This document shows, one piece after another, positions 1 through 64,000 of a stretch of DNA of 64,000 nucleotides; position 1 is the first letter of the stretch, and every line of letters starts with the position of its first letter. Both the position numbers and the translations under genes were made by a program. Under the pieces are notes generated by a model. The model saw nothing but the letters and a program-made list of their open reading frames with translations, searched no databases and had not been told where the DNA came from. The stretch covers positions 20,065 to 84,064 of the forward strand of contig JBDRET010000047.1 of the NCBI GenBank assembly GCA_043819495.1, written 5' to 3'. The stretch is from Candidatus Woesearchaeota archaeon. GTDB taxonomy: Archaea; Nanobdellota; Nanobdellia; Woesearchaeales; UBA11576.

Positions 1-675
1 GTATTGCTCTTTTATGCACTCATACTTACATTGTAAGTATTGATTCACTGTCTCATTCCATAACCAGCTCTGGTAAGAATGCACATACATGATACGTATC
101 TTGAGCGGAAGCTTCTTTAGAGCTCCAATATAGTCATTAGGCAGTTCTTCAAGATGCGAGTTCACGATATCCTCGCCCATGGTTTCACAGGCCTTTTTGA
201 AGTCCTTCTTGAGTATTGCCTCTCCTACTGTCCTGTTATTGGTAGAGAACCTCTGTTCATCATAATAGTTGATGAACTGCGACACCTCAGAAGGTGCTTT
301 GTCACAGTCACGCACGATTATCTCAAAGTCATTGCCGTCGAGATTTCCAAGGTTGATGGTTTTTTTCCCTCTTCCGATGTATTCGAGACGCATGCCCTCA
401 GAGTCAAATCTCTCGAATCGGTCAGCACCTATATGATTTCCTGGATCCCGTATCGATATTGCCTGTTTTGTCATAGCATGCTTGTCTTTGTTGCCTGCAA
501 AGCCGATATCCTTGGTCTTGCATCTTAGGAATCCGCTGATCTTCTCTAGTGCCCTGATCGTTGTGTACTGCCGTTTGTGCAGCCAGAAGTATGCGTACTC
601 TCCAGACTCGTCTAATTCGAGCGCTATACGCTCTGTGACCACGAAATCCTCAGGTTTGTCCTTTATTGTGTACAT
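1..675 (-). CDS. truD: tRNA pseudouridine synthase TruD/Pus7 family, N-terminal part (gene runs off the left edge)
   Basis: Absent from the ORF track because it has no stop in the window. My translation of the minus strand from the ATG at 675-673 gives MYTIKDKPEDFVVTE...IGFAGNKDKHAMTKQAISI...INYYDEQRFS. GFAGxKDKxAxTxQ and NYxxxQRF are TruD hallmarks. Confidence 0.8.
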   Translation of the reverse strand, partial: MYTIKDKPEDFVVTERIALELDESGEYAYFWLHKRQYTTIRALEKISGFLRCKTKDIGFAGNKDKHAMTKQAISIRDPGNHIGADRFERFDSEGMRLEYIGRGKKTINLGNLDGNDFEIIVRDCDKAPSEVSQFINYYDEQRFSTNNRTVGEAILKKDFKKACETMGEDIVNSHLEELPNDYIGALKKLPLKIRIMYVHSYQSWLWNETVNQYLQCKYECIKEQY

Positions 676-696
676 ACGTATTTTTGCACCAGAAAG

Positions 697-710
697 CCTT
701 ATAAATATTT
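697..710. promoter_or_regulatory. Shared TATA-like element (CCTTATAAATATTT) between divergent truD and tRNA-Arg
   Basis: AT-rich near-palindromic TATA box centred about 27 nt from the truD ATG (675) and about 26 nt from tRNA-Arg position +1 (730). Confidence 0.45.
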
Positions 711-729
711 TCAATTTCCTCAAGAGCAT

Positions 730-943
730 GCACCCGTAGCGCAGCCTGGATACTTACGCCAGCATATAACTGCGTGGCCAAACAGCGCGAAACTCTTTAG
801 GGAACTATTGAGTGTGCAGCTGCCTCCTATTTCAAAGCAGGGCTTTGTAATCCTTCAAAAGCTCCGCTTTAGAAGTAAGCAGTAGGTCGGGAGTTCGAAA
901 TGCGAGCGACAATGGCGTTTGCACAAAATTCTCCCCGGGTGCG
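730..943 (+). tRNA. tRNA-Arg(CCU) interrupted by three putative introns (about 753-813, 830-877, 900-929)
   Basis: Hand-folded cloverleaf. Acceptor GCACCCG (730-736) pairs with CGGGTGC (936-942), discriminator G. D-stem GCGC (739-742) pairs with GTGC (814-817); D-loop AGCCTGGATA. Anticodon stem GCTGC (819-823) pairs with GCAGT (879-883); loop CTCCTA..A. Variable AGGTC. T-stem GGGAG (889-893) pairs with CTCCC (931-935); T-loop TTCGAA..T. The exons sum to 75 nt. Confidence 0.6.
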
Positions 944-963
944 TTTATTTTCATATATCCACC

Positions 964-2064
964 ATGAAACTGATCCATCTCTCTGAAGCATTGCGGATGT
1001 TCAAGCGTGCACGGAGAGTCAGCAAGCATGGCATCAGAAGATACTCTGGTTCTGAAGAAGAAATCTCAAGAGATATAATCCGTTCTTGTTGGAATAAGAA
1101 AGAGAAACACTTTCAGGTAAGCTCAGGGCACTTCACTGAGTTCTACTGCAGGGATTTTGGCATGTGTGCGGAAGCTCTTGTCAAGCTCGGCTACAGGAAG
1201 CAGGTCATACAGACATTGGACTATGCGCTCAGCAAATTCAAGAAGCACGGACGCATCACAACAAGCATCTCACCGCAAGGAAAATGCTTTGACTTCCCTT
1301 ACTATGGTGCTGATTCTCTGCCATTCATCGTCCATGCGTTGAAAGTTGCAAAGGCCAATCAATTAAATGAACAATATGATAGTTTTCTGACTAAAGAGAT
1401 TAAATTCTACTACGAGAAAGTCTTCGACAAAAAAACTCATCTCATAAGGCAGGACAAACACTTCTCATCCATGAAGGATTACGCAAAGCGAAGCTCTTCC
1501 TGCTACTCCAACTGCATGCTTTTCATGCTCGCAGATGACCTCGACTCTTTGAAGTTGAAGAATCCTTTCCCGAAGGGCAGGATTCAAAAGGAGATATTGA
1601 TTGCTTTTTGGAACGGTGATTACTTCTACGACGATACTTCTTTCACCAAGATAGTCACAGGTGACGCAAACACTTACCCGTTCTGGTGCGGTGTCACGAA
1701 TTCAGAGAAGGTGTTTGACCTCTGCATGAAGTCGATAGAGAAAGCAGGCCTCACAAGACCGTTTCCTCTGAAATATTCATCATCACCAGAGAAGGTGCAT
1801 AAGATGCATTTCCTTGAGGCATTCTCCGGAGGATATGAACGGGATTCGATCTGGATGCATCTTGGGCTCTGCTTCCTTGATGTAGTCAAGCGCTTTGACA
1901 GGAAGAGATTCGACACATACATGAAACAATATACTACTCTTATCAGAAAACACGGGAACTTCTTGGAAGTGTACGACGCTAATGGTCTCCCATTCCATAC
2001 TCCGTTCTACTTCACAGATGAGTCGATGAGTTGGGTGTCTAAGTATCTTGCTCTGAAGGACTAG
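964..2064 (+). CDS. Glycoside hydrolase-like (alpha/alpha)6-barrel protein (GDE_C/GH63-like), tentative
   Basis: ORF track 919..2064. The TTG at 919 lies inside the tRNA-Arg gene, so the first ATG (964) is preferred. Motifs: CRDFGMCAEALVKLG and DSIWMHLG. Confidence 0.45.
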   Translation: MKLIHLSEALRMFKRARRVSKHGIRRYSGSEEEISRDIIRSCWNKKEKHFQVSSGHFTEFYCRDFGMCAEALVKLGYRKQVIQTLDYALSKFKKHGRITTSISPQGKCFDFPYYGADSLPFIVHALKVAKANQLNEQYDSFLTKEIKFYYEKVFDKKTHLIRQDKHFSSMKDYAKRSSSCYSNCMLFMLADDLDSLKLKNPFPKGRIQKEILIAFWNGDYFYDDTSFTKIVTGDANTYPFWCGVTNSEKVFDLCMKSIEKAGLTRPFPLKYSSSPEKVHKMHFLEAFSGGYERDSIWMHLGLCFLDVVKRFDRKRFDTYMKQYTTLIRKHGNFLEVYDANGLPFHTPFYFTDESMSWVSKYLALKD

Positions 2065-2604
2065 TCATACTTGCGTTTCCTTCTCTGCCATGTGCACTCT
2101 GCCGCCTTGCCACTGTCCTTTGTATTTTGAGGTCTCCCCTTCTATCCTCACGAAGAATATGTGTATTGCTCTTGCGCCCATCTCGACTGTTATGTTTGAC
2201 TTTCCAGCGTTGTAGATGGGGAATATTATCCCCCCTTCATACCCTGGTCCCAACATGCCTGACACGAGCTTCACTCCTGAGCGCCAGTATGTGCTGCGCA
2301 GGAAATATATCCCGAATAGGTCTTTCGGTATCTTAACTTTCTCGATTGTCTTGCCGATGTAATAATCCCCTGGCTTAAGCAGGATAGAGCTTCTCTTATC
2401 ATTATCGAATTTAGCGATGACTTTCGCATCCGGCGTCTTCCTCTCATCAATGCCTATGAATGCATCACCTTCAAGAGCATGTACTTCCCCTAACCTGAGG
2501 TCATATCCTGAATATTCAGGGTTATTCCGTTCTCTTTCACAGAGGTCTTTGACAAGACCTTGCTCTTCGACAAGTCTTTTGATTATGTCTAGTCCTTGTA
2601 TCAT
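2065..2604 (-). CDS. dcd: dCTP deaminase / dUTPase family protein
   Basis: 179 aa. GYDLRLGEV, then PGYEGGIIFPIYNAG, typical of the dCTP deaminase beta-barrel family. Confidence 0.75.
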   Translation of the reverse strand: MIQGLDIIKRLVEEQGLVKDLCERERNNPEYSGYDLRLGEVHALEGDAFIGIDERKTPDAKVIAKFDNDKRSSILLKPGDYYIGKTIEKVKIPKDLFGIYFLRSTYWRSGVKLVSGMLGPGYEGGIIFPIYNAGKSNITVEMGARAIHIFFVRIEGETSKYKGQWQGGRVHMAEKETQV

Positions 2605-2610
2605 GATCCA

Positions 2611-4464
2611 TCACTGATTCAGCTTCTTCAACATTTCCATTATCTTCCTGCCTTCTGCTCTTCCTTTAAGCGCGCCCATGACCTTTCCTATCAATATCTT
2701 GAACTCTATCACGCCGCTCTGTTTGACTATCTTCTTAATCTCTGCCTCAAGCTCTACATCACTCAAAGGCGCATATTTGGAATAATCAACAGGATCACCT
2801 CTGCAGATAGTCAATAATATCTCTTCTACACTATCTTTCGTCAATTTTCCTGTATCAAGCAACCCAAATATCTTCTCGAAATGTGCATCTGAAAGCGCAG
2901 ACACATCGACATTGTACTGTCTCTTGAGATTCTTAGGAGCAGATATCATTGTCTCTGCGATGAATGCTGGCTTGACATTGCCAAACCGTTCAGTGAAGTC
3001 CTCAAACACCTCATGCTTGCCTGACTTGGATAGGTCCCGTGCAAGATCCTCTGCCAGATTATGTTTCTCTTTGAACCTGTCTTTCTTCTCAGTCAACAGT
3101 TCAGGCAATTCAATCCCGGAAACATCAGGTCTTATCGGTGGTATGTCAGTCTCAGGGTACATGCGAGCTGCCCCAGGCATCGGCCGCATGTATGACGTTG
3201 TCCCGTCCTGATTTGCTTTGCGTACCTCTCGTGGAACGCCAGAAAGGCAAAGTCGCGCTCTTTCTATGACATGTCCCATGGCAGTCTCTCCCTGTGCCTT
3301 GCCTGATACTATGATTGCGAATCCTTCATCCACTACACCGAGCTTCTTTTTGAGCCCTTGCAATTCAGCACTGCTGAACTTGTACTTCGCAAGGTCCTCA
3401 TCCGAGTGGATTATCCCTCCGATGCCTGCCTTGACTTTTCCATAATCAGAAAGTTCTGTGCCGAGTCTCTTCCCTGGTTGTGTCTCTTTGCCGAGCAATC
3501 CTGCAAATCCGGGTAATGTGAATGCGAGTGCGATATCCCCTTTCTTGATTGCAGCATTGACGAATTTACATTCGCTGTCTTTGAATATCTCTGAGACATC
3601 TGCTGACTTTGATCTATCCAATGCAGGTTTTCTTTTCTCAAGCTCTGCTTTCACAGCAACAAGAGCAAGCTGTCTCCTTGCTTCATTCTCGACAAGCGTA
3701 GGGATCATCTTGAGGTCTTGAGCTCCTTTTATCTCAATTCGCGTACCACCAACTACAGATACATTGACATCCTGCCTTATTGTGCCCAACCCGCGAGCAA
3801 CTTTTCCTGTAGAACGGAGTATCATCCCTATCTTCTCTGCTGCTGCCTTGCATTCTTCTGGAGAATTGATGTCAGGATCAGTCCCTATCTCGATCAATGG
3901 AGTTCCTAACCTATCCAATCGGTACACTACATATCGTCGTCCATCTGCATCGACCCCTTTCTCCATGTCTTTTGCAGCGTCCTCTTCTATGGATATCGTT
4001 GGCACTCCTATCTTCTTCCCTGCAACATCAATCCATCCACCGACTGCGACAAGGGCAGTCCTTTGGAATCCTGATGTATTGGAGCCATTGACCACTGTCT
4101 TTCGCATCACCTGCACCTGGTCCACGATGTCTGCATTCAGCATCTTTGAGACCTGAAGTACAGTGCGCAGTGCCTCTTCATTCATCGGGTGTGGTGGTTC
4201 TTCATCTAATTCCACCAGACAGGTGGTGTCAGAATAAGCTTCATATATGTAATATTCCTGCTTTCCCATCTCGTGCTTTGCAGCGACATCTATTGTTCCG
4301 GTCTCACCTGCAACAGCGCGTAACTCGCGACGTATTTTGATATCTGGCGCATCATCTCTCAATGATGAGGGGCAGTCACAGAATAGCTTACTTGTATCGA
4401 GCCTCTGGTGTATCTCGATGCCGCATTTGAGTCCTATCTTGGAATAGTCAAGCTTGTCTGTCAT
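2611..4464 (-). CDS. gatE: Glutamyl-tRNA(Gln) amidotransferase subunit E
   Basis: 617 aa. N-terminus GLKCGIEIHQRLDTSKLFCDCPS. Archaea-specific GatE, adjacent to gatD. Confidence 0.92.
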   Translation of the reverse strand: MTDKLDYSKIGLKCGIEIHQRLDTSKLFCDCPSSLRDDAPDIKIRRELRAVAGETGTIDVAAKHEMGKQEYYIYEAYSDTTCLVELDEEPPHPMNEEALRTVLQVSKMLNADIVDQVQVMRKTVVNGSNTSGFQRTALVAVGGWIDVAGKKIGVPTISIEEDAAKDMEKGVDADGRRYVVYRLDRLGTPLIEIGTDPDINSPEECKAAAEKIGMILRSTGKVARGLGTIRQDVNVSVVGGTRIEIKGAQDLKMIPTLVENEARRQLALVAVKAELEKRKPALDRSKSADVSEIFKDSECKFVNAAIKKGDIALAFTLPGFAGLLGKETQPGKRLGTELSDYGKVKAGIGGIIHSDEDLAKYKFSSAELQGLKKKLGVVDEGFAIIVSGKAQGETAMGHVIERARLCLSGVPREVRKANQDGTTSYMRPMPGAARMYPETDIPPIRPDVSGIELPELLTEKKDRFKEKHNLAEDLARDLSKSGKHEVFEDFTERFGNVKPAFIAETMISAPKNLKRQYNVDVSALSDAHFEKIFGLLDTGKLTKDSVEEILLTICRGDPVDYSKYAPLSDVELEAEIKKIVKQSGVIEFKILIGKVMGALKGRAEGRKIMEMLKKLNQ

Positions 4465-4465
4465 T

Positions 4466-5755
4466 TTATTCTAGAAAATCATCTGGCGGAAGCTGCTTGT
4501 TTATCTCGCCGCGTAGGTCAGTGCCAATCAGCTTCTTTGCATCTTTTCCATTGCCAAGGAGCCATGCGAGCTTTACGAGCGCAGTCTCTGCAAGCATATC
4601 TTCACCACTTATCACGCCAAGCTTCTGCAGGTCGCGTCCTTTGTCATATACGTTCATCTGTACCCTGCCAAACACGCAGTTGGTAGTCATCACCACGACG
4701 CAACCAGAGTCAACAACTGCTTTGATCGCTTCATATATCCCCTTGTTGCCTTTTGCATTCTCATCAGGGACCTGTCCAGGTGTATGGCCAAGACCAGTGC
4801 CTTCAATCACAAGACCCTTGTATCCTTTGAAAAGCAGGAACTGTTCAGGGAACATGTTTGCGTGTATTTTGATAAGTCCTATTTTCTCTTCAAAAACAGG
4901 CTTGACAGAGATATCTTTTACATCTCCTTTCTTTGCATGATCTTTCTTCAGGAATTCTATCTTCTTTGTCTTGTAGTCGACATGTGCTATTGCAATATCA
5001 TTGACTGGCTTGAAAGCATCCCTTCGTGAGCTATGCAGTTTCTTTGTCTTGCACGCAGGCAACACAACACATCTCTCATCTGATGTCCAGTCATGCATGC
5101 ATATCGCGACCCCTGCAAAGTCTGATTTCGTGATAAACTCTGCTGCGCATATGAGATTCATTGCAGCATCACTCGACCCGCGGTCAGAACTCCTTTGCGC
5201 CCCGACAAAGATCACAGGGACAGGACATTTCTCAATTGCAAACGCTACTGCAGCAGCAGCTACAGCAAGGTTATCTGTGCCTATGCCCACAATCACTCCT
5301 TCAGCGCCTTTCTTCACTTCCGCATCTACCGCTTCTGCTATCGCTGTGAAGTGCTTGAACCTGAGGTCATCTGACCACATGTTTGATACTAATCTTGAAT
5401 CGAAGTTGGCTATCTCGCCGAGTTCAGGGAACATCCCGAGGAGGTCCTCTGGATTGAATGAGCTGTATACTCCGCCTGTCCTGTAATCGACCTTTGATGC
5501 GATGGTCCCGCCTGTATGGAGTATCGATATCTTCAAAAGGCCTTTCTTTTGCGCCCCTGTCGTAGAATACTTGATCTCGATGTCTTTTCCCTGCTCAACA
5601 ACTTCAATCTTTGTTATCCTGCTGTTATCTATGCCGACATTGTATCCGTTCTCGAGTTTCAGGACTGTGACATCTTCTTTCTTGTCTATGAGAATTCCTT
5701 TGTACTCGCGGTCTTTACAGACCACTCTGACCTTATCACCTGCTTTTTCCGTCAT
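4466..5755 (-). CDS. gatD: Glutamyl-tRNA(Gln) amidotransferase subunit D (asparaginase-like)
   Basis: 429 aa. HTGGTIAS asparaginase motif. One-nt spacer to gatE. Confidence 0.92.
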   Translation of the reverse strand: MTEKAGDKVRVVCKDREYKGILIDKKEDVTVLKLENGYNVGIDNSRITKIEVVEQGKDIEIKYSTTGAQKKGLLKISILHTGGTIASKVDYRTGGVYSSFNPEDLLGMFPELGEIANFDSRLVSNMWSDDLRFKHFTAIAEAVDAEVKKGAEGVIVGIGTDNLAVAAAAVAFAIEKCPVPVIFVGAQRSSDRGSSDAAMNLICAAEFITKSDFAGVAICMHDWTSDERCVVLPACKTKKLHSSRRDAFKPVNDIAIAHVDYKTKKIEFLKKDHAKKGDVKDISVKPVFEEKIGLIKIHANMFPEQFLLFKGYKGLVIEGTGLGHTPGQVPDENAKGNKGIYEAIKAVVDSGCVVVMTTNCVFGRVQMNVYDKGRDLQKLGVISGEDMLAETALVKLAWLLGNGKDAKKLIGTDLRGEINKQLPPDDFLE

Positions 5756-5773
5756 GGTATCAACTCTTTTTGT

Positions 5774-8053
5774 TCACATGAAGTAACTGGGCCTGGAATC
5801 TTTCATCTCATTGCCCCTTGCTTTTGTGAACTGTTCTTTCAGTGATTTATATGAATCTTCTATCTCTTTTGTTATGGACGGCCGTACCCTTTCAAATGCT
5901 TTATCAAAGTCTTTCTTTGTGACTTCTTTTGCATCCATGTTCTTCCTTAGGGCTACGATTGCTGCTTCCCTGCATATGCTTTCTATGTCCGCACCAGCAT
6001 ACCCTTCTGTCTTCTTTGCGAGCTCTTTGATGTCGACATCTGGTGCCAGTGGCATATTTTTTGAATGTATCATGAATATCTTCTCGCGTGATGCCTCTCC
6101 AGGAGAGCCGACCATTATTATCCTGTCAAACCTTCCCGGCCTGAGTAGTGCTGTATCGACTATATCTGGCCTGTTGGTCGCTCCGATGATCACGACATTG
6201 TGCAGCTCTTCAAGACCGTCGATCTCAGTCAATAGTTGGTTCACGACCCTCTCACTTACCCTGTTGTCTCCGCTTGCCCCTCTTCTTGGTGCGAGCGCAT
6301 CTATCTCGTCGAAGAATATGATCGATGGTGATGTCTGTCTTGCTTTCTGGAATATCTTCCTGACTGCTTTCTCTGACTCGCCCACCCATTTTGATAATAG
6401 TTCAGGTCCTTTCACGAGTATGAAGTTTGATTCGGACTCATTGGCGACTGCTTTTGCAAGGAGTGTCTTTCCTGTGCCTGGTGGTCCGTACATGAGTATC
6501 CCTTTTGGTGGTGTCACTCCCATCCTGATGAACACTTCAGGGTGTTTGAGCGGCCACTCTACTGCTTCTCCAAGATCCTGTTTGACGTCTTCAAGTCCGC
6601 CTACATCATCCCAGCTGATGTTCGGTATCTCTACAAGTACTTCTCTCATGGCACTTGGCCTGACGACCTTGAGCGCTTCCCAGAAATCTTTCTGTGATAT
6701 CCTGAGTTTCTCAAGTGTTTCTTTTGGTATCGCTTCCTCTTTCTCAAGCTGGAGTTCTGGAAGGACTTTCCGTAGTACTATCATCGCTGCCTCTTTTGCA
6801 AGGGATGAGAGGTCTGCACCTACAAATCCGTGAGTGACTGCTGCGAGTTCCTTGAGTTCGACATCTTCTGTCATCGGCATGTTCCTTGTGTGGATCTTGA
6901 GTATGTCGAGGCGTCCTGCCTTGTCCGGGACTCCTATCTCTATCTCCCGATCAAACCTTCCGCCTCTTCTGAGTGCAGGGTCAAGTAGGTGCGGTACATT
7001 TGATGCTGCTATGACGACGACTCTTCCACGTGACTGCAGGCCGTCCATGAGTGCGAGCATCTGGGCGACAACCCTCTTCTCGACCTCGCCTTTGGTCTCC
7101 TCTCTCTTTGTGGCTATTGCGTCTATCTCGTCTATGAATATGATGCTTGGTGCGCTCTTCTCTGCTTCCTCGAATTTCTTCCTGAGGTTCTCTTCGCTCT
7201 GGCCATAGTATTTCGACATTATCTCTGGGCCGTTGATCAGGAAGAAGTTGGAATTGGTCTCATTGGCGACTGCTTTTGCAAGGAGTGTCTTTCCTGTGCC
7301 TGGTGGTCCATGCAGCAGGACTCCTTTTGGTGCATCGATGCCCAGTCTCTCGAATATCTCTGGATGCTTGAGCGGGAGCTCTACCATCTCCCTGACTTTC
7401 TTTATCTCATCCCGCAGTCCGCCGATGTCTTCATAAGTGACTTCGAATGTCTTCTCTTCCTCTTCCTTGAGCTCAGATGCTTCAGGATTGAAGACTACTT
7501 CTGTCGTGTTTGATATCAGGACTGCTTCCTTTGGGGTGGTGTCTGCGACAACGAACTTTATGTCGCCGAGGCCAAAACCCATCATGCTTTCATCAAGTAT
7601 TGAGAATATGTCTTCGAATGGGCTCTCGCTCATCGTCCTTCTGCGCCTTTTTGTTCCGCCCAGGGATACGATATCTCCCTTGACGACTGCTCTCCCTAGA
7701 AGTCCTTGCTGGAAAAGCTCTGGTGGCGCCCGTATCATTATCCCTTTTCTTGCAGGTGCGACAATGACTTTCTTTGCAGGTTTTACCTCTGCTTTCCTGA
7801 CCTTGACGATCTCGCCTATGCCTGTCTTGGCATTCCTTCTTATGATGCCGTCCATCCGTATTATGTTGAGGCCTATATCTCCAGGGTATGCCCTGTCGAC
7901 TATGCCGACAGTCTTCCTTTCGCCCTCTATCTCGACGATGTCTCCGCTCCTGACCCCTATCTGGTGCATCAGGCCGGAATCTATCCTGACTATGCCTTTA
8001 TTGACATCGTCCTGGATGGCTTCTGCGACTTTCAGGCTTATCTCGGATGTCAT
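5774..8053 (-). CDS. cdc48: Cdc48/VCP-type AAA+ ATPase (two AAA domains)
   Basis: 759 aa. Two [17 protein letters not shown] Walker A motifs, two DEID Walker B motifs, N-terminal double-psi-barrel-like region. Confidence 0.93.
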
Positions 8054-8096
8054 GTTTCTCCTGTTGTATCAAAGAAATGATTTAGTATTATGCAGT

Positions 8097-8582
8097 TCAG
8101 TTCTTGAGGTTTTTCTGTTCCTCTTTCTTTCCGTCCTTCTTTGCGCCAGGCATTTCCTTTGGTCCTTGTGCTATGGTGACCTTTGGCATCGGCACTGGAG
8201 GTGGAAGGTTGACTGTGTTGCTCAGGAGTATCGATTGTATGTTGCTCTTGGTCAATATGGCGTTGATGATCTTCTCAGCCACGTCCTTCTTTATCTTCTT
8301 CTCCTTCTCCCATCCTGTGAGGATCTCTTTTGCGTTCTTCTCATCTGTGAGGAAGGTTATGGTTCCGCCAAGCTCGATCTTTGCAAAGTCAGGTTCATAT
8401 ATTGACCTGTATTCGAACAGGAATTTTATTGCGGTCTGCTTTGTGGCACCGAGGTTAAGGTCGCTCTTCCTGATATCTACAAGCGCCACATTATTGCTTA
8501 TATTGATCTTGCCTTTAGCGACATCTTTTCTTTGCACATTGATCTTTGTGAATTCAAATCCCACGATTGCCATTACCATCAC
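8097..8582 (-). CDS. Hypothetical protein with Lys-rich C-terminus
   Basis: 161-aa ORF with coherent composition. No recognisable motif. Confidence 0.45.
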   Translation of the reverse strand: MMVMAIVGFEFTKINVQRKDVAKGKINISNNVALVDIRKSDLNLGATKQTAIKFLFEYRSIYEPDFAKIELGGTITFLTDEKNAKEILTGWEKEKKIKKDVAEKIINAILTKSNIQSILLSNTVNLPPPVPMPKVTIAQGPKEMPGAKKDGKKEEQKNLKN

Positions 8583-8799
8583 CTTTCATGTGTATTTATG
8601 TTGTTTCCTGTCTCTGCTTCTTTTTTTTCCCGGCTCTTATCTGCCAGATTCCCGGGGTTTAGACCGGTTTTTCCTGAACCTATGTTATTTTGCAGTTTTT
8701 TATAAATGTTGTTGTTAGCCCTTTTTAAATGAAACCTGTTTAAAAGTTAACTTTAAATAGGGTGCTTTGCCCTATGATATTGTAGTTTAGCAGGTTAAG

Positions 8800-9330
8800 A
8801 TGGGCGATATAGTAGACTTAAGGAGATACTTGAAAAAAGGTCGGTTCAATACTGCTACAGAGGGTGCTAAAGCTAATGTATTCTATATTGATGATGCATT
8901 TAAGGATAAGAAGCAGAAGATAATCTCTGCTTTGGAGAAGAAGATTGATGGGACTTCTGCATTGGTATATACTCCACACCCTCCTGGTGCGTGTGAGGCA
9001 GTGTACGGTTCTCCGCTTGATATAGCAGCCATGGCAAGATGGCATTATGATGAGCACCGTTACAGCGAATCTATGCAGTGTGTTGACTGCCTGATTGAGT
9101 CAGGCCCGCAGGAGAAGAATGAGCTTATCGCACTCTTTGACCTGGTCCAGAGATTATACGGGGAGAATCGTGTCCAGCTGAACGCTGTCGGTTATCTTAT
9201 CAAGGTCTGTTCTGTTAGGTATGAAGATGATGTGATGATGCAGAAGCGTCTTGCGGATATCAGGAGAGTGTTCCGTCCTTTCATGACACGGAGCATCCAT
9301 CTGGTCCGCGATGACTGGCAGAAGCATTGA
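8800..9330 (+). CDS. Hypothetical protein
   Basis: 176-aa ORF with TATA-like tracts upstream. No recognisable motif. Confidence 0.45.
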   Translation: MGDIVDLRRYLKKGRFNTATEGAKANVFYIDDAFKDKKQKIISALEKKIDGTSALVYTPHPPGACEAVYGSPLDIAAMARWHYDEHRYSESMQCVDCLIESGPQEKNELIALFDLVQRLYGENRVQLNAVGYLIKVCSVRYEDDVMMQKRLADIRRVFRPFMTRSIHLVRDDWQKH

Positions 9331-9360
9331 GTTATTTTCTATATTTTTCTTATCTTAGCA

Positions 9361-9468
9361 CTTGTGCCGATGCCACCTAGCGAGCATATATGATAGAAGC
9401 GATAACATATGCAGTAGGGCGTAATGAATCAAATTGATTGATCCTTGCGAGCGTGGCATTGGCACAAG
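9361..9468 (+). ncRNA. tRNA-like structured RNA, family copy A (three-way junction)
   Basis: 15-bp closing helix CTTGTGCCGATGCCA / TGGCATTGGCACAAG. Junction strands CCTAGCGAGC (9376-9385), GCAGTAGGGC (9411-9420) and TTGCGAGCG. Inner hairpin GCATAT/ATATGC. AT-rich TATA-like tract 13-30 nt upstream. Strand inferred from the upstream TATA-like tract and homology to the tRNA-Arg gene. Confidence 0.55.
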
Positions 9469-9543
9469 CTCGCAAGGTTGTATTGACGCAGGGGATGCTT
9501 CCTGACCATTAACCTTTTAAATCTCAACCCTTCTCTTGACTGT

Positions 9544-10323
9544 ATGCCGATATTTGTTGACGTGCACGCGCACCTGGACCATGCCCTTTTCAAGACTGAC
9601 TTAGATGCAGTGATAGAGAGGGCAAGGCAGGCAGGTGTCAAGGTGATCATAGCGAATGGTGTGGAGCCTGTGACCAACAGGGCAGTGCTGGCACTGGCAG
9701 AGAAGTATGACATCGTAAAGCCTGCTCTTGGCATATATCCTCCTGATGCTCTTGAGGCAGAGACGAAAGAAGATACTTACCCTCTAAAGCTGAAGCCTTA
9801 TGATCTTGACGAGGAGATGGAGTTCATAGAGAAGTCAAAGCCGATCGCTCTTGGTGAAGTGGGTCTTGATTACAAGAACGGCAGCAATAAGGGGATGCAG
9901 AAGAAAGTATTCCAGAGATTCATAGATCTTTCAGAGAAGATGGACATCCCGCTCATCATCCACTCAAGAAAAGCGGAGAGTGATGTGGTTGATATGTTGG
10001 AGTCTTCGGATGCAAAGAAGATAATCCTCCATTGTTTCTCTGGAAGGCAGCATCTTGTCAGGCGTGCTGCAGGGCACGGGTGGTCTTTCTCGATCCCTAC
10101 GAATGTCGTGCGCAGCCAGCAGTTCCAGGAGATGGTGGAGCTAGTGCATATCTCGCAGCTCCTTACAGAGACCGATTCCCCTTACCTCACTCCGTTCCGG
10201 GAGAAGCGTAATGAGCCTGCGTTCGTGGTCGAGTCTCTCAAGAAGATCGCTGAGCTGAAAGGGATGACAGTGGAAGATACAGCGAATAATGTGTTCATGA
10301 ATTACCAGAAGATGTTCATGTAA
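9544..10323 (+). CDS. tatD: TatD-family metal-dependent hydrolase/DNase
   Basis: 259 aa. VDVHAHLD start and GEVGLDY motifs. Confidence 0.85.
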   Translation: MPIFVDVHAHLDHALFKTDLDAVIERARQAGVKVIIANGVEPVTNRAVLALAEKYDIVKPALGIYPPDALEAETKEDTYPLKLKPYDLDEEMEFIEKSKPIALGEVGLDYKNGSNKGMQKKVFQRFIDLSEKMDIPLIIHSRKAESDVVDMLESSDAKKIILHCFSGRQHLVRRAAGHGWSFSIPTNVVRSQQFQEMVELVHISQLLTETDSPYLTPFREKRNEPAFVVESLKKIAELKGMTVEDTANNVFMNYQKMFM

Positions 10324-10399
10324 TCTATTTCTTAATTATTTAAACCCGGAATATCTCCAGTTTTTTCGTAATTAATCACAAGTCACTAGACATTCTGGG

Positions 10400-11620
10400 A
10401 TGGGATATATTAACTTTCAACGCCTGATGGTTCATATGCAAGATAGGAGTAATTTATCTAGATTGATTGAATCGAATCTTATTAATCATGCTGATTTACC
10501 GTCGACATTAATGGTTGAGATCAAAGACAGATTTAGAAAGAGATTGTTTGATGGATTATCTGTTTACAAACTTAATAGTATATTTCCAAAGCATTCAGTA
10601 TCTAGTTTCAAGAATTACAAGAGAGGTGCTTTTATTCCTGTATGTTTATTTGAAGAGTTAGTAAGATTAAAAAATATCGATATTGAGGAGGTGAACAGAG
10701 GCATACTTAAAGTCAAAAAAAGGCTTTGCGGGCTGCCCATAAAAATAAGTCTGCCTATTTGTTGTTCAGAGCAACTCGCTGAACTTGTTGGACATACATT
10801 TGGAGATGGACACATATCTGAAGGAGGCAGGTTTGTCTATGTTAACACGTCTGGAAGGCTGATTGAAAAGGTAAGACGCTTGGTATGCTATGTGTTCGGG
10901 GATTCAATATGGTGCAACTACCGAAAAAGAAGTGACGGATCTTTTTCTTTGCATTACCCTTCGGCAATAGGGGAACTTCTGGCGGGATTAGGTTGCATTA
11001 AGGGTAATAAGTTTAAACAGGTATTCGATGTTCCTGATTGGATCAAATCAGGAAGTCTGAACTTTAAAGCAGCATTTGTTCGTGCATTATTTGATGATGA
11101 AGGTTCCGTCAGTAATTCTAGAATTGCTATCAACATGGCGAAACAAGAATCTCTTGAATCGGGTCTAAGAACTTTCTTCAATTCTATTATCAGTATCTTG
11201 AACGATTTGAGAATTAGACCGGGAAATGTCGTTGTATGTGCTAGAAGGCAGAATAAGAATGGTGCTAGAGCAGTAGGATTACTTTTTGTTATATGTGGTC
11301 TAGTAGAACTCAAGAATTTTTCAGAGAATGTTGGATTTGTACATCCTTTAAAAAGAGAGAGGTTACAAAACTTGGTGACCTCTTTTATACAGCCTAATTA
11401 TCATGATGGTGAAGCGCGAACCATCATCTTAGATGAAATTCGAGGTTTAATGTCTACTAAAGAAATATGCGAAGTGATTGACAGATGTATGAAAACAACA
11501 AGGTATCACCTGAAACTGCTGGAAAAAGAAGGTAAGATTAAAAAAGTAGTGGCTCACAAGAGCAGATGGTTATGGCAATTAAGCGACCAATCAAAAGAAC
11601 GAAGTACTTCTCTCACTTAA
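10400..11620 (+). CDS. Free-standing LAGLIDADG homing-endonuclease-like protein with flanking HTH/wHTH regions
   Basis: 406 aa. Two LAGLIDADG blocks (LAELVGHTFGDGHIS and FVRALFDDEGSVS). C-terminal wHTH-like TRYHLKLLEKEGKIKK. Visibly more AT-rich than its neighbours. Confidence 0.7.
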   Translation: MGYINFQRLMVHMQDRSNLSRLIESNLINHADLPSTLMVEIKDRFRKRLFDGLSVYKLNSIFPKHSVSSFKNYKRGAFIPVCLFEELVRLKNIDIEEVNRGILKVKKRLCGLPIKISLPICCSEQLAELVGHTFGDGHISEGGRFVYVNTSGRLIEKVRRLVCYVFGDSIWCNYRKRSDGSFSLHYPSAIGELLAGLGCIKGNKFKQVFDVPDWIKSGSLNFKAAFVRALFDDEGSVSNSRIAINMAKQESLESGLRTFFNSIISILNDLRIRPGNVVVCARRQNKNGARAVGLLFVICGLVELKNFSENVGFVHPLKRERLQNLVTSFIQPNYHDGEARTIILDEIRGLMSTKEICEVIDRCMKTTRYHLKLLEKEGKIKKVVAHKSRWLWQLSDQSKERSTSLT

Positions 11621-12729
11621 TCGGAACCCTACCTAAAGGTTGCGCTCTTTGTGTTGGTGGCTTTAAGACTGTGGTTTTTATTACAGGTCTCTGTCCGCGC
11701 CATTGTTCTTACTGTCCTATATCTGATTTGAAGTTCCAGAAGGATGTCACATTCGCTAATGAGTGGCCTACCTCTGATCCTGGTGAGCTGATCCGCGAGG
11801 CAGAACTGTGCAGTGCGAAAGGGGCAGGGTTCACTGGTGGGGATCCATTGGTGAAGATCCGAAGGACTGTCTCTTACATCAAAGCGCTGAAGAAGTATTT
11901 CGGAAAAGCGTTCCATATACATCTCTATACTTCTTTTGATCTTGCGACACCGGAGAATCTCAGGGTGCTCTATGATGCAGGTCTTGACGAGATACGTTTT
12001 CATCCTGACTTGTGGGACAGGAAGCTGTGGGGGCGGATCGATAACGCGACAGCTTTTGGTTGGGATGTCGGTGTCGAGATCCCCGTAGTGCCAGATATGA
12101 AGGCACAGACACTTGAACTCATGGGATTCATCAACAATAAGGTGAAGTTCCTGAACCTGAATGAGCTTGAGGTTTCTGATGCAGGTGCAAGTAAGCTTAC
12201 AGAGCAGGGGTACAAGACAAAAGACAGTCTGTCTTATGGGATAAAAGGTTCAGAGAAGCTGGCAAAAGAGCTTCTTCGCCATGCTGCAAAGCATTTCTCT
12301 TACTCAGTCCACTACTGTACTGCAAAGCTCAAGGATAAGGTCCAGCTTGCAAAGCGCATCCAGCTAAGGGCAAAGAAGGTCAGGCAGAAGTTTGACATAG
12401 TGAACAAGGATGGCACATTGACAAGAGGGGTGATATATCTTCATTTCCTGATACCTTCTTTCAACTATCTTGATGCTCTATCAAAACTGAGGCCTGAGCA
12501 GAGGCAGTTTGCTCTCTCCAGACTGGAGATTGTGCGCAAGCACCTGATGAGGGAATATGGAGTGCCTGCAGATATGCTATTGATAGACAGGCAGCGCATC
12601 CGCCTACTGACCAATGTAGGTGTTGTCCAGCACCTTGCAAAGCAGCTCAAGGATGCTACTCTCAGACCTGCGATAGTGACCGAATACCCTACGTGGGATG
12701 CGCTTATCGTGGAATTGGAGTGGGTCTGA
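11566..12729 (+). CDS. Radical SAM domain protein
   Basis: 387 aa. CPRHCSYC (CxxxCxxC) cluster motif. The annotated start overlaps the previous gene by 55 nt, so the true start is uncertain. Confidence 0.75.
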   Translation: MVMAIKRPIKRTKYFSHLIGTLPKGCALCVGGFKTVVFITGLCPRHCSYCPISDLKFQKDVTFANEWPTSDPGELIREAELCSAKGAGFTGGDPLVKIRRTVSYIKALKKYFGKAFHIHLYTSFDLATPENLRVLYDAGLDEIRFHPDLWDRKLWGRIDNATAFGWDVGVEIPVVPDMKAQTLELMGFINNKVKFLNLNELEVSDAGASKLTEQGYKTKDSLSYGIKGSEKLAKELLRHAAKHFSYSVHYCTAKLKDKVQLAKRIQLRAKKVRQKFDIVNKDGTLTRGVIYLHFLIPSFNYLDALSKLRPEQRQFALSRLEIVRKHLMREYGVPADMLLIDRQRIRLLTNVGVVQHLAKQLKDATLRPAIVTEYPTWDALIVELEWV

Positions 12730-12771
12730 TGCGCAATATTTATTAATGCAGATTCTTCTGAATACGATAAC

Positions 12772-14028
12772 ATGTTTAAAAAGAGGTCAAAGAAGGCATT
12801 GTCTCATGTAGATTGGGCGATGTCGCTTGCAATATTCCTTCTTTACCTTGCGTGGTTCTTCATATTTGTAAAGCCATTGCTGGCCCCTTCGCAGACAATG
12901 AATACCCTCCTTGACATACTTGATGAGGGTGTGACGGATGTGCTTTTCCAGGATGTGGAGCGGGTGAGGATGTTCATGCCAGGGGAGTTTGATAATGATT
13001 ACGAACCGATCATAATACCATTCAGCCGTACATGGAAGACTTCTGATATCGCGCATTCAGAAGAGTACTTTGTGATAGATGCTGGAAGGATGTTCTTCCT
13101 TGGGAATGTTTCAAAGAGCAGGGAGTTTAGGATGTATTATCCTCACCGTGCCCTGATCACTAAGACGCCCCGCACTATCATCGCAAGTGAGGACCGTGCC
13201 TGGGTCGGCTCTTTCAGCGCATACTTCAGCTCTTACCTGCTTGACCGTATCCAGTTCTTCGGCAAGGACAGGTTGCGTGATTTCGCAGTGGATGTGGACG
13301 AGCGTGATATCCAGGAAGAGGGTGAGATGGATAATTTCACCATGATGGCCAAATACTCACGGATGGATGAAGCGCTCAATATATCATCGTATGTCTTGGC
13401 TGAGAATTCGCGAGTATATTCATACATCAGCTCTGCTGACTATCGCAACCATTCGGTAATCATAGACTTCACGGCATACAATTATACGAGGTTCTACTTC
13501 AATCCTTCTGACCAGGGCACTCTCAGTTATAGCATAAGGCCTTCTTGTAAATACTACAAGAGCGACTTCCTTGACCTTTCAGATACAGACTCAGGGATGC
13601 TCATCACTTTTGATGAGGATATAGACATGAGGCTATGTACCAATGAGACTGATGTACAGGTCCGTCTTGAGTTTGATCTGACGACAGCAGGTGACAGCAA
13701 TCTTGACATATTCCTGCACGAGGGAGGTGTGGAAGATATGCTTGACTACCCTGTTGAACCTCGCGTGGGGATAACTGAGACTCTGGACACTGTGTCATCA
13801 AAGCAGGTAGCGCTCATGAGAGGGAAGGATTATGGTTATCTTAAGCAGCTGTTCAATTACCCTGATGATAGGGATTTCAATGTGACTGTCGAGAGCGTTG
13901 TGATAAATGCTACATATGGGCGTCCACACCCCGAGGTCGCAGATATATATGCAAGGAAAGTAGATGGGTACATACTTGGAGAAGAGTATGGTACAGAGCG
14001 GGTCCTGATTACCTTGTCAGTATGGTGA
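12772..14028 (+). CDS. Membrane-anchored protein with pilin-like (class III signal peptide-like) N-terminus
   Basis: 418 aa. N-terminus KKALSHVDWAMSLAIFLLYLAWFFIF. The rest looks extracellular, with several N-x-S/T sites. Confidence 0.5.
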   Translation: MFKKRSKKALSHVDWAMSLAIFLLYLAWFFIFVKPLLAPSQTMNTLLDILDEGVTDVLFQDVERVRMFMPGEFDNDYEPIIIPFSRTWKTSDIAHSEEYFVIDAGRMFFLGNVSKSREFRMYYPHRALITKTPRTIIASEDRAWVGSFSAYFSSYLLDRIQFFGKDRLRDFAVDVDERDIQEEGEMDNFTMMAKYSRMDEALNISSYVLAENSRVYSYISSADYRNHSVIIDFTAYNYTRFYFNPSDQGTLSYSIRPSCKYYKSDFLDLSDTDSGMLITFDEDIDMRLCTNETDVQVRLEFDLTTAGDSNLDIFLHEGGVEDMLDYPVEPRVGITETLDTVSSKQVALMRGKDYGYLKQLFNYPDDRDFNVTVESVVINATYGRPHPEVADIYARKVDGYILGEEYGTERVLITLSVW

Positions 14029-14032
14029 TTAT

Positions 14033-14422
14033 ATGATGATTGCAAGAAAGATGATCTCAAGAAAAAAGGCATACATGAGGACTCTTGAGGCATTCTTTGC
14101 TTTTTTCCTCACGTTCATATTCGTTGTATTCATAGTGCTGAAAGGGGTTAGCATAAAAGGAGGGCATGAACAGCTTGAGATACTCCCTGCTCTTGAGCAG
14201 CGTGATGATTTCAGGGATTGTGTCTATGAGAGCAACATCACCTGTCTTGAGAATCTTACTCGACCGTTTGTTCCAATGACTTACAATCTTAAGGTCTCCA
14301 TCGACTCTCCTGATCCTTTTAAAGGAGCAAAGGATATTTATACGGAGACGCTTTTTGTATCATCTAATCAGACGAGCGATTACAAGGTCGTGTACCTGTA
14401 TTACTGGCTCGTGTCTGGCTAA
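14033..14422 (+). CDS. Small pilin-like protein (class III signal peptide-like)
   Basis: 129 aa. RKKAYMRTLEAFFAFFLTFIFVVFIVL N-terminus. Confidence 0.5.
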   Translation: MMIARKMISRKKAYMRTLEAFFAFFLTFIFVVFIVLKGVSIKGGHEQLEILPALEQRDDFRDCVYESNITCLENLTRPFVPMTYNLKVSIDSPDPFKGAKDIYTETLFVSSNQTSDYKVVYLYYWLVSG

Positions 14423-14425
14423 GAG

Positions 14426-14872
14426 GTGTTCATTATGAAGATCGAGATAGATACCGAACATGCTTCTAAGGATGAGATGAAACATCTTGCTGCGTTGCTG
14501 CACGCATTATCAGGGGAGTCAGACCGGAGCTTTTCGATGAGCAGAAAAAGCAGATCAGCTACACCAGGACAGTCAGGTCCAAGAAACATATTTGATGATC
14601 CTGCCCCTGCAGGTGGATTTTTCAGTATGTTTGGAGATCCATCACCGGCAACGCCGACACAATCTTCATCAGAGCAGGTATCGACTGTTTCACCAGCACC
14701 TGCACAGGGTGCTTCAGTAGGTGATATGTTCTCGATATTTGGCTCTGACCCTTCACCATCCGCAGTGACAGGTGCTTCGGGTGCGGAGTCATATGGCTCT
14801 GTAGCAGAAGAGGATGAGACTCCCACGACTGCAGAGGAACTTCTTGATGATGATAGGATAGTACCGTATTAA
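14426..14872 (+). CDS. Acidic, Ser/Pro/Ala-rich, probably disordered protein
   Basis: 148-aa ORF tightly packed after 14033..14422. Low-complexity middle region. C-terminus EELLDDDRIVPY. Confidence 0.4.
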   Translation: MFIMKIEIDTEHASKDEMKHLAALLHALSGESDRSFSMSRKSRSATPGQSGPRNIFDDPAPAGGFFSMFGDPSPATPTQSSSEQVSTVSPAPAQGASVGDMFSIFGSDPSPSAVTGASGAESYGSVAEEDETPTTAEELLDDDRIVPY

Positions 14873-14900
14873 ATATATGTGACGTGCAGAGATATTGATT

Positions 14901-15317
14901 ATGATGGAAAAATATAAGTTCTTTGACAAGATAACCTCTGACGTATTGTTTGAGGCATACGGGAAAGATCTGGCAGAAGTATTTGTCAATGCAGCTGAAG
15001 CGATGTTCTCAGTGATGTGCAAGATTGAACAGGTAGAGGCCAAAGAAGGGCATACTGTTGAAGTGAGATCTGATTCTACAGAGGGATTGATGGTAGAGTG
15101 GCTTCAGACACTCATAGCAGAAGTGGATATCCAGGAGATGTTCTTCTCAAGATTCGAGATCATTGAGATTGATGAGACTCACCTCAAGGCAACGATCCAC
15201 GGCGAGTCGATATCTGCTGAGAAAGGTGAGACTGTCGTGAAAGCTGTTACGTATCATCAATATGAATTCAAGAAGACTGAGTATGGTTATATGTGCAGGG
15301 TGAGTCTGGATATCTGA
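14901..15317 (+). CDS. Archease (activator of the RtcB tRNA-splicing ligase)
   Basis: ORF track starts at TTG 14895; the ATG at 14901 is preferred. MEKYKFFDKITSDVLFEAYGKDLAEVF...VKAVTYHQYEF matches the archease pattern. Confidence 0.8.
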   Translation: MMEKYKFFDKITSDVLFEAYGKDLAEVFVNAAEAMFSVMCKIEQVEAKEGHTVEVRSDSTEGLMVEWLQTLIAEVDIQEMFFSRFEIIEIDETHLKATIHGESISAEKGETVVKAVTYHQYEFKKTEYGYMCRVSLDI

Positions 15318-15321
15318 TGTT

Positions 15322-16299
15322 TCATGCTGACATTCTCTTCGGCAGGTAATCGAACTTGTATTCTGTTGTGTATTCCATGAAGTAATAGTCTTGGATCACA
15401 TCTGAGAATTTCAGCTGCATGTCTCTTATTATCTTGTAGAGCTCTTGGTTGTTGTCTACCTGCACCTCAATCTCAAGGTCATCGCCTCCGACCGCTTCTA
15501 CGACGTATACGATGTCAGGGTGCTGCAGTGAATACTGCAGTAATGACCTGAATTTCTGCAGTGAATAGTTCTTCAGTTTGAAATGTACCTTGAAATATGC
15601 CTTGTCGAGCTTGTTTATGTCGAGGAATGTGACAAATCCAAGGATCACTTTGCTGTCTATCATCTTTTTTATCCTTTCCTTGACCAGTTTCGGCGTGACT
15701 TTCAGCTTTGACGCGATATCGATGTACTTCATCCTTGCGTTTGTTATTATGATGTTCAGTATCTTTTTGTCCAGCGCGTCTATCTCCCTGACCTTCTCGC
15801 TCTTGCCTATGCCCATGATGAGGTCTTCATCGCCTTTCCTGCCATCAAGGAGATATCCTCTCTTGTAGTGGTGCAGCTTTGTCATGGTAGACACCCAGTA
15901 GTCCTGGATGTATTGGCCGAACTCCTGCTTGAGCTCCTTGATGAACTCTTCATATTCATAGATGGACTCTACGAAGTTCATGGTGGTGAGGTTCCACTTG
16001 CCTTCTACCTTGGTCACCCAGTTTACGCGGGCCATCAGGAACGCTATGAGCTCTTTCTCCTTCTCAGCAGTGAGGCCTGTGAACTTGTAGTATGTCCTGA
16101 ACATCAGGAAACCTAGGCGTAATGTGTCTACAATCGTGTTGTATGATCTTATCACCCCTTGCTTCTCTAGCTTCTCTAACCGATACCTTACGACCTCTCT
16201 GGATAGCAGTGTCTTCTTTGCTAATTCTAGCTCAGAAGCCCTTGCATTCAATTCTAATGCATAAAGTAGTTTTCTATCCTTCTTGTCAAGCTTCACCAT
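15322..16299 (-). CDS. Lrp/AsnC-family transcriptional regulator, tandem-duplicated
   Basis: 325 aa. Two HTH_AsnC-like units (LDKKDRKLLYALELNARAS..., LDKKILNIIITNARMKYIDIA...). Confidence 0.7.
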   Translation of the reverse strand: MVKLDKKDRKLLYALELNARASELELAKKTLLSREVVRYRLEKLEKQGVIRSYNTIVDTLRLGFLMFRTYYKFTGLTAEKEKELIAFLMARVNWVTKVEGKWNLTTMNFVESIYEYEEFIKELKQEFGQYIQDYWVSTMTKLHHYKRGYLLDGRKGDEDLIMGIGKSEKVREIDALDKKILNIIITNARMKYIDIASKLKVTPKLVKERIKKMIDSKVILGFVTFLDINKLDKAYFKVHFKLKNYSLQKFRSLLQYSLQHPDIVYVVEAVGGDDLEIEVQVDNNQELYKIIRDMQLKFSDVIQDYYFMEYTTEYKFDYLPKRMSA

Positions 16300-16433
16300 A
16301 TATTACACAAAAACTTCTATCATATATAAAAATATCGGAAATATTGTGTAAAAATTAATAAAAAGTTTTAAATAAAGGTTCTAATATTGTAATCACTAAT
16401 AAGTAACGATTATGTGGCGAATTAAGATGGGAT

Positions 16434-17528
16434 TTGATTATTATGGAGTCTAGAGGTATGAAGATGAACGAAAAAAACAAAGAACTTGAGAGATTGTTGG
16501 AGAGCTCTAGGATAGCTCGTATGGTTGCAGGTAAGTTTCCTTTATGGAGGCTGCCGCGGTTTGCAGGTGAGGCAGAGTCTTTCATTAAGACTTATACGCC
16601 GATGGATAGTGATGCAGGGTCATTCAAGAAGTCTCCTGGACTGACGCAGAGGTATATTCTGGGTGAAGATGTGGCTGTCGAAGAAGTCCGAGGAGTGATA
16701 TCGACATATCTTCAGATGCGTAGGGATTTAGGACAGGTATGGGGACATCTTGATCGGAAGTTCAAGGACATCATGACTGGCAATCAGATAAAAGAGCACG
16801 AGTTTCAGTCCCTTGTAAGCAGAGAAGGTAATATGAAAGGAGCAGGTAGTGATTACATACATGCAACTCGACCTCCTCTTTCAAAAGATCCTTTCGATGT
16901 CGGTGAAAAAGGGCTTAGGGATGCAATCAGGAAAGAGTATGCGAAGTTTGCTACAGATGAGTTTTCTGTAGATGATAACCTCCTTTACGCTCTTGTGACT
17001 GGCGCTAACGACCACGTGAAGAATGAGAGGTTCGGTTATCTTCCCATACTGTTTGACGAGGGCCTACGGGCCAAGTATCCTGAGGATTGCCAGCTGCTTG
17101 CAGGAGTGTATAAACCCTGGGTGGAAAAGACTCTTCCTATCATCAAGGGACATAGGCATGACCTTGTTGCTGATGTTGAGATCGCTCTTGATCTGCTGCA
17201 GAAAGAATATCCTGAACATTCTGATAGTTCAACGTATCAGATGGATGCTGATGACATAAGTACTAGATTATCTGAGATATATGGTGCTTTGAAGTCAGAG
17301 GAATGTGATGGACGGACTAGACCATCTGTAGGTGCAGGTCTTGTGAGTGCAGGTCTAAAAATCTGCAATGAGTACAGAGAAAGGATTCAGTCAGACCCTG
17401 AAATGAAGAAGATGGGGACCTACATCGTGAACAGGCTTCCAGAGTTTTACTTCGGAGGTCCCAAGACAGATGCATTCACGAGGAGGATATTATCCAAGAC
17501 TCTTGCTGAGCTGGATGATGATAAGTGA
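16434..17528 (+). CDS. Hypothetical protein
   Basis: 364-aa ORF. No recognisable motif. Start uncertain, with several Met codons near the N-terminus. Confidence 0.45.
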   Translation: MIIMESRGMKMNEKNKELERLLESSRIARMVAGKFPLWRLPRFAGEAESFIKTYTPMDSDAGSFKKSPGLTQRYILGEDVAVEEVRGVISTYLQMRRDLGQVWGHLDRKFKDIMTGNQIKEHEFQSLVSREGNMKGAGSDYIHATRPPLSKDPFDVGEKGLRDAIRKEYAKFATDEFSVDDNLLYALVTGANDHVKNERFGYLPILFDEGLRAKYPEDCQLLAGVYKPWVEKTLPIIKGHRHDLVADVEIALDLLQKEYPEHSDSSTYQMDADDISTRLSEIYGALKSEECDGRTRPSVGAGLVSAGLKICNEYRERIQSDPEMKKMGTYIVNRLPEFYFGGPKTDAFTRRILSKTLAELDDDK

Positions 17529-17534
17529 TTTGCA

Positions 17535-18563
17535 TTAATCTTTTTTCTTCCTCTCACAATACCTCTTCGCGAAAGTCGCTGCAACCATCAACGGAAACAC
17601 GACAGTAGCTTCGCACTTTATCTTCACATTAGGGGCATTGACTTTCACTTTTGCCCAGCTCATCGCTTCCTGCTGGTTGCCTCCGCTATCAGATGCATCA
17701 AACTCTTGAGCTGTAGTTATGTACACAGCATAATCAAGACCATCAGCAAAGATATTGGCATTTAACACATAATGTTTAGGCACTCCACCTCCCAATAACA
17801 CAGCACCTTTCTTTTCCCAATTTAACACCAGGTCGACGATCTTCTTATGGTCGCCTACGATGTCTATCTGCAGGTCAGGCAGTTTGTTGTGTTGGAAGTA
17901 CATGAGATCCCCTATCGAACCATCAGTGAGTGCAGGGCAGAATACCGGTATGTCATTCTTGGCAGCCCAATAGAGAAAACTTTCCTCGTTCTCCACAGCA
18001 ATACCTAGTTCGCGCGTGAATTCTGATGTGGTGAGCGGTCTTCCTTTCTCTTTCTGCTTTGTGTATATCTTCTCGAAGAACGGATTCATGAACCTCTCAA
18101 AGTAGAGGTATCTGTCTGCAGGAGCAAATATGTTTCCTATCCTACCTACTCCTTTCTCAAAAAGCATCCTTCCTGGCGCGTCAAATGAGCCTACGACAAA
18201 GGGCTTTAGTGTCTTGATGACATCCTCTTCAACAGCACCTGCGGATGTAGTGATGCAGTCGACGAACTTGTGTTTCACGAGAAACACGATCATCTCGCGG
18301 AGGCCTGATGATATTATGTTTGATGTCATGGACAGGAATATCTTTGCCCCATCATCCATCATTGTGTTGATTATCTCGATACCTCGGGACATCTCTGTCG
18401 CTTGTATCCCTGTCGTTGCCATCGATTCGACAAACTTGTCAAAGTCAAATTCCTGTTCAAAATCATACCCTTTTATCTTAGGATAGTCATCCAGTGTAGT
18501 GTATGTCCTTATACCTGAGGACTGTTCTTGATATATTCTTGGCTTTTCATACATAGTTCTCAC
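17535..18563 (-). CDS. dys: Deoxyhypusine synthase
   Basis: 342 aa. LLGGGVPKHYV motif and overall deoxyhypusine synthase pattern. Confidence 0.85.
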   Translation of the reverse strand: MRTMYEKPRIYQEQSSGIRTYTTLDDYPKIKGYDFEQEFDFDKFVESMATTGIQATEMSRGIEIINTMMDDGAKIFLSMTSNIISSGLREMIVFLVKHKFVDCITTSAGAVEEDVIKTLKPFVVGSFDAPGRMLFEKGVGRIGNIFAPADRYLYFERFMNPFFEKIYTKQKEKGRPLTTSEFTRELGIAVENEESFLYWAAKNDIPVFCPALTDGSIGDLMYFQHNKLPDLQIDIVGDHKKIVDLVLNWEKKGAVLLGGGVPKHYVLNANIFADGLDYAVYITTAQEFDASDSGGNQQEAMSWAKVKVNAPNVKIKCEATVVFPLMVAATFAKRYCERKKKD

Positions 18564-18712
18564 CTTGATGATTGATCATCATTTACTCAACAAAGGAGCA
18601 TAAAAGAAGATTATTGTAGTGTTTACTCTGATCAGAAGTAGTTATATCCTGAGATGCTTGTATGTTGAATAGATAAAATCAGACCCCATGTAAAAAAGGG
18701 GTCCTCTTTAAT

Positions 18713-19150
18713 TTAAAAAGCTTTTGTAATCTCTGGAGTCAGGAGTGTCTTATGGAAGTCCTCGCCTCTCTTGACAAGGTGTGTTTTCGGATTTTCACAA
18801 CCAAAGAATTCTATCAGTTGCTCCTTGGTCTTCTCAAAATCAAAATTCCTGCAGGAGAATATGTCTAAGAACACAAACTCGTCATCAGGGAATGTGTGCA
18901 ATGATATGTGGCTTTCAGCAAGTATCACAAATCCTGTTATCCCTGGAGTCTCAGCCCATTTGTCTTTGTAGTGCATCATCTTGGGTTCTGATATCCTTGT
19001 CATGCCTATTTTTGCAGGCAGCTCATTTAGAAGTCTTGTAAGCATTTCCATATCTGTTAGCCTGTCCTTGTTGCATTTGTGCAGGTCAAGCATAAGATGT
19101 GGCCCAAAAGCGTTTATTTCTTCCATTTCCCACCTCGAGATTCCATTCAA
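18713..19150 (-). CDS. speH: S-adenosylmethionine decarboxylase proenzyme (pyruvoyl type, SpeH-like)
   Basis: 145 aa. AESHISLHTFPD self-cleavage motif. Confidence 0.8.
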   Translation of the reverse strand: MNGISRWEMEEINAFGPHLMLDLHKCNKDRLTDMEMLTRLLNELPAKIGMTRISEPKMMHYKDKWAETPGITGFVILAESHISLHTFPDDEFVFLDIFSCRNFDFEKTKEQLIEFFGCENPKTHLVKRGEDFHKTLLTPEITKAF

Positions 19151-19377
19151 GACGCATTGGCGATTTAGTCGCTTTCACACTCTTGACGGTCTTCGTCTTT
19201 GTTTTATTTTTTTTAAAAAAGGTTTTAAAAGCGCTTTTCTTAAAACAGTAGTATTTAAAGGTTTTCTTTATACCCGTTTTAAGCTGATTTAAACCGCTTT
19301 TAAGCCATCCGCGTTTTTTTCGGACTTTTTAATTTCCATTCCAAACATTTAAAACCATTTCGCGATGTTTTTTTTGT

Positions 19378-20385
19378 ATGGATATCCGTTATTCACGCCA
19401 GGAAGTTCTCTCTCTGATCGGGAAGGAGGGACAGGATAAGCTTTGCAAGAGCTCCGTGGTGGTAGTGGGTTGTGGCGCATTGGGTAGTGCAGCAGCTGAA
19501 CTCCTCGCAAGAGCAGGAGTGGGAAGCATCACGTTGATAGATCATGATGTGGTAGACCTGACAAACCTCCAGCGCCAATCACTCTATACTGAGGCAGACA
19601 TCTCAATGCCCAAGGCTTCTGCACTTAAGGCACATCTTGAAGAGATAAACAGTACCATCGCGATTACAGCACATGAGAAGCATCTTAACTTTGAGAACAT
19701 CGGGTCTCTCCTGAAAGGCGCACAACTGTTGCTTGACTGTACTGATAATATAGATACCCGCCTCCTGATCAATGAGTTCTGTGTCAAGAACAGGCTCCCC
19801 TGGATACATTCTGCAGCTATACAGGAAAAAGGGGTTGTCCTTGTCATGCTTCCAGGAGGTCCTTGCTTCAGATGCATATTCCCTAAGGTTGTGCAGGTAG
19901 GTTCTTGTGAAGAGCTGGGGATATTGAACTCTACCTCACACATCACAGCAGCGACACAAGTGGTAGAAGCAATCAAGATACTCACAGGCCATACGCCTGA
20001 TCCTGATATGATCCGTATCAATACTTGGACCCATGAGGTGGAGAAGTTCCAGGTCAAGCCGCTTTCTGGATGTCATGTCTGCAAAGAGCAATTCAAGCTA
20101 TTGGAAGGGGATCTTCCTGAATTTACGATAAACGAATGCAAGGCCAAGAAAGGTTTCTCTGTAAAGCCCAAGCGTAACCTCAAGATGGACCTTGAGGGCA
20201 TAAAGAAGAAGTTTGATGTCAAGATGGATGCGTCAATACTTCTGGTCATAGACTATGAAGGCGAGATAATAGTCCATGGTTTTGGTGAGCTTCTGTTCAA
20301 GGACCTGAAAGACAAGGAGCGCATCCAGCAGATTGCGGATGAGATATACAAGGCAGGTGGCGTGAAGTCAGGTGTTGTGAAGTGA
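19378..20385 (+). CDS. ThiF/MoeB/HesA-family E1-like adenylyltransferase with a C-terminal extension of about 100 aa
   Basis: 335 aa. VVGCGALGSAAAELLARAGVGSITLIDHDVVDLTNLQRQ. CFRC and CHVC pairs. Ends ...YKAGGVKSGVVK. Confidence 0.8.
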   Translation: MDIRYSRQEVLSLIGKEGQDKLCKSSVVVVGCGALGSAAAELLARAGVGSITLIDHDVVDLTNLQRQSLYTEADISMPKASALKAHLEEINSTIAITAHEKHLNFENIGSLLKGAQLLLDCTDNIDTRLLINEFCVKNRLPWIHSAAIQEKGVVLVMLPGGPCFRCIFPKVVQVGSCEELGILNSTSHITAATQVVEAIKILTGHTPDPDMIRINTWTHEVEKFQVKPLSGCHVCKEQFKLLEGDLPEFTINECKAKKGFSVKPKRNLKMDLEGIKKKFDVKMDASILLVIDYEGEIIVHGFGELLFKDLKDKERIQQIADEIYKAGGVKSGVVK

Positions 20386-21002
20386 AGAAGGGACTATCTC
20401 TCATATCTTCAGGTATAGATTCTCCTGTAGCTACATGGATGATCATAGAGAAAGGTATTGAAGTCATTGCAGTCCATTTCTCAAACGAGCCGCTTTCATT
20501 TGCGAGTCCTAGGGAAAAGGCGATAGAGCTCTCACAGAGACTGGGTGTGAAGAAAATATTCATCGTAAAGCACGGTTCCCTTGTGCAGGTTGAGCTTATG
20601 CGTAACTGTGATAACAAGGCCCGTTGTGTACTCTGCAGGAGGATGATGTTCCGCATCGCAGAGAAGATTGCGAAACAGGAAGGCTGCGACTTCCTTCTGA
20701 CTGGTGAGAATCTTGCTCAGGTAGCTTCGCAGACACTTGAGAATATGGCAGTCACAGATTCCGCTATCCGCATGCCTATAATCCGTCCGCTTCTCTGTAA
20801 TGATAAGCAGGAGACTATAGATCTTGCCAAGAAGATAGGGACTTACCAGATGTCCATTGAAGCCGCTTCCTGCTGCAATGCTGTCCCGAAGAATCCTGTG
20901 ACTAAATCTATCCGCAGGAAGATGGAAGCAGAGGAGAGCAGGATTGATGTTGAAAGGATTGTTGGAGAGGCAGTCGCTACAGCGGAAGTCATAGAATTAT
21001 GA
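20382..21002 (+). CDS. ThiI-like PP-loop ATP pyrophosphatase domain protein (no THUMP domain)
   Basis: 206 aa. SSGIDSPVATWM PP-loop (SGGxDS variant). GTGA start/stop overlap with the E1-like gene. Confidence 0.7.
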   Translation: MKKGLSLISSGIDSPVATWMIIEKGIEVIAVHFSNEPLSFASPREKAIELSQRLGVKKIFIVKHGSLVQVELMRNCDNKARCVLCRRMMFRIAEKIAKQEGCDFLLTGENLAQVASQTLENMAVTDSAIRMPIIRPLLCNDKQETIDLAKKIGTYQMSIEAASCCNAVPKNPVTKSIRRKMEAEESRIDVERIVGEAVATAEVIEL

Positions 21003-21033
21003 GCATTATTCTTATTCTCATTTGTATCGCTTG

Positions 21034-21145
21034 CAATGCGATTGACGCTGCCTAGCGAGCTTATTATGACCTGTTAGATGATGATTGCAGTAGGGCAAAA
21101 AGTAGCAGTATTTTCATCCATGCGAGCGCTGCGTCAATCGCCTTG
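21034..21145 (+). ncRNA. tRNA-like structured RNA, family copy B
   Basis: 11-bp closing helix GCGATTGACGC (21038-21048) / GCGTCAATCGC (21131-21141). Junction strands identical to copy A: CCTAGCGAGC (21051-21060), GCAGTAGGGC (21087-21096), ATGCGAGCG (21120-21128). CATTATTCTTATT lies about 25 nt upstream and an oligo-T tract follows. Confidence 0.55.
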
Positions 21146-21467
21146 ATGTCTTTTTTATCTTTTATCCTGCCTACCACAAAAACCCGAAAAGTCAAAAGCG
21201 TGCTTTTGACAACACAGTTCCACCGGCAAGTAAGATTGTCGTAATTATGCCGGGGGAAGTGTCTTTTTTAACTGCTATCCGAAAGTGAACGTTTTAAAAC
21301 CCCGTCTGAAATGCCTTGAAACTGCTGAATTCGAATACTTCAACCCATATGACTCCTGATGAAAAGCTTTATATACCAAAACTTTTTCTATCATAGTTAG
21401 CTATTTGTGGTTGTGGTTTTACAAAAGGCCTTTGATTTTTTTATTTTTTTTTATCTAGGTTTATACA

Positions 21468-22538
21468 ATGTTATCAAAAGAACAATACTCCAAAATTCTT
21501 GAAGAACTTGATGACTGTCAGCGACCGCTATACTTTTTCCATGATGATGCTGATGGGCTCTCATCTTTCCTGCTTTTGTATAGGTACAAGAACGAGGGGA
21601 AAGGTGTCTGCGTAAAGTCTCAGCCGAAAGTAGATAACAGGTTCTTCAATGTGGTGCGGGAGTATGCACCTGATAAGATATTCATACTTGATCTTGCTAT
21701 ACTTGATGAGGATTTTGCTGATGAGTTCCGTAACATACCTATAATATGGATTGACCATCATATGCCTATGAAGATACATGGGGTGAAGTACTTCAATCCG
21801 CGGGTGGAGAATATTGATGACAGCCCCTGCGCGTCATATCTATGTTATAATGTCATAAAGGATGCGCGGCCTGAGGATATATGGATTGCTGCGGCAGGTA
21901 CAGTGGGTGATTGGCAGCTGAATGAGGTCACCAGGCAGTTTGCAAAAGAGCATCCTGATCTTCTTCCCGAGTCTGTCACGCGGCCAGAGGTCGCTCTGTT
22001 TGATACTCCATTCTCTAAGCTTGTCAAGATATTCAATTTCATGCTTAAAGGTAAGACTCAGGAGGTCATGCGTAGTGTAAAGACACTTACGCGTGTAGAG
22101 TCTCCTTATGAATTGTTGAACAAAGATACGCCAAGGGCAAAGTTCATACTGAAGAGATATGATGAGATCAATGATCTCTATGAGGAGCTGCTTGAGTTTG
22201 CTGTCAAAAAAGTCTCAAAGAGCCAGTTGTTGATGGTGCAATACGCTGAGGTCAAGATGAGTTTCAGCAGCGAGCTCTCTAATGAGTTGTTATACAGGTA
22301 TCCTGATAAGATCATCCTTGTGGCCCGTGAGAAATCTGGTGAGATGAAATGTTCCCTGCGTACAAGCCCTGGCATAAATCTGCAGGAGGCATTGAAGAAA
22401 GCTCTTGAGGGTGTTGAAGGGTATGGCGGTGGCCATAAGTTTGCTTGCGGAGCCTGTGTAAAGGTAGATGATTTCGAGCAGTTTGTGGACCAGCTCAAGA
22501 AGGCAGTCAAGAAGCCTCAGAAGGTAGATTCTCAGTGA
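21468..22538 (+). CDS. DHH/DHHA1-family phosphoesterase (RecJ-like)
   Basis: 356 aa. HDDADGLSS (DHH motifs) and GGGHKFACG (DHHA1 GGGH motif). Confidence 0.75.
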   Translation: MLSKEQYSKILEELDDCQRPLYFFHDDADGLSSFLLLYRYKNEGKGVCVKSQPKVDNRFFNVVREYAPDKIFILDLAILDEDFADEFRNIPIIWIDHHMPMKIHGVKYFNPRVENIDDSPCASYLCYNVIKDARPEDIWIAAAGTVGDWQLNEVTRQFAKEHPDLLPESVTRPEVALFDTPFSKLVKIFNFMLKGKTQEVMRSVKTLTRVESPYELLNKDTPRAKFILKRYDEINDLYEELLEFAVKKVSKSQLLMVQYAEVKMSFSSELSNELLYRYPDKIILVAREKSGEMKCSLRTSPGINLQEALKKALEGVEGYGGGHKFACGACVKVDDFEQFVDQLKKAVKKPQKVDSQ

Positions 22539-22586
22539 AACACGTCACAAGTTTTATAAATCACTTATTTTCCCTTCTTTTTACCC

Positions 22587-22675
22587 GCGCTGGTAGTATA
22601 GGGGTAGTATCACGGCCTTCCAAGCGTTATGCGCGAAGTGAGCCGTTGGCCTGGGTTCAAATCCCAGCCAGCGCA
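22587..22675 (+). tRNA. tRNA-Gly(UCC) with an 18-nt canonical intron (22623-22640)
   Basis: Acceptor GCGCTGG/CCAGCGC, discriminator A. Anticodon stem ACGGC/GCCGT, loop CTTCCA..A. T-arm CTGGG TTCAAAT CCCAG. TTTTATAAAT lies about 30 nt upstream. Confidence 0.85.
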
Positions 22676-22896
22676 TACAGTTTTATTAGTGTTATAGAAT
22701 CTGGATGGGGCTAGCGCCTTTTTGGGGTAAGCGTGTCCCAGCCAGCGCATTATATAAAGACAAAATCCTGGACGAGCTTGCGAGTACAGATTTTGCCTTT
22801 TAGAATGCTTAAAAACGTCGATGAGCTCGCGAGTCGGCGTTTTTCTTGCATATTCACTTTTTTTCGAGAATCTTGCCTGGCTGCCCTGCCAGCGCA
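22663..22896 (+). repeat. Three direct copies of the tRNA-Gly 3' end: CCC(A/T)GCCAGCGCA
   Basis: Copies at 22663-22675 (in the tRNA), 22736-22748 (exact) and 22884-22896 (one mismatch). Confidence 0.8.
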
Positions 22897-22997
22897 TATT
22901 TTATATATTTTGTCATGTTTGTGCTAAAAATTGCATTTGATTAGTGCCTGCCTGAACGGCGGGCGAATTGAGTAGATAAACAACGTAGGAGCTGAAA

Positions 22998-23294
22998 ATG
23001 AGACAAGAGAATGATAGGGGCGGAAGCCGTGGTGGTTTTAACAAAGGAAGCAGCCGTGATGGTGGTGGCTTCAATAGAGGCGGCGATCGTGAAGGTGGCT
23101 TTAGAGGCGGAAGCCGTAGTGGCGGTGGCGGTGGCGGTTTCAACCGAGGAGGTTTTAACCAGGGTCCACGCGAGATGCATAAGGCAACCTGTGCAGAATG
23201 CAATAAAGAATGCGAAGTTCCATTCAAACCGACCGAAGGCAAACCAGTATATTGCAGGGACTGTTTCCAGAAACACAGACCTCAAAGGTTTTGA
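22998..23294 (+). CDS. RGG/Gly-Arg-rich protein with C-terminal CxxC...CxxC zinc ribbon (putative nucleic-acid binding)
   Basis: 98 aa. GGSRGGFNKG / GGFRGGSRSGGGGGGFNRGGFN repeats, then CAECNKECEVPFKPTEGKPVYCRDC. Confidence 0.65.
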   Translation: MRQENDRGGSRGGFNKGSSRDGGGFNRGGDREGGFRGGSRSGGGGGGFNRGGFNQGPREMHKATCAECNKECEVPFKPTEGKPVYCRDCFQKHRPQRF

Positions 23295-23441
23295 TGATTA
23301 CTGAATGATTCACTTTCTTAATTTTTTTATCATTTTTTTTTATGATATTTTCTTGGTGATTCTTACTGCCAAAGAGTATAGAGCTAAACAAATACCTTTT
23401 AACCAATAAACTTTATATACCTAGAACCCTGCATTTTCTCC

Positions 23442-24104
23442 ATGGCAAAGGCAGGTGAACCTAAGGATACTATGATGGTGATCTGTGCCCATCCTGATGA
23501 TGAGATAATCGGGGCAGGAGGCACGATTGCCCGTTACTCAAAAGAAGGCAAGAGAGTCATAGCAGTCATATTCTCTTATGGTGAGAATTCTCATTGGTGG
23601 CTTAAGAAAAGGTTCACGGTCGAGATGCGTGTCAAGGAGTCTCGTGCTGCAGGTGAGGTGGTAGGGACTTACAAGACCGTCTTCCTCGGACTCAAGGACT
23701 TTGAGCTCAAGGAGGAGATCAAGAAGAGGAAGAATCTTGTCATGCTTGAGCGGGTCATAGCTAAGTATGCTCCATCAAAGATACTTACGCATTCTCCGGA
23801 TGATATGATATACGCAGATCACAAGGCAGTATGGGAAGCGGTCGAGAAGGTCACTTCACGTATGAAGTACGAGGGTGACATATACACTTTCAACATCTGG
23901 GCAAAGGATGTGCGTTTCACCAGGAATCCTAAGCTGTTCATAGACATCTCAGATACCTTCTCACTCAAGTGGGATGCATTGAAGTGTTTCAGGAGCCAGC
24001 ACATGTACATATTCCAGCTATACCCTGGGATACTATGGAGGGCTTTCAAGAGCGGCATCGAACACAGGTGCCGTTTTGCAGAGGTCTTCACCAAGGTCAG
24101 ATGA
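23442..24104 (+). CDS. PIG-L/LmbE-family deacetylase
   Basis: 220 aa. VICAHPDDEIIGAGGTIA motif. Confidence 0.8.
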   Translation: MAKAGEPKDTMMVICAHPDDEIIGAGGTIARYSKEGKRVIAVIFSYGENSHWWLKKRFTVEMRVKESRAAGEVVGTYKTVFLGLKDFELKEEIKKRKNLVMLERVIAKYAPSKILTHSPDDMIYADHKAVWEAVEKVTSRMKYEGDIYTFNIWAKDVRFTRNPKLFIDISDTFSLKWDALKCFRSQHMYIFQLYPGILWRAFKSGIEHRCRFAEVFTKVR

Positions 24105-24107
24105 GGA

Positions 24108-25235
24108 TTGCAGATGGGACACGGTGATAAGAAGACATTGTTGATAGCGACGGATTCTTTCCTTCCGCGCTGGGATGGCATAGCCCGTTTTCTCAATGAG
24201 GTAGTGCCTCATCTCAAGGAGCATTTCGAGATAATAATCGCTGCGCCGAAGTTTGAGGGAGAGTATAAGGGCTTCCATGATGTTGTGGTCCTGAGATTTC
24301 CGGTATACAAGTGGAAGATTGCAGACTTTCATCCTGCCAAGTTCAAAAGGGCCAATATTGCGAAGCTTGTGAAACGTTCCGATATCATCTGGACACAGAG
24401 CATAGGTACGATAGGTTCTTTGGCCATGCACTACGCAAAGAAATACGATAAGCCGTTATTGGCATTTGTCCATTCTGTCGAATGGTTCCTTTTCTCGAAG
24501 TCACTCAAGCATTTCAAGCATTCAGTTGAGTTCACAATAAGGAAAGTGATACCGTTCTTATACAATAAATGTGATGTCATCATGATACCTTTTGAAGGTA
24601 TGGCTCCGATGTTGGAAGGCCAGTCTATAAACGTGAAGAAAGAGGTAGTCCATCTTGGGGTAGATGTAGACCGGTTCCATCCTCCTGAATCAAAGGCGCT
24701 TGCCAAGCAGAAGCTAGGTCTTAATCCTAATAATGTTGTCATAGGTTATCTCGGACGTTTCGGCAGGGAGAAGGACATCCCTACTTTGTATTCAGCATTC
24801 AGGAAGATACATTCTGAGAGGCCGAACACTACGCTCTTGCTTGTAGGTGGGACCATGGCTCCATTCTCTCATATGGAGGATGTCAAGGTTGTAGGGTCTG
24901 TGAACAGGCCTGTGCTATACTATCAGGCGATGGACATCTATGTCCTCCCTTCTCTTACAGAGACAACTTCCCTTACGACCATGGAGGCGATGTCCTGCGG
25001 TCTTCCTGTCGTGGTCACTCCAGTTGGATATCTGGATAAGTACGTCGAGAACAAGTTCAATGGTTTCACATTTCCTGTGCAGAATGTGGAGCGCCTTTCA
25101 CTGATACTTGACAAGCTTGTGAAAGACAAGGCACTCCGGAAAGATATCGGTGAGAATGCACGCATGACCATGATCCATAAGCATGCATGGAAGAAGACTG
25201 CTGATGAGATAAAGAGCATTCTTGATAGGTTCTAG
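24108..25235 (+). CDS. Glycosyltransferase, GT4 family
   Basis: 375 aa. C-terminal ...ETTSLTTMEAMSCGLPVVVTPVG motif. Confidence 0.8.
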   Translation: MQMGHGDKKTLLIATDSFLPRWDGIARFLNEVVPHLKEHFEIIIAAPKFEGEYKGFHDVVVLRFPVYKWKIADFHPAKFKRANIAKLVKRSDIIWTQSIGTIGSLAMHYAKKYDKPLLAFVHSVEWFLFSKSLKHFKHSVEFTIRKVIPFLYNKCDVIMIPFEGMAPMLEGQSINVKKEVVHLGVDVDRFHPPESKALAKQKLGLNPNNVVIGYLGRFGREKDIPTLYSAFRKIHSERPNTTLLLVGGTMAPFSHMEDVKVVGSVNRPVLYYQAMDIYVLPSLTETTSLTTMEAMSCGLPVVVTPVGYLDKYVENKFNGFTFPVQNVERLSLILDKLVKDKALRKDIGENARMTMIHKHAWKKTADEIKSILDRF

Positions 25236-27328
25236 AAATAACTTCCGCTGCAATCTCCAGCATCAAAGTCAGTCGCATCCATCTGGTTCTTGTTCCATCT
25301 GTCAAGCATGCTGTGAAGTGCACTAGTTTGGTATAGGCAGGTGCCATCCGTCCCTACCATCCCTGCTGCCATCTCCTTGGTCGACTTTATCTCTGCATCA
25401 AGCTGTGCCTGGGTGTATCCGTCATCAAGGAGCTGCTGTTTGAGCTCGTCAGTATATTCGATGGCAAATGCCTTGCTCTTTATGTAGAATACGCATCTTC
25501 CTGCATCAAGCCCTCGAAGCTCATAATGGTCTGTGTAGGTCTGTGTCGTGCCAAACATCTCTACAGTTGCGGTGAATTCAACCTCTGCAGGTGAGCAGTC
25601 AGATGATTTGCCTACAAAGCAGGACATATCCGTGCCGCAGTCTTCAAGATCTTCTGGAGGTGGTACAGAATCTCCACCCCTGACCTTGAACAGTTTCTGC
25701 AGTTTCTTCTGGTTGCCTGCTTTATCTTTGGCAAATATCGTGATGTGATAATAACCGTCAAGATAATATTCCTTTATCTCGCGGGTTACGCTATATATGT
25801 CATCACCGGCTTTCTTGTCGCCATCATTACCTTTGTCATTGAGGTCTCCTTTCTCTCCGTGTGTATTGGCAAGCTCAAGCACTTCGAACCAGACTCTTGC
25901 TATGTCTGCTTTCCCGTTCTTATCCGTGACCTTGGCTGCAATCAGTATCTCGCCACCTATGTCGACCTCTTCAGGTGTTATTATTATTTCAGCTATTTTA
26001 GGTGATTCTTGAGGTCCGGTTATCTCTCCTTCTGCAGGCTCTTCATCTGCGGTTCCACTTTCTTCTTCAGTGCTCTCTACAGCAGGTTCATCACAGTCAT
26101 CATCTGATGCGAAGATGCATCCACCAGGACAGTATCCATCTCCATCTGTGCATATCGTTATCAGCGCGTGTTCACAAGTTCTTGGGACACCTGTGCAGCG
26201 ATCATTGGTGGATAGCTCCCCATCCTCGCAGTCAGCATCCTTTTTGCATTCAGATTCGGCTGTGGATATACAGGAGCTCTTGTAGCATTCATGTCCTGGA
26301 AGGCAGCCGCAGTCATCACAGCAGTTGAGGAAACTCTCACCTGATACGCATTTGCCGTCACCGCATACCTTTGTTGCAGTGCTGCTGCGCGTACCTGTCC
26401 CTGTCGTGCTCTCTTCTGCAGGGAATGTTGAACTCTCGTATCCTGTCAGGCCCTTGTTGATGACGTATACTGCTTTTTGGGTCTCTCCAGCCTTAAGGTC
26501 ATTGAATGTGAACATCAGGACAGGGTCTTTTTCGATGAATACCCCTCCTTGTGTGAGTATGATGTCTGAGAACTCTGCCATGCTCTTAGGTATTGATTCT
26601 ATTATCTTGAGTACTGGAACATCCCTGGTAGGGGCAAACCTTATCTCTACAAGTGACTTCTTCTCGATACTGTCACCTATCACATCAAATACTGTCACCC
26701 TTTTCTGGAATCCTGTGACTGAGTCGCTGAATTGAAGATTGGACAGGAGAGGATTGCTCTTTGATTCCCTGAGGAACCTTCTTGCGATGTCTCCCTGTAT
26801 GGTCTCGCTTCTTGAGTATAACTGTTGCGATTCTTCTATGGTATGATCTCCAGGTCTTATTCCAAGATTATCATATAGGAATATGTCTATCTGTTCAGGG
26901 TTTTCTTTTTCGTCGCCTATGCCGAATACGAAGAAGATGACAAGAAGAGTGAGTACCAGTGCACCTATACTAAGTATCGGCAGGTGGAATCTTCTGGCAA
27001 GATGGTGCTCATCTGTCTTTGGGACCTGTTTATTTTTCTGCCTGTCAGATACATTATGTTCTGTCTCGACATACTTTACTGCAAAGTCTATTGTCTGCTG
27101 AGGGTATCCTTGATCAAGAAGTCCTTTCTTTATCTGTTCAAGGCCGTATCCCTGGTGCAGCTCATCTTCTATATATCCGATGACCTCTTCCTGGAAGTTG
27201 ACGCTTTTCTTCTGGCCTTCACCTGCTGGCTGTGCCTGCGTGTTATGCTCTTGTCCTTCTTCCGCTGCCTGTGTTTCAGGAGCCTGTTCTGCTGCTGTCG
27301 CTTCTTCAGGGATTTTACGTACCTCTTT
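25232..27328 (-). CDS. Large Cys-rich membrane-anchored surface protein with an interrupted or atypical 5' end
   Basis: ORF track gives 25232..26698 (GTG start). The same frame stays open upstream to 27328 and encodes a plausible cytoplasmic domain plus a TM helix (LPILSIGALVLTLLVIFFVFGIG). ATG 27352 is in frame but is followed by TAA at 27331-27329. Confidence 0.6.
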   Translation of the reverse strand, partial: KEVRKIPEEATAAEQAPETQAAEEGQEHNTQAQPAGEGQKKSVNFQEEVIGYIEDELHQGYGLEQIKKGLLDQGYPQQTIDFAVKYVETEHNVSDRQKNKQVPKTDEHHLARRFHLPILSIGALVLTLLVIFFVFGIGDEKENPEQIDIFLYDNLGIRPGDHTIEESQQLYSRSETIQGDIARRFLRESKSNPLLSNLQFSDSVTGFQKRVTVFDVIGDSIEKKSLVEIRFAPTRDVPVLKIIESIPKSMAEFSDIILTQGGVFIEKDPVLMFTFNDLKAGETQKAVYVINKGLTGYESSTFPAEESTTGTGTRSSTATKVCGDGKCVSGESFLNCCDDCGCLPGHECYKSSCISTAESECKKDADCEDGELSTNDRCTGVPRTCEHALITICTDGDGYCPGGCIFASDDDCDEPAVESTEEESGTADEEPAEGEITGPQESPKIAEIIITPEEVDIGGEILIAAKVTDKNGKADIARVWFEVLELANTHGEKGDLNDKGNDGDKKAGDDIYSVTREIKEYYLDGYYHITIFAKDKAGNQKKLQKLFKVRGGDSVPPPEDLEDCGTDMSCFVGKSSDCSPAEVEFTATVEMFGTTQTYTDHYELRGLDAGRCVFYIKSKAFAIEYTDELKQQLLDDGYTQAQLDAEIKSTKEMAAGMVGTDGTCLYQTSALHSMLDRWNKNQMDATDFDAGDCSGSYF

Positions 27329-27406
27329 TTAGCGATATCCTGTCTTCTTCATTTAAATAGTTTTGCTTGAGAATTATTGAAAAAAGAATGCAGAGATGCT
27401 ATGATA

Positions 27407-30400
27407 TCATATCTTCAGGCTGACAACATCACTTACACCATGCTCGTTCATCGAGACCCCGTACAGTGTGTCAGCTTCGACAAGTATCCCGTCATTGTGT
27501 GATATCATGATGTATTGTGCCTTGTCGCAGTATGATTTGATCAGCTCTGATAATTTTTCGCTGTTCTTCTTATCAAGCGCAGCGTCAACCTCATCAAGGA
27601 CGTAGAATGATGCGGGATCATATTCCTGCACTGCGAATAAGAATGCAAGAGCAGTCATGGTCTTCTCTCCGCCACTCAGGCTTCTGATGTCAAGGAACTT
27701 CTCTCCTGTCAGCCTTACATTTATGAGCATTCCGCCATCGAATGGGTTTTCCTCATTCTCAAGCACCAGTGACGCTTCGCCTTTGGTCAGCAGCTGTGAG
27801 AATATGTGCTGGAACTCTTTTTGCAGGGCTTCAAGGGTCTTTACGAACAGGACTTTTTTCTTCCCTTCGATCTCGGCCATTAGCATCATGACGTCATCTC
27901 GCTCTTTCTCAAGCATGCTTTTCTTTGCCAGGAGGTCTTTGTACTCTTTCTCTGCAGAGTCGAATATCTCAAGAGCCCGAAGATTGACTGTGCCTAGGTC
28001 AGCAACGATCCTCTCGAACTGGTTTATCTCTCTTGCAAGCGTAAGGTCGGTCTTCTCGTGGTCTATCTCCACGCCCTCATACTGTTCCATCTCTTTCTTC
28101 ATGCCGTCTATCTCTGTGTTTATCCTGGCGAGTTCAAGGTTGATAGAGTTGATCTTGTGGTCAGTCTTCCTTATATCATCATTGAGGGAATATGTCTTCG
28201 CCTCTTTCTTGCTTGTATCATCGCTAAGCTTAGTCCTCTTATTGAATAGGTCCTTGAACTGTGAGTAGAACTCTTTCCCTTTCTTGTCTTTATCCTTGAG
28301 CTCTCTCTCTTTGATTGTGATGTTCTCTGTGAGCTGTTTTATCTCTGTCTGGAACGCCTCGACTTCCTTGTCATGCTGCTTCATTATCTTTGAGATGTTC
28401 TCTTTCTCAGGCACAAGCATTGTATTGAGCTGTATGTCTAGATTACCTTTCTCAGAATGCAGCTTTATCAGGGATTCTCTTATCTCACGTTTCTTCTCTT
28501 CGAATGCGTTCATCTCTGCTATGAGTATAGGGCTCCTGAGTTTTGATATCCTCTCTTTGAGCTCCTGACGTTTTATCTTATTTGAGGAAAGTTCCCTGTT
28601 CTTCTCAGAGACGACCTTCATCACCTGGTCGACTTCCTCATCTATCTTCTTCATCTTGGCATTGAGCTCTGACTTGACCTTCTTGTTCACGTCCATGTCT
28701 CCTGAGTCCAGGTGGAGTGATTTTTCCATGGTTATTATGTCGCCTTCAAGGTTTGCTTTCAGTTCGCGTAGTCTCACTATCTGCTCTTCTGCATCTTTCT
28801 TGCTGTTCTCTAGCTTGCTGATCTTGCTTCCCATATCTGACTGTATCTTCTCATAGTGCTTGATGTTGTCGCTGACCTCTTTCTCGCTGAATCCAAGACC
28901 TTCCCGTCTCTGTCTGAATCCGCCAGTCATTGCTCCGCTGATCTCTGCACTGTCTCCATCAAGAGTCACCATCTTTGCATTGCCTATGCCGAGCTTTTGC
29001 GCAGTGTCCATGTTATCCACTACGAGTGTGCTTTCGAAGACGAACTTGAATACATTGCTGAACTTGTGGTCGAATGTTATGAGATTTATTGCCTTTCCAT
29101 GGACGCCATGCTGTCCGAGGAGCTTGTCAGCTCCAGGATTGTCTGCTTTGGGTCTGATCTTGTTGAGTGGTAAGAATGTCGCTATCCCTAACCTGTTCTT
29201 CTTGAGGTGTTCGATGCACTGTGCAGCGACCTGGTCGTTCTCTACTACTATGCTCTTTATCTTTGGTCCTGCAGCGATCTCAAGTGCGAGAGCGTATTTT
29301 GAATTGACCTCTCCTAGTTCAGATACTGTGCCATGCACTCCCTTGAATTTGCTCTTGTTCTCAAGGATGGTCTTGACTGCTATGTTAGCACCGAGCTTAT
29401 CCTGTATCTGTGCCTGCTTTGCACTCAGCTTTGACACTTCTTCGTTCGCTTCGAGCAGCTTGCGTCGGGAGTCGCCGAGCTCTGCTGACATGTTGCTCTC
29501 TTCTGACTGCAGCTGACTGAGTTCCATAGATGCTTTCTTGAACTCGGTCTTCTTCTGCTTGAGTATCTGGATCTGTTCCTTGTTCTCTTTCTCTATGGAA
29601 AGGACCTTCTCCATCTTCTCATCTATCGACTGGACCTGGAACTCTATCTTGTCTTTCTCCCTGAGCAGATCCTGTTGTCTCTGTCTTATCTCGCTAGCAC
29701 TCTTCTGGAGATCCTCTGCACCCTTGTCAAGCACATCTATCTCCTTGTCTATGTCTTCTGCGTCCTCAAGCTTGTTCTTCTTCCTGAACTGGTCCAGCCG
29801 CATGTTGATATCATTCTGTTCCTTGTTCCTCTGCTGTATCTGGTTCCCTATCTCTTTCTGGTCGCTCTGTGATGTCTTTATCTTATCCTCTACCTCATTC
29901 AGGGTCTCTTTGAGGTTGTCTTTCCTTGTCTTTATCTTGGCGATCTCGTCCTTGCACGCATCCATCCGTGCTTTTGCCGTTGCAAGATTTATCTTGAGGT
30001 GCTCGACTTCCCTGTGGAGCTCGAGCTGTTCCTTCTCTCCTTTCCTCTCTATCTCCTGGTTGATGTCCTCTATCTGTTTTTTCAGCGTGGTTATGGTATT
30101 GCGAAGTTCGTCAGCTTCCTTGTTGTACTTATCCAGGATCTGCTTGTGTTTATCCACCCGTTCATCAAGCTCTTCCTTCTCTGCATCCTTCTTCTGCATC
30201 TGCCTGTGCAGTGCAGTCGCTTTATTTATCGTGATCCGTGAGTCGAGTTCTTTGTACTTCCTTGCCTGATCCCTCTCTTTCTTGAGCTCTTTGAGGTATC
30301 CATCCCTCTCAGTCAGGATTATCTCCGCTTCTTTGAGCCTGCCATCGACCCGCTCCATCTCATTGACTGCTTTCTGTTTCTTGTCTTCATAGACTGATAT

Positions 30401-32530
30401 GCCTGCGATCTCTTCGATTATCTGCCTTCTTTCAGTAGGTGTCATGTCTATGAGCTTGATTATGTCTCCTTGCAGGATTATGTTGTAACCATCAGGGTCT
30501 ATCTTTGCGAGCGACAGTAGCTCAAGTATCTGCGCCCTTGTCCTTATCTCATCGTTTATCTTGTATACTCCCTGCCCTGTCTTCTTGACCATCCTTGTTA
30601 TCTTCACTTCAGGAGCATCTGTAGGGAATATCTGGGTTGAGTTATCAAAGTAGATTGAGACTTCTGCAGAAGATGAGGGTTTCTTTGTCTTGCCGCCGTT
30701 GTAGATGAGGTTGGCGCTCTTCTCGACTCGCATTGACTTGGCAGAACTCTTCCCGAGCACAAAGCAGAGCGCGTCAAGTATGTTGCTGTTGTGGACAAAA
30801 ATCCCATTTCCTATGAAATTATGGCAGTCAGGGATTGTAAGGTCGTAAACATAAGGTTCGCCTTTCACTTTCTTGATTGATACTATCTGGTCCCAGAATA
30901 TGTCTGAAGAAGAGAGTCTTTCAAGGACTCTTATTAATCGCTTCGCATCATTGGTCCTTTCTTTTATCTCTTTTTTCACAAAGAGATAAAGTTTCTTGAG
31001 GTTGTCGGGCCTCGCTTGGAAGATATTTTTATCCCAGAAATCTGTTATTGTATGCCTGGTCACTCCAATGAACTTCGCAGCTTCAACTTTTGATAGGTTC
31101 AATTTTTTCATACAGCTCATTAATGTTTTTTGATCCTGCTTTAGATTGCCTACAGCGGAATTAAAAACCTTCAGTTTGTTATTCAGGATCGAGACTGTTT
31201 TATTGATTCCTTCACGGGTCGCGCAACATCTGTTTTCCATATATGCTGCAAAAAATGGGTGTCTTTTCCGTAGTGGTTTATAATCTATCCGTAAAATCTC
31301 TTTGCAGGTCCTTATGATTTGATTGACATCTTTAGGTATTAGGTCGGTATTTGGATTGGCAATTACATCATTATTTGCTAATTTTTTTAATCTGTCTCTC
31401 TTTATCTTTGACCGCATATGCACAAGGCTGTTGAGTTTATTCAATTCTGTTTTGCCTTGGATGGTTATGTAGTAATATTTTCTTTTTGTTTTGTTTTTAG
31501 TGTTTGTAGCATGTTTTAGTTTGATGTTCTTCTTCGCGACTATGCCAAATCGTAGCAATGCTAATTGGACCTGGTCCGCCAGTTTCTCGCTTTTGGTCGT
31601 GTATTCAAAAGTGGGTGAATTCTTTCTCACAGTGGCGTCACAATCAAATAAAGCAGTCAAGAATTCTGAGAGGATGTCCTTTTCCGAAAATAAGATGATG
31701 TTAGGTATGTGTTTCTTACTGCCTTTCACATCGTTGTTAAATATTGAGTGTGTGAAGTCAGATAATGTTTTTGAGAACAGAAATATGTCTTTTACATTTT
31801 TTCTGTATTCTTTTACTGCTGGTTGTATTCCAAATAGCCTTTTTGAGCAATTGAAGAAATCTTTCAATATTGGTTCTTCCGCGTTTACGAATCTTAGCAA
31901 ATATTCATTGACTGTGCCATCACCGACAAAATATCCGAAGAACCTTGCCAATTCTTTATTTATCTTTTTAGGCAGTATGATCTCTTTTCTTCCTTTAGTA
32001 TCCTTTATTTCAAAATCTAGTCTGTTATTGATCGTAGGGATATCAAGTTGTCTTGGCGTTGCGATAAAATCCTTTGCCGCCAGGTCTTTTACGAGGCTGC
32101 TCTTGACCGCACCTTCCTTGAATACCATTACAGGATGGCAGCCTGTTGTTGTGACTTTCTTGCCTGCGTTGGTTGTTATTTCATAGAGATATGGCTCACC
32201 CTCTCTTTTTATGAAGGCAGATATGTTTTTCTCAACGACTTTCATGGTTTTCGGATCTAGTCCCCACGTTTTAAGGTTGGATGGGTTTTCCATTGTGAAG
32301 ACTCCATCATCAATTTTGTGATGTTTCTTAGAACTCTTCAGGGCATCTTCTACCATTTTCCCGATTTGCATCATCTTTCCATTGTTCAGCAATACTTCTG
32401 TAGAAAATGCGCAACTTTTTCCGGATCCATTAGGGCCTAGGACGCAGTTGAACTCAGGTCCGAACAGGATCTCTGTCCGTTTCGCAAAGCTCTTGAAGCC
32501 ATGCATGACCAGCTTGTTGATTCGAGTCAT
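27407..32530 (-). CDS. smc: SMC chromosome segregation ATPase, interrupted by an intein
   Basis: 1707 aa. GPNGSGKS | intein | SNILDALCFVLG. Long coiled coils. LSGGEKTMTALAFLFA signature and YVLDEVDAALD Walker B. Confidence 0.92.
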   Translation of the reverse strand: MTRINKLVMHGFKSFAKRTEILFGPEFNCVLGPNGSGKSCAFSTEVLLNNGKMMQIGKMVEDALKSSKKHHKIDDGVFTMENPSNLKTWGLDPKTMKVVEKNISAFIKREGEPYLYEITTNAGKKVTTTGCHPVMVFKEGAVKSSLVKDLAAKDFIATPRQLDIPTINNRLDFEIKDTKGRKEIILPKKINKELARFFGYFVGDGTVNEYLLRFVNAEEPILKDFFNCSKRLFGIQPAVKEYRKNVKDIFLFSKTLSDFTHSIFNNDVKGSKKHIPNIILFSEKDILSEFLTALFDCDATVRKNSPTFEYTTKSEKLADQVQLALLRFGIVAKKNIKLKHATNTKNKTKRKYYYITIQGKTELNKLNSLVHMRSKIKRDRLKKLANNDVIANPNTDLIPKDVNQIIRTCKEILRIDYKPLRKRHPFFAAYMENRCCATREGINKTVSILNNKLKVFNSAVGNLKQDQKTLMSCMKKLNLSKVEAAKFIGVTRHTITDFWDKNIFQARPDNLKKLYLFVKKEIKERTNDAKRLIRVLERLSSSDIFWDQIVSIKKVKGEPYVYDLTIPDCHNFIGNGIFVHNSNILDALCFVLGKSSAKSMRVEKSANLIYNGGKTKKPSSSAEVSIYFDNSTQIFPTDAPEVKITRMVKKTGQGVYKINDEIRTRAQILELLSLAKIDPDGYNIILQGDIIKLIDMTPTERRQIIEEIAGISVYEDKKQKAVNEMERVDGRLKEAEIILTERDGYLKELKKERDQARKYKELDSRITINKATALHRQMQKKDAEKEELDERVDKHKQILDKYNKEADELRNTITTLKKQIEDINQEIERKGEKEQLELHREVEHLKINLATAKARMDACKDEIAKIKTRKDNLKETLNEVEDKIKTSQSDQKEIGNQIQQRNKEQNDINMRLDQFRKKNKLEDAEDIDKEIDVLDKGAEDLQKSASEIRQRQQDLLREKDKIEFQVQSIDEKMEKVLSIEKENKEQIQILKQKKTEFKKASMELSQLQSEESNMSAELGDSRRKLLEANEEVSKLSAKQAQIQDKLGANIAVKTILENKSKFKGVHGTVSELGEVNSKYALALEIAAGPKIKSIVVENDQVAAQCIEHLKKNRLGIATFLPLNKIRPKADNPGADKLLGQHGVHGKAINLITFDHKFSNVFKFVFESTLVVDNMDTAQKLGIGNAKMVTLDGDSAEISGAMTGGFRQRREGLGFSEKEVSDNIKHYEKIQSDMGSKISKLENSKKDAEEQIVRLRELKANLEGDIITMEKSLHLDSGDMDVNKKVKSELNAKMKKIDEEVDQVMKVVSEKNRELSSNKIKRQELKERISKLRSPILIAEMNAFEEKKREIRESLIKLHSEKGNLDIQLNTMLVPEKENISKIMKQHDKEVEAFQTEIKQLTENITIKERELKDKDKKGKEFYSQFKDLFNKRTKLSDDTSKKEAKTYSLNDDIRKTDHKINSINLELARINTEIDGMKKEMEQYEGVEIDHEKTDLTLAREINQFERIVADLGTVNLRALEIFDSAEKEYKDLLAKKSMLEKERDDVMMLMAEIEGKKKVLFVKTLEALQKEFQHIFSQLLTKGEASLVLENEENPFDGGMLINVRLTGEKFLDIRSLSGGEKTMTALAFLFAVQEYDPASFYVLDEVDAALDKKNSEKLSELIKSYCDKAQYIMISHNDGILVEADTLYGVSMNEHGVSDVVSLKI
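30788..32413 (-). mobile_element. 542-aa intein with LAGLIDADG homing endonuclease domain, inserted in the SMC Walker A loop
   Basis: Residues 40-581. Starts with Cys (CAFSTEVLL), has TTTGCHPV (TxxH block B), LAGLIDADG blocks FFGYFVGDGTV and FLTALFDCDATV, and ends FVHN with +1 Ser. Confidence 0.85.
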
Positions 32531-32757
32531 CTATTGAACACCTTGTCTTTCGGACTTGAAACTCAGTAAAACCTCTTTTTTAGCATTTCTAGTCAATATG
32601 GTACCTCTTGACCGATTGAAAAAATTCGAATTTTATATTTAAAGGTTTGTATTTTCCTTTTTAAGCGAATTAGATGTTTTAGGCGTTCTAGGCGCTGTTT
32701 TCACGTGTTTTAAGATAAAAAACACTGTTGCGTATTCGCTTGAAGGAAAATTTATGA

Positions 32758-33411
32758 TCAGAAATCCCCTAATTCTTTCTGCTGTTTCTTTGCGATGACA
32801 TTCTTATATGTCTGCCAGCTCTTGCGGAATATACCTGGATACTTGTCATAGTTTTTCTGTAAGAATTCTTTTGTGATAGGGTCTGCAGGGTAGCCGCTGC
32901 CGATGTCCTTGCCTACTTTCTGTTTTATCTTATCTATCTCTCTGTCTCGTGTGACTTTTGCTATTATTGAGCCTGCTGCTGCAGGGATGTGGTTCAGGTC
33001 TGCCTTGTGCTCTACAACAAGTTCGCACTCAACATTAAGTTTCCTCCTGAGATAGTCTGTGTATGCTTTTATGTTATTGCTCGGGCAGTCGACTATTGCC
33101 CGTTCTGGCTTGAGTGTGTTTATGATCTTTGCAGTGGTGTCTGCTTCCAGCCAGTTAAGGTTAGTTCCTGGATCCGCAAGTGCTGCATCAATCTCTTTTG
33201 GCGAAAGTATCACGACTTCGTATGACTTGGCAATCTTGATGATATGTTCCATGAGCTGTTCGCGTTTCTTAGGGAGTATGAGTTTGGAATCTTTGACACC
33301 CAATTCCTTGAGCATCTTCTCTCCTTCCTCATCAAGAACTACACCGCAGGTGACTAATGGTCCAATCACAGGCCCTCTGCCGGCTTCATCTATTCCGCAA
33401 GTTAGTGTCAT
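32758..33411 (-). CDS. rnhB: Ribonuclease HII
   Basis: 217 aa. GIDEAGRGPVIGPLV motif. Confidence 0.9.
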   Translation of the reverse strand: MTLTCGIDEAGRGPVIGPLVTCGVVLDEEGEKMLKELGVKDSKLILPKKREQLMEHIIKIAKSYEVVILSPKEIDAALADPGTNLNWLEADTTAKIINTLKPERAIVDCPSNNIKAYTDYLRRKLNVECELVVEHKADLNHIPAAAGSIIAKVTRDREIDKIKQKVGKDIGSGYPADPITKEFLQKNYDKYPGIFRKSWQTYKNVIAKKQQKELGDF

Positions 33412-33463
33412 GTATCAAGCATCAGATTCAGTGTTTATTAATTTTTAGCTATGTATGCTGCAA

Positions 33464-33602
33464 CAAAGCCTGCTTTGCCTTGCTTCGCAAGTGCTCAAAG
33501 CAATTTTGCTTTGGCACGCCAGAGCACTGGCTGCTCTGTGCGTCTCAGGACGCCGCCATTTGCAAAGCTTGCTTTGCAAGTTCAACAATGCCGATGAACT
33601 TG
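33464..33602. repeat. Array of GC-rich hairpins/palindromes in the rnhB-pilus divergent spacer
   Basis: CAAAGC-CT-GCTTTG (33464-77), CTTGC-TTC-GCAAG (33479-91), CAAAGC-AATTTT-GCTTTG (33496-513) nested in AGTGCTC/GAGCACT, GCGTC-TCAG-GACGC (33540-53), TGCAAAGC-TT-GCTTTGCA (33561-78), CAAGTTCA/TGAACTTG (33577-602). Confidence 0.6.
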
Positions 33603-33897
33603 TGAGTCGGTATTGTTTTTATGTGCCTGAATACGTAATTCAAAGGTTCGCTGAAAGCGTACCTGTTTTATTGATTTGTTTTGGTGATTTGTGCGCATGC
33701 TAGATTGGCATCACTGGCTTTGGTGCTGCTTGTAATTGCGGCTACGGCCAGGTAACTGCTGATTTTAGTGAATGAGGTATATTGGGTGTTATGGTGGTTT
33801 TTGAGGCCATTTGATGCGTTAACTTTAAATACTCTGATACCTGAGATTAGGATATCATTAGTCAGTATTTTGTTTAAAAGAAGGGGTGAATAGTATA

Positions 33898-34311
33898 GTG
33901 TCAAGAAGTAAGACTGCTCAGGTTTCTATGGAGTACCTTGTGATAGTGGGATTCATCGCTGTCATGGTCATCCCTATGATCCTCATCTTTTATTCATATG
34001 CTGACCGTACTGAGGATGAGATAATCTCTAATCAGCTACAGAAGATAGGGTTGAAAGTGAGTGATTCTGCAGAGGCGATGTACTATCTTGGTGAACCATC
34101 AAGGACGAGGATAAGGTCTTATTTCCCTAAGAATATCAACAATATCACGATAGGGAGCAATGAGATAACGTTCATAATGAATACCAAGAACGGGCTTGAT
34201 CATATAGTGATATACACTCCTATTCCTGTGCAGGGCACCCTCGATCCGCATTCTGGCTATCATAACATAAATGTGAAGTCTCGGGGGAGCTATGTTGAGA
34301 TATCAGACTGA
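33898..34311 (+). CDS. Pilin-like protein with class III (type IV prepilin-like) signal peptide
   Basis: ORF track starts at GTG 33886. GTG 33898 sits 8 nt after AAGGGGTGA. N-terminus SRSKTAQVSMEYLVIVGFIAVMVIPMIL. Confidence 0.65.
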   Translation: MSRSKTAQVSMEYLVIVGFIAVMVIPMILIFYSYADRTEDEIISNQLQKIGLKVSDSAEAMYYLGEPSRTRIRSYFPKNINNITIGSNEITFIMNTKNGLDHIVIYTPIPVQGTLDPHSGYHNINVKSRGSYVEISD

Positions 34312-34693
34312 TACTAAGGGACAGGTCGCCTTTGAGTTCGTGATCCTGGTAGCGATCCTCTTTTCAGCGATGCTTGTCTTCACCCTGTTTGTCAGCGAGA
34401 ATTTCTCAGAGGTCCAGAGTGATACTGATTATTTCAAGATGAAGGACATAGCTTTGACAGTCAAGTCAGAGATAAATCTGGCGGCTGCTCTTGATGATGG
34501 CTATCAACGTTCTTTTTTTGTCCCTCTTACTATTGATGGTCTTGAGTATAATATATCGACCGAAAGCACCTCTTTGCTATTTACAAGTTCAGGTGCAGAA
34601 TATGTTGTGGCAGTCCCTTCTTATAGTGGTACGGTGAAGAAGGGGAACAATGTGATACAGAAGATTGACGGGAATATAGAGATAAACACGTGA
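34292..34693 (+). CDS. Pilin-like protein (class III signal peptide)
   Basis: 133 aa. TKGQVAFEFVILVAILFSAMLVF. 20-nt overlap with the upstream gene. Confidence 0.65.
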   Translation: MLRYQTDTKGQVAFEFVILVAILFSAMLVFTLFVSENFSEVQSDTDYFKMKDIALTVKSEINLAAALDDGYQRSFFVPLTIDGLEYNISTESTSLLFTSSGAEYVVAVPSYSGTVKKGNNVIQKIDGNIEINT

Positions 34694-34697
34694 TCAT

Positions 34698-35210
34698 ATG
34701 ATTCAGGAAATGATGGATGACAGGAAAGCTCAGGTATGGTACACTGATTTCATGGTGGGTGTGCTGATATTTGTAGTTGTTATGTCATCTTATTTCTATT
34801 ATGTAGAGCATACGCAGCATTCTGATGATAATCTGATGACTACTTTGTTATCAGAGGGGAAGACTATCTCAAGCACTCTTGTGGCGCAGGGATATCCTGC
34901 AGGGTGGACTACTGTTAATGTGACTAATGTCGGGCTGACTGATGGCGGGGCACGTATGAACCTTACCAAGCTGTCTAATTTCAACTCATGGTCGTATGAG
35001 GAGAGACGCGGATATATCCACACGACCAAGGATTACTATTTTTACCTGGAATACATGAACAATACGAGGTTCAATGAGCTTTGTATTGACCCCGGAGCGA
35101 ACTGTTCTGATTGGAACAGCTCTTATAATCTTGTGCAGTCGACTCGTCTGCTGGTTTACGGGTCAGACATCGTGCGGATGGTGCTCTACGTATATCAGGC
35201 AACTGGATGA
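34698..35210 (+). CDS. Pilin-like protein (class III signal peptide)
   Basis: 170 aa. DRKAQVWYTDFMVGVLIFVVVM. Confidence 0.6.
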   Translation: MIQEMMDDRKAQVWYTDFMVGVLIFVVVMSSYFYYVEHTQHSDDNLMTTLLSEGKTISSTLVAQGYPAGWTTVNVTNVGLTDGGARMNLTKLSNFNSWSYEERRGYIHTTKDYYFYLEYMNNTRFNELCIDPGANCSDWNSSYNLVQSTRLLVYGSDIVRMVLYVYQATG

Positions 35211-35259
35211 TATTGATTTGATGATATTGACATGAGGATAAAACATTTACAGTGATGAT

Positions 35260-37182
35260 ATGGATTCGATAAGATGTGATCGGAAAGGTCTTTTCTTCAC
35301 CATAGATGCATTGATAGCTGCCATGATAATGATTGCAGGGCTTCTCTTGATGACTTCATCTTATGTGTCTGAACAGCCAAGGTCTCTGATAAACACGATG
35401 TCTCACGACCTTCTGAATATACTTTCGACCTTACAGACCCACGAGCTGAACAATTCGTTCATACAGGAGCTTATCGATAATGGTTCGATAACTGATCCGA
35501 ACCTGACGCTCATGGCGCAGATAGGTGAGTTTTGGGCAGATGGTAACTTGACTCTTGCCACTGTTTTTGCAGCAAACGTCTCAGAAGGGATACTTCCTGA
35601 GTTCTTCGGCTACAGCATCAGCATAGATAACGATACGATATACGCGAGGTCAAGTCCTGTGGACAACACCCTTGTGACATCCAAGAAGATAATCACAGGA
35701 GTCCAGGAGGGTAAGCCACTGAAAGGTTTCATAGCAAAGGCACGGGCAACATCTGTGCAGAAGACAAGCATGCTTACGATCCCTTTCTCTCCTGCAGGTG
35801 CTGGCTGGAAAGGATCTGCTGTGGCTCCTGCAACAGTACAGGTGATAAAGATATTTGAGTTGCCTAATGTGACAGTCCTTGAAGCGAAAGCATACCTTTC
35901 GCTACATCTGGACAGGGGATCTGCAGAATGGGATGTCGTAGATATAAATCACGGTCTTTGCACCATAACCCGTGATGATATGAATCTTGATCCTGGAAGT
36001 GAAGGAGTCTTCCGAGTCTTTTCATTGCCGACATCCTGCTTTGATGCTGGCAACAATACGATAAAGCTTGACTTGCGTAATACAGGATATAATGCGCATA
36101 TACATCCAGGGACATTCTTCATAATCGAGTATAATCTCACAGAGCAGGTGCAGACCCTTGAATCTTTCCATTCCCAGAGGATATACTTTGATAATGTGAA
36201 TAGTACTGCGGGTGGTGGTGTGAGCGGTGCTGGTCCTTGGGCGATAACTCCGTTCCATATACCTGAAGATGCGACTAACATCAGTGTCACTATCCAGGTC
36301 GCTGGAAGAGGGATAGTTGATTATACGCTGAGCTGCGGCCCTGTAAGCAGGCGCTTTGTGGGTTGGGGTGCGTGGCGTTGCAAGAATGCATATGATTACA
36401 TGATATTCCTGAATGATGATGTGCCGTTTGACAATGATGGGAGTCCTGCAACAAATCCTAGTTATATCTATCCTCCTGCGCAGACTGCTCCATATATAGT
36501 CACAGGGACGAACATAATTGCAGTCTATTTCAATAATTATGAGGATGATAACTGGGGTATCGGCACAGAGATAATCTATTCAGACCCGCTCAAAAACATC
36601 ACAGGTTCATCTTATGTAGAGGTGAACTATACTGCTCCGCCAGTGCTTCCTTTTGGTGTGATAGAGGTCCGTCAGGTGAAGGAGTTCGGAGGACTGGCAA
36701 ATCCTACAAAGGATTCGAACTTCTTTTTCCCTGTCGAAGCAGAAGGGGTGAGTGATGTTTTTGTCCATCCTGTTGAGCAGTATTCATACATAACACAGGT
36801 ATTTTCAGATACTGGTTACCCTCCGGGTAATCTGGTATTTGAGTCTCCTTCGTCAAGGGCAGTCCCTAGTTCTGTGATGATTCCTTTATCTACGATAGAC
36901 AGCACCCCGCTGATGATCAATTATGAGCGGATCCGTGAGACCAGCGGCAATGATGTGCTCCCTAATTCGACGATAGATTATGGATTCTACATAAGGGGCG
37001 TTGTAGGTTATGGTCAGGTGTACTCGACCTGGGATGAGGCAATAGAAGATGCTGAGCAACGTCTTGCGGATATTCTTGGGATGTATGTCAATGCGTCAGA
37101 TCTGGTGATAGAGAACACTACTATGGCAGGTGTCCCTTCAATGTGGGGGCCAGGTGTCGCTGAAGTGAGGGTGTGGGATTGA
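35260..37182 (+). CDS. Large pilin-like protein (candidate pilus-associated adhesin)
   Basis: 640 aa. DRKGLFFTIDALIAAMIMIAGLLLM N-terminus, then a large extracellular region rich in N-x-S/T sites. Confidence 0.6.
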   Translation: MDSIRCDRKGLFFTIDALIAAMIMIAGLLLMTSSYVSEQPRSLINTMSHDLLNILSTLQTHELNNSFIQELIDNGSITDPNLTLMAQIGEFWADGNLTLATVFAANVSEGILPEFFGYSISIDNDTIYARSSPVDNTLVTSKKIITGVQEGKPLKGFIAKARATSVQKTSMLTIPFSPAGAGWKGSAVAPATVQVIKIFELPNVTVLEAKAYLSLHLDRGSAEWDVVDINHGLCTITRDDMNLDPGSEGVFRVFSLPTSCFDAGNNTIKLDLRNTGYNAHIHPGTFFIIEYNLTEQVQTLESFHSQRIYFDNVNSTAGGGVSGAGPWAITPFHIPEDATNISVTIQVAGRGIVDYTLSCGPVSRRFVGWGAWRCKNAYDYMIFLNDDVPFDNDGSPATNPSYIYPPAQTAPYIVTGTNIIAVYFNNYEDDNWGIGTEIIYSDPLKNITGSSYVEVNYTAPPVLPFGVIEVRQVKEFGGLANPTKDSNFFFPVEAEGVSDVFVHPVEQYSYITQVFSDTGYPPGNLVFESPSSRAVPSSVMIPLSTIDSTPLMINYERIRETSGNDVLPNSTIDYGFYIRGVVGYGQVYSTWDEAIEDAEQRLADILGMYVNASDLVIENTTMAGVPSMWGPGVAEVRVWD

Positions 37183-38150
37183 TGACAGATAGGATGATGC
37201 TTGGCAAGAAAGGTATCTTCTTCACCCTCATAGCTGTAAGTCTGCTTTCTATCATACTCTTCAGCTATTCAGTTATGTATTCTTATTCACTTCAGGATAA
37301 GGCTGCGGTCATCGAGACCCGTGTCGAGACCATGAACAGTTTCATGAGAGCGATAGATGAGGACATGGAGAATGCGATATACATCTCAGGATACAGGTCT
37401 ATAGTGGGTCTTACTGACTACGTCGTTACGTATGGTGATTATGTCAATGATTCAACTACTGCTCTTTCAGAGCTTTTCCTTAATGGTACTATCAATGGCA
37501 CTACATCTTCATTCATGGTGAACAACACCATGCTATATTGGGCTGACAGGATAAAGGATAAAGGCATAGAGGTAGGGATAAACCTCTCGATAGCTATAGG
37601 TTCTGTGAGCATATATCAGAAAGATCCATGGGAAGTCAGCTTTGATGTTGATGCTGAGATAAACATGACTGACCAGAAGGCCACTGCAAATTGGTCAAAG
37701 CAGGCATCATTGTCGTATGACATCCCAATTCTGGGTTTTGAGGATCCATGGTATGCTGTGAACACGAATGGCTTGATACTCAAGCGGATCAATGAGAGCA
37801 TATATGATTTGAATTTCAGCCAGGGGAATGAGACAGGTAATTTCCTTGACCATGTCGCAAATACATATTACATCGCATTCAATGCTTCACCTGATTTCCT
37901 GTCAAGGTTCGAGAATGATTTCACTCCGAGCACGTATGGTATAGAGAGCATAGTCAATAAGTCTGAGATACTGAACTTCTGCACATTGAGCACGAGCTCT
38001 GTCGACAATATCTGTTGGAAGCAGGATATAGGTATAGAGACGTTCAGCATAAGGAACATGAGCGGCACTGACGTCCGTATAGATAATGAGACCAATGATG
38101 CAGGTCAGAACAGGATAGCAAGATATGGTCTGCAGGATGTGGTGTACTAG
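37173..38150 (+). CDS. Pilin-like protein (class III signal peptide)
   Basis: 325 aa. GKKGIFFTLIAVSLLSIILF. 10-nt overlap with the upstream gene. Confidence 0.6.
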   Translation: MGLMTDRMMLGKKGIFFTLIAVSLLSIILFSYSVMYSYSLQDKAAVIETRVETMNSFMRAIDEDMENAIYISGYRSIVGLTDYVVTYGDYVNDSTTALSELFLNGTINGTTSSFMVNNTMLYWADRIKDKGIEVGINLSIAIGSVSIYQKDPWEVSFDVDAEINMTDQKATANWSKQASLSYDIPILGFEDPWYAVNTNGLILKRINESIYDLNFSQGNETGNFLDHVANTYYIAFNASPDFLSRFENDFTPSTYGIESIVNKSEILNFCTLSTSSVDNICWKQDIGIETFSIRNMSGTDVRIDNETNDAGQNRIARYGLQDVVY

Positions 38151-38213
38151 GAAAGTGTGTGATGGCATATTATGTGTTAGAAGATGGCGTGTTACAAGAT
38201 GGTGTGTTAGAAG

Positions 38214-38699
38214 ATGATGAGAATATTCAGGAAGGATAGGCGGAAAGCGCAGTCAGCCCTTGAGTACATACATACTTATGGTTGGGTCATAATCACAGTC
38301 ATGATATTAGGGGGTGTGCTGATGTACTACAATGTCTCGAACACCCGCATTTTCCTGCCTATGGAGTGTTCTTTCCTGGCAGGCATCCGTTGTATGGATG
38401 CGAATGTGGAAGAGACTCTGGTCTCTCTTGTTGTCCTCAATGAGTTCGGGTTTGCTCTTAGCAACATATCTGTGAACCTGACAGGCACCTGCAATAGTGA
38501 GGCGAACACTACTGATGGGAACATATATGGAAATCTTAATGTCATGCTTACTAATCAGCAGGCAACATATGTTTTTGATTGCCAGAACCTGAGCAATATG
38601 GAGATATCAGAACTGGTGAATATAGATTACGTGAATGTAGAGACTGGAGAATCTCACATCAAAGTGGGTAAGCTTGAATTTTCACCCACCGGCACATGA
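38214..38699 (+). CDS. Pilin (class III signal peptide, QSALEY...YGW type)
   Basis: 161 aa. RRKAQSALEYIHTYGWVIITVMILGGVLMY. Confidence 0.7.
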   Translation: MMRIFRKDRRKAQSALEYIHTYGWVIITVMILGGVLMYYNVSNTRIFLPMECSFLAGIRCMDANVEETLVSLVVLNEFGFALSNISVNLTGTCNSEANTTDGNIYGNLNVMLTNQQATYVFDCQNLSNMEISELVNIDYVNVETGESHIKVGKLEFSPTGT

Positions 38700-38817
38700 G
38701 GCCGAAAAAAGCTTTTCATTGTATTTTAAGCGTTTTTTTAGCGTACTGGGCCGGAAAAACTTACCAAAACCTTTTTAAAGCACGCAGTATTGGTTTATTT
38801 AAAAAAGTGGTGGAGTA

Positions 38818-39993
38818 ATGGCGGGAAAAAAGAGTGTTATTGAGACAGGAGTAGATAAATTAGTTACTCTTGTGAATGACCGCGAAAAGATTTCTGTAAA
38901 GGATGCTGCAAAGGAGCTTGGGGTATCAGTCGCAAGCATAGAGGAATGGTCTGATTTTCTTGAGGAAGAGGGCATAATAAGTGTCCAGACTCACCTGGCT
39001 ACGGTATATATTGTCAGGAAACAGATAGGCAAGAAAGAATTGGCTGAGAAGGTCGCTGCTGTGCGTGATGAGAAAGAGGAGTTCCTTAGGGACGTTGAAA
39101 GCTCTGTGAATGCTATTGAAAGGGATCATGAGGAGATAAAGCTTGTCGATAATGAGTTCCGTAAGATAAAATCATTGATAGAGCATAATTTTGAGGACTT
39201 GAGTGGTAAGCTCAAGAAGCTTGAGGACTTCAGGAAGACGCATAGTGATATTGAGAGCAAGCGTAGGGAGATGGAGTCAGAATACACAAAGAAGATCGGC
39301 AGCCTTGAGGGAAACCTCAAGAAGGATGAGAAAGAGTACAAGCGGGTCATCGATACCATCGAGCAGGAGCTTGAGGAGATGAAGAAGGAGCGTGCCCGTA
39401 TAGAGACTATGAAGGTTTCTGAGAAGGTCATCCAGGATAAGGTCTCTGAGATAAACAGGATGGTCGCAAGTGTGCAGAAGGAGATACAGAAAGAGAATGA
39501 GCAGCTTGATGTTGATGAGGAGCGCCTCAAGAAATCGGAAGGGTACGCAAAGAAGATCCGTGATGATATAGATTCTAATTCAAGGGAGATAGATGATATA
39601 ACCAAGAAGATGCATGCAGCAAGAAAAGAGGTCGAGGAGCTGGAGAAGGATTTCATGAAGGATGTCTCCTTGCTCGGGAAGGGGGATCTGGAGAAGCTTG
39701 GCGTGTATAAGGAAGGTAAGGTTCTGCTAGAGAAGTTCCATAAGTTCTTCTCTCAGACAAAAGAGGTCGAGGAGTTGATAAGGAATGCGGAGCGTTCTGA
39801 AGAGGAGCTCAGTGCTCAGTTCGATAAATTGAGCAAGAAGACGCGTGCTTTCAGTGTTGTCACATCAGTGCCTGAAGTCAAGAAGCAGATCGCTGCACTG
39901 AGGACTGAGTTGCTTGCGATCGAATCGAAGAAGAGCTCATTGTCTTCGAATCTGAAGAAGTTGAGAGGGCTTATGAGGTCTGTGACAAAATGA
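38818..39993 (+). CDS. N-terminal wHTH-like domain plus long coiled-coil protein
   Basis: 391 aa. KISVKDAAKELGVSVASIEEWSDFLEEEGIISV, then about 300 aa of Glu/Lys-rich heptad-like sequence. Lies within the pilus locus. Confidence 0.55.
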   Translation: MAGKKSVIETGVDKLVTLVNDREKISVKDAAKELGVSVASIEEWSDFLEEEGIISVQTHLATVYIVRKQIGKKELAEKVAAVRDEKEEFLRDVESSVNAIERDHEEIKLVDNEFRKIKSLIEHNFEDLSGKLKKLEDFRKTHSDIESKRREMESEYTKKIGSLEGNLKKDEKEYKRVIDTIEQELEEMKKERARIETMKVSEKVIQDKVSEINRMVASVQKEIQKENEQLDVDEERLKKSEGYAKKIRDDIDSNSREIDDITKKMHAARKEVEELEKDFMKDVSLLGKGDLEKLGVYKEGKVLLEKFHKFFSQTKEVEELIRNAERSEEELSAQFDKLSKKTRAFSVVTSVPEVKKQIAALRTELLAIESKKSSLSSNLKKLRGLMRSVTK

Positions 39994-40053
39994 GGATAGC
40001 AGATCATGAGCTAAATGGCAGATCAGGAGTTACATTACTGAAGAGGTCTTAAG

Positions 40054-41730
40054 ATGGTAAGAAAGAATGTGAAGCGTATCAGTATGCATAAAGCAAAGGC
40101 AGGCACAGATGGTAATCCTAAACATAAGATATCATCAGTGAAAAGGACAGCAGGAGCATCAGACTCACCAGACCATGAAGGGAAAGTTATCGAGAGCTAT
40201 CGTTTCATGTCCATGAACATCCCTGTGCAGGTCACAATAGCAAAGACAAAGACTGATTACGTACCAGTATATTCTTTGGATGTTGCTGTTATAAGTCAGA
40301 CGACAAAGATCATCCTTGAACGTATACGTGAAGAGCTCATCAAGGCAGTGAACCTGGGGATTGTTGAGATACGGGATATCAAGAGCCGTGATGCTATCGA
40401 TACTAAGTTCTCTGATACTATACTGAAGTTGGTCACAAGGTATTTTCCTGATGCTTCGACAGAAGAGAAGCAGTTCATGACGACCTACTTGATACAGAGG
40501 AGCCTTGGTATGGGTACTCTTGAGCTTCTGAATGATGATCCTAATCTTGAAGAGATAGTCATCAACAGTGCTGATTCTCCTGTCTGGGTATATCATAAGA
40601 AATATGGTTGGCTCAAGACTAACATCTTCCTGAAGAATGAGGAACAGACAAGGCATTATGCAGTCACGATAGGAAGGAAAGTAGGACGTCAGCTCAGCGT
40701 CCTTGAGCCTCTGCTTGACGCACACCTGGCAGAAGGAGACCGAGTCAATGCTACATTGTATCCTATATCTACAGGAGGTAACACCATAACCATCAGGCGT
40801 TTCTCAAGGGACCCATGGACCATAACAAATTTCCTGGAGTTCAACACCATGAGCACGCAGGCAGCAGCGATGATATGGATGGGTATCCAGTATGAGTTGA
40901 GCGCGATAATAGCAGGAGGCACTGCTTCAGGAAAGACATCTACACTTAACGTTCTCGCTAATTTTTTTCCGCCAAACCAGAGGATATTATCCATAGAGGA
41001 TACCAGGGAGCTCCACCTTCCTAAGTTCCTCCATTGGGTACCTCTTTCTACAAGGCTCCCGAATGTCGAGGGGAAGGGAGAGATCTCCATGAGTGACCTC
41101 CTTATCAACTCATTGAGGATGAGGCCTGATAGGATACTCGTGGGAGAGGTACGACGTCAGAGGGAAGCTGAGACATTGTTCGAGGCTATCCATACTGGCC
41201 ATTCATGTTATGCTACTTTCCACGCGAATGATGCGCATGAGACCATCAACAGGTTCACTAACCCACCTATCGATGTGCCTAAGACGATGATGCCTGCAAT
41301 CTCCATGATAATCATCCAGTTCAGGAACAGGAGGACAGGTATGAGAAGGACGTTCCAGGTCGCAGAGATCCTTCCTGATGCAAGCCCTAATGTGCTGATG
41401 CAGTACGATCCCAAGCGGGATGTGCTGACCAAGAAGAATAAGTCACGTGCATTATACAGCACACTTCAGCTGTTTACTGGAAGTACGCCAAATGAGATAA
41501 ATAAGGAACTGTTGGAAAAAGAGACTGTCCTGAAATATCTTGTCAAGAACCAGATAAAGAGCATAGATGAGGTGGGGCAGTTCATGGCTGAGTATTATAT
41601 CAACAAGGATGAACTGATGAAGTATGTGTATGCAAATAAGAGGTTCTTTCCCGCATCAGCACCAGCAGTTATAGTAAAGCCCAAGTCTCCTGGACCAGGA
41701 GCAGCGTCGGGCAAGGATAAGAAAGAATAG
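40054..41730 (+). CDS. Type II/IV secretion-family assembly ATPase (FlaI/ArlI/PilB/VirB11-like)
   Basis: 558 aa. AGGTASGKTSTLNVL Walker A, RILSIEDTREL, RPDRILVGEVRRQREAE, HTGHSCYATFHAN. Confidence 0.88.
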   Translation: MVRKNVKRISMHKAKAGTDGNPKHKISSVKRTAGASDSPDHEGKVIESYRFMSMNIPVQVTIAKTKTDYVPVYSLDVAVISQTTKIILERIREELIKAVNLGIVEIRDIKSRDAIDTKFSDTILKLVTRYFPDASTEEKQFMTTYLIQRSLGMGTLELLNDDPNLEEIVINSADSPVWVYHKKYGWLKTNIFLKNEEQTRHYAVTIGRKVGRQLSVLEPLLDAHLAEGDRVNATLYPISTGGNTITIRRFSRDPWTITNFLEFNTMSTQAAAMIWMGIQYELSAIIAGGTASGKTSTLNVLANFFPPNQRILSIEDTRELHLPKFLHWVPLSTRLPNVEGKGEISMSDLLINSLRMRPDRILVGEVRRQREAETLFEAIHTGHSCYATFHANDAHETINRFTNPPIDVPKTMMPAISMIIIQFRNRRTGMRRTFQVAEILPDASPNVLMQYDPKRDVLTKKNKSRALYSTLQLFTGSTPNEINKELLEKETVLKYLVKNQIKSIDEVGQFMAEYYINKDELMKYVYANKRFFPASAPAVIVKPKSPGPGAASGKDKKE

Positions 41731-41773
41731 AGAAAGAATAGAGAAAGAATAGAGGAAGAATAGAGGTATACAT

Positions 41774-42598
41774 ATGCGTATGAGTGTGGTGTATAAGAAG
41801 ATTGCCGAGAAGATACCTGAGCTAGGCCTCAAGCTGAAGCAGGCAGGCATGGCTGAGAATGAGGAGATGTTTGTAAAGAAGACAGTCTTTTCATCATTCT
41901 ACCTCACTACAGGTATAATGATGGCTGTTGCCATGCTATTATCTAAGTTAGAGACTAACCTTGGATTCCTTCTGTTGGTATTCCCCGCTATGTTCCTGCT
42001 GATGTTCATGTATTTCATAAAGTTCCCTGATGTAAAGATATTGAGGATACAGAAAGAGATAGAGCGCGAGATCGTCTTTGCAGGAAGATTTCTCATAGTA
42101 GAGCTTGAGTCAGGGATACCAGTGTATGATTCTTTCAAGCACGTGGCCCGCAATTATGATTATGTAGGGAGATATTTCAGGAACATCGTAGAGGATATAG
42201 ACCTTGGTACTCCTATGGATGAGGCATTGAACCGGGCGATAGAGCTTGTCCCTTCCCAGAGTTTCAGGAGGATAATGTGGCAGATAATAAACTCACTCAC
42301 TACAGGTTCTGATGTCGCGACAGCGCTTGATACTGTTGTTGAGCAGGTAGTGCGTGAGCAGAGGATAGCGCTCAATGAGTACGGTAGGAAACTTAATCCT
42401 CTTGCCATGTTCTACATGATAATCGCAGTGATATTGCCATCTATAGGGATAACAATGTTTGTAGTGTTGGTCTCTTTCCTATCTATAAGCCTCAGTCTGT
42501 CTACTCTTATCATGATAGCTTGCCTTATGGGTTTCATCCAGTTCCTGTTCTATACTGTCGTTAAAGGTTCCAGGCCAGCGAGCCAGTTTGAGGATTGA
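41774..42598 (+). CDS. Pilus platform membrane protein, FlaJ/TadB/TadC-like (single T2SS-F-like domain)
   Basis: 274 aa, polytopic. Immediately downstream of the ATPase. Confidence 0.6.
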   Translation: MRMSVVYKKIAEKIPELGLKLKQAGMAENEEMFVKKTVFSSFYLTTGIMMAVAMLLSKLETNLGFLLLVFPAMFLLMFMYFIKFPDVKILRIQKEIEREIVFAGRFLIVELESGIPVYDSFKHVARNYDYVGRYFRNIVEDIDLGTPMDEALNRAIELVPSQSFRRIMWQIINSLTTGSDVATALDTVVEQVVREQRIALNEYGRKLNPLAMFYMIIAVILPSIGITMFVVLVSFLSISLSLSTLIMIACLMGFIQFLFYTVVKGSRPASQFED

Positions 42599-43704
42599 TC
42601 ATGAAGAAGGATACACCTGATGTGCAGGACGCGCTCCTTGCAGAGCTTGAGAAGCGCGCCAGGGAGAAGCATTCGTTCAAGGGAAGGATGCATTCCTGGC
42701 GGGAGTACCGGAGGGACTGTCACCTGCGTCGTAAGATGGCCCTGAAGGAGCAGCTGAGCAAGGCAGGCATGACTGTACGGGATGAGCGCATCTCACGTAT
42801 ACTATTGATACTTTGCTTTGTCATCAATATACTCGCTACAATATTTCTTATCAGGAGGTTTGCGTCTGATATAGCGGATAATTATGTGTTTCTCCTGATA
42901 CTTCTGGTCACGATATGGAGTCTCTTATTCATAGTGATCCTTGCAGTGACCTGGTTGTTGTTCTATCTGAGCCTGGATCTTGCGATATTCCAGAGGAAGA
43001 TGAAGCTGGAGGAGGTCCTGCCTGATTTCCTGCAGCTCACGAGCAGCAATATACGTGCAGGCATGACGATCGATCAGGCATTATGGTTTGCGGTAAGGCC
43101 CAGGTTCGGCGTTCTTGCAAAAGAGATCCAGGATGTGGCAAAGAGGACTTTTGCTGGAGAGTCTCTTGATCAGGCATTGGAGCGCTTTGTCAATAATTAT
43201 GATTCTAAGGTGCTGAAACGTTCGATAAATCTCTTGATTGAAGGTCTTAATGCTGGTGGTGAGCTCGGCTCTCTGTTGAACAAGATCTCTGAGAACATCC
43301 AGGAGACTACGCTCATGAAGAAGGAGATGGCAGCAAACGTGACGTCTTATGTCATCTTCATAACATTTGCGACAATATTTGCAGCACCGTTCCTTTTTGG
43401 GATGGCGGTCCAGCTCATCCAGGTCATCCAGGAGGTTTTCTCAAGAGTTGATATAAATCCTGGAGCTGCATCGAGTTTTCCTATAACATTGTCCTCAGGT
43501 GTAATATCTATACATGACTTCATGATATTCGCAGTCGTCTCTTTGATCATAACATCGTTCTTCTCTGCAATAATAGTATCTGTGATAAAGAAGGGCAATG
43601 TCAAGAGTGGTGTGAAATACATCCCTATGTTTGCGATAAGTTCAGTATTGCTGTTCTTCCTTGTGGTCAAGCTGTTCAGTTCTATGCTCGGAGGTTTCTT
43701 CTGA
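42595..43704 (+). CDS. Second FlaJ/TadC-like platform membrane protein
   Basis: 369 aa, polytopic. SSNIRAGMTIDQALWFA and LIEGLNAGGELGSLL resemble T2SS-F motifs. 4-nt overlap with the upstream gene. Confidence 0.6.
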   Translation: MIMKKDTPDVQDALLAELEKRAREKHSFKGRMHSWREYRRDCHLRRKMALKEQLSKAGMTVRDERISRILLILCFVINILATIFLIRRFASDIADNYVFLLILLVTIWSLLFIVILAVTWLLFYLSLDLAIFQRKMKLEEVLPDFLQLTSSNIRAGMTIDQALWFAVRPRFGVLAKEIQDVAKRTFAGESLDQALERFVNNYDSKVLKRSINLLIEGLNAGGELGSLLNKISENIQETTLMKKEMAANVTSYVIFITFATIFAAPFLFGMAVQLIQVIQEVFSRVDINPGAASSFPITLSSGVISIHDFMIFAVVSLIITSFFSAIIVSVIKKGNVKSGVKYIPMFAISSVLLFFLVVKLFSSMLGGFF

Positions 43705-44174
43705 TGGTATCTTCAATATTCAGGAAAGCCAAGTGTGTGGATAAACGTGCGCAGTCAGCGATGGAGTTCCTGATGACGTATGGCTGGGCTATCCTGGTAG
43801 TCCTTGCGGCTATAGGTGCTTTGGCATATTTTGGTGTGCTCAGCCCTGCCAAGTTCTTTCCTGAGTCCTGCACTCTTTCATCTACGTCTGGTGTGGGCTG
43901 TATGGATTTCAAGCTGACTGAGACAACAGGGCACTTCCTTCTGGTCAATGGGGGTGGCAGGGACATAATAGTTAACAACATGACTGTAGGGCCATGTTCT
44001 ACATCATTTGACCGGAATTTTCCGGATGGTCAGTCATACCTATTCAATCTGACAGGTTGTTCTTTTGCAGCCAAAGGAAGCAATGTCAAGTATGACATGA
44101 CTATATCATATACTGCAATCATTTCAGGGTTCAGTAAAAGCGCTTCAGGTTCTGTGACTGCAGTCATAGGATGA
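43704..44174 (+). CDS. Pilin (class III signal peptide), paralog 1
   Basis: 156 aa. DKRAQSAMEFLMTYGWAILVVLAAIGALAYFGVLSP. Confidence 0.75.
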   Translation: MVSSIFRKAKCVDKRAQSAMEFLMTYGWAILVVLAAIGALAYFGVLSPAKFFPESCTLSSTSGVGCMDFKLTETTGHFLLVNGGGRDIIVNNMTVGPCSTSFDRNFPDGQSYLFNLTGCSFAAKGSNVKYDMTISYTAIISGFSKSASGSVTAVIG

Positions 44175-44361
44175 TCCTGATGCTTGACTGGGATATTTGA
44201 CCGGGATGTTTGGTTTGGATGCTTGAATAGGTCACATATTTCTGGACTTTAAGGGACATCAAATTCCGTAAGATTTATAAAGGATAGTTCATAGTGGTCT
44301 GTCTAAAGTGTTTTAAAGCGGTTTATAATAAAAACCCAAAGAGATAAAGAGGTGATTTAGC

Positions 44362-44817
44362 GTGTTTAGGAAGAGGAAAGCTCAAGCAGCTATGGAGTTC
44401 TTAATGACTTATGGTTGGGCTATCCTGGTAGTCCTTGCGGCTATAGGCGCTTTGGCATATTTTGGTGTATTGAGCCCTGATAGGTTCTTGCCTGAAAAAT
44501 GTACATTGCCGTCTGGTGTTGCATGTCTGGACTTCACAGGAACAGCAGACTCAGTCACACTGGTAATTCAGAACAGTGCAGGGTTCGACATGAACACAGT
44601 CAGTGTCTATGTCAACTCAACAACAGACAACTTTGCCTGTACAGATGCAGGTGCTGACGGAACATTGACTGACGGTGAGAAAGACACCTTCACATGTACT
44701 CCGTCACCAGCATTGACATCAGGCAAGTTCAAGGGAGCATTGGTCATCGATTATGTGAATGCTCAGACAACCTTGGCACACAGCAAGGCTGGAGAGATAA
44801 TCCTTAAGATACCATAG
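44362..44817 (+). CDS. Pilin (class III signal peptide), paralog 2
   Basis: 151 aa. GTG start 7 nt after AGAGGTGAT. RKAQAAMEFLMTYGWAILVVLAAIGALAYFGVLSP. Confidence 0.75.
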   Translation: MFRKRKAQAAMEFLMTYGWAILVVLAAIGALAYFGVLSPDRFLPEKCTLPSGVACLDFTGTADSVTLVIQNSAGFDMNTVSVYVNSTTDNFACTDAGADGTLTDGEKDTFTCTPSPALTSGKFKGALVIDYVNAQTTLAHSKAGEIILKIP

Positions 44818-44931
44818 ATCGGTATCATTTTAATTTTTTTTAATTTATTTTTGACTCATTCTTTACTCTCATTCCTGTCATTGAAAAGCTATAAATACCT
44901 CTGTCTGTACCCCTGTCCTATTCTATGAATA

Positions 44932-45255
44932 ATGATGAAAGAAGGTGATATCATGGAAAATGTCAAATTTATAGGCCTGAGTGATCTTGATGATGTTGAC
45001 AAGAATATGGTCCAGACAGTGGTTGATGAGTATTATGGGAAGATCAAGCGTGAGCTCAATAACGAGACTTCTCTTGTGATACATATCAAGACTTCCACAA
45101 AGGGAGGACATAGGCAGAGATATGATGTCTCTGCAAGAGCGGTCGCTCCTACGCGTATATTTGAGTCATCTGATGAGGGCTGGGATCTTGCGGCTTCATT
45201 GCATACAGTGTGCAAGAAAATAATCACTGAGATCAACCACGCATTCCATGATTAG
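44932..45255 (+). CDS. HPF/RaiA (S30AE)-like ribosome-associated protein, tentative
   Basis: 107 aa. The pattern VKFIGLSDLDDVDKNMVQTVVDEYYGKIKR...LVIHIK...YDVSARAV...IFESSDEGWDLAASLHTVCKKIITEI parallels YfiA/HPF (beta-alpha-beta-beta-beta-alpha). Confidence 0.4.
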   Translation: MMKEGDIMENVKFIGLSDLDDVDKNMVQTVVDEYYGKIKRELNNETSLVIHIKTSTKGGHRQRYDVSARAVAPTRIFESSDEGWDLAASLHTVCKKIITEINHAFHD

Positions 45256-46053
45256 GTGAGATGTATGCGCCAATCTATCTTTTTTCTTTTTTGTTCTATC
45301 TCTTTTATTGTATCTATATGTATTATGACGGGTGTTTATGCTGTTGATGTTGACAGTTATTTCACCATCAAGGATAACACAGGACCTTATTCTACATTGC
45401 CTGGTGAGGATATCATTGTGTCATTCACCTTGGTGAATTATGAATTGGTGACTCCAAGAAGCGTTGATGTCACTTTTGACCCCTGCCCGTATGGCTGGGA
45501 TTGCGAGTCAAAGACTTTCTCTTTTGATACTGCTGGCACTCATGAGGTCAATCTTACTCTTGGTGTGTACAGGACTGCCCGGCCTGCAAAGTATACATTC
45601 AATCTTGTATTGGAGAGCGAGTATGCTACAAGGAGAGGGTATGATCGTTTCATCGTGACTGTCCTTTCTGAGAAAGAGGTCAATACATTATCCGTGTCAG
45701 AGTATCTTGCACGCCAGGAAGCAGCAAAAAATCCTGTTGAGGATGGACCTGGATATGTTCCTCCTCCCAAACCTACTGTCCTTATTGTAGGAGGAGATGA
45801 TGTAGGGGTAGATGAAGCATCAGGAGATGTGGACTCTGAGCCGGCAGCTGAAGGTAATTTTGCAGCAGAGCTTGTGAGCGAGCTCCCTCTGGCTGATGAG
45901 GCTTCAGAGATAATAGAGAATGTCGGACGCCTTGAGTCTAGCAGCCAGTTTGTGGAATACGCTTCTTTCGTACTTGCAGCAGTGCTGATGTTTCTGGTGG
46001 TCGGTGCTTACGTAGCATTCAGACCTAAGAAAGAAGAAGAAAAAAATAAATGA
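45256..46053 (+). CDS. Secreted protein with N-terminal signal and C-terminal TM anchor
   Basis: 265 aa. Hydrophobic N-terminus, acidic linker, C-terminal FVLAAVLMFLVVGAYVAF followed by RPKKEEEKNK. Confidence 0.55.
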   Translation: MRCMRQSIFFLFCSISFIVSICIMTGVYAVDVDSYFTIKDNTGPYSTLPGEDIIVSFTLVNYELVTPRSVDVTFDPCPYGWDCESKTFSFDTAGTHEVNLTLGVYRTARPAKYTFNLVLESEYATRRGYDRFIVTVLSEKEVNTLSVSEYLARQEAAKNPVEDGPGYVPPPKPTVLIVGGDDVGVDEASGDVDSEPAAEGNFAAELVSELPLADEASEIIENVGRLESSSQFVEYASFVLAAVLMFLVVGAYVAFRPKKEEEKNK

Positions 46054-46060
46054 TTATTTT

Positions 46061-46816
46061 CTATCTGTATTCTGGAAGCCCGTAGGTGAATATCTCCATG
46101 CTTTCCATATAATCTGTTGGGACTACGTTGAACTCAAGCTTTCCAAGATCGACTCTTGGTGATGAAAGCCGGTTGTACATGCTCAGCGTAACTGACCTTG
46201 ACTTGTTTATCAGGTCAAACTTTATTCCCAGGTTCTGTTTCACTACAAGTTTCTCTCCAGGCTTCAGTGCATCGAACTTGAACTCTTTGAGTGCGGTGCT
46301 TGTCGCCTCTTCAATCCTAGCATTCTCGAAGATCATCTCAACAGTCGGTGTTATGGTTGTCTTGCCAGGATTCCTGATGGTTATTATCATGTACTCGAAC
46401 ATTCCCCTGTCTCTTGAGTTCCTGTATGCGAGCATCTTATTGACTTCTAGGTATGTCCTTGGCTCGCCGAGTATCATGTCCTGTTTACCGAAGACATATT
46501 TAAGTTTGGTATCTTCTGCAGGTGCTTCAACAGCAACTTCTGTCTCTTTCACTTCTTGAGCAGGTTCATCAGCAAGTTCTTCTTCAGGTGCTGCTTGCAT
46601 CTCGACAGTCTCTTCTGTTTCAGCTGACTGCTCTTCATAGTCGCAGACAGAATTATCATCTTCATCCAGACAGCATGCCTTGCCGATTATCTTGCTTGGC
46701 GGATAGCATGTCGGTGCAGCACATCCTGCTATGAGCAGGACAAGAATTGCAATCATTGTGCAGATCGTATTTCTCATATTCATATTTCTCACCCTATCTT
46801 CACCCAATCTCCCCAA
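46061..46816 (-). CDS. Putative lipoprotein/secreted protein
   Basis: 251 aa. LLIAGCAAP lipobox-like motif and an acidic linker. Confidence 0.55.
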   Translation of the reverse strand: MGRLGEDRVRNMNMRNTICTMIAILVLLIAGCAAPTCYPPSKIIGKACCLDEDDNSVCDYEEQSAETEETVEMQAAPEEELADEPAQEVKETEVAVEAPAEDTKLKYVFGKQDMILGEPRTYLEVNKMLAYRNSRDRGMFEYMIITIRNPGKTTITPTVEMIFENARIEEATSTALKEFKFDALKPGEKLVVKQNLGIKFDLINKSRSVTLSMYNRLSSPRVDLGKLEFNVVPTDYMESMEIFTYGLPEYR

Positions 46817-46898
46817 AGAATGCTCTGTATTGTGGGCATAAGGGCTCTATTTATAGTTTTGTGTTATGGTGCTGGATATGACTGGTTGAAAAGAAAGG

Positions 46899-47057
46899 CG
46901 CCGCGGGGGGGACTTTCACTGGAAGTCACCATTGTAACCTTCTGTTTCGAACCCCCGTGCCCCGGAGGACACCGGATCATTGCGAACCATAGCTGGTATC
47001 TGAAGAACACAGAGTTCTTAGCAATCCGGCGCTATGGCCAGGCTAAGCGACCGCGGC
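46899..47057 (-). tRNA. tRNA-Ser(GCU) with two introns (canonical 47018-46978; T-loop 46945-46913)
   Basis: Minus strand. Acceptor GCCGCGG/CCGCGGC, discriminator G. D-arm GCU-UAGCCUGGCCAU-AGC. Anticodon stem CCGGA/UCCGG, loop UUGCUA..A. Long variable arm UGUCC-UCCG-GGGCAC. T-stem GGGGG/CCCCC, T-loop UUCGAA..U. The exons sum to 85 nt. Confidence 0.75.
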
Positions 47058-47159
47058 GCTTAAGCAAGTCATGTGAGAAAAAGGTGTATTTAAATTAGTT
47101 TTGTTTTGCTCTCTGATTGTTGAGCATGGTAGAATTTAGGTGTTCAGGATTCTCTCTGA

Positions 47160-47825
47160 TTAGCGTTTGTTGAAATATCCTTTTGGCGGGATGTATATCT
47201 TGCAGCCATTGCTGGACTCTGATATTGTGACTATCCGGGTTTTCTTGTCTGATGTGTGGTACGTATTTGGTAATCTCTTTGTTTCAGCGGTCTGAAACTG
47301 CCTGAGGAGTCCCATCTTGGTTACGCATACAAGAGCGTTTCTGTCGATTCCTTTTCCATAATATGCTTGTTCATAGATTATTCGCTTGCTCTCATATTCA
47401 GTTATCTTACCTGTCAGGTTGTGTAATGCAGCTATCAGCTCATCTCTTCTGACTGAGAATTCATTGTTGAAAGATACTCTTTCTGAAGATTCAAGGACTC
47501 TTTCGAGACCAGATGTCTGTAGGACTGCTATTTGGTCTGTTTCAGGTATGTGTATTCCTGAATGAGAGGTTATATCGACGGTTCTTCCGTCTTCATGCCT
47601 GTAAGTTGCATTTTCCCTCTTTAAAAGAGATAATACGCATTCATTGGTACTTTTTAATGATAAAGAAAGTTCAAGCATGATATCTCCGCGAGAAGAGGCA
47701 TATTCTGCGCCTTCAGCCAGATTTGACCTTGTCTTGTCTAGTTTCGTACTGATGAGATCTCCAATATCTTTGCAATATCTGCTCAAGAATGTGTTTCTAT
47801 CATCTCTTCCTATAGTTCTGGCCAA
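47160..47825 (-). CDS. Hypothetical protein (third gene of the unknown island)
   Basis: 221-aa ORF. No recognisable motif. Confidence 0.45.
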   Translation of the reverse strand: MARTIGRDDRNTFLSRYCKDIGDLISTKLDKTRSNLAEGAEYASSRGDIMLELSLSLKSTNECVLSLLKRENATYRHEDGRTVDITSHSGIHIPETDQIAVLQTSGLERVLESSERVSFNNEFSVRRDELIAALHNLTGKITEYESKRIIYEQAYYGKGIDRNALVCVTKMGLLRQFQTAETKRLPNTYHTSDKKTRIVTISESSNGCKIYIPPKGYFNKR

Positions 47826-47926
47826 TTCATATCTCCCCTATGGACTTGTTAAAAATAACCACTAATAAGTACTAAAAATAGAGAAGTCATCATATATAAA
47901 CGTTTTGTTTATGATGTATATACGTT

Positions 47927-48547
47927 TCAGGCTACAAGCCGGTTTTCTGCAAATTCCTTGGTCTCTGCAAGCCTCGCTTCTGTGCGTTTCTTGAACTTGT
48001 TGACATCGGATTTAAGCATCTGAAGGTTGTTCAGAAGGGTGTTTGCCAGGTATCCTGCAACATTGTGCTCAAAATCATCTGTGATATCATTCATCATGGC
48101 TTTAGCGCCTTTATTGTTCCATCCGGTATCCATCTTATTGACATATGATTTGATGAATCCTCTTACGTGGGAGATGGTTGTCATTGTGCTGTTGATTGCA
48201 TCTGCCATGTGCGGCTTGTCCTGGAAATGCTTCTCTTCCATCTGCAGTCCGATATATAGTACGCCAAGACCTTTGAAGACATTTTCTGTAAGAGAATTAT
48301 TCAGGTGTTTTCTTAATGAATCATCATTGAAGCAGTCTATGGCAAGTCTGGAACCCATTATGCTGTATGATTCCATGCATAGTTCGCATGCCTTCTTGAT
48401 ATAGACGTAGATCGTCTTCTGTTTTGCATTCGATGCCTTCTGTTCTATCTTCTTGAGCTCTTTCTCTTCTCTTTTGGCAAGATCTATGAGTTTAGATTCA
48501 TTGAACTGTACGCACCATTTAGCGACTTCGTTTCGTGGGTCTGACAT
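47927..48547 (-). CDS. Hypothetical helical protein, paralog 1
   Basis: 206 aa. Shares FN-x-xK and (A/V)CE(L/M)...Y...GS..A.D blocks with 48589..49179. Confidence 0.5.
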   Translation of the reverse strand: MSDPRNEVAKWCVQFNESKLIDLAKREEKELKKIEQKASNAKQKTIYVYIKKACELCMESYSIMGSRLAIDCFNDDSLRKHLNNSLTENVFKGLGVLYIGLQMEEKHFQDKPHMADAINSTMTTISHVRGFIKSYVNKMDTGWNNKGAKAMMNDITDDFEHNVAGYLANTLLNNLQMLKSDVNKFKKRTEARLAETKEFAENRLVA

Positions 48548-48588
48548 TTGTTCACCTCAGTTATTATGATCTATCTGATTTTTTTCAT

Positions 48589-49179
48589 TTATGCTGCTTT
48601 CAGGATCTCATTCATCGCACGGTCTTTTGCTTTCTCTACCTGCACTTTTATCGTCGGAGAACCCAGAGGGCTTACGACGGCCTTCTCTATGTATCTGTAC
48701 ACCCGTTCAAGGTGGCCGATCGCCTGTTGAGATATTGTATCTGCAGTGACTTTCGGGTTCTTGAGACCATCGGAAACATATGAGTCGATATGTTTTTGGA
48801 CTTCTTCTATTGCTGTCTTCATGCAAGACAATGCATTGACGACAGTCTTTGCATTAGCATTCCTTCGCTTATCAGACTCTATTGCTTCTTTGAAATGCTC
48901 AAGACTGAGCATGACTTCTCCTCTGAGCCTGTGGTCCAATTCTTTTATGACTGCCTCATCCATCCTGTCAAGTGCCTCTTTTGATCCTATGGTCTCATAT
49001 ACTGTGAATATCATCTCGCATACTTGGATGACCCTGTCTCTAAGGATTGCTGCCTGCATCTTCATCAGGTTGCTCTGTTCCTTGTTGAAGGCTTCTTCCT
49101 CATCCTGGATATTGCTGTGTATCTTGTTAGGATTGAACTCTTTGAGCATGTTCCTTATGATCTTTTCAGGACTTGCCAT
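48589..49179 (-). CDS. Hypothetical helical protein, paralog 2
   Basis: 196 aa. VIQVCEMIFTVYETIGSKEALDRMDE aligns with KKACELCMESYSIMGSRLAIDCFND in the neighbouring gene. Confidence 0.5.
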   Translation of the reverse strand: MASPEKIIRNMLKEFNPNKIHSNIQDEEEAFNKEQSNLMKMQAAILRDRVIQVCEMIFTVYETIGSKEALDRMDEAVIKELDHRLRGEVMLSLEHFKEAIESDKRRNANAKTVVNALSCMKTAIEEVQKHIDSYVSDGLKNPKVTADTISQQAIGHLERVYRYIEKAVVSPLGSPTIKVQVEKAKDRAMNEILKAA

Positions 49180-49328
49180 GTGATGTCACCTCTGTACTGT
49201 TAAAATTGGATTTTATGATGTTCCTAGGGGTTATTGTGCTTATAAAATTAACCTTTTGATATGAGTCATATTGATGATTTCAACACAACCTTTATATATA
49301 GTCCATTTCTCCTCAAAAACACTTACAG

Positions 49329-49441
49329 AGCGGGGTAGGGCAGCCAGGAGTGCCCGAAGGGCTCATAACGCAAAGGTTCCCTTTCCGGAACCTCCTGCGG
49401 AGGTAACCCTTAGGTCGATGGTTCAAATCCATCCCCCGCTA
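49329..49441 (+). tRNA. Initiator tRNA-Met(CAU) with a 38-nt canonical intron (49368-49405)
   Basis: A1:U72 acceptor AGCGGGG/CCCCGCT. D-arm GGGC-AGCCAGGAGT-GCCC. Anticodon stem AAGGG/CCCTT with three G:C pairs, loop CTCATA..A. T-arm GATGG TTCAAAT CCATC. Confidence 0.85.
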
Positions 49442-49468
49442 TTTTCCCTTCATCTCTATTGCGTCAAA

Positions 49469-51472
49469 ATGAAAAAGAGATACTTCATCTTCAGACTTGT
49501 TCTGTTGCTTGCACTACTTTTGATGTCAGCGCCTTTAGTTATGGCCACCTGGAATTTTCAGGCAGAGCACGTGACTGTTGATGTTGACGTATCATCAAGT
49601 GTCGATATCATGCGTGAGTCCGGTTCCAGGCTTGATTATGTGACTGCTAATGTCAGTTTCATTCCCAGGCAGGATGATCTTCAGTCGATTGTGACGATAT
49701 CTACAGAACCTGATTCAAAGAAGGTAGGAGAGGAGTACCTTTTCAGATGGGAAGCGCCAGTACCTTCAAGTGTCAGCTTCAAGATAAGCTCAAGGATAAG
49801 GACGACAAACCGGCTTTATGATATCCGCAAGATAGTATTCCCTTACTCAGGGTTTCCTGATGATGTGCTTGAGTATATCAAAGCCACCAAGACCATAGAT
49901 TCTGATGATCCTAAAGTGATCGCAAGAGCATCTGCACTTGCAGCAGGGAATGCGGATTATTACTCTGTCGTCTTCACTATGGCTGATTGGACCAAGGAGA
50001 ATGTGAAGTATGATCTTAGCACGCTGAATGTCAAGTCGACAAACAAGGCGAGTTGGGTATTGGCAAGGAAGGATGGTGTCTGCGATGAGTTGTCAACGCT
50101 CTTCATCGCACTTCTCCGCGCAGTGGGCATCCCTGCACGTTTTGTTGCAGGCATAGCATATACAGAGGCTCCGCAGTTCCCTGAGAATTGGGGCGCACAT
50201 GGCTGGTCAGAGGTGTATTTTCCAGGGACTGGTTGGGTCCCTTTTGACGTGACTTATGGTCAGTATGGTTATGTCGACCCTACGCACATAAAGCTCAAGC
50301 AGACTGCAGACAGTGCAGACCCGGATACCCGGTATGAATGGCTCGGCAAGGATGTGGAGATATCCGCAAACCCTCTTGTCGTCGATGCAGAGCTGGTGAA
50401 GTATGAGGGGAATATAGGTGATGTGTTCGATCTTGAGCTTGATGTCCTGCAGGATAGGGTGGGTATCAGTTCTTATAATCTGGTCGAAGCGACAGTGAAG
50501 AATGCAAGGAATAGCTATGCATCCACTTTCCTTTATCTTTCACGTATCAATGAGCTTGAGGTGGATGGCAACAACTACCGTGCGTTGATGCTCGGTCCTC
50601 TTGAGACAAAGAGGGTGTACTGGATAGTCAAGGTGATCGATAATCTGGACACTCATTACACGTACACATTTCCGATTACACTCTATGATACTATGAACAA
50701 TACTGCGTCAGCAGATTTCATGGTGCTCCCTGGAGCGACAGTATTCACGCATGATGAGTTCGAGACGATGGTGGATGCTGTAGAGAAAGAGGGGGATAAG
50801 GTATATTCCAAGAAGATAACGATAGAGTGCTCACAGAGGAAGGAGATGTATTATGTGTACGACGTACCTCAGGTGATATGCACTGCAAAGAATGAGGGGA
50901 ATTTCCCTTTCACAGGACTTAAGTTCTGTTTCACTGATGATTGCAAGACAGATGACCTCGGGATATCTCAGGCAAGATCTTTTGTCCATGATGTATCATC
51001 TCCAAAGCCTGGCGTGAACAAGATATCATTCAGTGTTGAAGGTAAAGATGTCTCAAAGTCAGCGTTTTTTGATCTTGATGTCCTTGATGAACCTGACCTC
51101 ATAGTATCTGATGTTGAATATCCTTCACAGATAGAGTTCAAGACTCCGTATGCTTTCTCTTTCGTGCTGAAGAAAGATTCTGCGTCACTGCCGCAGGAAG
51201 TGCATCTTGAGTTCAAAGTGATCGGCCTTGAGAAAGCGATAGAGATAGGAGAGATGGAGGGGGATAAGAAGTTCACGTTCAATCTGGATAGTGCTGACCT
51301 CTCATTGGATCCTAATATTTTCACTGTCTCAGTCAATTACAAGGACCTGAATGGAAAGCTTTACACGCTTGCAGAAGAGTTTGAGATTAGCCTTATCAAT
51401 GTCACTTTCGGTCAGCGGACAGTGATATTCCTGCATGACCTTGACAGGTGGCTGCGAAACCTATTTAAATAG
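49469..51472 (+). CDS. Secreted transglutaminase-like cysteine protease superfamily protein
   Basis: ORF track starts at 49271 but overlaps tRNA-iMet. ATG 49469 gives MKKRYFIFRLVLLLALLLMSAPLVMA. Core motifs DGVCDELSTLFIALLRAVGIPARFV, HGWSEVYF, PFD. Confidence 0.8.
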   Translation: MKKRYFIFRLVLLLALLLMSAPLVMATWNFQAEHVTVDVDVSSSVDIMRESGSRLDYVTANVSFIPRQDDLQSIVTISTEPDSKKVGEEYLFRWEAPVPSSVSFKISSRIRTTNRLYDIRKIVFPYSGFPDDVLEYIKATKTIDSDDPKVIARASALAAGNADYYSVVFTMADWTKENVKYDLSTLNVKSTNKASWVLARKDGVCDELSTLFIALLRAVGIPARFVAGIAYTEAPQFPENWGAHGWSEVYFPGTGWVPFDVTYGQYGYVDPTHIKLKQTADSADPDTRYEWLGKDVEISANPLVVDAELVKYEGNIGDVFDLELDVLQDRVGISSYNLVEATVKNARNSYASTFLYLSRINELEVDGNNYRALMLGPLETKRVYWIVKVIDNLDTHYTYTFPITLYDTMNNTASADFMVLPGATVFTHDEFETMVDAVEKEGDKVYSKKITIECSQRKEMYYVYDVPQVICTAKNEGNFPFTGLKFCFTDDCKTDDLGISQARSFVHDVSSPKPGVNKISFSVEGKDVSKSAFFDLDVLDEPDLIVSDVEYPSQIEFKTPYAFSFVLKKDSASLPQEVHLEFKVIGLEKAIEIGEMEGDKKFTFNLDSADLSLDPNIFTVSVNYKDLNGKLYTLAEEFEISLINVTFGQRTVIFLHDLDRWLRNLFK

Positions 51473-51492
51473 AGTTTACTGGTATAGGTCTT

Positions 51493-52173
51493 ATGATGAA
51501 AATGATGAGAACCCTGAGGATCATGAGAATTATATTCGGAATCATATCCGCGTTTGTCATTGTATCTGCAGTCCTGCTTATTGCGGGATGTTCACAGGGA
51601 ACACCTGAGCCTGGACCGCGTGCAAGCGCTCCTATGCCTTCAAGGGCAGAGATTGAGGCTTCAACATCCTGCTCAAGAGATGTTGACTGTATCTGTGGAG
51701 GGATTGATACATTCACAGGAAAATGTTTCCTTGGCAACAGGGGTTATCATGATAAATATGTGGATGATTCACAGGATTGTCCGGATTTCTGCACTGGAAT
51801 GAGCGGGAATCTTATTATGCGGTGTGTGAATAGTGAATGCATGCAGACATATGAGTGCCTGTCTGACTCTGACTGTGGTGTTGGAAAGAGGTGTAAAGGA
51901 AACAGTTGTGTCCTGTCTCTTCAGGTATCTGAATGTAAGACCGATGCTGATTGCACAAGGTCAGGCTGTTCAGGGAATCTTTGCACTGCATCATCCGGAA
52001 AAGATGATGGTATCGCAACGACCTGCGAATTCCTTCCTGAGTATGAATGTCTCAGCATGGTTAGTTGCGGCTGTGATGATGGTTCGTGCGGCTGGAGCTC
52101 TTCACCTGACTATGAGCGGTGTGTCGCAGATGCCCGGGAGAGCATGCTCCCTCCTCCAGACTTGCGTAATTGA
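51493..52173 (+). CDS. Cys-rich secreted lipoprotein-like protein
   Basis: 226 aa. LLIAGCSQG lipobox-like motif. Repeated C-x-(S/T)D-x-DC modules (CLSDSDCGVGKRC, CKTDADCTRSGC). Confidence 0.6.
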   Translation: MMKMMRTLRIMRIIFGIISAFVIVSAVLLIAGCSQGTPEPGPRASAPMPSRAEIEASTSCSRDVDCICGGIDTFTGKCFLGNRGYHDKYVDDSQDCPDFCTGMSGNLIMRCVNSECMQTYECLSDSDCGVGKRCKGNSCVLSLQVSECKTDADCTRSGCSGNLCTASSGKDDGIATTCEFLPEYECLSMVSCGCDDGSCGWSSSPDYERCVADARESMLPPPDLRN

Positions 52174-52300
52174 GATGATTGTTTGATTGTTAAAACGTGG
52201 TGCATACCTCGGTCTTCAGGCCGATTCGATACCGCGTTTTAACACCAACATGCCGCGTCCTTTAGGGCGCGGTTGTTGATTGTGATGATTGTTTGATTGT
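52174..52300. repeat. 93-bp two-hairpin insert flanked by 17-nt direct repeats GATGATTGTTTGATTGT
   Basis: DR copies at 52174-52190 and 52284-52300 (20-mer with one mismatch if three more nt are included). Hairpins GTTAAAACG/CGTTTTAAC (52189-52243) and 52246-52278 (about 13 bp, loop TTTA). Confidence 0.7.
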
Positions 52301-52377
52301 GACTGTTGTTTGATCAAGAGCAGTTTATGATTATATTGATGACACAAGATATATGAATTATACATGAGGTTTTAGAT

Positions 52378-54255
52378 ATGGTAGATGATAAGGTAGTTGA
52401 TAAAAATGATGGCGTTAAGAAGTTTGAGATTGTTGTTCCGGATACATCTGTGGTAATAGAGGGTCTTCTCTCAAGGAGGATACAGAGCAAGGAGATTGTG
52501 ATTGAGAAGGTCCTTATCCATGAGGCTGTGCTTGCAGAGCTTGAGCACCAGGCCAATCAGAACAAGTCTATCGGTTATATCGGTCTTGATGAGCTTGACC
52601 GTCTGAGGAAACTCTCATCATCGCACGGGTTTGTGATGGAGTTCTCTGGTAAGCGTCCTAGTGCTCAGGAGATAAATCATGCAAAGCTTGGTGAGATAGA
52701 TGCATTGATACGCGCTCTTGCTTATGAGAACGGGGCTACATTGATCACTAATGATGATGTGCAGTCAAGGATAGCGAAGGTGACAGGCATCTCGACGCTT
52801 CTTCTGGATGTCAGCATGATAAAGAATACGCTGATCCTTGAGTCTTTCTTTGATGAGACCACCATGAGTGTGCACTTGAGGGAGAATGTCGAGCCTTTCG
52901 CAAAGAAAGGCCGTCCTGGCACGTGGGATTTTGTGAAGCTGCGTACCAAGCTTCTCACGCGAGAGGAAGTGAGAGGGATATCTGACGAATTGATCGAAGA
53001 GGCAGGTGTCCGTAAGGACTGTTTCGTCGAGATAGAACGTACAGGGTCTACAATCCTCCAGATTGAGAACTATCGTATTGTCATAACCCGTCCTCCATTC
53101 TCTGATGGATGGGAGATCACTGCAGTAAGGCCAGTCAAGAAGCTTGACCTTCCTGACTATAAGCTTCCTGAGAAAGTGATGGAGCGTATCGGTCTTCAGG
53201 CAGAAGGGATGCTTATCGCAGGAGCTCCGGGCCATGGTAAGACTACTTTTGCACAGGCATTAGCAGAGCATTACGCTTCGCAAGAGAAGATAGTCAAGAC
53301 CGTCGAGGCACCAAGGGACCTACAGCTGCCTGATACTATAACTCAGTATTCGATATCTCATGGTTCGCCGCAGGAGATACATGATGTCCTCCTGCTCAGC
53401 AGGCCTGATTATACTATCTTCGACGAGATGAGGAATACTGAAGATTTCCGTCTTTTCGCTGACATGAGATTGTCTGGTGTCGGCATGGTGGGAGTCATGC
53501 ACGCGACAAATGCTATCGACGCGATACAGCGGTTCATAGGAAGGATCGAGCTCGGTACTATCCCGCAGGTCATCGACACTGTCTTGTTTGTCAAGAATGG
53601 TGCGATCGCAAAGATATTCAGCGTGCGCATGGAAGTCAAGGTCCCTTCAGGGATGACTGAGGCAGATCTTGCCCGTCCTATAGTGACTGTCTACGATTTC
53701 CAGAGCAACAAGCTTGAGTTTGAGATATATTCTTATGGTGAGGAGACTGTTGTTGTCCCAGTAAGTGATGCTGCAGGCACTAGTTCACTCTCTCCGCTCA
53801 AGGCGCTTGCCAAGGTTGAGGTAGAGCACGTGTTCACTAAGTATGCTGATGTGGTGATTGTCGATTTCCCTTCAGAGCATGAGTGCACCGTCAAGGTACC
53901 TGAGCATTCGATAGCTTCCATAATCGGTAAGCAGGGTAGCAACATAGACAAGCTGCAGAAGCTTCTTGGCATACACATAAATGTCCAGCCATTGGAAGGT
54001 AATGAGCTGCGTCAGGCAAACAAGCCTTCAGGAGAGTTGGTTCCTTACGAAGTTGACATGAAGAAGAATGCATTCGAGATTTTCGTGGATTCATCTTACT
54101 CCAACAGGGAGCTTGAGGTCTATGTGGGTGATGAGTTCCTTGTCCAGCTCCATGTCGGGAAGAATGCTTCGGTCAAGATAAAGAAAGACAACAATGTCGG
54201 AAAGACCATACTCAACGCGATGAAGCGCGGCGGCGACCTCAGGATATATGGTTGA
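52378..54255 (+). CDS. PIN domain - PilT-like ATPase - KH domain protein
   Basis: 625 aa. N-terminal PIN (IVVPDTSVVIEG...ITNDD), AGAPGHGKTTFAQALA Walker A, C-terminal KH (IASIIGKQGSNIDKLQKLLG). Confidence 0.8.
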   Translation: MVDDKVVDKNDGVKKFEIVVPDTSVVIEGLLSRRIQSKEIVIEKVLIHEAVLAELEHQANQNKSIGYIGLDELDRLRKLSSSHGFVMEFSGKRPSAQEINHAKLGEIDALIRALAYENGATLITNDDVQSRIAKVTGISTLLLDVSMIKNTLILESFFDETTMSVHLRENVEPFAKKGRPGTWDFVKLRTKLLTREEVRGISDELIEEAGVRKDCFVEIERTGSTILQIENYRIVITRPPFSDGWEITAVRPVKKLDLPDYKLPEKVMERIGLQAEGMLIAGAPGHGKTTFAQALAEHYASQEKIVKTVEAPRDLQLPDTITQYSISHGSPQEIHDVLLLSRPDYTIFDEMRNTEDFRLFADMRLSGVGMVGVMHATNAIDAIQRFIGRIELGTIPQVIDTVLFVKNGAIAKIFSVRMEVKVPSGMTEADLARPIVTVYDFQSNKLEFEIYSYGEETVVVPVSDAAGTSSLSPLKALAKVEVEHVFTKYADVVIVDFPSEHECTVKVPEHSIASIIGKQGSNIDKLQKLLGIHINVQPLEGNELRQANKPSGELVPYEVDMKKNAFEIFVDSSYSNRELEVYVGDEFLVQLHVGKNASVKIKKDNNVGKTILNAMKRGGDLRIYG

Positions 54256-54351
54256 ACAGGTGGATGTGAGCAAGGTAAGTTTTAAATAAATGATATGCGG
54301 ATATGAGGATACGATAGATGTGTCCATTAAAGATGAGATAAAGGTGTTCAT

Positions 54352-55629
54352 ATGCTCGACATAAGATTCATACGGGAGAATCCTGACAAGGTCAAGGACA
54401 ACATGGACAAGAAGTTCATGGAAGATAAGCACGGGCTTGTAGATGACCTTCTTGTCAGGGATGAGAAGTACCGAAAGTTCCTGCAGGAAGTAGAGAAGCT
54501 GCGTCATGACAGGAATGAGGTCACTGCTAAGATAAGTGAGACCAAGAAAGCTGGCGGTGACATAAAGCCTCTTCTTGATCAGGCAAAAGAGATACCTCAG
54601 AAGATCAAGGAGATAGATGATAAGCTTGCATCACTCAAGGTAGAGATGTTCGAACTGCAGAAGAAGATACCTAATATCCTCCACGAGTCTGTGCCGATAG
54701 GAAAAGACTCTTCTGAGAATGTTGAGATAAAGAAATATGGTGATCCTGTAATCAAGGATTTTGAAGTCAAGAGCCATGTCGATATATGTGAGTCCCTAGG
54801 CATTGCAGACTTTGATGCAGCTTCAAGGGTAGCGGGCAATGGTTTCTTCTACCTGATGGGTGATCTTGCATTGCTGAATCAGGCACTGCTCAGGTTCGGT
54901 ATGGATTTCATGATGCGGAAAGGGTATGTCTTTGTAGAGCCTCCTCTCATGGTGAGGCGGGCTGTCATCGACGGTGTTGTCGATCTCAATTTCTTCGCTG
55001 AGATGGTGTATAAGATAGAAGGAGAGGATCTTTATCTCATCGCGACTTCGGAGCATCCTCTTGTGGGCATGTTCATAGATCAGGTCATAGACGAGAAGAA
55101 GCTGCCTATAAAGATGTGCGGTCTTTCGCAGTGTTTCAGGAAAGAGATCGGTGCGCATGGCATAGATGAGAAAGGAGTCTACAGGACACACCAGTTCAAC
55201 AAGGTCGAGCAGGTCATCATATGCAAGCCAGGTGAGTCTTACAAGTATTATGATGAGCTCCAGACAAATTCTGTAGAGCTTTTCAAGGAGTTAGGATTGC
55301 CGACCAGGGTGTTTGAGTCCTGCTCTGGGGATCTTGGCGACCTTAAGGCGAAGGGTGCAGATCTTGAGGCATGGTCGCCGAGGAAACAGGAGTATTTCGA
55401 GGTAGGATCAGTATCTAACTTGACTGATGCACAATCGCGCCGCTTGAACATGAAGGTCGACAATGGTGCTGAGCGTTATTTCCCTCATACTCTGAACAAT
55501 ACTGCTCTTGCGACTTCACGCACTATGGTTGCGATACTTGAGAATTATCAGAACGCTGATGGTTCGATAACCATACCTGAAGTCTTGAGCCCTTATATGA
55601 ATAATATGGATAAGATGCGTCCTAGATGA
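54352..55629 (+). CDS. serS: Seryl-tRNA synthetase
   Basis: 425 aa. N-terminal coiled-coil arm, TSEHP, CFRKEIGAHGIDEKGVYRTHQFNKVE, NNTALATSR. Confidence 0.92.
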   Translation: MLDIRFIRENPDKVKDNMDKKFMEDKHGLVDDLLVRDEKYRKFLQEVEKLRHDRNEVTAKISETKKAGGDIKPLLDQAKEIPQKIKEIDDKLASLKVEMFELQKKIPNILHESVPIGKDSSENVEIKKYGDPVIKDFEVKSHVDICESLGIADFDAASRVAGNGFFYLMGDLALLNQALLRFGMDFMMRKGYVFVEPPLMVRRAVIDGVVDLNFFAEMVYKIEGEDLYLIATSEHPLVGMFIDQVIDEKKLPIKMCGLSQCFRKEIGAHGIDEKGVYRTHQFNKVEQVIICKPGESYKYYDELQTNSVELFKELGLPTRVFESCSGDLGDLKAKGADLEAWSPRKQEYFEVGSVSNLTDAQSRRLNMKVDNGAERYFPHTLNNTALATSRTMVAILENYQNADGSITIPEVLSPYMNNMDKMRPR

Positions 55630-55674
55630 TCTGTTGCTGTCTTTGATGTCTGGATTGTATCTGGAAGGAATAAT

Positions 55675-56118
55675 ATGTCTGGAAAGAAGATCCCTGGCGC
55701 TGTATGGGTGATTGTCGGAGGCGCGATGGTGCTGATGTCAGTATTCATCGACCCTGAGAAGCTTGCATTCTTCATATTTGTAGGAGCAATATTCATAGTG
55801 GTCGGTTTCTTCAAGATATTGATGGGGGATCTTCGCAAGGATAAGGATAGGGAAAGGTCCATTGCGCATCCGCATCACGAGAAAGTTCATGATAAGCATC
55901 ATGCGCAGGCACATCATCACAATGCAGCGCACCATCCTGCACATCATGCATCACATGCTGCAGCGCATCACTCTGCACAGCATACCACTCACACTGATTC
56001 TCACCAGACGACACATCATCCTGCACAACACAATCAGGTCGCGTTCTGTTCTGGCTGTGGTGTCAAGCTGCATTCCATGTTCAGGTTCTGTCCTAACTGC
56101 GGTCAGAAGCTTAAGTGA
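55675..56118 (+). CDS. Membrane protein with His-rich region and C-terminal zinc ribbon
   Basis: 147 aa. Two TM helices, an HHxxAHH repeat run, CSGCGVKLHSMFRFCPNCGQKL. Confidence 0.6.
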   Translation: MSGKKIPGAVWVIVGGAMVLMSVFIDPEKLAFFIFVGAIFIVVGFFKILMGDLRKDKDRERSIAHPHHEKVHDKHHAQAHHHNAAHHPAHHASHAAAHHSAQHTTHTDSHQTTHHPAQHNQVAFCSGCGVKLHSMFRFCPNCGQKLK

Positions 56119-56150
56119 TATCTGATCTGATTGGCATTTTATTCTTATTT

Positions 56151-56325
56151 GTTTAGCTATTTCTGGCAGTGCCGCCGCTCATAGCGTTGGTAGAGTCAAG
56201 ATGCGAAGACCGGGGCGTAGCCATATTGACAACTGATTTGCTTTAGCTACTGTAAGACTGATTGCACATGATTCCCGGTACGCACACATAGCAGCGCGGC
56301 ACTGCTGGAGCGTATAGAGCTAAAC
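56151..56325 (+). ncRNA. tRNA-like structured RNA, family copy D (larger; flanked by 12-nt direct repeats)
   Basis: Outer helix GTTTAGCT/AGCTAAAC. 13-bp inner helix CTGGCAGTGCCGC/GCGGCACTGCTGG. CTCATAGCGTTGGTAGAG is a D-arm-like block. CCGGG...ATTCCCGG is a T-arm-like remnant. The upstream CATTTTATTCTTATTTGTTTAGCT resembles the copy B leader. DR TCTGATTGGCAT at 56126-56137 and 56338-56349. Confidence 0.45.
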
Positions 56326-56438
56326 AAATATTTTTATTCTGATTGGCATATTTCTGTCAATAGTATTTTAATACGTGCAACGTATCTGTATCTTGATTGA
56401 ATCAAAATTAAATCAAATTTCGCTGGAGGTGAGTTTCA

Positions 56439-57011
56439 ATGACTCTTGTCAGTGTGAACTCTATTTACGATGGGGGAAAGCTCATTGCTGAGGCTTTCCG
56501 GAGTGATTATTTTACCGCATTGTTGTCTAAGGAGGCATTATGTCTGAAGAATGGGCATTACCTGAGCGGTTCTTCTGATATCAAGAACCATATAGTCTTG
56601 TCACCTGAAGACTTTGATGTTGTGGGTGAAGCGATCAGTCATTGGCAGCAGGAGAAAGATCATTTATGGGGCCAGCGTGCGCACGGCCATTCCTGGTGCG
56701 GATATCTTGGAACTACATACTATCCTCCGCACAGCGAGGACAGCACATATATCAAGAAGGGTGAGAGCAAGGATCATCTTGGCATCGGCAAGCTTGAAGA
56801 TCGTCTAAAGAAAGGTGACCTGGAATTCATCATCGAACGTTTCCGCCTTGGCATAGAGCGTGAGGGCCAGCGAGCCTTGTTCGATGCGTATCAGATACCT
56901 CTGATATCTGAGGCATTTATCCTTTACGATGCGAGAAAAGCCCATTACGAGAGGGCTGCAGATATAGATGACTGTCTGAGCCTGATCGGAAATAATGGGG
57001 TGTGGCCCTGA
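56439..57011 (+). CDS. Hypothetical protein
   Basis: 190-aa ORF preceded by GGAGGTGAG. No recognisable motif. Confidence 0.5.
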   Translation: MTLVSVNSIYDGGKLIAEAFRSDYFTALLSKEALCLKNGHYLSGSSDIKNHIVLSPEDFDVVGEAISHWQQEKDHLWGQRAHGHSWCGYLGTTYYPPHSEDSTYIKKGESKDHLGIGKLEDRLKKGDLEFIIERFRLGIEREGQRALFDAYQIPLISEAFILYDARKAHYERAADIDDCLSLIGNNGVWP

Positions 57012-57069
57012 GGCTGTTTTTAAACCCATTCCCAAAGATTTTTAATACCTTTTCAGTTCTTCACCTGTT

Positions 57070-58140
57070 ATGAGCCTTTTCAAGGACATGTTGAAGGGGG
57101 ATGAGTCTCTGTTCAGGAACGAGATGGCATTAGACTTCGAGTTCCTTCCTAAGATCATTCCCTACAGGGAGACTGAGCAGAGATATTTTGCTACTTGCAT
57201 AGCTCCGCTCCTGCAGGGACGCAACGGGCGCAACCTTTTTGTCTGCGGCGCTCCAGGCATAGGAAAGACTGCTGCGATGAAGTTTGTCTTCCGTGACCTT
57301 GAGGAGGAGACTGATGATGTAGTCCCTATCTACGTGAACTGTTGGCAGAAGAACACGACATTCAAGATACTTCTTGAGATCTGCGACCAGCTCGGCTACA
57401 AGCTTACGCATAACAAGCGTACTGAGGAACTGTTCGAGGTCGTCAAGCAGATGCTGAACAAGAAGGCAGCAGTCTTTGCTTTCGACGAGATAGATAAGGT
57501 TGAGGATTATGGTTTCCTATATTCTCTTACAGAGGAGATATACAAGAAATCTATCTTCATGATAACTAATCACAAGGATTGGATAACTGAACTTGACCAG
57601 CGCATAAAGTCACGCCTGATGCCTGACCTGCTTGAGTTTCGCAAGTATAATCTTGCAGAGACACAGGGCATCCTCAGGAAGCGTGCTGATCAGGCTTTTG
57701 TCCCTGGATGCTGGGATGACAATGCATTCGATGTCGTGTCAGTACGTGCATTCGAGCTTGAGGATGTCCGTCCTGGATTGCACCTGATGCGTGAGTCGGG
57801 GATGGCTGCAGAGGCGAAGTCTTCAAAGAAGATACTGATCGAGCACGTCAAGGAAGCATTCTCAAAGCTTGAGGAGTTCACGATAAAGCCAAAGGCAGCT
57901 CTTGACGATGACACCCAGATGATACTTCAGCTCGTGAAGGATAATTCTGGCAGCAAGATAGGCGACCTGTTCAAGCTCTATCAGGGACAGGGTGGTGTTG
58001 CTGTCTACAAGACATTCCAGAGGAAGATACGTAAGCTCGCTGATGGGAAATTTCTCAATATCCAGACGATAAAAGGCGGTGCTGAAGGCACTACATCAAT
58101 AATAAAGTACCAGACAACAAAGAAGCTTACGGATTTCTAG
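57070..58140 (+). CDS. cdc6: Orc1/Cdc6 replication initiator
   Basis: 356 aa. VCGAPGIGKTAAMK Walker A, FAFDEID Walker B, C-terminal winged helix. Confidence 0.9.
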   Translation: MSLFKDMLKGDESLFRNEMALDFEFLPKIIPYRETEQRYFATCIAPLLQGRNGRNLFVCGAPGIGKTAAMKFVFRDLEEETDDVVPIYVNCWQKNTTFKILLEICDQLGYKLTHNKRTEELFEVVKQMLNKKAAVFAFDEIDKVEDYGFLYSLTEEIYKKSIFMITNHKDWITELDQRIKSRLMPDLLEFRKYNLAETQGILRKRADQAFVPGCWDDNAFDVVSVRAFELEDVRPGLHLMRESGMAAEAKSSKKILIEHVKEAFSKLEEFTIKPKAALDDDTQMILQLVKDNSGSKIGDLFKLYQGQGGVAVYKTFQRKIRKLADGKFLNIQTIKGGAEGTTSIIKYQTTKKLTDF

Positions 58141-58336
58141 TTTTGTGCTCATATAGTTTAATCATTTTCTCTCCGCAAATCTTCCAATAGTCCTCTGTAA
58201 ACCCTTCCCTTACGTTCTATTATGCTACATTCTGGATTATCCCTGCTCACTACCCACTGGACACCTGTCCGGATGAGCTATTTAAACAGTTCCGTCATAC
58301 CTTACCTCATCAGAAAACAACAATCGAGGTGAAAAA

Positions 58337-58501
58337 ATGATGGCACAGAACTTCAACCCGGACCCTTCAGACCTTTCAAGCAGCACTATCCAGCAGCTCT
58401 TTTACAGGCAGATACGTTCACTTACGAGCAAGACGTCAGATGCGAGCCTGAATGATAAGCTGCGCACTTTTGATATGCAGTTCAGTGATGCATGGTTCTG
58501 A
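58337..58501 (+). CDS. Small hypothetical protein (54 aa)
   Basis: Not in the ORF track (under 60 aa). ATG lies 6 nt after GAGGTGA. MMAQNFNPDPSDLSSSTIQQLFYRQIRSLTSKTSDASLNDKLRTFDMQFSDAWF. Confidence 0.45.
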   Translation: MMAQNFNPDPSDLSSSTIQQLFYRQIRSLTSKTSDASLNDKLRTFDMQFSDAWF

Positions 58502-58534
58502 TGATTATATTCAAACTACTCAGGAGGTGATTGG

Positions 58535-58741
58535 ATGACTAAGAGATTTAAGAAGATTGGAAATTTTGAGGCAGCGAGCTTCATGCGCGAGCTGGAAAAA
58601 GATATGCTAGAGGAAGAAGAAGGCGACATCTTCACACTCACAGGGCTTGAGCGTGCCAGGGAGTCAGATGAGATATCTGATGTTGAAGAGGGCTTCATGT
58701 ACGGCTACATGCAAAACACAGACAACCTTGAGATGTATTAG
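58535..58741 (+). CDS. Small acidic hypothetical protein (68 aa)
   Basis: ATG preceded by AGGAGGTGATTGG. Highly acidic. Confidence 0.5.
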   Translation: MTKRFKKIGNFEAASFMRELEKDMLEEEEGDIFTLTGLERARESDEISDVEEGFMYGYMQNTDNLEMY

Positions 58742-58910
58742 TGTCCGTGTTTTGATGTCCTAAAATCCTGAAAGGATTTTATGATATGGAGGCCTGATAA
58801 TCTGTTTTTCATATTCTTTTTTGCCCCTTTTAAACCACTACTGTCTGACCTCGTTCTGCCCCGCAAGGGGCATTTTATTCTTTTTTTCATAATAACCTTT
58901 ATAAAAGAGA

Positions 58911-59507
58911 ATGTCCTGTTTATTGCGTATGCGAATAATACCGAAAGACGAGTTCGTGAAGGATATACTTGCTTATGCAGACATGTTGCATGAAGGCGCT
59001 GTGTTCATCTACCCTACAGATACTCTGTATGGCATCGGTTGTGATGCGCGCAGGCCAGGGCTTATCCAGCGGGTGCGGAATATAAAGATCAACCATAGGC
59101 AGGCGATGTCTGTAATCGCACCTTCTAAGAAGTGGATAAAGGATAATCTTGTTTACAAGAAGGAGTTTGACGAATGGTTCGGTAAGCTTCCTGGTCCATA
59201 CACTCTCATAATGGAAGTGAAGAACAAAGAGTGCGTGTACATGCAGGATGTGAATCCGCATAATAATACTCTTGGTGTCAGGATACCGAATCATTGGATA
59301 GCTGATGTGGTGAAAAAGCTAGGTTTTCCGATTATAACGACAAGCCTTAACATCCATGGGGAGCCGCCGTGTAAGTCTTTGGCTCACATAAGTCATAACA
59401 TAAAGATAATGACTGATTTTGCGATCGATGAAGGGATCATAGATGGAAAACCTTCAACACTGATAGATCTTACGCAGACTCCGCCTAAGATAATCGAGAG
59501 GAAATGA
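58911..59507 (+). CDS. tsaC: L-threonylcarbamoyladenylate synthase, YrdC/Sua5 (TsaC) family
   Basis: 198 aa. VFIYPTDTLYGIGCDA motif. Start uncertain (alternative ATG at 58929). Confidence 0.8.
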   Translation: MSCLLRMRIIPKDEFVKDILAYADMLHEGAVFIYPTDTLYGIGCDARRPGLIQRVRNIKINHRQAMSVIAPSKKWIKDNLVYKKEFDEWFGKLPGPYTLIMEVKNKECVYMQDVNPHNNTLGVRIPNHWIADVVKKLGFPIITTSLNIHGEPPCKSLAHISHNIKIMTDFAIDEGIIDGKPSTLIDLTQTPPKIIERK

Positions 59508-60166
59508 TTGCTATGTCTGAAGAGAACTCTGATTCCGGAAGTGATAAGAAGCTTAAGATACTGGCAGCGTCAGACATCCACGGCGATACGAAGACAATAA
59601 ATGATCTTGCTGAGCGTGCAGAGAAAGAGGACGTCGATCTCGTCGTGCTCTGCGGTGATCTTACTCTTGGTGAGATGTCTACTGATAATATAATAGGTCC
59701 TTTTGCAAAGAGGCACAAGAAAGTGCTTCTGATCCCGGGCAATCATGAGACTGTAGCTACTGCAGATTTTCTTGCTGATCTTTACAAGCCTCATGCACGT
59801 AACATCCATGGCTATTCTGTGCGCTACAAGGATGTGGGTATCTTTGGTGCAGGGGGTGCGACAAATATCGGGCCTCAGCCACCAATAGATGAGGGTGAGA
59901 TGTACGATCTTCTGAAGAAGGGATTTGATAAGATAAGATATCTGAAGAAGAAGATAATGGTCACGCATATCCATCCTACAGAGTCGAAGATGGAGAAATT
60001 ATCAAAGTTCGTGCCTGGCTCTTCTGCTGTCCAGAGGGCAATCAAGACTTTCAAGCCTGACCTGCTGCTTTGCGGGCATGTCCACGAGGCAGAAGGCCTT
60101 GAGGAGAAGATAGGGAATACGACAGTGATCAATGTCGGCCGGAAAGGCAAGATTATCAGTATCTAA
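59504..60166 (+). CDS. Calcineurin-like metallophosphoesterase
   Basis: 220 aa. SDIHGD, LCGDL, PGNHE, GHVHE motifs. 4-nt overlap with tsaC. Confidence 0.8.
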   Translation: MIAMSEENSDSGSDKKLKILAASDIHGDTKTINDLAERAEKEDVDLVVLCGDLTLGEMSTDNIIGPFAKRHKKVLLIPGNHETVATADFLADLYKPHARNIHGYSVRYKDVGIFGAGGATNIGPQPPIDEGEMYDLLKKGFDKIRYLKKKIMVTHIHPTESKMEKLSKFVPGSSAVQRAIKTFKPDLLLCGHVHEAEGLEEKIGNTTVINVGRKGKIISI

Positions 60167-60184
60167 GCATACATCTTTTTCTTA

Positions 60185-60342
60185 AGGGTCAAGACCGCCT
60201 AGCGAACGTTGGACTGATAAGCGAAAACTATCGCAGTTGGCCCAAGCTCTGCTTGGGAGATTACGAACCAAAGGTTCGAAATGGGCAAACAGAAGAGAGT
60301 CCAGAAGCGATGTCATAAAATTATTGGTAAGTACTTGACCCT
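60185..60342 (+). ncRNA. tRNA-like structured RNA, family copy C (enlarged second arm)
   Basis: 9-bp closing helix AGGGTCAAG/CTTGACCCT. CCTAGCGAAC and GCAGTTGGCC junction strands. Loop CTGATAAGCGAAAAC resembles TGATAGAAGCGATAAC in copy A. Internal helices TGGACT/AGTCCA, CCCAAGC/GCTTGGG, CGAACC/GGTTCG. Confidence 0.45.
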
Positions 60343-60513
60343 GCACTAAAGTGAGGACTTATAAAACAATAATTTTAGGACACTAAAGACCGATTTGCGG
60401 TCTTTGCGTGTGAGCGCGGTGTTGACCGTTTAGAAGATGAATAAATCAAGGTCTCTAAGCATAATGTTTATAAATCGCCTATTTTTCTTGATTTTTACCC
60501 TGATTACCCAGTT

Positions 60514-60597
60514 GCGGGGGTGCCGGAGTGGTCAAACGGGCTACGTTCAGGGCGTAGTAGCTTAGTGCTTACGAGGGTTCAAACCCCTTCTCCCGCA
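60514..60597 (+). tRNA. tRNA-Leu(CAG), no intron
   Basis: Acceptor GCGGGGG/CTCCCGC (one G:U), discriminator A. D-arm GCC-GGAGTGGTCAAAC-GGG. Anticodon arm CTACG-TTCAGGG-CGTAG. Long variable arm. T-arm GAGGG TTCAAAC CCCTT. Confidence 0.88.
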
Positions 60598-60783
60598 GTT
60601 TAATTGTTTTATGTGGGTTACAGCGTCCCGTTGAATGTAGTGAAATGGGACTGGGTTGCGCGTATCAAATGAGCAAGATCATTTGCGAGTCGTTTCAAAC
60701 CCCTTCTCCCGCATTGAACAGAGTGAGATGTGGGGAAGGTTCCAGAAATCTCTGATTTCTGATATCTTCTCCCGCAGTTTAAT
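60578..60783 (+). repeat. Three nested direct copies of the tRNA-Leu 3' end
   Basis: TTCAAACCCCTTCTCCCGCA at 60578-60597 (tRNA) and 60694-60713 (20/20). CTTCTCCCGCAGTTTAAT at 60587-60604 and 60766-60783 (18/18). Confidence 0.85.
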
Positions 60784-60852
60784 ATTTTTCTCAATTGATA
60801 ATCAAAACATTTATACATTATATTCTTTTTATTATGTGTACAGTGTTGAGGT

Positions 60853-62004
60853 ATGCTGGCTATGAATGTATTGATACTAGGACTTGGAGCTCAGGGAAAG
60901 GCGACGCTTTTTGATATTGTGCAGAATAAGGATATCAGGAATATTGTTGTTGTAGAGAACAATCCTGCTCAGATAGCAGGATTCATCAGTCGCATCAATG
61001 ATTCAAGGGTCAAGGTCACATCTGCGGATGCTAACAGTAGGGAGGAGATGCTACCTCTGTTGAAAGAAGCAGACATCATCATCGATCTTCTGCCGACTCC
61101 GTTCAGGAAACATATTGCAGAGATGGCAATAGAGGCAGGGACTGATCTTGTGAATACTTCTTTTAGGCATCATATTGAATCTTGCGCTCCTGCAGCTGCT
61201 TTGAAGGGTGTGCGGATAATCCCTGAGGCAGGTCTTGATCCGGGCATAGATCTTGTGCTTGCAGGTAATGCGATATCCCGTTTTGATAAGATTGAGGAGT
61301 TCCGTTCTGCCTGTGGCGGGGTGCCAGTGAAAGAAGCATGTGATAACCCTATCAACTATAAGGTCAGTTGGATTTTTGAGGGGGTATTAGGTGCTTACAC
61401 GCGACCCGCAGATATACTTGTCAATGGTGAGATAATACATATTGATGGTGATAAGATATTTGATCATAGTGAAGAGGTTGAACTGGAAGGTATAGGGAGG
61501 TTTGATCGTTATCCTAATGGTAATGCATCTTCTTACGCTGCGCTTCTGGGCATTACAGGTCAGGTGAAGGATATGGGTCGTTATACCTTAAGGTGGCCAG
61601 GACATTCTGATTTCTGGAAGAAGATAGTGGCTCTTGGTCTTATAAGCGATGATCCGGTATTAGGGATGAGCCCAAGAAAGTTCATGTCAAAGGTGCTTGA
61701 GCCAAGGCTGCAGTACAAAGATGACGAGCAGGATATGGTGGTGCTTATCAATGATATTACTGGCATCAAAGATGGTAAGAGAAAACATATCACTCAGACA
61801 TTGGTTGACAAGAGAGATCTTGATACTGGTTTTATGGCGATGAATCGGACAGTCGGGTTCACCGCGAGCATAGTTGCACAGATGGTCCTTTCAGGTAAGA
61901 TAAAAGGGAAAGGGATATTGAACTCCGCAAAGGACATACCTTATGATTATTTCATCGCCGAGCTGGTTAAGCGAGGCATAACAGTGGAGGAGAAGGAAGA
62001 ATGA
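60853..62004 (+). CDS. Saccharopine dehydrogenase-family NAD(P) oxidoreductase
   Basis: 383 aa. VLILGLGAQGKATLFDI Rossmann motif and overall family pattern. A polyamine-related role is possible but unproven. Confidence 0.7.
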   Translation: MLAMNVLILGLGAQGKATLFDIVQNKDIRNIVVVENNPAQIAGFISRINDSRVKVTSADANSREEMLPLLKEADIIIDLLPTPFRKHIAEMAIEAGTDLVNTSFRHHIESCAPAAALKGVRIIPEAGLDPGIDLVLAGNAISRFDKIEEFRSACGGVPVKEACDNPINYKVSWIFEGVLGAYTRPADILVNGEIIHIDGDKIFDHSEEVELEGIGRFDRYPNGNASSYAALLGITGQVKDMGRYTLRWPGHSDFWKKIVALGLISDDPVLGMSPRKFMSKVLEPRLQYKDDEQDMVVLINDITGIKDGKRKHITQTLVDKRDLDTGFMAMNRTVGFTASIVAQMVLSGKIKGKGILNSAKDIPYDYFIAELVKRGITVEEKEE

Positions 62005-62014
62005 GAGAAGCATC

Positions 62015-62902
62015 ATGATGAGGCATAAAGTATTGTTCACTTCAGACGTGCATGGTAATGAGGATCAGTTCAAGAAGTTCATAGATTACGCTATACAGGT
62101 ACGTGCAGACACGTTGATTATTGGTGGGGATATAGCTCCTAAACACTTTGCATCAGATGTATACTTGAGTGGTCAGAGGAGATTCCTTAAGGAACGCCTG
62201 CCAGAACTGTTAAAGCCTTTGAAACAGGGGCTTCCTGAAGCTAATCTGTTTATGATGATGGGAAATGATGATTGTGCAGCAAACCTTGATGTTCTTGAAA
62301 GTTACGAACCTGAATTTTATCAGATAATGCATGGCAAGAGGTTGAGTTTGACCGCAGATTTTGATATCGTCGGGTATGCTATCGTCCCTATCACTCCATT
62401 TTCCGTCAAGGATTGGGAGAAATATGACCTTTCTGATGTCCCGCAGGATATTGAGAAAAGATATGCTGAGCGAAAGGCTGCTGGGTATAAGTTAAGCGGG
62501 GTAAAGAGCGTTGGTGATGCTCACATACCTTTCACTTTCAGCGAAGATATGGAGAAAGATGATTCGATCCAGAAAGATCTGTCCGCTGAACTGTTCAGGA
62601 AGGATGCTGGCAAGACAGTCTATGTATTCCATTCTCCTCCTGATGATACTGTCCTTGATCAGTTAGAGGGAGGGATTCATGCAGGTAGTTTTGCCATACG
62701 TCATTTTATAGACGAGTTTCAGCCGTACTTGGCATTGCACGGTCATATACACGAGACTGTTGATATATCGGGCAAATTCAGGGAGGATATCGGTAAGACT
62801 GTATGCTTGTCATCAGGAAACCATAATGAGGACAAGAGACTCGCAGTACTTGTATTCGACCTATACGCCCTTTCAGGGGTTGAGAGGATACTATCTGAAT
62901 GA
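62015..62902 (+). CDS. Metallophosphoesterase
   Basis: 295 aa. SDVHGN, IGGDI, GNDD, HSPP, HGHIHE motifs. Confidence 0.75.
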   Translation: MMRHKVLFTSDVHGNEDQFKKFIDYAIQVRADTLIIGGDIAPKHFASDVYLSGQRRFLKERLPELLKPLKQGLPEANLFMMMGNDDCAANLDVLESYEPEFYQIMHGKRLSLTADFDIVGYAIVPITPFSVKDWEKYDLSDVPQDIEKRYAERKAAGYKLSGVKSVGDAHIPFTFSEDMEKDDSIQKDLSAELFRKDAGKTVYVFHSPPDDTVLDQLEGGIHAGSFAIRHFIDEFQPYLALHGHIHETVDISGKFREDIGKTVCLSSGNHNEDKRLAVLVFDLYALSGVERILSE

Positions 62903-62915
62903 TAGTGTTTTGAAG

Positions 62916-63347
62916 ATGATACCTAAAAAGATCCTTGCATTCGGGACATTTGATATATTCCACCCTGGCCACGAGTTCTTCCTTAGGGAAGCAAAGAAGC
63001 AGGGGGAGCATCTTTCTGTAGTCCTCGCAAGGGATGATACAGTGAATAAGGTGAAGGGAGTCCCTACTGTAAACGATGAGCTCGCGCGGCTTGCAATGAT
63101 CAAGTCATTGGATTATGTTGACTATGCCTGTCTTGGTAGTGAGGATAATAAGTATGAGATAATAACTGAGCTAAAGCCAGATATCATCTTCCTTGGTTAT
63201 GATCAGAATGCTTTTGTGGATGGACTATCAGGTTTCCTTGACAAGAACGGTATCTCCTGTAAGGTATTGCGGCTGAAAGACAGCCTCAAGCCCGAAGTAT
63301 ATAAATCGTCTAAGCTCAGGGGCGGGTTAGACCACAATAAAGAATAA
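62916..63347 (+). CDS. ribL: Cytidylyltransferase-like nucleotidyltransferase, archaeal FAD synthase RibL-like
   Basis: ORF track starts at 62760, inside the previous gene. ATG 62916 gives MIPKKILAFGTFDIFHPGHEFFLREAKK (the (T/H)xGH motif). Confidence 0.75.
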   Translation: MIPKKILAFGTFDIFHPGHEFFLREAKKQGEHLSVVLARDDTVNKVKGVPTVNDELARLAMIKSLDYVDYACLGSEDNKYEIITELKPDIIFLGYDQNAFVDGLSGFLDKNGISCKVLRLKDSLKPEVYKSSKLRGGLDHNKE

Positions 63348-63407
63348 ATACTGAACCATCATTTTCATCTTGATTTTTTATCTTAATCAAACTTTGAGGT
63401 GCGGGAC

Positions 63408-64000
63408 ATGAGAAAAATTAGTGCTTTATTCATTATTACAATGCTTGTCGTTCTTCTTTTTGCAGTAGGATGCGCAAAAGAGGAGAAGCCGACAAGGACG
63501 CTTGTCTCACGGTCTACCGATGCAAAGCCTGCCGCTGAAGAGCCTATGGCTACAGTCGCAGAGACGGAGAAGCCTGCAGTAGTCAAGACTGCTCCATCAA
63601 AATCCTCTTTGGCTTCAGGAGCAAGGGCAGATTGTGAGCAGCTTTCTAATTCAGAGATAAGTGGTGTGTTTGCTGGCTCATGGACAAAGAGTTCTGACTG
63701 TCCTAAGCGTCCTGCGATGCCTTCTGGTGTTGATGTCTGCATGTGCACTTATGAAGGTCCTGGTCAGCTCTATGTGAATGTAGAGACTCAGTTATATGCA
63801 GATGAAGCTGAAGCGATCCGTGTCTTCAAGATGTACTGCGCTGATGAGGAGAATGAGGTCGGTGACATGTCATGCAGGCGTGTGAGATCATCTTCACTCA
63901 CTCCGAACTTTGTCTACTTCCTGAGCGGCAATACTTTCGTGAAAGTGTCCTGCCTTGGCGGGTCATGCCCATTGGATGCTGTTGCGGAACTGGCAAAGCA
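63408..64000 (+). CDS. Putative lipoprotein, N-terminal part (runs off the right edge)
   Basis: Not in the ORF track (no stop in the window). ATG lies 6 nt after GAGGTGCGG. MRKISALFIITMLVVLLFAVGCAKEEK (lipobox-like). The frame is open to position 64000. Confidence 0.65.
   Translation, partial: MRKISALFIITMLVVLLFAVGCAKEEKPTRTLVSRSTDAKPAAEEPMATVAETEKPAVVKTAPSKSSLASGARADCEQLSNSEISGVFAGSWTKSSDCPKRPAMPSGVDVCMCTYEGPGQLYVNVETQLYADEAEAIRVFKMYCADEENEVGDMSCRRVRSSSLTPNFVYFLSGNTFVKVSCLGGSCPLDAVAELAK

Follow-up and report, generated by a model that had tools for sequence, protein, structure and literature searches.

Protein-spliced introns of the bulge-helix-bulge (BHB) type are a well-known feature of archaeal tRNA genes, for which 'up to three' introns per gene have been described (PMC4390854, PMC8450103); a search of the literature turned up no archaeal tRNA gene with four. 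Among the Thermoproteales, Pyrobaculum calidifontis has 71 introns distributed over 46 tRNA genes (Sugahara et al. 2007/2008; summaries in PMC8450103 and PMC4390854). ARMAN-2 (Candidatus Micrarchaeum), which has an epsilon2 EndA splicing endonuclease, interrupts its pre-tRNA-Cys at 59/60 with an intron of the hBH form (Fujishima et al. 2011, cited in PMC5829648); epsilon2 EndA is known only from Micrarchaeum relatives, while other DPANN have an alpha4-type EndA with an 'L3' loop (PMC5829648). The pre-tRNA-Glu(UUC) of Methanopyrus kandleri combines a D-loop intron of the HBh' form with a canonical intron (PMC5829648), and the nuclear tRNA-Ile(UAU) gene of the red alga Cyanidioschyzon merolae is interrupted by three introns, one each in the D-stem, the 37/38 site and the T-loop, for which experiments established ordered splicing, the D-arm and T-loop introns leaving before the one at 37/38 (PMC3728597).

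The window analysed here, a 64,000-nt stretch of DNA from a Candidatus Woesearchaeota archaeon (DPANN) whose sequence occurs identically in assembly GCA_043805635.1, contains all the pieces of a tRNA-Arg(CCU) within 214 nt of its forward strand (730-943). We consider it very probable, with the spliced RNA deduced from the genomic sequence, that this is a functional tRNA-Arg(CCU) gene in five exons, and that the four short BHB introns between them, of the protein-spliced class, together make up about 65% of its length (Table 1). The identity of the tRNA and the class of the interruptions, several short archaeal BHB-type introns including some at non-canonical positions, had been recognised in the original prediction, whose mention of ultrasmall archaea also suits a Woesearchaeote host.

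The locus resembles the genes of the Thermoproteales in that its introns are so crowded that one may need to be removed before the next motif can form, that standard finders miss it, and that its introns come and go between relatives. It differs from them in having four introns and a 7-nt exon rather than up to three introns (PMC8450103, PMC4390854), and in belonging to a DPANN Woesearchaeote rather than to a crenarchaeote with (alpha-beta)2 EndA. Thermoproteales also have intron transposition families (PMC4090602), whereas here, when the window and every fetched locus were searched for further copies, the four introns matched only their orthologues and gave no sign of a multi-copy mobile intron. 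With ARMAN-2 it shares a DPANN host, a T-loop intron at 59/60 and relaxed motifs that would need a broad-specificity endonuclease, but its 59/60 motif is a nearly full hBHBh' instead of hBH. As in M. kandleri, a relaxed D-loop intron accompanies a 37/38 intron and cleavage would leave a very short internal exon fragment; that gene, however, has two introns rather than four, and belongs to a euryarchaeon, whose EndA is inefficient on the relaxed motif. With introns in the D-arm, the anticodon loop and the T-loop, the gene has nearly the same distribution as that of C. merolae, which in contrast is a eukaryotic nuclear system with at most three introns per gene and with permuted genes, none of which was seen here.

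The degree of fragmentation appears not to be known already. On balance, we lean towards the view that no cis-spliced tRNA genes described so far are as fragmented as those of this Woesearchaeal tRNA-Arg(CCU) lineage, with four BHB introns and a 7-nt exon conserved in three or more diverged lineages, where published genes go no higher than three introns, and that they would offer a natural series for intron gain, loss, a 2-base shift (19/20 vs 20a/21), exchange by recombination and processing in an obligatory order; a fifth interruption would be added if an element 3' of the tRNA in some relatives is excised as well. A series of one to four introns at one syntenic locus is an unusually clean test case for models of how tRNA introns are gained and lost, and of how they co-evolve with endonuclease specificity in DPANN archaea. 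Genes of this kind can also leave an isoacceptor 'missing' from DPANN genomes in annotation pipelines, which affects inferences on completeness and codon usage.

Layout of the gene and its predicted spliced product

Table 1. Features of the tRNA-Arg(CCU) locus and the archease gene (window coordinates)
Feature	Position	Strand	Description
TATA-box-like element	699-706	+	TTATAAAT; first base 31 nt before tRNA base 1; preceded by purine-rich AGAAAGCC
Exon 1	730-751	+	22 nt; tRNA positions 1-20a; acceptor 5' strand, U8 A9, D-stem 5' strand GCGC, D-loop AGCCUGGAU
Intron 1	752-783	+	32 nt; D-loop, 20a/21; relaxed BHB (HBh'-like)
Exon 2	784-790	+	7-nt micro-exon AGCGCGA; A21, D-stem 3' strand GCGC (22-25), G26, A27
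Intron 2	791-819	+	29 nt; anticodon stem, 27/28; strict BHB core
Exon 3	820-829	+	10 nt, CUGCCUCCUA; anticodon-stem 28-31, loop 32-37, anticodon CCU
Intron 3	830-877	+	48 nt; canonical 37/38; relaxed BHB
Exon 4	878-899	+	22 nt; A38, anticodon-stem 3' strand, variable loop AGGUC, T-stem 5' strand GGGAG, T-loop UUCGAA (54-59)
Intron 4	900-929	+	30 nt; T-loop, 59/60; near-canonical hBHBh'
Exon 5	930-943	+	14 nt; U60, T-stem 3' strand CUCCC, acceptor 3' strand CGGGUGC, discriminator G73
T-rich run	944-952	+	TTTATTTTC; directly 3' of the discriminator
Archease gene	14901-15317	+	Pfam PF01951, E = 4.2e-36, full length; RtcB cofactor; trans-acting, outside the tRNA locus

Joining the five exons gives a 75-nt product that folds into a complete cloverleaf, with 7 bp in the acceptor, 4 bp in the D-stem, 5 bp each in the anticodon stem and T-stem, G18G19 and the T-loop UUCGAAU; the D-arm has the stem GCGC/GCGC, followed by G26 and the pair A27-U43. 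The 7-nt anticodon loop, CUCCUAA, provides the anticodon CCU, U33 and a purine at 37 in columns that are invariant in the homologue alignment. The D-loop, AGCCUGGAUA with A20, was already correct in the original prediction, and A20 and C35 are the classical identity elements for ArgRS. CCA is not encoded at the 3' end of the gene.

For comparison we used 11 homologous loci from related Woesearchaeota (L numbers below), which carry different subsets of the introns. Their spliced products are a near-identical 75-nt tRNA, and exon 1 is the same or almost the same in all 11. The five-exon product of the window is identical to that of L051, and its differences from the one-intron gene of L048 are confined to T-stem pairs. 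Among the eight distinct spliced homologues, all 168 cells of the cloverleaf are paired, compared with 35-50% in slid registers, seven pairs show changes on both sides, and none of 500 shuffles matched the score. The comparative data on the cloverleaf and on the splice motifs below exclude chance as the origin of the four-intron arrangement.

As had been foreseen, standard finders miss the gene: ARAGORN and Rfam made no call on unspliced 730-943, the latter even at E<=10, while the Rfam tRNA model does match less-interrupted homologues (L066 at 43.9 bits, L048 at 37 bits). Over 600-1100, Rfam at E<=10 produced only chance snoRNA and miRNA matches. Group I and group II self-splicing introns were rejected, the inserts being only 29-48 nt long and that same scan being free of ribozyme matches. 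The anticodons CGU and AGU, obtainable by shifting the 37/38 splice, were dropped since by hand no BHB motif could be drawn in those registers. A scan of species-representative genomes, a collection that excludes the window's organism, with the 22-mer of exon 4 (878-899) returned 44 loci, all with uninterrupted T-loops and from unrelated bacteria or other DPANN and archaeal lineages, which makes them uninformative on the introns. Scanning the window for T-arms of further hidden tRNAs gave none besides Gly, iMet and Leu. Two of these other tRNA genes also have BHB introns, with a strict motif in Gly and a relaxed one in iMet.

Splice motifs and intron boundaries

A BHB motif was defined as two 3-nt bulges on opposite strands with a 4-bp helix between them, cut after the second base of each bulge, and HBh' and hBH, which broad-specificity enzymes accept, were counted as relaxed forms. 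Judged by predicted pairing, introns 2 and 4 are near-canonical and covary across relatives, while introns 1 and 3 correspond to the relaxed definition only, each having both bulges in register and a weak helix on one flank.

The intron 2 motif was found by an exhaustive (p,q) scan of 730-943. Taken alone, the 790/819 motif is at about chance level (~1 per 20,000 pairs), and we accepted it because the homologues confirmed its boundaries. Its central helix is complete (G785-C817, C786-G816, G787-U815, C788-G814), the bulges are GA|A and AG|C, the inner helix has 4 bp and the outer 2 bp, and the local fold has z = -3.0. The 27/28 introns of L051, L064 and L066 differ in sequence from that of the window; nevertheless, 92% of the motif cells are paired, against 30-57% in slid registers, and the central helix is fully paired in all four carriers. 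The covariation score, which rests on these four sequences, was reached by 20 of 500 shuffles.

It is at this point that the count of three introns given by the original prediction fails. There, a single 61-nt intron at '21/22' (753-813) was followed by the introns 830-877 and 900-929, with GUGC at 814-817 as the 3' strand of the D-stem, A26, a G27-U43 pair and the junction GGAUA|GUGCAGCUGCC. The 75-mer assembled from 730-752, 814-829, 878-899 and 930-943 does form a cloverleaf, ARAGORN calls it tRNA-Arg(cct), a call that concerns this three-intron product and not the corrected five-exon product, and a G27-U43 pair is known in other DPANN tRNAs. However, folding at 752/813 yields no BHB motif: a G.G mismatch breaks the central helix, a single base pair makes up the inner one and the 3' site 813|814 lies inside a continuous predicted helix, whereas a strict BHB bounds 791-819. 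The bases GTGC (814-817) form instead the intronic strand of the 27/28 central helix, paired with GCGC at 785-788. Columns 24-29 (GCGCGA) are invariant in eight of the eight distinct spliced homologues, AGCGCGACTGCC is contiguous in seven relatives, and the mature sequence in all relatives reads ...GGATAGCGCGACTGCC.... Moreover, the last six bases of intron 2, GTGCAG, which had been taken as exon, are replaced in homologues by GTGCGTAA or GTGCGCAA, unusable as exon; in L051, L064 and L066, reading these equivalents as exon would leave the D-stem and the anticodon stem three bases apart. Because the uninterrupted sequence of the relatives is split in the window by the BHB-bounded insert 791-819, the 61-nt intron is in fact two introns, 752-783 and 791-819, on either side of the 7-nt exon. 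The predicted cloverleaf thus had the wrong exon in its D-arm, and we give next to no credence to the three-intron layout.

With four introns in place, the ends of intron 1 are the least certain boundaries. We prefer cuts at 751|752 and 783|784, the bounds 753-784 (21/22) being equally compatible by sequence. In the strict register, the central helix has three of four pairs (U747-A780, G748-C779, G749-C778), the bulges are AU|A and AC|A, two outer pairs form, and the inner helix has 2 + 4 bp interrupted by a single bulged U; the local fold of the region is no better than that of shuffles (z = -0.6). Introns at the same site in L051, L053 and L064 have inner helices of up to 7-8 bp with compensatory changes.

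The other register to be weighed keeps four introns but cuts intron 1 at 19/20 (749|750, 780|781), leaving an 11-nt D-loop AGCCUGGAACA. This is the position of the D-loop intron in L046, L048, L055 and L057, where the central helix GCCU/GGG(C/U) has all four pairs, and in the window the corresponding register, derived by hand, has three of four (G744-C778, C745-G777, C746-G776). It lacks any outer pair, though, and has one inner pair, against the two outer and 2+4 inner pairs of the 751/783 register, which also agrees with the local minimum-energy fold. The closest architectures, L051, L064 and L053, can be spliced only at 20a/21, giving the same D-loop as our preferred product, and the intron-free D-loop of L066 is AGCUUGGAUA. 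We therefore regard a 19/20 cut in the window as quite improbable and retain 20a/21.

The introns at 37/38 and 59/60 lie exactly where they had been predicted. In intron 3, the 5-bp anticodon stem serves as the outer helix, three of four central pairs form (C32-G, U33-A, C34.A, C35-G), the bulges are UA|U and UA|A, and the inner helix is out of register. It is 94% identical over 36 nt to intron 3 of L051, and the 37/38 intron of L047 is a minimal, 15-nt strict BHB. In intron 4, the 5-bp T-stem takes the part of the outer helix, three of four central pairs form (the other is a C.A), the bulges are AA|A and AU|U, six or more base pairs make up the inner helix, and the local fold has z = -3.4. 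Across the 59/60 introns of seven homologues, 91% of the motif cells are paired, compared with 30-64% in slid registers; all seven pairs of the inner helix show compensatory changes, and six of the seven carriers combine T-stem and central helix with an inner helix that is 5 bp or longer.

Intron occupancy, integrity of the gene and proposed processing

All four introns are common to the window, L051 and L064, and the other loci have one to three. Every intron is missing from at least one homologue, where exactly contiguous exon sequence is left: the D-loop site is uninterrupted in L066 (AGCTTGGATAGCGC), the 27/28 site in seven loci (L046, L047, L048, L053, L055/L060 and L057, with AGCGCGACTGCCTCCTA contiguous), the 37/38 site in L046 and L048 (CTCCTAAGCAGT contiguous) and the 59/60 site in L048, L055/L060 and L066. 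The columns of exon 2 are invariant throughout the homologue alignment. This occupancy pattern indicates that the presence of each of the four introns is independent of the others, and hence that they have been gained or lost on short evolutionary timescales.

The surroundings of the gene are conserved as well. The upstream block that includes the TATA-box-like element is kept as AAAGCCTTATAAATATTT in L047, L048 and L053 and as AAAGTCTTATAAATATTT in L066, and we infer that the element at 699-706 is the promoter. T-runs stand 3' of the gene also in L046, L048, L064 and others, and the one in the window likely acts as an archaeal transcription stop. The arrangement TruD <- tRNA -> 366-aa ORF is maintained among relatives.

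These observations bear on whether the locus might be a decaying pseudogene, a tRNA-Arg(CCU) broken by insertions that yields no working tRNA, with AGG read by tRNA-Arg(UCU) or another copy. Some organisms can do without tRNA-Arg(CCU), relaxed motifs bound two of the four introns, and by nearest-neighbour energies the BHB conformers lie 5-10 kcal/mol above the local minimum-energy folds. EndA was not found in the ~80 kb of the genome covered by Pfam searches of the 43 window ORFs and by the precomputed Pfam labels for genes on the same-genome contigs L001, L069 and L070. Against decay, the exons are 95% identical across lineages in which the neighbouring protein is 55-82% identical, and changes in the stems are compensatory; the insert boundaries retain BHB geometry with covariation, the promoter block, T-run and synteny are all kept, and the four-intron layout has lasted in three diverged lineages (window, L051, L064). 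Decay strikes us as highly unlikely, and we proceed with the functional five-exon gene.

Of the joining machinery, the archease named in the original prediction is confirmed by its Pfam match (Table 1) and RtcB is absent among the 43 window ORFs by Pfam; RtcB (PF01139) lies ~0.7 kb beyond the window, at 3953-5356 of L070 (contig JAZDHU010000019.1 of the same assembly), which overlaps the window end. We envisage that transcription starting from the TATA box at 699-706 would yield one precursor ending at the T-run at 944, that EndA would cut in both 3-nt bulges of each BHB, that RtcB with archease would join the 2',3'-cyclic-phosphate and 5'-OH ends, and that CCA would be added after splicing. 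The cuts and ligations would probably proceed in ordered rounds, because the motifs of introns 1 and 2 overlap and compete for G785/C786, and because the 7-nt exon is held by the 4-bp D-stem alone. Introns 2 and 4, with their well-formed motifs, might be expected to be processed before the relaxed introns 1 and 3, and by analogy we infer that the ordered-splicing logic worked out for C. merolae applies here.

Some relatives have, 3' of the tRNA, a structured 47-nt element flanked by an 11-nt direct repeat, which is absent from the window. Tried as a fifth BHB intron, it gave a BHB motif in no register. If this element were also excised, it would constitute a fifth interruption in those genes; its predicted fold is an acceptor mimic together with a hairpin paired to the repeated 3' end.

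The tRNA-Arg(CCU) locus and its exons

The sequence at 730-943, GCACCCGTAGCGCAGCCTGGATA...TCTCCCCGGGTGCG, very probably represents a tRNA-Arg(CCU) gene interrupted by four introns. When the four pieces of the original prediction, which had proposed three introns, are joined (730-752, 814-829, 878-899, 930-943), ARAGORN identifies the resulting 75-mer as tRNA-Arg(cct), so the prediction was right in its main point that a whole tRNA is present in pieces. The gene is more extreme than proposed, yet mechanistically conventional. Its introns at 37/38 and 59/60 stand as predicted, while the single 61-nt intron at 753-813 is replaced, on the evidence of homologues and a strict splice motif, by two introns separated by a short exon. 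The locus escapes standard tRNA finders, as anticipated, at least for the two used here: in the window ARAGORN reported only tRNA-Gly(UCC) at 22587-22675 and tRNA-Leu(CAG) at 60513-60598, Rfam at gathering threshold reported tRNA-Gly and one tRNA at 49329-49441, and at 730-943 ARAGORN made no call and Rfam had no relevant match even at E<=10.

TruD (1-675, minus strand) flanks the locus, as do a 366-aa ORF (964-2064), a dCTP-deaminase-like gene and GatE/GatD; the product of the ORF has 100% identity to a protein that NCBI names 'Candidatus Woesearchaeota archaeon'. Contig JAZDHU010000063.1 (GCA_043805635.1) carries the tRNA locus base for base, and the window spans three separate contigs of that assembly (JAZDHU010000063, ...25 and ...19), which makes it part of a more contiguous assembly for the same organism.

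Features of the proposed four-intron gene and related features (E, exon; I, intron; h and h', outer and inner helix of the splice motif)
Feature	Position	Strand	Length	tRNA position	Remark
TATA-like TTATAAAT	699-706	+			31 nt upstream of tRNA
E1	730-751		22 nt
I1	752-783		32 nt	20a/21	by sequence equally 753-784
E2	784-790		7 nt		AGCGCGA
I2	791-819		29 nt	27/28
E3	820-829		10 nt
I3	830-877		48 nt	37/38	h = anticodon stem, 5 bp; central helix 3/4 (C34.A); h' out of register
E4	878-899		22 nt
I4	900-929		30 nt	59/60	h = T-stem, 5 bp; central helix 3/4 (one C.A); h' at least 6 bp
E5	930-943		14 nt
T-run TTTATTTTC	directly after base 943	+			sequence
Archease	14901-15317
tRNA-Gly intron	22623-22640		18 nt		positive control: h 5 bp; central helix 4/4; h' 4 bp

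Splice motifs and homologous loci

In the bulge-helix-bulge (BHB) geometry used, exon bases X-5 to X-2 pair with intron bases N-5 to N-2, cleavage follows the second base of each 3-nt bulge, and h and h' flank the motif. The 61-nt intron has a weak h, a G.G mismatch in the central helix and 1 bp of h', and its 3' site, 813|814, falls within an uninterrupted helix of the predicted fold. When all site pairs were scanned, a strict motif was found at 790|791 and 819|820, with central helix GCGC(785-788)/GUGC(814-817), bulges GA|A and AG|C, and inner helix ACUC/GAGU. Such a motif alone is close to chance expectation, and independent evidence was therefore needed. The same tRNA occurs at eleven further loci (ten distinct sequences), reached through contigs of neighbouring-ORF homologues and through metagenome contigs scanned with an exon-1 20-mer; many keep the TruD-tRNA-ORF synteny, and at every locus tabulated the spliced product is a 75-nt tRNA-Arg(CCU). 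Since AGCGCGACTGCCTCCTA is unbroken in relatives without the 27/28 intron, and window bases 791-819 split it exactly at the strict motif, 784-790 is an exon, and the intron after it ends in GTGCAG (814-819). The predicted use of GTGC(AG) as exon fails in L051, L064 and L066, where the equivalents read GTGCGTAA or GTGCGCAA and are unusable as such.

Intron occupancy at the tRNA-Arg(CCU) locus of the window and of relatives' contigs (L numbers)
Locus	D-loop	27/28	37/38	59/60
Window	+	+	+	+
L051	+	+	+	+
L064 (= L065)	+	+	+	+
L047	+	-	+	+
L053 (= L062)	+	-	+	+
L057	+	-	+	+
L046	+	-	-	+
L055 / L060	+	-	+	-
L066	-	+	+	-
L048	+	-	-	-

The cloverleaf is 100% paired in 8 distinct spliced sequences, and at seven pairs both partners change; 0/500 shuffles do as well, and in slid registers pairing falls to 35-50%. 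The Rfam tRNA model does match the less-interrupted homologues L066 and L048. For the intron 4 motif (7 carriers) 91% of cells are paired versus 30-64% when slid, with compensatory changes at 7/7 inner-helix pairs. For intron 2 (4 carriers) the figures are 92% versus 30-57%, and pairing in the central helix is 100%, GC alternating with GU; having four sequences makes for a weaker shuffle control, in which 20/500 reach the observed score. Intron 1 of the window has a central helix of 3/4, an outer helix of two pairs and an inner one of 2+4 bp with one bulged U, and the local minimum-energy fold there includes this central helix along with a 4-nt bulge and 6 bp of inner helix; in L051 and L064 the inner helices reach 7-8 bp with compensatory differences. 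Most carriers of intron 3 have a relaxed motif, but in L047 the motif is strict and of textbook form, the intron being 15 nt long. Nearest-neighbour energies favour the local minimum-energy folds over the BHB conformers by 5-10 kcal/mol, and the intron 1 region is no more stable than shuffles. Such results are expected for bulged motifs selected by a protein, but the motifs of introns 1 and 3 thus rest mainly on the comparative evidence.

Intron ancestry and probable ordered removal

Intron 2 copies share the ends AAUYC... ...GGGUGCGYAA and are therefore homologous. Because a neighbour-joining tree of the adjacent ORF, a rough guide only, makes L046, which has neither intron 2 nor intron 3, the neighbour of the window and sets the intron 2 carriers L064 and L066 farther away, repeated loss is the simplest reading of the distribution. 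The introns appear mosaic in ancestry: intron 3 of the window is 94% identical to that of L051 (36 nt) and intron 4 matches that of L046 (96% over 24 nt), while the L051 intron 4 is unrelated to the window's and resembles, as one sequence family, that of L053. Such a pattern points to exchange between lineages, by recombination or by replacement of introns. The D-loop intron has two positions 2 nt apart: 19/20, with central helix GCCU/GGGY, for L046, L048, L055 and L057, and 20a/21, with CUGG/CCNN, for L051, L053, L064 and the window. They reflect either intron sliding or independent insertions.

The outer helix of intron 1 (G744-C786, C745-G785) uses bases of the intron 2 central helix, so the two motifs cannot coexist, and splicing would have to proceed in ordered steps. 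Ordered removal has been described for closely spaced introns (PMC8450103) and was shown by experiment in C. merolae (PMC3728597), whereas for the present gene we infer it. Archease is encoded where predicted, and RtcB of the same genome lies ~0.7 kb past the window end (L070, a contig piece of this genome, 3953-5356). The splicing endonuclease EndA was not found among the 43 window ORFs or in three same-genome contig pieces (L001, L069, L070). Relaxed motifs are reported to need an (alpha-beta)2 or epsilon2 EndA, and tRNA genes to be disrupted more often in DPANN lineages whose alpha4 EndA carries an 'L3' loop (PMC5829648). Thermoproteales, Thaumarchaeota, ARMAN and C. merolae are known to have multi-intron tRNA genes with BHB introns at non-canonical positions, and we found no four-intron tRNA gene in the literature searched, although a report outside it is possible; the mechanism is thus of a known kind, and what is new is the architecture, four introns and a 7-nt exon, in Woesearchaeota.

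Additional elements and other interrupted tRNA genes

In several relatives the tRNA 3' end (11 nt, e.g. CCTCGGGTGCG) recurs ~47-100 nt downstream, with a T-run only after the second copy. The intervening element, absent from the window, occurs in L047 (about 2489-2557), directly 3' of the tRNA in L053 and L062 (minus strand), in L055 and L060, as two tandem copies in L063 (1-200), and as a start at the L051 contig end. It begins with a conserved T(A)GCGAAGC. One segment of it is complementary to the acceptor 3' strand and a hairpin in it shows compensatory changes; the fold of element plus second copy thus resembles an acceptor/T-arm minihelix, with double changes in 8/16 predicted pairs. A BHB motif does not fit in any register. 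The element may represent a fifth interruption, a 3' trailer with structure, or an insertion scar with target duplication.

C/D-box guide RNAs occur in some archaeal tRNA introns. Near their ends the 37/38 introns of L053 (73 nt), L064 (2265-2333, 69 nt) and L057 (1684-1746, 63 nt) carry motifs like box C (GATGA / TGATGA) and box D motifs (CTGA), and in this they resemble such RNAs; they have no Rfam match at E<=0.01, and the 48-nt window intron has no such boxes.

A 406-aa ORF (10400-11620, +), which matches LAGLIDADG_3 weakly (E = 2.9e-05) and also matches a FaeA-like HTH, may encode a homing-endonuclease-derived protein; no link to the tRNA was seen. A Y1-transposase gene lies ~4.4 kb past the window end (L070 7714-8160).

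Introns are present in 3/4 tRNA genes of the 64-kb window. That of tRNA-Gly(UCC) is canonical, with a perfect hBHBh' motif. The tRNA at 49329-49441, found by Rfam and missed by ARAGORN, is a tRNA-Met(CAU) of the initiator type: it has an A1-U72 pair, and at or near 37/38 a ~38-nt intron (about 49368-49405) whose motif is relaxed (3-bp central helix CUC/GAG and 4-nt bulges, versus 4 bp and 3 nt).

Follow-up and report, generated by a model that had tools for sequence, protein, structure and literature searches.

What kind of element can share short, ordered sequence blocks with a distant copy of itself when the helices that close the two copies have no sequence in common? This question is raised by two segments of the plus strand, copy A (9361–9468) and copy B (21034–21145), in the 64,000-nt stretch of a Woesearchaeota contig that we analysed (hereafter the window). 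A sequence-only reading of this DNA had noted that both copies carry CCTAGCGAGC, GCAGTAGGGC and (T/A)TGCGAGCG in the same order, and that their terminal helices are unrelated in sequence yet self-complementary within each copy (15 bp in A and 11 bp in B). We confirmed the first observation and found that the spacing of the blocks is equal too, with gaps of 25–26 nt; the second was borne out by the pairing itself and by covariation across a family. A and B are related members of one element family, to which a third copy in the window, C, belongs more distantly. This family is dispersed and undescribed, and we consider it most likely, with about even confidence, to represent a small non-coding RNA made from the plus strand.

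Each full copy consists of an outer helix (P1), a bulge, an inner helix (P2) and two linkers (V1 and V2) on either side of a central decamer. The features of the three copies are as follows.

9361–9375, plus strand: 5′ strand of P1 in copy A, CTTGTGCCGATGCCA, which pairs with 9454–9468; the corresponding family columns covary
9376–9385, plus strand: CCTAGCGAGC of copy A, invariant in the 34-sequence alignment, with pairing assigned by RNAalifold; C9376 closes P1, and C9377-T-A9379 is the 3-nt bulge
G9380–C9385, plus strand: 5′ strand of P2 in copy A, with G9382 and A9383 in tandem G.A pairs
9386–9410, plus strand: V1 of copy A, an A-rich linker of 25 nt; the hairpin proposed here for A is not conserved in the family
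9411–9420, plus strand: central decamer of copy A, GCAGTAGGGC, single-stranded in the consensus fold, with position 6 as its sole variable column
9421–9446, plus strand: V2 of copy A, an A-rich linker of 26 nt, covered by the family folding and hairpin-mapping tests
9447–9453, plus strand: GCGAGCG of copy A, which is the 3′ strand of P2 plus a G that pairs with C9376
9454–9468, plus strand: 3′ strand of P1 in copy A, TGGCATTGGCACAAG, the complement of 9361–9375
21034–21050, plus strand: 5′ strand of P1 in copy B, CAATGCGATTGACGCTG, in which 15 of 17 positions pair with 21129–21145
21051–21128, plus strand: core of copy B, made up of CCTAGCGAGC (21051–21060), V1 (21061–21086), GCAGTAGGGC (21087–21096), V2 (21097–21121) and GCGAGCG (21122–21128)
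21129–21145, plus strand: 3′ strand of P1 in copy B, the complement of 21034–21050
About 60186–60341, plus strand: copy C, a long divergent variant that the covariance model detects in its 5′ half only
60186–60197 and 60334–60341, plus strand: 5′ strand of P1 and distal 3′ strand of P1 in copy C
60198–60207 and 60233–60242, plus strand: CCTAGCGAAC and GCAGTTGGCC of copy C
60241–60257 and 60264–60278, plus strand: extra hairpins of copy C

When run on the window, the covariance model of the family described below returned exactly these three copies: A with 79.1 bits, B with 78.9 bits and the 5′ half of C with 20.6 bits (E = 0.0035). P1 comprises 15–16 bp in A and 11 contiguous bp in B, and the central decamer, which is GCAGTAGGGC in copy A, reads GCAGTTGGGC in the majority of family members. 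In copy C the GCGAGCG block at the 3′ side is degenerate. The fold of this copy has a z-score of −3.8, and its insert is also present in another long variant, L005; the two long variants have no synteny in common.

The window copies are part of a larger set. Scanning one genome per species with the pattern CCTAGCGARC-N18-34-GCAGTWGG returned at least 110 loci. About half of the listed loci were bacterial, with random spacing, and were taken as chance matches; the others all had a spacing of 25–28 nt and came from metagenome-assembled genomes (MAGs) labelled Woesearchaeota or Nanoarchaeota, plus two labelled Methanosarcinales. The latter label is probably wrong, because these MAGs have gene order in common with the window or a Woesearchaeota-like TatD on the same contig (P0052). 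The TatD of the window itself matches, at 100% identity, an NCBI protein entry assigned to Candidatus Woesearchaeota. A covariance model (R1) built from 34 of the listed sequences found, among the matches listed, at least 58 members in seven Woesearchaeota-type MAGs: at least 23 in JABMQF (bin.595), at least 14 in JAHWIS, at least 9 in CAZLYC, and the rest in JAHJSS, CAZNGE, JAUVBP and JAFGJH. Members are about 95–128 nt long, typically near 110 nt. Among the matches listed, the family is so far limited to Woesearchaeota-type DPANN archaea. The 64 pattern matches in viral contigs were all rejected by the covariance model, leaving no viral members. A looser pattern gave 120 matches in metagenomes, mostly on GC-rich contigs and all apparently due to chance: they had no A-rich linkers, and the 15 that began with CC..GCGAGC all looked unrelated.

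Rfam assigned neither A nor B to a known RNA family. At its gathering threshold, Rfam 15 recognised only a pair of tRNAs in the window, both outside A and B, and lowering the threshold to E ≤ 10 gave nothing relevant on A, B or C, with no match to the tRNA (RF00005) or 5S rRNA (RF00001) models. ARAGORN likewise reported true tRNAs only, which agrees with the earlier statement that A and B are not functional tRNAs. A genuine 5S gene (73.6 bits) adjoins one family member, in L056. Our literature search, by the motifs of the family and for DPANN repeats, turned up no account of it.

We then examined the fold with RNAalifold and pair counting, using column shuffles and slid-partner controls. Across the 58 members, 92.4% of P1 and P2 cells were paired, compared with 77.7% in column shuffles, and pairing dropped to 14–60% when the partners were slid. 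The covariation score of the two helices was 0.435 as against 0.169 in shuffled alignments, and none of 500 shuffles reached the observed value, so the closing helix covaries far beyond what shuffling produces. P1 has a mean of 17 paired positions (range 8–22). At its inner end is a C-G pair that does not vary, and next to this pair a bulge of 3 nt reads CUA in 55 of 58 members, with CAA, CUU and CCU as rare variants. P2 is then formed by 5′-GCGAGC-3′ with a second 5′-GCGAGC-3′, in the order G-C, C-G, G.A, A.G, G-C, C-G; it spans 6–7 bp and is often lengthened by a U-A or A-U pair.

The two helices differ in how they vary. In P1 we counted 45 G.U pairs compared with 9 A.C mismatches, and in bin.595 its changes form a series from C-G through U-G to U-A. 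In P2 there were 5 G.U pairs and no A.C mismatch, and compensatory changes replaced C-G by U-A in L056:7480 and G-C by C-G in L057:3965 and L081:3078. The G.A and A.G positions of P2 show no variation in the family. Pairing is thus strand-specific, on the plus strand; because G.T and tandem G.A pairs are tolerated in single-stranded DNA too, this asymmetry is no proof of RNA. The data support a model in which P1 and P2 would stack as two coaxial helices, giving one long irregular hairpin with an open loop.

The sequence-only reading had placed two variable hairpins between the shared blocks and had therefore drawn a three-way junction, an architecture that the family did not uphold. V1 measures 25–28 nt and V2 24–27 nt, each with an A content of about 44%. 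Most of these linkers have a minimum free energy of 0, their mean folding z-score against shuffles is about 0, and the hairpins proposed for A, when mapped onto the family, had 31.0% of their cells paired compared with 31.7% in shuffles. With hairpins unsupported in V1 and V2, the apical part is best described as an unpaired loop, some 60 nt long, that is centred on the decamer GCAGU(U/A)GGGC. The corrected architecture is therefore a long stem, a CUA bulge, a tandem-G.A helix and an A-rich loop. An AGCAG-type motif tends to recur at a set position in each linker. The linkers contain 2.9 times as many CAG triplets as expected, and roughly 1.9 times as many AGC and GCA, with negligible signal for a period of 3 or for ARN repeats. 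The CUA bulge could contact the UAG/UGG of the decamer, although the columns concerned are invariant and so give no covariation readout.

Taken together, a stem constrained in structure and free in sequence, strand-specific tolerance of G.U pairs, invariant G.A pairs, an open loop and a fixed decamer indicate that a single strand folds and is under selection. The most economical reading of such a strand is RNA, although we would put no more than even trust in it. Among the explanations offered earlier for A and B, a new small RNA class has thus gained support from the many members, the covariation and the lack of an Rfam match.

We next considered where the copies lie. Members are intergenic; relative to the upstream gene, 30 are co-oriented and 24 opposed (n = 54), relative to the downstream gene, 40 are co-oriented and 16 opposed, and 9 are antisense to both neighbours. 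No neighbouring protein family recurs beside members, and the genes that flank A, B and C are housekeeping genes, encoding TatD, ThiF, ThiI, a DHH phosphoesterase, Sua5/YrdC and a metallophosphoesterase. Orientation showed no bias with respect to local GC skew (27 of 54). As orientation follows neither neighbouring genes nor GC skew, it gives no indication of co-transcription or of a mechanism linked to replication. The AT-rich, TATA-like tract reported upstream of A and B is present at these two copies, but a box at fixed distance is not enriched family-wide over an opposite-strand control, and the bin.595 copies have no TATA-like box nearby. An oligo-T run follows 13 of the 28 non-bin.595 copies examined and 1 of 18 bin.595 copies, where it is distant (76 nt).

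Comparison with relatives showed that copies come and go. The gene order CDC48, two small ORFs, TatD and radical SAM, then ThiF, ThiI and DHH, is kept in L175 and L177, whose TatD proteins are 84% and 74% identical, respectively, to that of the window. The spacer before TatD is 35–37 nt in these relatives compared with 213 nt in the window, and the sites of A and B are empty; the covariance model, run with filters off on L175, L176 and L177, found no members. A block of about 170 nt (approximately 9331–9500) is present in the window and missing from L175; it is flanked at A by a possible 6-bp duplication, CATTGA/CATTAA, the only candidate found. Conversely, the sites in the window that are syntenic with copies in JAHWIS (L073 and L074) and bin.595 (L015) have no copy, in comparisons too diverged to judge duplications, and L015 has a small ORF in place of copy C. 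Four further relatives (65 kb in total) yielded one decayed relic without P1 (L181) and two doubtful weak matches, and in L055 a ‘solo’ remnant, P1-CCTAGCGAGCG-P1′, lies beside a full copy. Filled and empty sites, together with remnants, indicate gain and loss of copies over the time in which species diverge, with P1 pairing preserved in every copy that survives.

This turnover bears on the main alternative to an RNA, a non-autonomous mobile hairpin that acts at the DNA level, analogous to REP/REPIN, ERIC, BOX, Correia or IS200/605-derived elements. Here, one strand would fold when single-stranded, an enzyme encoded elsewhere would recognise its conserved bulge, G.A helix and loop and move or copy the element, and any RNA would be incidental. 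The many dispersed intergenic copies fit this explanation equally well, as do the bin.595 copies, which are near-identical over about 150–200 nt, including a 22-bp P1, in unrelated flanks, and end in tails rich in A and C that contain a unit of about 17 nt one to three times. So do the differences in occupancy of orthologous sites among close relatives, the adjacent inverted pairs of copies in L019, L057 and L081, an orientation independent of neighbouring genes, the absence of a family-wide promoter signal and the possible duplication around A. Homogeneity within bin.595 and presence or absence at orthologous sites would indeed also be expected of a selfish DNA repeat. However, the arms, conserved within bin.595, are unrelated between A and B of a single genome, the reverse of how MITEs behave, and across genomes the core is conserved far better than the arms, with P1 pairing kept by compensation. 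The bin.595 copies show neither clear target-site duplications nor sharp ends, and we found no recurrent transposase-like neighbour and no orientation bias with GC skew. We therefore regard a mobile DNA hairpin as unlikely, if still a serious contender. Integron attC sites were considered separately and rejected: the P1 arms have no GTTRRRY-type core, and the copies are singletons among housekeeping genes with no recurrent neighbour protein. One could also suppose that the hairpin acts in cis within a longer transcript, as a stabiliser of 3′ ends, a terminator or an insulator, as with REP and ERIC in the mRNAs of bacteria. The stop codon of a co-oriented gene lies 17–33 nt before the start of each of A, B and C, and for many other copies the 3′ end of a gene is no more than 50 nt away; a run of six T residues follows B (21151–21156), and the L073 copy occupies a 20-nt spacer between two co-oriented genes. 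Against this, the upstream gene is read in the opposite direction at 24 of 54 copies and, as noted, some copies are antisense on both sides, the same genes in relatives lack the element, and a stabiliser has no need of an invariant 60-nt loop with a fixed decamer. A purely cis-acting role, conceivable for copies placed like A, B and C, is improbable on this evidence.

Two further origins would place the element among known RNA classes, and the first of these, descent from a tRNA or kinship with mobile bulge-helix-bulge introns, had been suggested by blocks that A and B appeared to share, in order, with the tRNA-Arg gene and its introns. Matches of this kind, 10-mers with one mismatch, are expected about twice per window by chance. 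The 3′ block TGCGAGCG...TGGCnTTnGCACAA resembled the T-loop intron of tRNA-Arg above chance for A only (2 of 500 shuffles, compared with 150 of 500 for B), and in pre-tRNA-Arg that stretch is a self-contained intron hairpin, with UGCGAGCG paired to GCGUUUGCA. In the bin.595 ortholog the exons are identical and the intron reads UGUUUGUG...GCGCAGGCA; its hairpin is kept through compensatory changes and the GCGAGCG block is gone, while AGCATATAAC of the D-loop intron is missing entirely. The resemblance in these blocks is thus coincidental, since the ortholog intron has a covarying hairpin of its own and no such block. Nor did kinship with mobile introns survive comparison with the bulge-helix-bulge motif, in which a 4-bp helix lies between two 3-nt bulges, one in each strand: the family has a bulge in the 5′ strand only, G93 and C94 pair with C26 and G25, and the G25-C94 pair, which would have to open, shows compensatory change. 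As for a tRNA-derived, SINE-like repeat, presence and absence at orthologous sites fit an element that spreads, but no mechanism was found and the tie to tRNA-Arg was lost. The Rfam tRNA model is silent at E = 10 and ARAGORN calls no tRNA at the copies. The long variants C and L005 add GGUUCGAAAU, which looks like half a T-arm, yet their GGUUCG is locked in a perfect 6-bp hairpin. The one feature that could still hint at a distant tRNA origin is UAGCG...CAGUUGGG, which we take to resemble the D-arm consensus. Overall, a tRNA or intron ancestry seems very improbable.

A modification guide of the C/D-box or H/ACA kind would explain the layout differently: the linkers would pair with rRNA or tRNA, with the terminal G.A helix and central decamer as protein-binding sites. 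The pseudo-twofold arrangement of terminal G.A motif, fixed spacer, central motif and fixed spacer, with its tight lengths, is in keeping with such a role, as are the dozens of paralogs per genome; archaeal C/D sRNA genes have a reported turnover similar to that of the family. The motif RUGAUGA, however, occurs in 1 of 58 members, and none has a C box followed by a D box. The spacers are 24–28 nt rather than the 12 nt of guide spacing, and snoRNA matches are below threshold (E of about 2–6). A kink-turn has its 3-nt bulge immediately before tandem sheared G.A/A.G pairs, whereas in every member two Watson-Crick pairs (G-C and C-G) separate the CUA bulge from the G.A pairs. For H/ACA sRNAs, there is no upper stem, the loop being unstructured, no pocket and no conserved ACA 3′ of P1. 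The linkers, moreover, are common to the copies of one genome rather than diverse, and have no excess complementarity to DNA of the same genome or to the tRNAs of the window. V1 of copy A has a 14-nt antisense match at position 16313 of the window, in an AT-rich promoter region, which we took as chance. Shared linkers, no excess complementarity and no C/D boxes make a guide role unlikely, and indeed we give it very little weight; a redundant protein-binding RNA fits better.

These results led us to a working model for the small RNA. We infer that the plus strand is transcribed and that P1, which zips the two ends together, protects them; the sequence of this helix drifts while its pairing is kept. 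P1 is capped by the C-G pair, the CUA bulge and P2 with its tandem G.A pairs, and P2 in turn closes the A-rich, unstructured loop of about 60 nt, which is fixed in length, displaying GCAGU(U/A)GGGC between two linkers of AGCAG type. The bulge and G.A helix, together with the GCAG-rich loop, could then provide a constant docking surface for some conserved protein or complex of the cell. On this model the copies would be redundant and not a set of diverse guides. New copies may arise by insertion or duplication into intergenic DNA while old ones decay, so that close relatives carry the element at different loci. One possible extension is that the family constitutes a new class of ribonucleoprotein (RNP) RNA in DPANN archaea or Woesearchaeota, with a dedicated protein on the GCAG- and A-rich loop and with genes that multiply and relocate; we put this forward tentatively and with more doubt than belief.

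The genomes of DPANN archaea are tiny, at about 1 Mb, and these organisms are believed to lose non-essential DNA. Despite this, several Woesearchaeota species keep dozens of copies with an invariant core and a covarying stem, which points either to a useful RNA with an unrecognised protein partner or to a mobile element that conserves its structure and apical loop and leaves its arms free. To our knowledge, no such element has been described in Archaea, and either outcome would provide a handle on the RNA biology and genome dynamics of a lineage not yet in culture. In practice, the family can also serve as a marker, as for the two MAGs labelled Methanosarcinales, and it is a source of false ‘tRNA-like’ calls.

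Among known systems, the dispersed hairpin repeats of bacteria are similar in distribution. ERIC sequences are short, imperfect intergenic palindromes that can fold as RNA and are conserved in sequence across species at differing chromosomal positions. The family is likewise multi-copy and intergenic, forms an imperfect palindrome and varies in location between relatives; with ERIC/IRU, REP/BIME, BOX and Correia/NEMIS elements (about 100–150 nt) it shares a short palindrome present in tens of copies at shifting positions. Those repeats conserve their arms or terminal repeats, whereas in this family the arms vary and covary and it is the loop, the bulge and the G.A helix that are invariant. The family also differs from them in being archaeal (DPANN) and in having no sequence similarity to them, with no target-site duplication or cognate transposase found. 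Archaeal C/D-box sRNAs resemble it in copy number, rapid turnover, a tandem-G.A motif at the end, a central motif and two fixed spacers. They differ in that boxes C, D, C′ and D′ and a K-turn are all missing from the family, whose spacers are 25 nt rather than 12 nt and not diverse within a genome and whose closing helix is 10–22 bp long.

Similar to tRNA-derived SINEs, the family is a small, RNA-shaped repeat that multiplies in a genome, with a resemblance to the D-arm (A-box) and, in bin.595, 3′ tails of A/C-rich simple repeats. Unlike SINEs, it has no cloverleaf remnant detectable by the covariance model, and no reverse transcriptase partner, poly-A tail or target-site duplications were established; archaeal promoters, moreover, are external. 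Y RNAs and YrlA offer a likeness in shape, as their 5′ and 3′ ends also form a long bulged stem that closes a large loop with motifs. In Y RNAs, which are linked to Ro/Rsr and occur in 1–4 copies per genome, the bulged stem is the protein-binding site and the loop holds effector motifs. We saw no Ro-binding helix sequence in the family and, in a look that fell short of genome-wide, no TROVE-domain gene. If the proposed RNP class is real, the family would be an archaeal counterpart of a SINE or of a Y-RNA-like system, and would have a partner and a manner of spreading of its own.

The tRNA-Arg gene of the window, which went undetected by both ARAGORN and Rfam, was compared with its ortholog in bin.595, the MAG JABMQF.

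Window 730-943, + strand: tRNA-Arg gene with several non-canonical introns, D-loop and T-loop introns among them
L062 (bin.595) about 2215-2480, - strand: tRNA-Arg ortholog

The exons of the two genes are identical, and compensatory changes keep the hairpin of the T-loop intron; the D-loop intron is shorter in the bin.595 ortholog. The presence or absence of an intron also differs between relatives, as the tRNA at window 49329-49441 (+) contains a 40-nt intron, whereas the syntenic tRNA in JAHWIS, a Woesearchaeota-type MAG, is an intron-less tRNA-Met of 75 nt (L073 3238-3312, -). Across 51 archaeal loci (about 340 kb in total), ARAGORN reported one tRNA. The Rfam scan, which covered 130 kb of these loci, yielded a single 5S gene besides one tRNA. 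This tRNA yield is below expectation for genomes of about 1 Mb. Non-canonical introns may conceal many tRNA genes in these archaeal lineages.

Synteny bears on an open reading frame of the window and on the naming of two relatives.

Window 10400-11620, + strand: LAGLIDADG-like ORF (406 aa), free-standing, with the TatD gene on one side and the radical-SAM gene on the other

In the relatives L177 and L178, the TatD and radical-SAM genes are directly adjacent, with no intervening ORF, so the LAGLIDADG-like ORF of the window is a lineage-specific insertion too. L177 (CAZLYC010000004.1) and L079 (CAZNGE010000002.1) come from two MAGs named 'uncultured Methanosarcinales archaeon'. Both have gene order in common with the Woesearchaeota window, their TatD orthologs are 74% (L177) and 59% (L079) identical to that of the window, and both MAGs contain the hairpin family. 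The 'Methanosarcinales' label of these MAGs is probably wrong. The cumulative GC skew of the window has its minimum at about 6000-8000 and rises steadily from there to the window end; this minimum could reflect either a replication origin or a shift in gene strand bias.

One pairing was found in copy A only: CTCGCAAGG (window 9469-9477), directly 3' of this copy, is complementary to CCTTGCGAG (9443-9451), which comprises the end of the A-rich linker V2 and the 3' strand of the GCGAGC helix P2. As judged from complementarity, this possible alternative pairing would compete with P2.

Further details concern family copies in other genomes. A 'solo' remnant, GCGCCAATGCCG-CCTAGCGAGCG-CGGCAGCAGC, lies 13 nt past a full copy (L055 about 4212-4255, -) and is the expected product of deletion between the two GCGAGC repeats. 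Other members form inverted pairs, with 2-42 nt between the two members.

L019 3328-3632: long variant next to a moderately divergent copy
L057 3965-4190: one canonical and one clearly divergent member
L081 3078-3298: one canonical and one clearly divergent member here too (two of the three pairs in all)

In bin.595, the copies are followed on the 3' side by A/C-rich units in tandem, ACCAAGAARTCAACC-like, each about 17 nt long and one to three in number.

L067 3300-3394, - strand: example of such a copy
L088 and L027: further examples

These A/C-rich 3' units resemble a simple-repeat tail.

Follow-up and report, generated by a model that had tools for sequence, protein, structure and literature searches.

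The window, by which we mean the whole 64,000-nt stretch of DNA analysed here, belongs to a Woesearchaeota MAG (assembly G000; 1.68 Mb, 44% GC, 89% complete) and carries on its minus strand, from 47057 to 46899, a block of 159 nt (GCCGCGG...CCGCGGCG) that is a genuine pre-tRNA-Ser(GCU) gene, composed of three exons and two introns (table 1). The 5' part of the block is laid out as GCCGCGG UC GCUU AGCCUGGCCAU AGC G CCGGA UUGCUA, an insert of 41 nt and A UCCGG; the 3' part continues with the long variable arm, GGGGG UUCGAA, an insert of 33 nt and U CCCCC CCGCGGC G. When both inserts are removed, ARAGORN calls a tRNA-Ser(gct) of 85 nt with a long variable arm, a 7-bp acceptor stem and the T-loop UUCGAAU, which confirms the class II tRNA-Ser(GCU) with two introns that the initial annotation had proposed at 46899-47057 and upholds the intron limits that it gave, 47018-46978 and 46945-46913. 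The ARAGORN drawing displays the features of a class II tRNA-Ser, namely GCU in a 7-nt loop, U33 and stems of 7/4/5/5 bp; the variable region of the spliced molecule spans 15 nt with a 4-bp stem, its discriminator is G and its cloverleaf score is the joint third-highest among the genes in the genome scan described below. It is the sole tRNA-Ser(GCU) gene found in the assembly (one match).

Detection of the gene depends on which insert is taken out. Removal of the T-loop insert alone lets ARAGORN find the same tRNA-Ser(gct) with its canonical intron, while removal of the canonical intron alone leaves ARAGORN without any tRNA call, as does the unspliced 159-nt sequence; the Rfam tRNA model, run on the unspliced gene, gives no match at the gathering score or at E ≤ 10. 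An ORF of 92 aa lies antisense over the entire gene (46820-47098, plus strand); it is almost certainly spurious and carries a risk of being miscalled in automatic annotation. The window also encodes a seryl-tRNA synthetase, 86% identical to its counterpart in a Woesearchaeota MAG, at 54352-55629 (plus strand), 7 kb from the tRNA-Ser(GCU) gene.

Table 1. Parts of the tRNA-Ser(GCU) gene, its putative flanking signals and the tRNA-Arg(CCU) gene, in window positions
Feature	Position	Strand	Basis or remark
pre-tRNA-Ser(GCU) gene, 159 nt, 3 exons and 2 introns	46899..47057	-	sequence; ARAGORN on the spliced product
Exon 1, 39 nt: acceptor 5' strand, D arm, anticodon stem 5' strand, loop to A37, anticodon GCU	47019..47057	-	
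Intron 1, 41 nt, canonical position 37/38	46978..47018	-	BHB scanner
Exon 2, 32 nt: A38, anticodon stem 3' strand, long variable arm, T stem 5' strand, UUCGAA (nt 54-59)	46946..46977	-	
Intron 2, 33 nt, position 59/60, T-loop split UUCGAA/.../U	46913..46945	-	
Exon 3, 14 nt: U60, T stem 3' strand, acceptor 3' strand, discriminator G73, CCA not encoded	46899..46912	-	
TTTAAATA box, putative archaeal TATA element, ends 30 nt upstream of the first tRNA nucleotide	47087..47094	-	inferred from archaeal promoter consensus
TTTCTTTT tract, putative oligo-T terminator, 3 nt past the gene end	46889..46896	-	inferred from sequence
tRNA-Arg(CCU) gene, multi-intron, 30-nt intron at 59/60	730..943	+	anticodon arm GCUGC CU-CCU-A...A GCAGU

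Splice motifs and splicing enzymes

The geometry of both introns was evaluated with a purpose-written scanner for the bulge-helix-bulge (BHB) motif. Intron 1 forms a strict, textbook hBHBh' motif, in which the central helix UUGC/GCAA (H=4) lies between the bulges UA/A and UG/A, the outer helix has 8 bp (h) and the intron-side helix 5 bp (h', GAACU/GGUUC). Intron 2 uses as its outer helix the T stem itself, GGGGG/CCCCC (h=5); its central helix (H=4) pairs U54U55C56G57 with UGAA, including one G.U, and its bulges, A58A59/A and AG/U60, complete a 3-4-3 geometry. The intron-side helix of intron 2 is imperfect, running through C-G, A.A, G-C and A.C before a hairpin of 7 bp, so that the motif is slightly relaxed toward the intron side but still a BHB. 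When the minihelix of the T arm is folded, the BHB conformer of intron 2 lies at -14.9 kcal/mol vs -16.7 for the minimum free energy (MFE) structure, a gap of 1.8 kcal/mol, and is predicted to be accessible but not optimum. Two points weigh against the BHB reading of intron 2, namely that this conformer is not the MFE structure and that the intron-side helix opens with one pair followed by the A.A mismatch; on the other side, removal of both introns restores a standard cloverleaf in ARAGORN, as is required of introns of the BHB type.

The initial annotation had also warned that the T-loop intron contains GAAAGUCC- and ACAGAA-like strings which might mislead a search for RNase P RNA. Such strings are present, but even at E ≤ 10 the region has no match to an Rfam RNase P model, and their RNase P reading was rejected. 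In tRNA-Ser(GCU), GAAAG/UCC corresponds to the 3' strand of the central helix plus the bulge and U60-C61-C62.

Both enzymes required for BHB splicing, EndA and RtcB, are encoded in the genome. EndA is represented by a single gene with N- and C-terminal domains (PF01974, 102 bits, and PF02778, 54 bits; C61:47241-47501), which among solved structures is closest to the Nanoarchaeum equitans catalytic subunit, with the M. jannaschii homotetramer next. The RtcB ligase (548 bits; C47:84738-86003) is encoded on the same contig as the tRNA gene, just past the end of the window. Searches of the 89% complete assembly with Pfam at E ≤ 10, and of all its ORFs with phmmer --max, found no second EndA homolog; at that level of completeness, the gene of a second subunit may be missing. 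Single-subunit EndA enzymes are classically described as strict. That only one EndA gene was found speaks against the proposed splicing, although most introns at 59/60 in this genome retain the strict 3-4-3 core.

On this evidence, it is likely that tRNA-Ser(GCU) derives from a 159-nt precursor with two BHB introns spliced by EndA and RtcB, and that position 59/60 is a preferred, interchangeable landing site for introns; we infer from the sequences both the excision of the two introns in the cell and the route by which such introns spread at the DNA level. EndA would cut each intron within the two 3-nt bulges that flank the 4-bp helix, after which RtcB would ligate the three exons into the 85-nt class II tRNA.

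Introns at 59/60 across the genome and its relatives

The genome was surveyed with a home-made tRNA scan, anchored on the acceptor stem plus T arm, which allows an insert in the T-loop and up to three BHB introns elsewhere and was checked with ARAGORN. It recovered 39 tRNA genes, set apart from the background by score and exon GC and almost non-redundant in their anticodons, vs 19 above the cut-off of the Rfam tRNA model in the same 89% complete assembly; a scan limited to GC-rich regions recovered only part of the tRNA genes. About 32 of the 39 genes are interrupted (roughly 82%) and roughly 21 have two or more introns, counts in which some boundaries in the 5' half are approximate. The anchored scan splits the 5' half unreliably in some genes, and it gave wrong anticodons to the tRNA-Arg and to a Leu-like gene. 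It also mis-split into two the single intron, of about 40 nt and located in the anticodon loop, of a tRNA(CAU) at 49329-49441 (plus strand; Rfam 48.2 bits). A GGTTCGAA..TCC pattern at 60273-60302 of the window was a false lead and not a tRNA.

Inserts in the T-loop occur in 20 of the 39 genes, and 19 of these yield a BHB in the 59/60 register only. As these 19 include tRNA-Ser(GCU) and tRNA-Arg, the architecture of the former is found in 18 other, non-redundant genes. The T-arm intron of tRNA-Trp(CCA) (G000:C15:491-696, minus strand) sits at 53/54, not 59/60, and is accompanied by two further introns. Introns at 59/60 range from 18 to 47 nt (median 30), and 13 of the 19 have AG just before U60. 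Across all 19, there is covariation between nt 57 of the exon and nt -6 of the intron: A57 faces U in 9/9 cases, while G57 faces C in 8/10 and U in 2/10 (Fisher p=7e-4, a generous value since related introns are not independent). This covariation offers indirect evidence that selection acts on the central helix, that is, that the introns are probably cut.

The comparison with tRNA-Arg, on which the initial annotation relied, needs to be qualified. The tRNA-Arg(CCU), whose D region requires two introns, has the T arm GGGAG UUCGAA / 30 nt / U CUCCC, and its insert does lie at the identical T-loop position; the shared flanking loop, in contrast, is the near-universal UUCRAAU and therefore uninformative. 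The two T-loop introns share only the 7-nt ACAAUGG, with a score of 14 that corresponds to the 95th percentile of shuffles and is not significant. A recurrence in two genes understated the matter, for its scale is far larger. The alternatives then drawn from it, a preferred site of intron gain or intron mobility, are both supported by the 19 genes in 39, by the introns shared between genes and by the turnover among congeners.

A genome-wide alignment of the introns was carried out as an all-against-all comparison of 67 introns with shuffled controls, in which the 99.9th percentile is 20; it found clear families, with the T-loop intron of tRNA-Ser(GCU) outside them. At 59/60, tRNA-Val(CAC) and tRNA-Ser(CGA) have identical introns of 40 nt (score 80), and those of tRNA-Ile(UAU) and tRNA-Glu(CUC) are related (score 27). 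Among introns in the D arm, those of tRNA-Pro(UGG) and a Pro-like gene score 31, and those of tRNA-Gly(CCC) and the same Pro-like gene score 30. At the canonical position 37/38, the introns of tRNA-Ser(CGA) (88 nt; G000:C12:1560-1806) and tRNA-Gly(CCC) (81 nt; G000:C28:7947-8172) score 64 against a shuffle maximum of 21 and are homologous despite the differing anticodons. The intron common to tRNA-Val(CAC) (G000:C8:9712-9915, minus strand) and tRNA-Ser(CGA) (minus strand), genes with three introns each, reads TATCAAAGTGGAGCTTTGATGCTCAAACTTTGTTTGAAAG. For the 33-nt intron of tRNA-Ser(GCU) there is no significant partner in the genome (best score 17, vs 16 for the 99th percentile of shuffles and 21 for their maximum), and no similar intron was found in a non-orthologous tRNA. 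A similar intron in a non-orthologous tRNA, the mark of a transposed intron, is found for other 59/60 introns of this genome, both in the identical Val(CAC)/Ser(CGA) pair and in its Leu-like gene, C61:36557-36771, whose intron is identical at 34/37 positions to the 44-nt one of the tRNA-Ser(GCU) ortholog of G011. Mobility is thus shown for other introns at 59/60, not for the 33-nt intron of tRNA-Ser(GCU).

Orthologs of tRNA-Ser(GCU) were compared in 40 relatives. In three congeners, nt 1-112 of the gene, canonical intron included, are 92% identical, and the match stops exactly at the T-loop intron. At 59/60 the orthologs have introns of 44 nt (G011 and G008), 17 nt (G005), 31 nt (G010), 44 nt (G012) and about 103 nt (G002), all unrelated to the 33-nt intron of G000; those of G006, G016, G020, G032, G037 and G039 have none at this position, and that of G038 is wholly intronless. 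Since the orthologs hold unrelated introns or none, gain, loss or replacement has occurred repeatedly at a single site of one gene within the genus, and different species carry the same intron family in different tRNAs. Allowing up to 3 mismatches, we found no copy of the 24-nt core of the 33-nt intron among 17 other members of the family. Its derivation by deletion from an intron of the G011 type was considered and found unconvincing (local score 15, p=0.03 before correction). Spliced tRNA-Ser(GCU) differs from that of the congener G006 at 4 of 85 positions, two of which form a compensatory pair in the anticodon stem. The Rfam tRNA model scores 53.9 bits with the intronless ortholog of G038 and 45.7 bits with that of G006, which has the canonical intron only, and misses both searched orthologs with a T-loop intron (G011 and G005). 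These ortholog scores serve as an indirect counterpart to covariance-model scoring of the spliced gene. When public genomes were searched for the exact pattern of exon 1, a single distant Woesearchaeota ortholog was obtained.

Origin of the T-loop introns

Why should 59/60 be occupied so often? The T arm and the anticodon arm have the same geometry, a stem of 5 bp closed by a loop of 7 nt. The 5' cut of a BHB falls two nt beyond the 4-bp helix and the 3' cut one nt ahead of the outer helix, and on an arm of this geometry the cuts would fall after loop position 6 and before position 7. Where the T stem supplies the outer helix and U54-U55-C56-R57 one strand of the central helix, EndA would cut after nt 59 and before nt 60, which would make 59/60 the counterpart of 37/38, offset by 22 nt. 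Anticodon bases belong to the exon strand of the central helix at 37/38, where an intron must suit its own tRNA; at 59/60 that strand is UUCR, common to all tRNAs, and introns would be interchangeable between tRNAs. Hence, the site would be preferred and interchangeable because the exon half of the motif is nearly identical in all tRNAs, which would be why about half of the tRNA genes of this genome have an intron there. The tails YGAA-AG would likewise be shared because they face UUCR in every tRNA, and an intron with such an ending should form a valid motif in almost any tRNA gene. The 33-nt intron of tRNA-Ser(GCU), being species-specific, would then have been gained or replaced recently.

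Other explanations have to be weighed against this one. That the gene is a decaying pseudogene, or that it retains the T-loop insert while AGY codons are decoded by another gene, seems highly improbable: although standard tRNA finders give no call, the assembly holds no further match to tRNA-Ser(GCU), the exons are 95% identical to those of orthologs with the compensatory change in the anticodon stem, BHB geometry is kept in both introns, the same architecture recurs in the 18 other non-redundant genes, and the gene is flanked by a TATA-like box and a T tract. We also think it rather unlikely that no mobility was involved, so that the 33-nt insert originated in place, through duplication or slippage for instance, and was tolerated as BHB-forming, its recurrent position reflecting endonuclease selection only. 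This would agree with the lack of a significant relative of the intron in the genome, where its score of 17 lies at about the 99th percentile of single shuffles in 66 comparisons, and of any relative in the 17 family genomes; moreover, its shared 3' end GUGAAAG is forced by the pairing with UUCR. Yet other 59/60 introns are identical or nearly so across unrelated tRNAs and genomes, so that movement does take place at this site, and congeners exhibit intron-for-intron replacement there.

The manner of movement is a separate matter, for 59/60 introns might spread by homologous recombination through the conserved T arm, that is, by gene conversion, and not by reverse-splicing or transposition. 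The T arm is the most conserved stretch common to all tRNA genes, and the identity between the Val(CAC) and Ser(CGA) genes reaches past both intron ends into the T stem (CCCGG UUCRAA ... U CCGGG C), nt 57 being the sole difference. Against this, recombination would have to rely on short flanking homology, about 11 nt 5' of the intron and 7 nt 3' of it, and the related introns of the G011 tRNA-Ser and the G000 Leu-like gene are set in different T stems, GAGGG vs TAGGG. Gene conversion is possible, though on balance doubtful.

Beyond the splicing of tRNA-Ser(GCU) and the preference for the site, a broader proposal can be put forward tentatively, in which our confidence stops a little short of even: 59/60 in Woesearchaeales may be a universal landing pad for small, mobile BHB introns, with gain, loss and replacement active and ongoing between species of one genus under a single-subunit EndA. 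If true, one YGAA-AG cassette could move between any tRNA genes without adaptation, and the need for a heteromeric or epsilon2 enzyme of broad specificity to sustain abundant non-canonical introns would be challenged. The genus provides a natural series for dating and dissecting intron gain, in which the same gene has none or any of at least five unrelated introns at 59/60, and it tests how far a single-subunit EndA supports many non-canonical introns that keep a strict motif.

Relation to other archaea

T-loop introns at 59/60 and the transposition of tRNA introns are already known in other archaea. Position 59/60 is among the known sites of non-canonical tRNA introns (PMC4090602), and ARMAN-2 (Candidatus Micrarchaeum acidiphilum) has T-loop introns in pre-tRNA-Cys(GCA) and pre-tRNA-Pro(GGG) (Fujishima et al. 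2011, PMC3239211), of which the 59/60 intron of pre-tRNA-Cys was cleaved in vitro by the organism's own enzyme (PMC3239211). Like the present genome, ARMAN-2 belongs to DPANN, has BHB-type T-loop introns at 59/60 (and 53/54), some of them beside other introns, and has more than half of its tRNA genes disrupted. Its EndA is the three-unit epsilon2 enzyme with a special loop, whereas here one ordinary two-domain EndA gene was found; the 59/60 intron tested in ARMAN-2 measures 13 nt and has a relaxed hBH motif, whereas those in G000, present in 19 of 39 genes, have 18-47 nt and mostly the full 3-4-3 geometry. In Thermoproteales, according to summaries of Fujishima et al. (2010) in PMC4033280 and PMC4090602, alike introns in unrelated tRNAs have been read as large-scale transposition. 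As summarized there, many tRNA genes of these organisms are, as in G000, interrupted two or three times, at non-canonical sites that include 59/60; Thermoproteales are, however, TACK hyperthermophiles with a heterotetrameric EndA bearing a Crenarchaea-specific loop, in contrast to a DPANN member with one EndA found.

For DPANN, Kaneta et al. (2018, PMC5829648) tie a single-subunit, alpha4-type EndA with an L3 loop to increased disruption of tRNA genes, include tRNA genes predicted in a Woesearchaeota genome and conclude that incomplete tRNA sets point to undetected disrupted genes. The 19 genes found with Rfam vs 39 with the anchored scan fit this picture; T-loop introns of Woesearchaeota are not described gene by gene in the text consulted. 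In the part of the literature available to us, where Fujishima et al. (2010) is represented by summaries, we found no description of the dominance of 59/60 in Woesearchaeota or of intron replacement at one site among congeners. In practice, neither ARAGORN nor the Rfam tRNA model detects half of the tRNA genes of G000, among them the only decoder of AGY serine codons; the tRNA sets obtained by routine annotation of Woesearchaeota MAGs are therefore expected to be badly incomplete and may wrongly suggest dependence on a host.

Two other tRNA genes in the window are accompanied by partial copies of their own 3' ends. In the region 22663-22896, the last 13 nt (CCCAGCCAGCGCA) of tRNA-Gly(UCC) are repeated 74 nt downstream, with a degenerate copy further on; this looks like an integration footprint of the att type, in a gene that lacks a T-loop intron. 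In the region 60514-60713, the stretch of tRNA-Leu(CAG) from the T-loop to the 3' end (TTCAAACCCCTTCTCCCGCA) has a copy of 20 nt placed 116 nt downstream. Since this stretch includes position 59/60, an intron there would split such a target. The idea that T-loop introns guard against integrases finds no significant backing in this genome, where duplicated 3' ends occur near 2 of 19 genes without and 0 of 20 genes with a T-loop intron.

In the order as a whole, 106 of 151 genomes contain the signature GGTTCRAA-N10-40-GRAAGTCC, with 11 matches in G000 and a maximum of 15, vs 0-2 per genome for the reversed control. G041, G075, G089 and G096, which belong to different families of the order, have in common an intron at 59/60 of about 47 nt (TATTGACGCC..GAAG..CAATGCTTCGAACGTCAGTGAGAAAG, with variants), which may be either old and conserved or mobile and widely spread.
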